IMG/VR virus record: IMGVR_UViG_2751185973_000002
Strand: one strand, 5' to 3'
From: a virus
Lineage: Duplodnaviria > Heunggongvirae > Uroviricota > Caudoviricetes
Length of the DNA: 4,096 bases
Made by a program: the position numbers and the translations under genes
Notes under the pieces: generated by a model
Database searches by the model: none
What the model saw: only the letters and a program-made list of their open reading frames with translations
What the model was told of the DNA's origin: nothing
Shown here: one piece after another, positions 1 through 4,096 of the stretch
Position numbering within the stretch: the stretch's first letter is position 1
How the letters are laid out: every line of letters begins with the position of its first letter

Positions 1-399
1 CAACACCCAGCGGGCACAGTTATCCGTTGCCATTGATTCCAGCCGTTCCGTGAACTGGTCACGGAGAAGATTGTCACAGTGCCAGCACAGACGGATTGCA
101 CCCGGAGCGTGTCGCATTGTGGTCATGTTCTCGCTGTGCCAGTCGGAATGAGGCCACTGGCAGCCTTTTTCACGAAGTAACCAGCTTTCAAGACATTCCA
201 CGCCACCAGCACGACGGATCACTTCCTCATTGCGGAACACGGCCCGAACGGCAGGATCATCCGCCAGCGGTTGTGATGCCGCCGGAACGGCACCACTGGC
301 GAAAGATGAATAACGCTCCGGCTCAGGCTCCAGCAGGACACGCCCCTGCATAAACAGGGGCATCAGCTCTGAACCTGGTCTGAACAATACGATCCCCAT
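1..399 (-). CDS. Partial Cys/His-rich phage protein of unknown function; 3' end lies beyond the window start, 5' start uncertain
   Basis: My own minus-strand translation is open from 465 down to position 1 with no stop: ...MGIVLFRPGSELMPLFMQGRVLLEPEPERYSSFASGAVPAASQPLADDPAVRAVFRNEEVIRRAGGVECLESWLLREKGCQWPHSDWHSENMTTMRHAPGAIRLCWHCDNLLRDQFTERLESMATDNCARWVL. Start candidates are ATG at 399..397 (no obvious SD) or GTG at 435..433 (preceded by GAGGTGA just after the antirepressor stop). It is absent from the supplied ORF track, presumably because it has no in-window stop. The C-x3-H...H-x2-N...H...C-x2-C pattern suggests a metal-binding or HNH-like module; a DUF968-like identity is a weak recollection only. 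Confidence 0.5.
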   Translation of the reverse strand, partial: MGIVLFRPGSELMPLFMQGRVLLEPEPERYSSFASGAVPAASQPLADDPAVRAVFRNEEVIRRAGGVECLESWLLREKGCQWPHSDWHSENMTTMRHAPGAIRLCWHCDNLLRDQFTERLESMATDNCARWVL

Positions 400-442
400 A
401 CGCGGGGCAATTTCAGGGGTCAGTAGTGCTCTCACGGTCACC

Positions 443-1252
443 TCAATGAACGGTATCGAGCAGCTTTAACAGCTCAGGGAATCGGGATTCGAAGAAATGC
501 GGCTGCGTCTCGCGCGGATTTGCAGGACAGGTGATGTTCTTGCCGAACATGCAGCCTTTCGCTGTCAGCGACCAGAATTTTTTGATGTTGTTAATCGCGG
601 TACGGCTGTATCGTTCGCGCTGCTCGACGATCCCCAGCTTAACCATCTGGTGATATGCCTGATTAGCCGTAAGGCGGATACCATACTGTTTCAGCAGTGC
701 ACTCAGCGACAGCGTGGGGCGACTTGAGCCATCAGGCGCGTCAGCAGGAGCATCAATGGCATAGCGCGGTGCCAGATTCGGTAAGCCAACAGCCTCCTGG
801 AGTTTCTGACAGGCACCAAGCACTGAAGAGTTAGACAGGTTTAATTCCCGGCGCATAAAGTCCAGCAGAATCACACCAGCCTGCATCTTGTCAGCAGCCT
901 GTCCGGATAATTTTTCCGGTGCGCTGGTTACCATGTCGAAAGTACGGATCACCTTCAGATGGAATGACGGGCTGATCCACATTGCATAGGCATACACCAG
1001 TTCCTTGCAGACATACGTTCCCCGTTCATTTCCCCCATGAATCATACTCACCGGGTCAACACCCAAATTCTGGGTGTTGGTCAATTCATAAACAAGCTCA
1101 ACAGTTTGTTGGCTGGAAATAAACTTTCCCGGCTCCTTGGTTCTGGCATTTGCACCAGATGCTACTGCTGCGCGATGCAGATCGTTCAGGCTGTAACGCC
1201 CATAAGCATCACGACGAACTTCAATACCATCAATGACCATCAGATTATTCAT
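443..1252 (-). CDS. KilA-N domain phage antirepressor
   Basis: The N-terminal MNNLMVIDGIEVRRDAYGRYSLNDLHRAA... is a typical KilA-N domain opening. I place the start at ATG 1252..1250 because GAGGAGA (1267..1261) sits 8 nt upstream; the track's start at 1285 is a GTG with no SD. Stop is TGA at 445..443. Product about 269 aa. Confidence 0.75.
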   Translation of the reverse strand: MNNLMVIDGIEVRRDAYGRYSLNDLHRAAVASGANARTKEPGKFISSQQTVELVYELTNTQNLGVDPVSMIHGGNERGTYVCKELVYAYAMWISPSFHLKVIRTFDMVTSAPEKLSGQAADKMQAGVILLDFMRRELNLSNSSVLGACQKLQEAVGLPNLAPRYAIDAPADAPDGSSRPTLSLSALLKQYGIRLTANQAYHQMVKLGIVEQRERYSRTAINNIKKFWSLTAKGCMFGKNITCPANPRETQPHFFESRFPELLKLLDTVH

Positions 1253-1271
1253 ACTTCGTTTCTCCTCTTGA

Positions 1272-1661
1272 TCAGGCGGCTGCACCCGCCGTTTTCTCGT
1301 ACTTACTGATAGTGATCTCGACCTTCCCTTTCGGGATAACCGGTCCCCACTCCACCAGCATTCTTTTCACCTGACTGTCGTCTTCCCACACACCCGCGTG
1401 GGTCAGGGCGTCAAACAGCGCCTTGTTATAGTTGTCCAGATCGCGGATCCGGTTATCCGGAGGAAACAACACGATCTCCACTGAAGCAGGTGCCGACGTT
1501 GGTTTCGGCAGACGACGTAACTGCTCAACTATTGCTGCGCACGCCGCGCTCTGGAATTTTCGCCCCGCCGCGCTTATCAGGCTCTTACCAGCAAACGCCC
1601 CTTTGTTGGGGTGTCGCCAGTACGTGTTCACGCTGGGCGGAAAAGGCAGTATTAGCTTCAT
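1272..1661 (-). CDS. rusA: RusA-family Holliday junction resolvase (crossover junction endodeoxyribonuclease)
   Basis: 129 aa. Motifs LPFPPSVNTYWRH, IRDLDNYNKALFDALTHAGVWEDDSQV and KGKVEITIS align with the E. coli RusA blocks ([49 protein letters not shown]), including the catalytic Asp cluster. SD AGGGAG (1675..1670) lies upstream of ATG 1661..1659, which overlaps the upstream stop as ATGA. Confidence 0.85.
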   Translation of the reverse strand: MKLILPFPPSVNTYWRHPNKGAFAGKSLISAAGRKFQSAACAAIVEQLRRLPKPTSAPASVEIVLFPPDNRIRDLDNYNKALFDALTHAGVWEDDSQVKRMLVEWGPVIPKGKVEITISKYEKTAGAAA

Positions 1662-2311
1662 GCCACCATCTCCCTGACCAGTTTTTCCGCCTGCTGGCGA
1701 ACCTGCGCCAGAAATGCCTCACCACATGCCTCAAGTTCATCGCGCCCGATGTAGCTGATTGCCGGTCCCTTCCAGGTCTTGTCGAAAACAGCAATAGCAC
1801 CAGCGAAGAAAGCACCTGTTGGCACCTGCTTTTCGTCTTTCGGGATAAACCAGGCAGGCAGTTCAAAACCAATACGCCCGCGAATAAAAGCAATATGATC
1901 TGCATCTTCCGGCCACCACACTTCGCTGGTGGCAGCTTTGATCAGGAAAACATAGCGCCCGCCTTTATCACGCATGGCACTGGCATGCTTCATGATGTAA
2001 CGCATGCCGATGATGTATTGCCCCTCATGCTGACTGGCGCGGCTGTACGGGGGATTGCCAAAGGCAGCACCTTTAAGCTCCGCAAGACGTTCTGACCAGT
2101 CATGCGCCAGCGCGTTGTCTTCCGCCGTGTAATACGCGGCACATTTGGCGTTATCACCGTCAGTGAACAGATCCAGAACAAACGGACCAAACAAGGTGTT
2201 AATTCCCCAGAAAATGTTGTCCGGCGTGCGCCACTGATCGCCCACTTCCTTCAGTTCATGGGCTGGTTTGTTCCGCAGTTCCACCAGCGCCTGGCAATAT
2301 TTATTACTCAT
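1658..2311 (-). CDS. Phage orphan DNA N6-adenine methyltransferase (Dam-type, NPPY motif)
   Basis: MSNKYCQALVELRNK...DQWRTPDNIFWGINTLFGPFVLDLFTDGDNAKCAAYYTAEDNAL...FGNPPYSR... carries the W-x-TP and D-L-F-x-D N-terminal motifs and the catalytic NPPY motif IV of small phage adenine methyltransferases. I place the start at ATG 2311..2309 (217 aa), which overlaps the upstream TAA by 1 nt and follows a GGGGG SD; the track's longer form starts at a GTG at 2344. The stop overlaps the rusA start as ATGA. No restriction enzyme gene is adjacent. Confidence 0.85.
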   Translation of the reverse strand: MSNKYCQALVELRNKPAHELKEVGDQWRTPDNIFWGINTLFGPFVLDLFTDGDNAKCAAYYTAEDNALAHDWSERLAELKGAAFGNPPYSRASQHEGQYIIGMRYIMKHASAMRDKGGRYVFLIKAATSEVWWPEDADHIAFIRGRIGFELPAWFIPKDEKQVPTGAFFAGAIAVFDKTWKGPAISYIGRDELEACGEAFLAQVRQQAEKLVREMVA

Positions 2312-2799
2312 TAAGCCCCCACGTAATTCCCTGACAGATACCACTCATCACCCGATACAGCGCGCTTACTGCTTTTCCGTAAACACTGCTCACGACGCGC
2401 CAGAAAATTGTTTCGTTCTGGCTGGGAGTGGCTTTCACGGAATGCCGCCATCCACACCGTTGCAGCACGACGGTATAAGCCCCTGGACTCCAGTTCTTCC
2501 GCCTGGCGGGTCAGGCACAAAATCTCCCGCGGGTCGTTAGTGCCGACATAGAAATTGCGCACAGGTCTGGTTTCACGAACTGGTTGCGGTTCCGCCTCCT
2601 GCGCTCTCTCAGTCAGGCGCGGGAAATGTCTGCGTGTATCCCCTTCACAACGGTGAGCCACACGACCACTCTGACGTAATTTGCTTGCTGACTGCAGAAC
2701 GCACTGCCGTGAGTAACCTGCAAAAGCATCCGCAATGTCTCCGGAAGTACACCCCGGATGGGCTTCAATGAATTTCTGAACTTCATTCAAAAGACTCAT
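2311..2799 (-). CDS. PerC/Pch-family regulator-like protein with an N-terminal, possibly winged-helix, extension
   Basis: 162 aa. The C-terminal block QAEELESRGLYRRAATVWMAAFRESHSQPERNNFLARREQCLRKS matches the PerC hallmark (E..GL[WY]RRAA..W ... RR..C) as I recall it. The N-terminal 55 residues (MSLLNEVQKFIEAHPGCTSGDIADAFAGYSRQCVLQSASKLRQSGRVAHRCEGD) look like a small helical DNA-binding module. ATG 2799..2797 overlaps the initiator stop as ATGA, and a G7 run (2809..2803) serves as SD. Confidence 0.65.
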   Translation of the reverse strand: MSLLNEVQKFIEAHPGCTSGDIADAFAGYSRQCVLQSASKLRQSGRVAHRCEGDTRRHFPRLTERAQEAEPQPVRETRPVRNFYVGTNDPREILCLTRQAEELESRGLYRRAATVWMAAFRESHSQPERNNFLARREQCLRKSSKRAVSGDEWYLSGNYVGA

Positions 2800-3620
2800 A
2801 ATCCCCCCCTGAATCCTGCCGGGATCTGGCTGTAGTCCACGTTGTCGTAACTGGCTTTGAAGTACGGGTCCTCGCGTCTGGCTGCAGATACCGCAGGAAC
2901 TTCCCAGGATTCTTCGAAATGACGATCTGGACCAAAGAACGTGACAGCCTGTTTCACAAATTGTGTGCCGCTATTGCCCATCGCAGATACCCAGCCCGCG
3001 TAGCGTTTCACACCTTCCAGCATGGTTTCGGGGTTTACCCCCTCGTTCAAACGGGCTTTCCAGGCTTTGAAGGCTGCAGATTTTGAATTGCCACCAGCAC
3101 GTTTGGGATATGCCAGCCATGCCTGCTCAAACTCCGGAGAGTATTCCGGTCGGTTTGAACGAACTCGCACGGACTCATCAACTGATGCACCAACAGCTAT
3201 TGGTTCATTGACTGGTTCTTTGACTGGTTCAAAAGAGTGACTGGTTCTGGGTGAATCTCCTGCACTACCCCTTGGTGCAACTCCTGCACTACCTGGTGAA
3301 TTTGCTGCACCAGATAGTGAATTATTTGCACTACCCCCTAGTGAATCTCCTGCACCATCAAGATGAAGGAGATAGATATTACTTGAGTTACCTTTTTCAC
3401 CTTTCCGGGTGACTTTTTTTACCAGCCCGGACTCACAAAGGGCCGCAATATGATTCATCACAGAACGTTTGCTAATCTCGCACTGGTCAGCAATATGCTG
3501 GTAGCTGGGCCAGCACTCACCCTGATCGCTGGCATTATCAGCCAGCTTAATCAGAACCAGTTTTCGCAATGGATTTCCCACTCGAATTTTCATCGCTTTA
3601 ACCATCAGCTCCATACTCAT
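2796..3620 (-). CDS. Phage replication initiation protein, lambda-O-like N-terminal HTH domain
   Basis: 274 aa. The N-terminus KIRVGNPLRKLVLIKLADNASDQGECWPSYQHIADQCEISKRSVMNHIAALCESGLVKK resembles the lambda O N-terminal DNA-binding domain pattern. A central low-complexity linker (GGSANNSLSGAANSPGSAGVAPRGSAGDSP, EPVKEPVNEPI) is encoded by DNA direct repeats. The C-terminal block YSPEFEQAWLAYPKRAGGNSKSAAFKAWKARL is of a type seen in phage replisome-organiser proteins. Strong SD GGAGGT (3631..3626) lies 5 nt before ATG 3620..3618; stop is TGA 2798..2796. Confidence 0.8.
   Translation of the reverse strand: MSMELMVKAMKIRVGNPLRKLVLIKLADNASDQGECWPSYQHIADQCEISKRSVMNHIAALCESGLVKKVTRKGEKGNSSNIYLLHLDGAGDSLGGSANNSLSGAANSPGSAGVAPRGSAGDSPRTSHSFEPVKEPVNEPIAVGASVDESVRVRSNRPEYSPEFEQAWLAYPKRAGGNSKSAAFKAWKARLNEGVNPETMLEGVKRYAGWVSAMGNSGTQFVKQAVTFFGPDRHFEESWEVPAVSAARREDPYFKASYDNVDYSQIPAGFRGGL
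3209..3247. repeat. Three copies of the 10-bp motif TGACTGGTTC next to the iterons
   Basis: Exact TGACTGGTTC at 3209-3218, 3221-3230 and 3238-3247; on the coding strand it encodes the EPV-repeat segment of the initiator linker. Confidence 0.5.
3251..3359. repeat. Five imperfect direct repeats of about 20-23 bp inside the initiator gene; putative origin iterons
   Basis: GTGAATCTCCTGCACTACCCC (3251-3271), GTGCAACTCCTGCACTACC (3276-3294), GTGAATTTGCTGCACCAG (3297-3314), GTGAATTATTTGCACTACCCCC (3318-3339), GTGAATCTCCTGCACCATC (3341-3359). In lambdoid phages the origin lies within the initiator gene in the inter-domain linker, which is the arrangement seen here. Confidence 0.55.
3361..3420. other. 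AT-enriched stretch beside the iterons; possible DNA-unwinding element of the origin
   Basis: About 65% A+T over 60 bp, against roughly 48% for the window, with a T7 run at 3414-3420. It lies on the 5' side of the iterons in gene orientation. Confidence 0.3.
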
Positions 3621-3841
3621 GCAGCACCTCCGAGATGCTTCATGTTTTTTCCGGAGCGAAAGGCTATAAGCGGCATACTGATGCGGTAATTACGGCCCAG
3701 CGGTTCACAAATCACCTTCTGACATTCACGGTCAACCAGGCTAACACGTAGAACATGCCCTGCAGGCGTGGTGTACCACTGACCCGGACGAGGACAATGG
3801 AAAGTCTGATTGGTAAACCGTTTGAAAATATTCCGGATCAT
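3617..3841 (-). CDS. Small hypothetical phage protein (74 aa), first gene of the coupled array
   Basis: ATG 3841..3839 is preceded by AAGGGGG; the stop overlaps the initiator start as ATGA (3620..3617). Sequence MIRNIFKRFTNQTFHCPRPGQWYTTPAGHVLRVSLVDRECQKVICEPLGRNYRISMPLIAFRSGK... has no HTH and no motif I can assign; it is unlike lambda Cro or CII. Confidence 0.5.
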   Translation of the reverse strand: MIRNIFKRFTNQTFHCPRPGQWYTTPAGHVLRVSLVDRECQKVICEPLGRNYRISMPLIAFRSGKNMKHLGGAA

Positions 3842-3957
3842 TTGCGCCCCCTTACCTCTGAAGGGTTCAGCGACAAATTTATGAGGCAGGCCAGTGCCGA
3901 AGCATCATTAATATAGTCATACAAGCTAACAGCCAGCGGAGATTCGGCTTTTGCCAA

Positions 3958-4009
3958 CTGAAGTGGTCAACAAAAACTGGCCACTGAAGTGGTCAACAAA
4001 AACTGGCCA
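3958..4009. repeat. Perfect 26-bp tandem direct repeat (2 copies, plus a partial third) in the upstream non-coding region
   Basis: CTGAAGTGGTCAACAAAAACTGGCCA at 3958-3983 and again at 3984-4009, preceded by a partial GCCAA at 3953-3957. Each unit carries a TTGACC -35-like hexamer on the minus strand, and the unit junctions form the short inverted repeat CCACT-GA-AGTGG. Confidence 0.8.
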
Positions 4010-4096
4010 CCGAGTTAGAGTTTTTCCAGTATCGATTTTCCGATTCGTTTGGGGGTAACCCACCGTTATATTCGTGCGGTCTTAGTGCGCTGTAAT

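Follow-up and report, generated by a model that had tools for sequence, protein, structure and literature searches.

A YdfU/DUF968-family gene of a lambdoid prophage encodes a probable zinc-binding N-terminal domain joined to an HNH nuclease domain

Introduction

At one edge of the 4,096-nucleotide stretch of DNA analyzed here (the window), a minus-strand reading frame that encodes a dense cluster of cysteines and histidines runs off the end of the sequence. This locus raises the questions of whether the frame belongs to a real gene, which family that gene represents, and whether the cluster forms the active site of a nuclease or holds a structural metal ion. The original prediction for this DNA had described a partial Cys/His-rich protein that could be a zinc-binding or HNH-like nuclease module.

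The gene itself turned out to be routine, with annotations across thousands of genomes as well as in SfV, cdtI, mEp460, the Stx2 phages and other phages. Of the 5,426 complete E. coli genomes, 2,420 (about 45%) carry it, and our literature search on DUF968, YdfU and PF06147 found no functional study of YdfU-type proteins. Ref, the nearest structural match to the nuclease domain of the encoded protein, underlies phage-antibiotic synergy. Gp16, a distant homologue of the same domain, is a RecA-dependent nickase that stops host replication (PMC12817073). Defining the N-terminal zinc domain of YdfU-type proteins would improve their annotation and could offer hints on how these nucleases are targeted.

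Results

The reading frame is the beginning of an intact early-right prophage gene

The window represents the early-right region of a lambdoid prophage, with all of its genes on the minus strand. The features needed to place the reading frame are as follows:

Whole window, minus strand: gene order 74-aa ORF, HTH_36/DnaD_N replication initiator, PerC, phage Dam methylase, RusA, KilA-N, YdfU/DUF968 gene
3620-2796, minus strand: replication-initiator gene (HTH_36/DnaD_N)
443-1252, minus strand: KilA-N gene, in which Pfam detects only the N-terminal KilA-N domain
433..445, minus strand: translation start region, comprising the TGA of the KilA-N gene (445-443), GAGG (444-441), a 5-nt spacer and GTG (435-433), as read from the sequence
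1..435, minus strand: YdfU/DUF968-family gene, first 145 of 329 codons; open frame with the start assigned by PGAP and an intact ORF in locus L006

The frame runs for 155 codons without a stop, from position 465 to position 1. Given the base composition of the window (52% G+C), a stop-free run of this length has a chance of ~0.002. The ORF was absent from the mechanically compiled ORF list because it extends past the window edge. We recovered the peptide CQWPHSDWHSENMTTMRHAPGAIRLCWHCDN, in which seven of the 31 residues are Cys or His, exactly at window positions 162-70 on the minus strand. These correspond to residues 92-122 when counted from the GTG at 435, the numbering used throughout. Three in-frame candidate starts are available (GTG at 441, GTG at 435 and ATG at 399). 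The NCBI PGAP annotation of near-identical E. coli prophages (L003) uses the GTG equivalent to 435, and the gene calls in six further assemblies (L005-L010) agree with it. The Shine-Dalgarno-like GAGG (444-441) is separated from this downstream GTG by 5 nt and overlaps the TGA of the KilA-N gene, a layout that suggests translational coupling between the two genes.

To follow the frame beyond the window, we used the exact KilA-N protein (1252-443), which retrieved six contigs, all with the same gene order. One of them, L006 (CP049281.1, GCA_013394535.1), is identical to the window at 4096 of 4096 bases. There the ORF reaches 329 codons and then a stop, and the gene is therefore intact; its remaining 184 codons, the HNH domain included, lie past the left edge of the window. 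Comparison with three relatives of 97-98% nucleotide identity revealed 7-9 synonymous and 2-3 non-synonymous codon differences. The YdfU/DUF968 gene is thus real, intact and under purifying selection. An exact match to window positions 1-90 was absent from a scan of GTDB representative genomes.

Much of what had been predicted about the frame held up. It is open to the window edge, its peptide is exact, and the stop or frameshift just beyond the edge that would have spoken against a long ORF was looked for and not encountered in the identical L006. The proposed placement ahead of a Q antiterminator was also borne out, as Q lies past the window edge directly downstream of the ORF. An early-right prophage context of this kind, near RusA/antirepressor and upstream of Q, is the one expected of a YdfU/DUF968 gene. 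Two details required revision: the start had been placed near 441 rather than at the PGAP start, GTG 435, and the upstream gene, named an antirepressor, encodes by Pfam a KilA-N domain protein.

The gene belongs to the YdfU/DUF968 family

From profile and similarity searches we are almost certain that window positions 435-1 (minus strand) encode the N-terminal part of a YdfU/DUF968-family protein. A full-length protein 98% identical to the product matched PF06147 (DUF968) over residues 148-314 and scored 271.9 bits (cut-off 27.8); in L006, the locus 100% identical to the window, the gene carries a PF06147 annotation. HNHc_6 (PF16784) was matched over residues 239-296, at profile positions 123-184, with 27.0 bits against a cut-off of 26.6. 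As the last residue in the window is 145, both matches fall wholly outside it. The window fragment alone, in versions of 133 and 147 aa, produced no Pfam or NCBIfam match, and it lacks a PF06147 match because that model does not reach those residues. The sole family matches of the window part came from PHROG, namely phrog_96 (whole protein) and phrog_11007 (N-terminal part alone).

BLASTP aligned K-12 YdfU with the full-length protein at 56% identity (329/349 aa, E 9e-146). At the DNA level the gene is 97-98% identical to genes in phages cdtI, SfV, SfIV, mEp460, phiSTEC1575-Stx2k and many Stx2 phages, which are annotated as 'DUF968 domain-containing protein', 'HNH endonuclease' or 'YdfU family'. 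Homologues span several enterobacterial genera and are conserved down to 22% identity. A profile of the N-terminal domain, when searched against 1.84 billion representative proteins, retrieved only 206 clusters, all of them enterobacterial-type and with the same layout or fragments thereof. PADLOC returned no match for the full-length L006 protein, and hence no evidence of a known defense system. The gene is already known, common and annotated; the mildly new point is the unmodeled N-terminal zinc domain only.

In several relatives (P0003, P0121, P0123-P0130, P0303 and P0308) the N-terminal domain is joined to unrelated C-termini, such as a Q antiterminator, a capsid-like sequence or a CxxCxGxG segment, or the protein is 400-800 aa long. 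These fusions and overlong forms probably do not reflect real architectures but stem from frameshift read-through or chimeric assembly.

The C-terminal domain is a zinc-stabilized HNH/His-Me finger

The part of the protein beyond the window ends in a zinc-stabilized HNH/His-Me finger (residues ~245-329) whose ligands and catalytic residues follow the pattern CxxC...HH...CxxH-H...H. It has a beta-beta-alpha-metal fold in which a His ends strand 1 and a His/Asn lies in the helix. Among solved structures, P1 Ref was closest, followed by YbcO; IscB, Cap5 and McrA, also HNH/His-Me fingers, were further structural matches. We assigned the aligned region to residues ~245-329 because the best targets are small and because of their sequence identities. 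Foldseek matches in BFVD were only phage DUF968/HNH proteins of 89-125 aa, which correspond to the C-terminal domain alone.

The HNH core of Gp16 aligned with residues 253-308 at 41% identity over 59 aa (E 2e-10), and every zinc and catalytic residue (CxxC, His, CxxH and H-x3-H) was matched. Gp16 and the full-length protein each match both PF16784 and PF06147. The Ref profile, PF16786, remained below threshold on the full-length protein (13.4 versus 26.9 bits, E 0.09). On sequence grounds, the nuclease half is homologous to the characterized RecA-dependent nickase Gp16.

Four conserved residues of the N-terminal cluster probably bind zinc

We next assessed conservation of the Cys/His cluster in 151 non-identical homologues. 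The residues concerned map to the window as follows:

70..162, minus strand: Cys/His cluster, residues 92-122, with proposed ligands C92 (162-160), H100 (138-136), C117 (87-85) and C120 (78-76)
111-109, minus strand: H109, at the position that a catalytic His would hold
75-70, minus strand: conserved D121-N122

Four of the seven Cys/His residues in the cluster are conserved. C92 is present in 148 of 148 sequences and C117 in 150 of 151, while position 100 is His in 139 and Cys in seven, and position 120 is Cys in 128 and His in 22. The ligand sets are accordingly CHCC (125 sequences), CHCH (14) and CCCH (7), and CCCC never occurs: replacement of H100 by Cys is always paired with replacement of C120 by His. 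Because Cys and His interchange at exactly these four positions, the pattern bears the signature of a structural zinc site, and C92, H100, C117 and C120 probably bind zinc. The other members of the cluster behave differently. H96 is kept in 112 homologues only, and position 119 (His in the window) is variable. Position 109 is His in 70 homologues, the window's own clade among them, and Tyr in 62, with Arg, Val, Ser, Thr or Cys in the remaining, distant members. Adjacent to the last ligand, D121 is found in 145 of 151 homologues and N122 in 135 of 151.

The N-terminal domain has a predicted His-Me-like topology and no profile relatives

AlphaFold2 was run on P0294, a 329-aa homologue with two mismatches to the window in its first 145 aa, using an alignment of 42 sequences of 30-81% identity. 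The model had a mean pLDDT of 88.1, with values of 91-96 across residues 91-130; the 145-aa fragment, modeled with a shallow alignment, reached a pLDDT of 46.5. Two predicted regions fall within the window:

64..126, minus strand: predicted beta-hairpin (residues 104-109 and 112-117) and helix (118-124), forming a beta-beta-alpha core (AlphaFold2, pLDDT 91-96)
163..432, minus strand: residues 2-91, short strands and helices (AlphaFold2, pLDDT 86-96) without a recognizable family

In the model, C92 and H100 precede strand 1, and C117 and C120 sit at the junction of strand 2 and the helix. H109 ends strand 1, where His-Me nucleases have their general base, and D121-N122 follow the second knuckle. 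In terms of secondary structure and topology, this ligand placement is that of the beta-beta-alpha cores of the protein's own C-terminal domain, YbcO and Ref.

Similarity searches with the N-terminal domain against Pfam, PDB, NinB and NinG were negative. When 30 diverse N-terminal domains were scanned singly, neither an HNH-clan nor any other Pfam match appeared over residues 1-159 at E<=5; the sole Pfam signal in these regions, at residues 160-189, came from the start of the DUF968 model (positions 1-30). PDB sequence searches with N-terminal domain profiles gave no match, or noise at E>0.6, and a Foldseek search against the PDB returned nothing with E<0.9; the Foldseek output, which gives no residue ranges, assigned the domain no structural neighbor. 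Profile-profile comparison by hhalign was insignificant against the protein's own C-terminal domain (P 0.29), against YbcO (P 0.19 over nine columns), and against each of Gp16, NinB and NinG. Our search of viral contigs for YbcO relatives, from which a DUF1364 profile was to be built, yielded only sequences of 97-100% identity. The comparison with the C-terminal domain being insignificant, an origin of the N-terminal domain by tandem duplication is unproven.

The window therefore encodes a separate N-terminal domain (~residues 1-190) that is absent from Pfam and whose first ~160 residues have no domain model. We classify it, on the predicted structure, as a zinc-binding domain of His-Me-like topology and not as a member of the HNH family. 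As H109 is not conserved, no profile links the domain to HNH proteins and Foldseek gave it no PDB neighbor, a structural zinc module is likelier than a nuclease active site, and we lean toward a non-catalytic domain.

The proposal of a zinc-binding or HNH-like motif in the original prediction thus survives in part. Its suggested search against DUF968 and HNH families was productive, since the full-length protein matches PF06147 with 271.9 bits. The Cys/His cluster does look metal-binding, but the HNH match, at residues 148-314, lies outside the window. Among the Cys and His residues listed, C92, H100, C117 and C120 proved conserved, whereas positions 96 and 119 are variable and position 109 is either His or Tyr in most homologues. 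A beta-beta-alpha fold is predicted for the motif, as an HNH-like fold would require, but the catalytic His is not conserved and a link to HNH profiles was not found.

Additional features of the prophage

Other parts of the window and its relatives provided further observations on this prophage. The KilA-N protein gave a weak, short PADLOC match to the candidate defense family PDC-S22 (E 1.8e-5, 37 residues). Inside the replication-initiator gene, positions 3251-3355 carry several imperfectly matching direct repeats of the form GTGAATCTCCTGCAC(TACCCC), 24-42 nt apart, and a 12-nt tandem pair is located at 3201-3224. The repeats at 3251-3355 are iteron-like and, by analogy with the lambda ori inside O, may mark a replication origin inside the initiator gene. 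At the Dam/RusA junction (1658-1661) the two genes overlap directly, without the 327-nt 'LexA family' gene that intervenes between Dam and RusA in cdtI, phiSTEC1575-Stx2k and many E. coli prophages.

At ~3958 the early region gives way to an IS3-like element, which is annotated as ISEc52-family in E. coli, and in L006 HTH_Tnp_1 and rve genes adjoin it. The tip of the element carries a 26-bp tandem duplication (3952-3977 and 3978-4003). L005 and L007 are each one gap away from the window (99.3-99.4% identity over 4096), and this single gap may fall within the 26-bp repeat. Q appears split in L006 (5810-6204), where it is represented by ORFs of 64 and 105 aa without a gene call; it is intact, at 126 aa, in L005, L007 and L008. 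The split Q together with the IS insertion suggests that the prophage is defective.

Within the YdfU/DUF968 gene, the differences from the cdtI and Stx2k relatives are mostly confined to ~20 bases right after the CWHCDN codons. Window positions 60-80 read CTTCTCCGTGAC, and the cdtI and Stx2k relatives read CAGCTGCGCGAT. At that same point, P0068 and P0070 switch from an N-terminus of the YdfU-like clade to the clade of the window. The stretch may therefore be a mosaic recombination joint between prophages.

Discussion

On balance, we favor the view that the locus encodes an intact two-domain YdfU/DUF968 protein, with a non-catalytic zinc domain at its N-terminus and a nicking HNH domain at its C-terminus. 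C92, H100, C117 and C120 would hold one structural Zn2+ on a treble-clef/His-Me-like scaffold, and the domain so formed would bind DNA or a partner protein and thereby target or regulate the C-terminal nuclease. A targeting role of this kind may be played in relatives by a NinB-like domain (Gp16) or a basic disordered segment (Ref). That the N-terminal domain is probably not itself a nuclease follows from how freely Tyr and other residues take the place of H109. On the model of Gp16 and Ref, the C-terminal domain would probably nick recombination or replication intermediates, for example RecA-made D-loops, early in lytic growth, and the enzyme may act alongside the neighboring RusA resolvase. 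RecA dependence specifically, suggested by this analogy, is the more tentative element of the scheme, and we consider it somewhat doubtful.

The alternatives differ mainly in what they make of the N-terminal domain. It could be a cryptic second copy of the His-Me finger that has degenerated, which would make YdfU-type proteins tandem 'pseudo-dimeric' HNH enzymes; we regard this as unlikely. If it were true, the N-terminal finger, whether inactive or, in the H109 clade, active, would recognize branched DNA or the RecA filament and position the C-terminal finger, a tandem-finger architecture not described for the Ref/Gp16/YbcO group. Another alternative has the Cys/His module as a second active HNH-type nuclease site, with H109 as the general base, D121 and N122 binding the catalytic metal, and C92, H100, C117 and C120 holding a structural zinc, so that the protein would possess two nuclease centers and both strands could be cut. 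The predicted beta-beta-alpha topology is consistent with this, as H109 falls precisely where strand 1 ends, and the CxxC at the junction of strand 2 and the helix; D121 (145/151) and N122 (135/151) are almost invariant, the window's clade retains H109, and by eye CQ-x6-H...RH...CxxC-D resembles the CQ-x6-C...AH...CxxC-H of YbcO. Against it, position 109 is Tyr in 62 of 151 homologues, K-12 YdfU included, and R/V/S/T/C in distant members, the 30 diverse N-terminal domains gave no HNH-clan Pfam match, and the hhalign comparisons with the C-terminal domain and YbcO were insignificant. We therefore judge an active second site to be quite improbable.

Since the C-terminal domain is homologous to that of Gp16, and Orf-like N-terminal domains occur in the superfamily (PMC4118853, PMC12817073), we also considered a NinB/Orf-like recombination mediator fused to the HNH domain. 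This candidate was rejected and has very little probability left, as the hhalign comparisons with NinB and Gp16 were blank and only the HNH part of PF16784 is matched. Least credible of all is a pseudogene remnant or chance ORF in which the Cys/His cluster is an accident of composition. The degraded state of the prophage, with an IS3-family element abutting the early region and Q apparently split in L006, would fit such a remnant, but homologues down to 22% identity and the low chance of the open frame (~0.002) speak against it, and the intact 329-codon L006 ORF and the excess of synonymous (7-9) over non-synonymous (2-3) differences refute it. The two-domain protein with a structural zinc module thus remains our preferred reading.

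How does this protein compare with known systems? Both DUF968 and DUF1364/YbcO have been placed in group 7 of the His-Me fingers, and a neighborhood of RusA, Q and antirepressor genes has been described for DUF968 genes (Jablonska et al., 2017; PMC5714182). Orf-like N-terminal domains have been reported in the HNHc_6/'DUF968' superfamily, in Gram-positive proteins and phiNM1 Gp16 (PMC4118853, PMC12817073), and other family members are fused to Erf, Rad52 or RusA (PMC4118853, PMC5714182). Gp16 of the Staphylococcus phage phiNM1, described in 2026, is an early protein with a NinB-like N-terminal domain and a 'subclass 6' zinc-finger HNH domain; it is a RecA-dependent nickase that favors phage growth and blocks replication of the host (PMC12817073). 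Like the window gene, its gene is an early one near a RusA gene. By contrast, its N-terminal domain lacks a zinc site and is unrelated to that encoded in the window, and RecA-dependent activity, which has been shown for Gp16, extends to the window protein only by analogy. P1 Ref (PDB 3PLW, PF16786) is likewise a RecA-dependent HNH endonuclease (PMC4330346, PMC3973344), but instead of a folded zinc domain it has a basic, disordered N-terminal segment of 76 residues (PMC4330346).

YbcO of the E. coli prophage DLP12 (PDB 3G27, DUF1364) has been assigned to the treble-clef His-Me fingers (PMC4999995); it consists of one domain of 96 aa and showed no statistical similarity to the window-encoded domain. 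Lambda NinG/Rap (PF05766), a His-Me endonuclease of branched DNA, occupies the equivalent nin-region position shortly upstream of Q (PMC5714182); it belongs to a different Pfam family and has no detectable similarity to the N-terminal domain. The closest counterpart is K-12 YdfU of the Qin prophage (b1560), whose gene also lies directly upstream of a Q-like antiterminator. YdfU has 349 aa, including an insertion of 20 residues between the two domains, in the linker, compared with 329 aa for the product of the window gene, and it has Tyr in place of H109 and Asn in place of H96. The two proteins have in common the two-domain layout and all four proposed zinc ligands, C92, H100, C117 and C120.

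What the first reader, a model, noticed from the sequence alone, without database searches (positions are those of the whole stretch)
3209..3420. Origin-like iteron array inside the replication initiator gene
Five 20-23 bp direct repeats (consensus about GTGAAT-YT-SCTGCAC-YACC), three TGACTGGTTC repeats and an adjacent AT-enriched stretch all fall in the part of the initiator gene that encodes the linker between its N-terminal DNA-binding domain and C-terminal domain. This mirrors lambda ori within gene O, so the region is probably the prophage origin. The AT-rich stretch sits on the opposite side of the iterons from the lambda arrangement.
Basis: partly seen in the sequence, partly recalled or inferred. 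Interest (0 to 1): 0.5.

Follow-up and report, generated by a model that had tools for sequence, protein, structure and literature searches.

The report
Phage replication origin inside initiator gene
The repeats are real and are conserved as DNA rather than as protein, so they are very probably the binding sites of the prophage's own replication initiator (its origin), built like the lambda origin but around an unrelated initiator, next to a 37-base element that is almost invariant in related phages of many bacterial genera.

Summary
Five repeats (cores at 3251, 3275, 3296, 3317, 3341) and three TGACTGGTTC copies lie in the minus-strand initiator gene (2796-3620; SfV orf39 / ST64B sb42 type, HTH_36 winged helix). 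Each repeat is a 15-bp imperfect palindrome, GTGCA-N5-TKCAC on the sense strand, spaced 21 or 24 bp.

In about 85 homologues from many gammaproteobacterial genera:
- The array sits at the same place, and its last unit is always 23 nt before a fixed anchor.
- The same DNA motif is read in two reading frames within one gene in 34 of 52 genes.
- Alanine codons inside repeats are only GCA or GCT.
- The half-site sequence changes together with the recognition-helix motif of the N-terminal domain.

The TGACTGGTTC region is part of a 37-nt element whose synonymous sites are nearly invariant whatever the iteron type or C-terminal domain. It lies on the lambda-like side of the iterons.

There is no detectable homology to lambda O and no adjacent helicase-loader gene. 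Origin function is inferred, not shown. Verdict: a new member of a known kind.

The parts
2796..3620 (-). Replication initiator gene, 274 aa (SfV orf39 / ST64B sb42 / mEp460 gp43 type)
   Evidence: ORF. It is 98-99% identical in DNA to genes annotated as replication protein in mEp460 and SfV. It matches phrog_270 'replication initiation protein' at 1.8e-88.
3360..3620 (-). Coding region for the N-terminal winged-helix DNA-binding domain (aa 1-87). It includes the recognition helix (about aa 49-57, SKRSVMNHI) and the wing (aa 67-87).
   Evidence: Pfam HTH_36 at 1.8e-11. DnaD_N scores 24.3 bits, below its cutoff of 27. A PDB profile search gives a weak hit to the DnaD N-domain 2vn2, E 0.07. Invariant residues here show free synonymous variation.
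3341..3355 (.). Iteron 1, first in gene direction; sense strand GTGCAGGAGATTCAC
   Evidence: 4 of 5 arm positions are complementary.
3317..3331 (.). Iteron 2; sense strand GTGCAAATAATTCAC
3296..3310 (.). Iteron 3; sense strand GTGCAGCAAATTCAC
3275..3289 (.). Iteron 4; sense strand GTGCAGGAGTTGCAC, a perfect 5-N5-5 palindrome
3251..3265 (.). Iteron 5, last in gene direction; sense strand GTGCAGGAGATTCAC. It starts 23 nt before the AGTCAC anchor, as in every homologue examined.
3202..3250 (.). Family-wide conserved DNA element. Sense strand: CCAGAACCAGTCACTCTTTTGAACCAGTCAAAGAACCAGTCAATGAACC. It is 37 nt in the family consensus; this window has one extra 12-nt GAACCAGTCAAA unit. It contains the three TGACTGGTTC copies (3209, 3221, 3238) and the palindrome TTTGA-ACCAG-TCAAA.
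   Evidence: Third-codon-position entropy is 0.00 at 10 of 12 codons across 78 homologues, against 0.5-1.9 bits in the N-terminal domain. Information content is close to 2 bits from -8 to +29 of the anchor, with sharp edges. It is the GC minimum of the gene in hosts with high GC. In IMG/VR it was found only inside genes of this N-domain family.
3360..3420 (.). Assessed as not a separate cis element: it encodes the wing of the winged-helix domain (aa 67-87).
   Evidence: GC 0.35. Synonymous sites of the conserved PKGNSSNxY residues vary freely in 71 homologues. The GC dip is only weak in the family profile.
2796..3201 (-). Coding region for the C-terminal part of the initiator (aa 141-274). This is an exchangeable module, presumably the interface that recruits the helicase.
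   Evidence: phrog_26426 'replication protein' and phrog_1701 'DnaD-like helicase loader' at 7.8e-33. There is no Pfam match. Homologues with the same N-domain carry different C-terminal parts of 110-205 aa.
2805..2831 (-). C-terminal tail SQIPAGFRG (aa 264-272). It is 8/9 identical to the extreme C-terminus of E. coli DnaT (SQIPPGFRG).

Best explanation
**What it is.** The segment 3202-3355 is the cis-acting replication origin of this SfV/ST64B-type prophage. It is embedded in the inter-domain part of its own initiator gene.

**Proposed mechanism (all steps inferred).**
1. Dimers of the initiator's N-terminal winged-helix domain bind the five 15-bp imperfect palindromes (GTGCA-N5-TKCAC). The spacing is 21 or 24 bp, about two helical turns, so the sites lie on one face of the DNA.
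2. The bound dimers form a nucleoprotein complex comparable to the lambda O-some.
3. The adjoining 37-49-nt conserved element (three GAACCAGTCA units here) is the site where the duplex is opened, or where a conserved partner acts.
4. The exchangeable C-terminal part recruits the host helicase machinery. It carries a DnaT-like tail, and no phage loader gene is adjacent.

**Shown here.**
- The repeats and the element are under DNA-level purifying selection.
- The array geometry is fixed across the family.
- Half-site sequence covaries with the recognition helix.

**Inferred, not shown.** Physical binding, unwinding at the element, helicase recruitment and origin activity.
For: 1. **The repeats are far above chance**. 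Each has 4-5 of 5 complementary arm positions.
2. **The architecture is conserved.** Eighty species-level homologues located through the N-terminal peptide alone, plus phage homologues, almost all carry 3-8 such units directly after the winged-helix domain. The last unit is always 23 nt before the anchor. Spacings are 21/24, or 23+22.
3. **The constraint is on DNA, not on the peptide.**
   - 34 of 52 genes with GTGMA-type arrays hold the motif in two reading frames, giving peptides VVQEIHQ and GSAGDSP.
   - Alanine codons inside iterons are GCA 288, GCT 45, GCC 0, GCG 0. Elsewhere in the same genes they are GCC 509, GCT 271, GCG 242, GCA 242.
   - Against AsXd-1 the iteron region has nucleotide identity 0.85 and amino-acid identity 0.64.
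4. **Specificity covaries with the recognition helix**.
   - x[KR]R[ST][AV][MIV]x goes with GTG[AC]N..T[GT]CAC. When the last residue is R, the site is GTGAC..GTCAC.
   - xRSTVKx goes with GGGC[AG]..TGCCC or TGACC.
   - [DN]RSTVR[KR] goes with TAGGC..AAGCA.
   - CS[KR][ST][AT]VRx goes with TGCC[GA]..[TC]GGCA.
5. **Copy number varies in-frame** among near-identical relatives: 5, 6, 7 and 8 units. Stx-phage O genes similarly have 6 iterons where lambda has 4 (PMC7466680).
6. **The adjacent element has invariant synonymous sites** (Arg AGA 73/73, Ser AGT 78/78, Glu GAA 76/76 and others). It is the GC minimum of the gene in 43 loci with high GC (0.43 against 0.55-0.67).
7. **The protein is annotated as a replication initiator**. 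It is the only replication gene in the early-right operon. The module is present on phage-sized circular extrachromosomal records.
Against: - No experiment shows binding or origin activity for this family in any paper I could reach. The SfV genome paper was not available.
- The conserved element is only moderately AT-rich (GC about 0.42). In this E. coli-type context it is no less stable than its surroundings, and the least stable stretch in this window is 3360-3420. Its role as the unwinding element is therefore a guess.
- No DnaA box, GATC cluster or promoter marks the region.
- The homologues are phylogenetically related, so counts overstate the number of independent events.
- Initiator-binding repeats could in principle serve regulation rather than initiation.
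Confidence: 0.8

Rival explanations
1. The repeats are only a repetitive, flexible Gly/Ser/Ala/Pro linker. Their DNA similarity comes from recent slippage duplications and has no cis-acting role.
For: The repeats are in frame and encode G-S-A-G-D-S-P-like peptides in a segment predicted to lack structure. Copy number varies by whole units.
Against: - The same DNA motif occurs in two reading frames within single genes.
- Codon choice inside the repeats is fixed against host bias.
- Nucleotide identity exceeds amino-acid identity.
- The units are palindromic.
- The units change in step with the recognition helix.
Confidence: 0.02
2. The repeats are genuine initiator-binding sites, but they act in autoregulation, copy control or exclusion. 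Examples would be a transcriptional roadblock inside the gene or titration of the initiator. Replication would start elsewhere.
For: The evidence here shows DNA-level selection and covariation with the DNA-binding helix. That proves a binding relationship, not initiation. Iterons in plasmids do have control roles (general knowledge, e.g. Chattoraj 2000 as cited in PMC2647930).
Against: - The layout matches known phage origins embedded in initiator genes: an array, then a fixed-distance conserved and relatively GC-poor element, at the N-domain/C-domain junction (lambda; PMC7466680).
- No other repeat array that could serve as an origin lies in the initiator's flanks within the window, apart from a 26-bp two-copy repeat at 3957-4010.
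- Regulation and origin function are not mutually exclusive.
Confidence: 0.1
3. The 37-nt invariant element is not a replication element. It is a conserved 'linker' kept because it serves as the homologous-recombination junction for exchange between N-terminal/iteron modules and C-terminal modules.
For: - The element sits exactly at the boundary where homologues diverge into different C-terminal parts.
- N-domains 100% identical to this one occur in proteins of 120-467 aa.
- The lambda record annotates recombination points just right of its iterons.
Against: - Selection for recombinability is second-order. It is unlikely to hold 10 of 12 synonymous sites invariant across Pseudomonas, Vibrio, Shewanella, Aeromonas and enterobacterial phages while non-synonymous changes inside the element are tolerated.
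- Its distance from the last iteron is fixed at 23 nt, which points to a structural relation with the array.
- The two roles could coexist.
Confidence: 0.12
4. The invariant element acts at the RNA level, for example as a recoding or pausing signal that yields an N-domain-only product.
For: - Three homologues (L103, L126, L162) read the element in the other frame and terminate within or just after it (..PEPVTLLNQ*).
- The alternative frame is open across the array in this window (ORF 3197-3331).
- The rare Arg codon AGA is invariant.
Against: - I saw no canonical slippery heptamer.
- The single strand has no unusual fold (z = -1.0).
- The truncated genes may simply be pseudogenes or assembly errors.
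- An open alternative frame is expected in any case, because the iterons are used in both frames.
Confidence: 0.04

Closest known systems
Bacteriophage lambda ori within gene O (and the Stx-phage variants)
   Same: - The origin lies in the middle of the initiator gene, in the inter-domain region.
- It is an array of imperfect inverted-repeat iterons: 4 units of 18-19 bp in lambda, 6 in Stx phages.
- A distinct non-iteron segment follows on the downstream side (PMC7466680).
- Iteron number varies and changes the linker length of the protein.
- The N-terminal domain is the specificity determinant.
   Different: - There is no detectable homology between the initiators: BLASTP finds nothing, hhalign probability is 3.6%, and there is no Phage_rep_O Pfam match.
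- The iteron sequence differs.
- The flanking element is about 42% GC with GAACCAGTCA units, not a 40-bp tract of about 20% GC.
- No P-type loader gene follows. The next gene is a PerC/YfdN-family protein.
DnaD-like phage 'replisome organizers' whose origin lies in their own gene (SPP1 G38P/oriL, lactococcal TP901-1 and Tuc2009; from my own knowledge, not checked here)
   Same: - A winged-helix N-terminal domain with weak DnaD_N similarity (24.3 bits; PDB 2vn2 at E 0.07).
- The C-terminal part is labelled 'DnaD-like helicase loader' by PHROGs.
- The repeats bound by the protein lie inside its own coding sequence.
   Different: - The matches to DnaD models are below curated thresholds.
- The hosts are Gammaproteobacteria.
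- There is no adjacent helicase-loader or helicase gene in this phage.
- The invariant 37-nt element has no described counterpart that I know of.
Iteron-type plasmid origins (RK2 TrfA, pPS10/F RepA/RepE)
   Same: - Direct repeats at about two helical turns are bound by a winged-helix initiator.
- An adjacent region carries short repeated units (13-mers in those systems) where strands open. From my own knowledge, some Rep proteins bind one strand of that region sequence-specifically.
   Different: - Those origins are intergenic, whereas this one is inside the coding sequence.
- There is no homology to Rep_3/TrfA.
- No DnaA boxes are present.
E. coli primosomal protein DnaT (C-terminal tail only)
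   Same: The final residues SQIPAGFRG match DnaT's terminal SQIPPGFRG (8/9), and both lie at the extreme C-terminus.
   Different: The rest of the protein shows no similarity. The partner of the DnaT tail is not established in the reviews read (PMC5778457, PMC13220808). Only 4 of 81 family members carry this tail.

Membership tests
Lambda O-type origin/initiator (Pfam Phage_rep_O) | The initiator N-terminal domain belongs to Phage_rep_O or is homologous to lambda O | tested here: not met
   Pfam scan finds HTH_36 only. BLASTP against lambda O finds no alignment. Profile against lambda O gives hhalign probability 3.6%.
Lambda O-type origin/initiator (Pfam Phage_rep_O) | An array of inverted-repeat iterons inside the initiator gene, between the N- and C-terminal domains | tested here: met
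   Five 5-N5-5 imperfect palindromes at 3251-3355, encoding aa 89-124.
Lambda O-type origin/initiator (Pfam Phage_rep_O) | A strongly AT-rich unwinding tract immediately downstream of the iterons | tested here: inconclusive
   A DNA-constrained element occupies that position. It is the GC minimum in hosts with high GC (0.43), but it is only about 42% GC, against roughly 20% in lambda.
Lambda O-type origin/initiator (Pfam Phage_rep_O) | A P-type (or DnaC/DnaB-type) helicase-delivery gene directly downstream | tested here: not met
   The downstream genes are a PerC-family protein, Dam methylase, RusA and a KilA-N protein.
Iteron-type replication origin (general) | At least 3 direct repeats of about 17-22 bp at helical phasing, next to or within the gene of the cognate initiator | tested here: met
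   Spacing is 24, 21, 21, 24 nt. There are 5 units here and 3-8 in homologues.
Iteron-type replication origin (general) | The repeats are specifically recognised by the initiator | not testable with these tools
   Indirect support only: the half-site class covaries with the recognition-helix motif in all classes examined.
Iteron-type replication origin (general) | The repeats are constrained as DNA, independent of coding | tested here: met
   The motif is read in two reading frames. Alanine codons inside repeats are only GCA or GCT. Nucleotide identity exceeds amino-acid identity.
Iteron-type replication origin (general) | The segment supports autonomous replication when the initiator is supplied | not testable with these tools
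   Only circumstantial: the module occurs on phage-sized circular extrachromosomal records for which no plasmid replicon type is listed.
DnaD-like replisome organizer | DnaD N-terminal winged-helix domain (PF21984) | tested here: inconclusive
   24.3 bits, E 3.6e-5, below the curated cutoff of 27. The PDB DnaD N-domain 2vn2 scores E 0.07.
DnaD-like replisome organizer | DnaD/DnaB_2-type C-terminal domain | tested here: inconclusive
   No Pfam match even at E 10. PHROG families labelled 'DnaD-like helicase loader' or 'primosomal protein' match at 7.8e-33 and 2e-15, but those labels are annotations, not tests.

The most novel reading that the evidence does not exclude
The 37-nt element (CCAGAACCAGTCACTCTTYTGAACCAGTCAWTGAACC) is a previously undescribed universal origin core. 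It would be a sequence-specific site for strand opening, single-strand recognition or helicase/primase entry. It is shared by hundreds of phage initiator lineages across Gammaproteobacteria and stays fixed while the iterons, the recognition helix and the C-terminal recruitment module are all swapped. The family would then offer a natural read-out of a winged-helix recognition code (helix motif to half-site), plus an invariant cis element whose partner must be either a conserved feature of the N-domain or a conserved host replication protein.
Probability: 0.3. Interest if true: 0.65.

Novelty: new member of a known kind. Interest (0 to 1): 0.45.

Why it matters
- **Prevalence.** This initiator type is common in E. 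coli, Shigella and Salmonella prophages, including SfV, ST64B, cdtI and several Stx2-converting phages. N-domain relatives form about 800 clusters at 50% identity.
- **What locating the origin allows.** It makes replication, induction-linked toxin gene dosage and incompatibility testable for a group for which I found no described origin.
- **Comparative value.** The data give matched pairs of recognition helix and half-site that could be used to study or engineer winged-helix specificity.
- **An open question.** The data expose a short DNA element held invariant across genera, for which no function is known.

Tried and rejected
- **Homology to lambda O.** BLASTP and a profile comparison were both negative.
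- **Solved structures by sequence.** Only weak winged-helix and DnaD N-domain hits.
- **Structure prediction.** AlphaFold2 on the single sequence gave pLDDT 40, unusable beyond rough secondary structure.
- **Sequence features in the origin region.** No convincing DnaA boxes, no GATC between 2924 and 3524, and no promoter-like sites. By eye, the IHF consensus has 3 mismatches in the element.
- **Single-strand folding.** The array plus element gave z = -1.0, nothing unusual.
- **Literature.** Searches for SfV, ST64B, mEp460, cdtI or Stx 'Eru' together with iterons or origin, and for the literal iteron and element sequences, found no description. The Eru2A protein of PMC8044961 is a different, Phage_rep_O-type protein.
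Rejected as a conserved feature. It is nevertheless the least stable 30-60 nt in this particular window.
Full report
**Context**

The window is the early-right region of a lambdoid prophage, and all genes are on the minus strand:
- a 74-aa ORF of unknown function (3617-3841)
- a 274-aa initiator (2796-3620)
- a PerC/YfdN-family protein
- a Dam methylase
- RusA
- a KilA-N protein

The initiator gene is 98-99% identical in DNA to genes annotated as replication protein in phages mEp460 and SfV. It also occurs in cdtI, ST64B and several Stx2-converting phages. More than 80% of the window is present in 702 of 5426 complete E. coli genomes. PHROGs places the protein in 'replication initiation protein' (1.8e-88). 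Pfam finds an HTH_36 winged helix at aa 17-67 and a sub-threshold DnaD_N match to aa 85. No helicase or loader gene is adjacent, here or in mEp460.

**Observation**

- The five repeats match GTGMANNNNNTKCAC at 3251, 3275, 3296, 3317 and 3341. That is 5 matches against 0.01 expected, though the pattern is post hoc.
- TGACTGGTTC occurs at 3209, 3221 and 3238, which is 3 matches against 0.27 expected.
- On the sense strand each unit is GTGCA-N5-TKCAC, with 4-5 of 5 arm positions complementary. With flanks the symmetry extends to about 19 bp (TAGTGCA..TTCACTA).
- Spacing is 24, 21, 21, 24 nt.
- The units encode aa 89-124 (G-S-A-G-D-S-P-like peptides). The TGACTGGTTC copies encode EPV(K/N) in aa 125-138.
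- The AT-enriched stretch (3360-3419, GC 0.35) is real but modest. It encodes aa 67-87, the wing of the DNA-binding domain, not the linker.

**Is the conservation on DNA or on protein?**

Homologues were collected through the N-terminal peptide only, so the collection was independent of the repeats:
- phage records
- 80 IMG/VR loci with near-identical N-domains
- 80 loci from different species: Enterobacter, Pseudomonas, Aeromonas, Marinomonas, Shewanella, Xenorhabdus, Erwinia, Vibrio and others

Almost every gene has an array of 3-8 units immediately after the winged helix. The last unit starts exactly 23 nt before a fixed anchor (AGTCAC). Spacings are 21/24, or 23+22. Three observations show that the DNA is what is kept.

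1. In 34 of 52 genes with GTGMA-type arrays the same motif is read in two reading frames within one gene, giving VVQEIHQ in one frame and GSAGDSP-like peptides in the other.
2. Alanine codons inside iterons are GCA 288, GCT 45, GCC 0, GCG 0. In the rest of the same genes they are GCC 509, GCT 271, GCG 242, GCA 242.
3. Against Aeromonas phage AsXd-1 the iteron region has nucleotide identity 0.85 and amino-acid identity 0.64. Codons for identical residues are themselves identical in 96% of cases, against 48% in the N-domain.

**Who binds the repeats?**

The half-site differs between clades and tracks the recognition-helix motif of the N-domain encoded by the same gene:

| Recognition-helix motif | Iteron half-sites |
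|---|---|
| x[KR]R[ST][AV][MIV]x | GTG[AC]N..T[GT]CAC (last residue R gives GTGAC..GTCAC) |
| xRSTVKx | GGGC[AG]..TGCCC or TGACC |
| [DN]RSTVR[KR] | TAGGC..AAGCA |
| CS[KR][ST][AT]VRx | TGCC[GA]..[TC]GGCA |

I saw no exception at class level among about 80 distinct combinations. The sequences are related, however, so this is not a count of independent events. Dyad symmetry fits dimer binding, as for lambda O on its 19-bp inverted-repeat iterons (PMC7466680). Among near-identical relatives the array has 5 (typical), 6, 7 or 8 units. This parallels the 4 iterons of lambda against the 6 of Stx phages (PMC7466680).

**The TGACTGGTTC region**

It belongs to a 37-nt element, consensus CCAGAACCAGTCACTCTTYTGAACCAGTCAWTGAACC. 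The window has 49 nt (3202-3250) because of one extra 12-nt unit.

- Across 78 homologues selected by a protein motif, third-position entropy is 0.00 at 10 of 12 codons. Examples are Arg AGA 73/73, Ser AGT 78/78, Ser TCT 74/74, Glu GAA 76/76 and 71/71, Pro CCC 51/51 and His CAC 66/66. Invariant residues of the N-domain show 0.5-1.9 bits.
- Non-synonymous changes inside the element are tolerated (T/I, H/N, F/S/L/P, N/K/I). The constraint therefore falls on the nucleic acid more than on the peptide.
- The edges are sharp, from -8 to +29 of the anchor. The anchor positions themselves were used to align, so their information content is partly circular.
- An exact-pattern scan of IMG/VR returned the element only inside genes of this N-domain family, joined to C-terminal parts of 110-205 aa.
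- N-domains 100% identical to this one occur in proteins of 120-467 aa.

The element thus travels with the N-domain and the iterons and marks the junction with an exchangeable C-terminal module. In 43 loci with high GC it is the GC minimum of the gene (0.43 against 0.55-0.67).

It lies downstream of the iterons in the gene direction, where lambda has its AT-rich tract. From memory, that tract is the part of ori conserved among heterospecific lambdoid phages (Grosschedl and Hobom 1979; not checked here).

The arrangement is therefore probably lambda-like rather than inverted.

Caveat: at about 42% GC the element is not clearly the easiest DNA to melt in this E. coli-type sequence. Its precise role (unwinding, single-strand recognition, host-factor site or recombination junction) is open.

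**Comparison with known systems**

- The architecture works like lambda ori within O, but the initiator is not a member of the O family.
- Similarity to DnaD-type replisome organizers is weak and below curated thresholds.
- No DnaA boxes, GATC clusters, promoters or unusual single-strand folds were found.
- I found no description of these iterons in the searchable literature.

**Verdict**

The position of the AT-rich element is corrected.

The finding is a new member of a known kind, an origin embedded in its initiator gene. The added points of interest are an invariant 37-nt element and a clear covariation between recognition helix and half-site. Direct binding and replication assays are still needed.

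Noticed in passing
window 2805-2831 (-), aa 264-272: The initiator ends in SQIPAGFRG(GL). This is 8/9 identical to the extreme C-terminus of E. coli DnaT (SQIPPGFRG). The same tail occurs on otherwise unrelated phage 'replication protein O / primosomal protein I' genes (hits H107-H109). It may be a short motif that hijacks DnaT's partner in a module that has no loader gene of its own. The reviews read do not say what the DnaT tail binds.
   Followed up: partly
L086-L165 (C-termini of homologues): C-terminal tails differ widely among family members. The DnaT-like IPxGFRG tail is in 4 of 81. Many others end in acidic-hydrophobic peptides reminiscent of the SSB tail (..DDSTPL..EDPLI..WEDFI..RNEYL). 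This suggests interchangeable recruitment peptides.
   Followed up: no
window 3957-4010: A perfect 26-bp tandem repeat, ACTGAAGTGGTCAACAAAAACTGGCC x2.1 (TRF score 108), lies in the intergenic region upstream of the 74-aa ORF. Similarity to the best-matching E. coli genomes stops at about 3958. Its function is unknown; it could be an operator or a module junction.
   Followed up: no
L103, L126, L162 (homologous loci); window 3197-3331 (-): Three homologues are read in the alternative frame through the last iteron and the conserved element, and terminate within or just after it (..HPEPVTLLNQ*). This would give N-domain-only products. The same alternative frame is open across the array in the window (44-aa ORF). 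These could be pseudogenes, assembly errors or real truncated forms.
   Followed up: no
window 2796-2801 (-): The window's protein has two extra residues (GL) after the FRG that ends the 272-aa protein of most close relatives.
   Followed up: no
plasmid records, e.g. NZ_CP148393.1 (L289), CP077666.1, NZ_CP118695.1, and about ten Arsenophonus nasoniae records: The module occurs on circular, non-mobilizable 'plasmids' of 38-48 kb that look like whole phage genomes. They are either induced circular phage DNA caught in assemblies or phage-plasmids maintained by this replicon.
   Followed up: partly
P0001-P0011: Cluster representatives with an N-domain 100% identical to the window's range from 120 to 467 aa. 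This indicates frequent fusion of one N-domain/origin module to different C-terminal parts, or many fragments.
   Followed up: no
The count is at chance level: 1 found against 1.4 expected.
   Followed up: no
window 3617-3841 (-): A 74-aa ORF overlaps the initiator start codon by 4 nt. It belongs to a conserved phage family of unknown function (phrog_1153, 1.3e-45) that precedes the initiator in SfV and mEp460 as well.
   Followed up: no

Follow-up and report, generated by a model that had tools for sequence, protein, structure and literature searches.

RgdR (ECs1581), the sole DUF4222 protein to have been studied, has 99 residues and a pI of 10.1; it activates LEE1 and type III secretion, represses motility, alters Congo-red binding and binds DNA non-specifically and with low affinity, and its RGD motif (R20) is important for the activation of type III secretion (PMC3378721). 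The reported phenotypes concern host transcription and not replication (PMC3378721). RgdR is encoded by the E. coli PICIs analysed previously (PMC6092414). The replication modules of phages such as the one studied here (‘Eru’ types) are acknowledged as uncharacterised (PMC8951638). The gene that we describe is already catalogued as a hypothetical protein, being of the same family as SfV Orf38, mEp460 gp42 and PHROG 1153 (for example, WP_000620696), which share its position and coupling; here we tie it, remotely, to proteins of the RgdR/DUF4222 kind.

We analysed a 4,096-nucleotide window of a Caudoviricetes virus (IMG/VR record IMGVR_UViG_2751185973_000002), the minus strand of which is a run of overlapping early-operon genes extending from a KilA-N gene to a 74-codon ORF. 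Our overall reading, to which we assign a probability of about one half, is that this ORF encodes a basic SH3-like barrel protein that is a divergent relative of RgdR and DUF4222 and would act as an initiator-coupled, DNA-binding accessory factor. The gene, its signals and the initiator are arranged as follows:

3847 to 3853, minus strand: Shine-Dalgarno sequence AAGGGGG of the 74-residue gene, 5 nt 5' of its ATG (3841-3839)
3617 to 3841, minus strand: ORF of 74 residues (PHROG 1153 / SfV Orf38 family), with a predicted N-terminal helix and five-strand SH3-like barrel
3625 to 3631, minus strand: Shine-Dalgarno sequence GGAGGTG of the initiator, inside the C-terminal Gly-Gly codons of the 74-residue gene
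3617 to 3620, minus strand: ATGA overlap between the stop of the 74-residue gene (TGA, 3619-3617) and the start of the initiator (ATG, 3620-3618), indicative of translational coupling
2796 to 3620, minus strand: replication initiator of 274 residues, with an N-terminal winged helix that is HTH_36/DnaD_N-like

The original prediction had assigned this ORF a good Shine-Dalgarno sequence and an ATGA overlap with the initiator start, and had argued from them that it is genuinely translated. The coordinates are right, both signals are present at the positions listed above, and the gene has the appearance of a translated and conserved one. We compared 97 related loci, drawn from IMG/VR, phages in GenBank, genomes of E. 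coli and public assemblies, and none of them has a frameshift or stop that breaks the ORF. The first 94 of these loci hold 44 distinct coding sequences, most of which give an identical protein. By the Nei-Gojobori method, dN/dS is 0.06 relative to the Salmonella phage ST64B (dS of ~1.0) and 0.10 relative to a Citrobacter prophage (dS of ~1), and lies between 0.13 and 0.38 among subtypes of the gene that are 43-69% identical. Rfam, promoter and terminator scans of the region revealed no RNA element or internal promoter that would account for the conservation. The ORF is a genuine gene under purifying selection, far beyond what chance would produce.

A GGAGG-like equivalent of the Shine-Dalgarno sequence precedes the small gene in every subtype compared, and the initiator Shine-Dalgarno sequence within it is conserved at the nucleotide level across all subtypes. 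The C-terminal Gly-Gly of the protein is invariant because that sequence sits in its last codons. The start of the small gene also overlaps the stop codon of an upstream rha gene as ATGA, so that the gene is overlapped on both sides. Such stop/start overlaps, together with an initiator Shine-Dalgarno sequence inside the ORF, are what a simple translational-coupling leader would show, its translation feeding ribosomes to the initiator start and its peptide having no function. However, strong purifying selection acts on the amino-acid sequence (dN/dS of 0.06-0.25 across subtypes), AlphaFold predicts a confidently folded core, and conservation reaches 43% identity with the same invariant residues. 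Because selection acts on the peptide sequence, we exclude a pure leader role, and we regard this as the least probable reading of the gene.

The small gene had also been placed at the head of the replication operon. This did not hold, as the gene is internal to the early-right operon and two further features lie upstream of it:

3838 to 3957, minus strand: remnant of a Rha/antirepressor gene (its last 39 codons), the TGA of which overlaps the ATG of the 74-residue gene
3959 to 4096, minus strand: right end of an ISEc52-like insertion sequence (IS3 family) that takes in the 3' end of the transposase ORF

The 39 remnant residues are identical to the C-terminus of the 383-residue Rha of mEp460, and the similarity to all phage relatives ends exactly at base 3958. 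The transposase gene is oriented toward the small gene, and the same insertion is present in three IMG/VR contigs (L004, L047 and L049). The small gene thus looks like the first of its operon because the insertion sequence cut away the genes upstream, and the apparent ‘intergenic leader’ in front of it is a broken gene plus an insertion sequence. In the intact relatives mEp460, SfV and an E. coli prophage, the order is cI with divergent cro, ymfL/CP76 (the gene at the CII position), Ash/Rha, the small gene and Rep, followed by PerC, Dam, a LexA-like gene, RusA, KilA-N, DUF968 and Q; ST64B also belongs to the intact relatives that have cro, ymfL/CP76 and Ash/Rha ahead of the small gene. The window protein is 95-97% identical to the mEp460-type protein, but unlike those of SfV and mEp460 its gene has lost the upstream part of the operon to the insertion. 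A 26-bp terminal sequence of the element, TGAAGTGGTCAACAAAAACTGGCCAC, occurs twice in tandem in the window (3959-3984 and 3985-4010), and is single-copy in the three contigs with the same insertion and in a canonical ISEc52 copy (L088); the tandem may be either a real duplication or an assembly artefact.

On the other side of the initiator, the remaining early genes of the window are:

2311 to 2799, minus strand: PerC-family (YfdN-like) regulator gene, directly 3' of the initiator
1658 to 2344, minus strand: phage Dam methylase
1272 to 1661, minus strand: RusA
443 to 1285, minus strand: KilA-N protein

The window is without a 327-bp gene for a LexA-DNA-binding-like protein that mEp460, SfV and most E. 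coli relatives carry between dam and rusA (at 2936-3262 in L001 and 7658-7984 in L002); the corresponding site is at ~1650-1665, and the best genome matches align in two pieces for this reason. Separately, in three chimeric database proteins (P0037, P0040 and P0146) the first 40-49 residues of the small protein are fused to the RusA C-terminus, which implies that the whole Rep-PerC-Dam block was deleted in some degraded prophages.

The small protein has a mass of 8.5 kDa, a calculated pI of 10.6 and a net charge of +9, and other subtypes are also very basic. The AlphaFold model has a mean pLDDT of 78.8, rising to at least 90 over the core (residues 20-60), and predicts a short N-terminal helix, five strands and a helical turn before the last strand (E22-24, E30-37, E42-47, E54-57, H59-62, E68-71), which together would form an SH3/KOW/Tudor-like barrel. 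The absence of a helix-turn-helix and of any resemblance to Cro or CII, both claimed beforehand, agrees with these results: Pfam and NCBIfam searches revealed no HTH family, the core is predicted to be all-beta, the single short helix at the N-terminus lying outside it, and in relatives the Cro-like and CP76/YmfL genes are separate and lie further upstream. Searches of Pfam, NCBIfam, PADLOC and PDB sequences returned no match, but PHROG 1153 (‘unknown function’) was matched over its full length (residues 1-74 against positions 1-74 of 74, E=1.3e-45), as it was by the divergent members P0077 and the L099 protein. The protein had been described as unassigned and of open function. The family has indeed no experimentally shown function; on the other hand, the protein can be assigned to PHROG 1153 and, as discussed below, probably to the remote relatives of DUF4222 and RgdR.

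Searches of the BFVD structure database with the model gave weak matches only, mostly to phage proteins that are uncharacterised or annotated as DUF1653. The top structural neighbours were the KOW domains of Spt5/NusG, CarD and the Tudor domains of PcrA/UvrD, which might suggest an adaptor that binds RNA polymerase or an elongation factor (compare CarD, the UvrD/PcrA C-terminal domain and the NusG KOW domain) and modulates transcription across the origin. This would rest on fold similarity of a kind that is generic to small beta-barrels, and we consider such an adaptor improbable.

An exhaustive HMM search of 1.84 billion representative sequences recovered ~20 true representatives at 50% identity, which are enterobacterial wherever the source is identifiable. 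Long repetitive hits (P0042, P0050-P0062) were discarded as spurious sums of weak repeats. A scan of GTDB species representatives gave one locus only. Of 5426 complete E. coli genomes, 978 (~18%) carry the gene, which is called a hypothetical protein in every match listed, and many Shiga-toxin phages carry it too; a database entry identical to the window protein is found in Shigella. In the original GenBank records of phiP27 (AJ298298; L084 3501-3725) and ST64B (AY055382; L095 3501-3725), it is intact yet unannotated. Members down to 43% identity keep the same invariant residues. The N-terminal ~19 residues exist in several unrelated versions, each tracking different upstream genes, and we therefore place a mosaic junction inside the small gene, with the barrel travelling with the initiator side. 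Literature searches with the accession numbers and names of the PHROG 1153 family returned nothing.

We propose that the 74-residue protein is a remote homologue of DUF4222 and RgdR, which we consider likely. The window protein has no match to Pfam DUF4222 (PF13973; gathering threshold of 27 bits) even at E<=10, and we therefore call it a divergent sister branch and not a member of that family. All scores of its relatives fall below the threshold, the P27-type member P0077 reaching 17.2 bits (E=0.0037) and other members 13.6-14.1 bits. One member of the small-protein family is already named DUF4222 in UniRef. In the other direction, a Klebsiella phage DUF4222 protein (67 bits to Pfam) matches PHROG 1153 at E=3.9e-5, and the window protein matches PHROG 1343, to which that Klebsiella protein belongs, at E=0.04. 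Profile-profile comparison with hhalign gave E-values of 4.4e-4 and 3.1e-4 over 43-44 nearly gapless columns, at a probability of only 33-39%, and BLASTP gave E=1e-5 for one pair. Comparison against RgdR-only sequences was not significant (E=0.24). In the predicted models, RgdR (E23-26, E31-38, E41-46, E52-56, H57-63, E64-69) and the window protein have the same order and spacing of strands beta1 to beta5, with a short helix before beta5.

Gene order gives a further view of the relationship. In the Sakai genome, rgdR overlaps the start of a DUF927 primase gene (ECs_1582) by 4 nt, with ssb and the PerC homologue pchE downstream. In four PICIs (L105-L108), Ash is followed by a 75-residue ORF, a DUF4222 gene that overlaps a D5_N/DUF5906 primase-helicase gene by 4 nt, and SSB, with ProQ and PerC after SSB in two of the four loci. 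In SfIV (which has the same backbone as SfV and the window), several Klebsiella phages and the E. coli K-12 element e14, a DUF4222 ORF overlaps the start of an HTH_36 Rep gene by 11 nt. The arrangement of Ash/Rha, a small DUF4222-type protein, an overlapping initiator and a nearby PerC thus recurs with several unrelated kinds of initiator. SfV-type lambdoid prophages and E. coli PICIs (L105-L108; L102 19712-35172) have a common set of genes around these unrelated initiators.

The DUF4222 ORF is unannotated in e14 (L111 3502-3681), SfIV (L103 2438-2659) and the Klebsiella phages (L104, L109 and L110, 2480-2659). Its frame differs from that of the annotated ‘ymfM’-like gene in whose 3' half it is contained, and the 11-nt overlap is with the start of Rep/oweE. 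The copies of SfIV and L104 score 67-69 bits against Pfam DUF4222, and the e14 copy was placed by its near-identical sequence. The ymfM ORF cloned in the published filamentation study contains 53 of the 59 codons of the DUF4222 ORF, and searching the text of that paper turned up no reference to a frameshift or stop-codon control. Given that ymfM is reported to cause filamentation, that a DUF4222 ORF overlaps it in e14 and SfIV, and that the protein described here is a small early-operon product without known function, it might be toxic or serve host takeover (for example as an inhibitor of cell division, in the manner of e14 YmfM or lambda Kil), or it might be an anti-defence factor that the early operon happens to carry. 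We consider this quite improbable, as there is no PADLOC or other family match, nothing indicates that the small protein is toxic, and strict coupling to the initiator is not expected of a moron or an anti-defence gene.

All members of the family that we examined directly precede an initiator gene: a long ORF starts at the junction in 93 of the 96 loci with enough DNA, by a 4-nt overlap in 90. The initiators, and the helicase-loading genes near them, are of several kinds:

SfV, mEp460 and the window: HTH_36 Rep; no helicase-loading genes in cis
phiP27 and PhiR49_2: HTH_36 Rep; DnaC-like and DnaB-like genes nearby
Stx1/Stx2 phages: Rep with a different N-domain; DnaC-like and DnaB-like genes nearby
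Two metagenomic contigs (L099 and L100): HTH_36 Rep with other C-terminal domains; lambda-P-like gene nearby

The genes upstream of the small gene vary; they are usually Ash and/or Rha of different lengths, and there are none in one Citrobacter prophage. The C-terminal domain of the window initiator is common to ‘primosomal/replication O-like’ phage proteins, and the 65 phage records with the small gene largely coincide with records that have this clade of C-terminal domain. We rejected a specific partnership with it as a general rule, since L099 and L100 carry other C-terminal domains. We also rejected a partnership with the N-terminal domain, as PhiR49_2 pairs an N-domain of 94% identity with a small-protein core of 58% identity, and the N-domain of Stx1_699 differs. 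The small protein does not strictly co-vary with either domain of the initiator. More distant initiators, with a related C-terminal domain but no small gene, are found in Tritos, POCJ13, Klebsiella phi12.4 and Burkholderia DC1, and the gene is therefore not generally required. Other small ORFs upstream of such initiators, in POCJ13 and Burkholderia DC1, proved to be unrelated (one is low-complexity, the other a winged helix). Because the family is narrow (~20 representatives), its conserved synteny partly reflects shared ancestry. A C-terminal tail of ~24 residues, REDPYFKASYDNVDYSQIPAGFRG (2796-2900 in the window; also in L101, L103 and L104), is common to initiators with otherwise differing C-terminal domains, and may be a motif to which a host replication protein docks.

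The linker region of the initiator gene contains one further feature:

3251 to 3355, no strand assigned: five iteron-like repeats of ~15 bp (GTGAATCTCCTGCAC and variants), spaced by 21-24 bp

Three TGACTGGTTCT repeats accompany them within 3190-3360. By comparison with the lambda origin, which lies inside gene O, this repeat region is a putative origin of replication.

We infer both DNA binding by the small protein and any role in replication from the comparisons above. The protein would be translated, by coupling, off the phage early-right transcript, on which its gene stands between those for Ash/Rha and the initiator; the coupling ties its production to that of the initiator. By analogy with RgdR, a weak non-specific binder and co-activator, it most likely binds DNA without sequence specificity and serves as an accessory factor at the start of the lytic programme. 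It might help to open or activate the putative origin region ~300-450 bp downstream, inside the initiator gene, or alternatively aid transcription through that region. Its target would be something common to all these elements and not one initiator domain, whether origin-region DNA, the transcription there or a host factor.

The main rival to this reading is that the protein is an RgdR-like global co-regulator of transcription from host or phage promoters, for example by countering nucleoid silencing, with no part in replication and a position that reflects the organisation of the early operon. RgdR, the sole studied relative, activates LEE1, represses motility and alters Congo-red binding (PMC3378721). 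PerC-family regulators, also activators of LEE1, occur in the same gene blocks, and Ash/Rha regulators usually lie upstream of the small gene. However, the co-regulator reading leaves unexplained why overlapping codons tie the gene to initiators of several unrelated kinds while its upstream neighbours vary, and the RGD motif needed for the LEE effect of RgdR is absent from the small protein. We consider a role confined to transcriptional co-regulation unlikely.

The small protein is a conserved hypothetical one for which an accessory role is plausible, and its link to RgdR provides a testable hypothesis for both proteins. Through this link, RgdR, known as a virulence regulator, may be one of a wider class tied to replication-initiator genes, and the analysis also flags an unannotated DUF4222 ORF inside ymfM of K-12. 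We speculate, with more doubt than confidence, that barrels of the DUF4222 type (RgdR, the ORF inside e14 ymfM and the PHROG 1153 branch) generally assist replication initiation in the prophages and PICIs of enterobacteria, whatever the type of initiator, with overlapping codons keeping them stoichiometric with it. On this view, an activity directed at DNA or the nucleoid would have evolved for origin firing, and RgdR would affect type III secretion and motility as a by-product.

In phage lambda, the CII/Cro region immediately precedes the initiator gene of the early-right operon. The 74-residue gene occupies a similar place, but its product has no helix-turn-helix and an all-beta predicted core. 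Plasmid Rep genes may be preceded by translated leaders, such as tap of R1 and repY of ColIb-P9, that couple ribosomes to the initiator start. Like these, the present gene is a short ORF that houses the Shine-Dalgarno sequence of the initiator and ends in a stop codon overlapping the initiator's start; it differs in its much greater length (74 residues), its predicted fold and the purifying selection on its amino-acid sequence. The Spt5/NusG KOW domain, the CarD RID and the PcrA/UvrD C-terminal domain share no sequence, motif or profile match with the protein. The DUF4222 proteins (PHROGs 285 and 1343), including RgdR, differ in that identity is only ~23-28%, the RGD motif (R20) of RgdR aligns to PGQ in the window protein (VGQ, EGQ or PGW in other subtypes), and the C-terminal helix of RgdR is absent here, the window protein having an N-terminal amphipathic helix instead. 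They resemble it in being small and basic, in coming from prophages and PICIs and in having a conserved core of ~50 residues, and their genes likewise stand directly before an overlapping initiator gene, with Ash upstream and PerC downstream.
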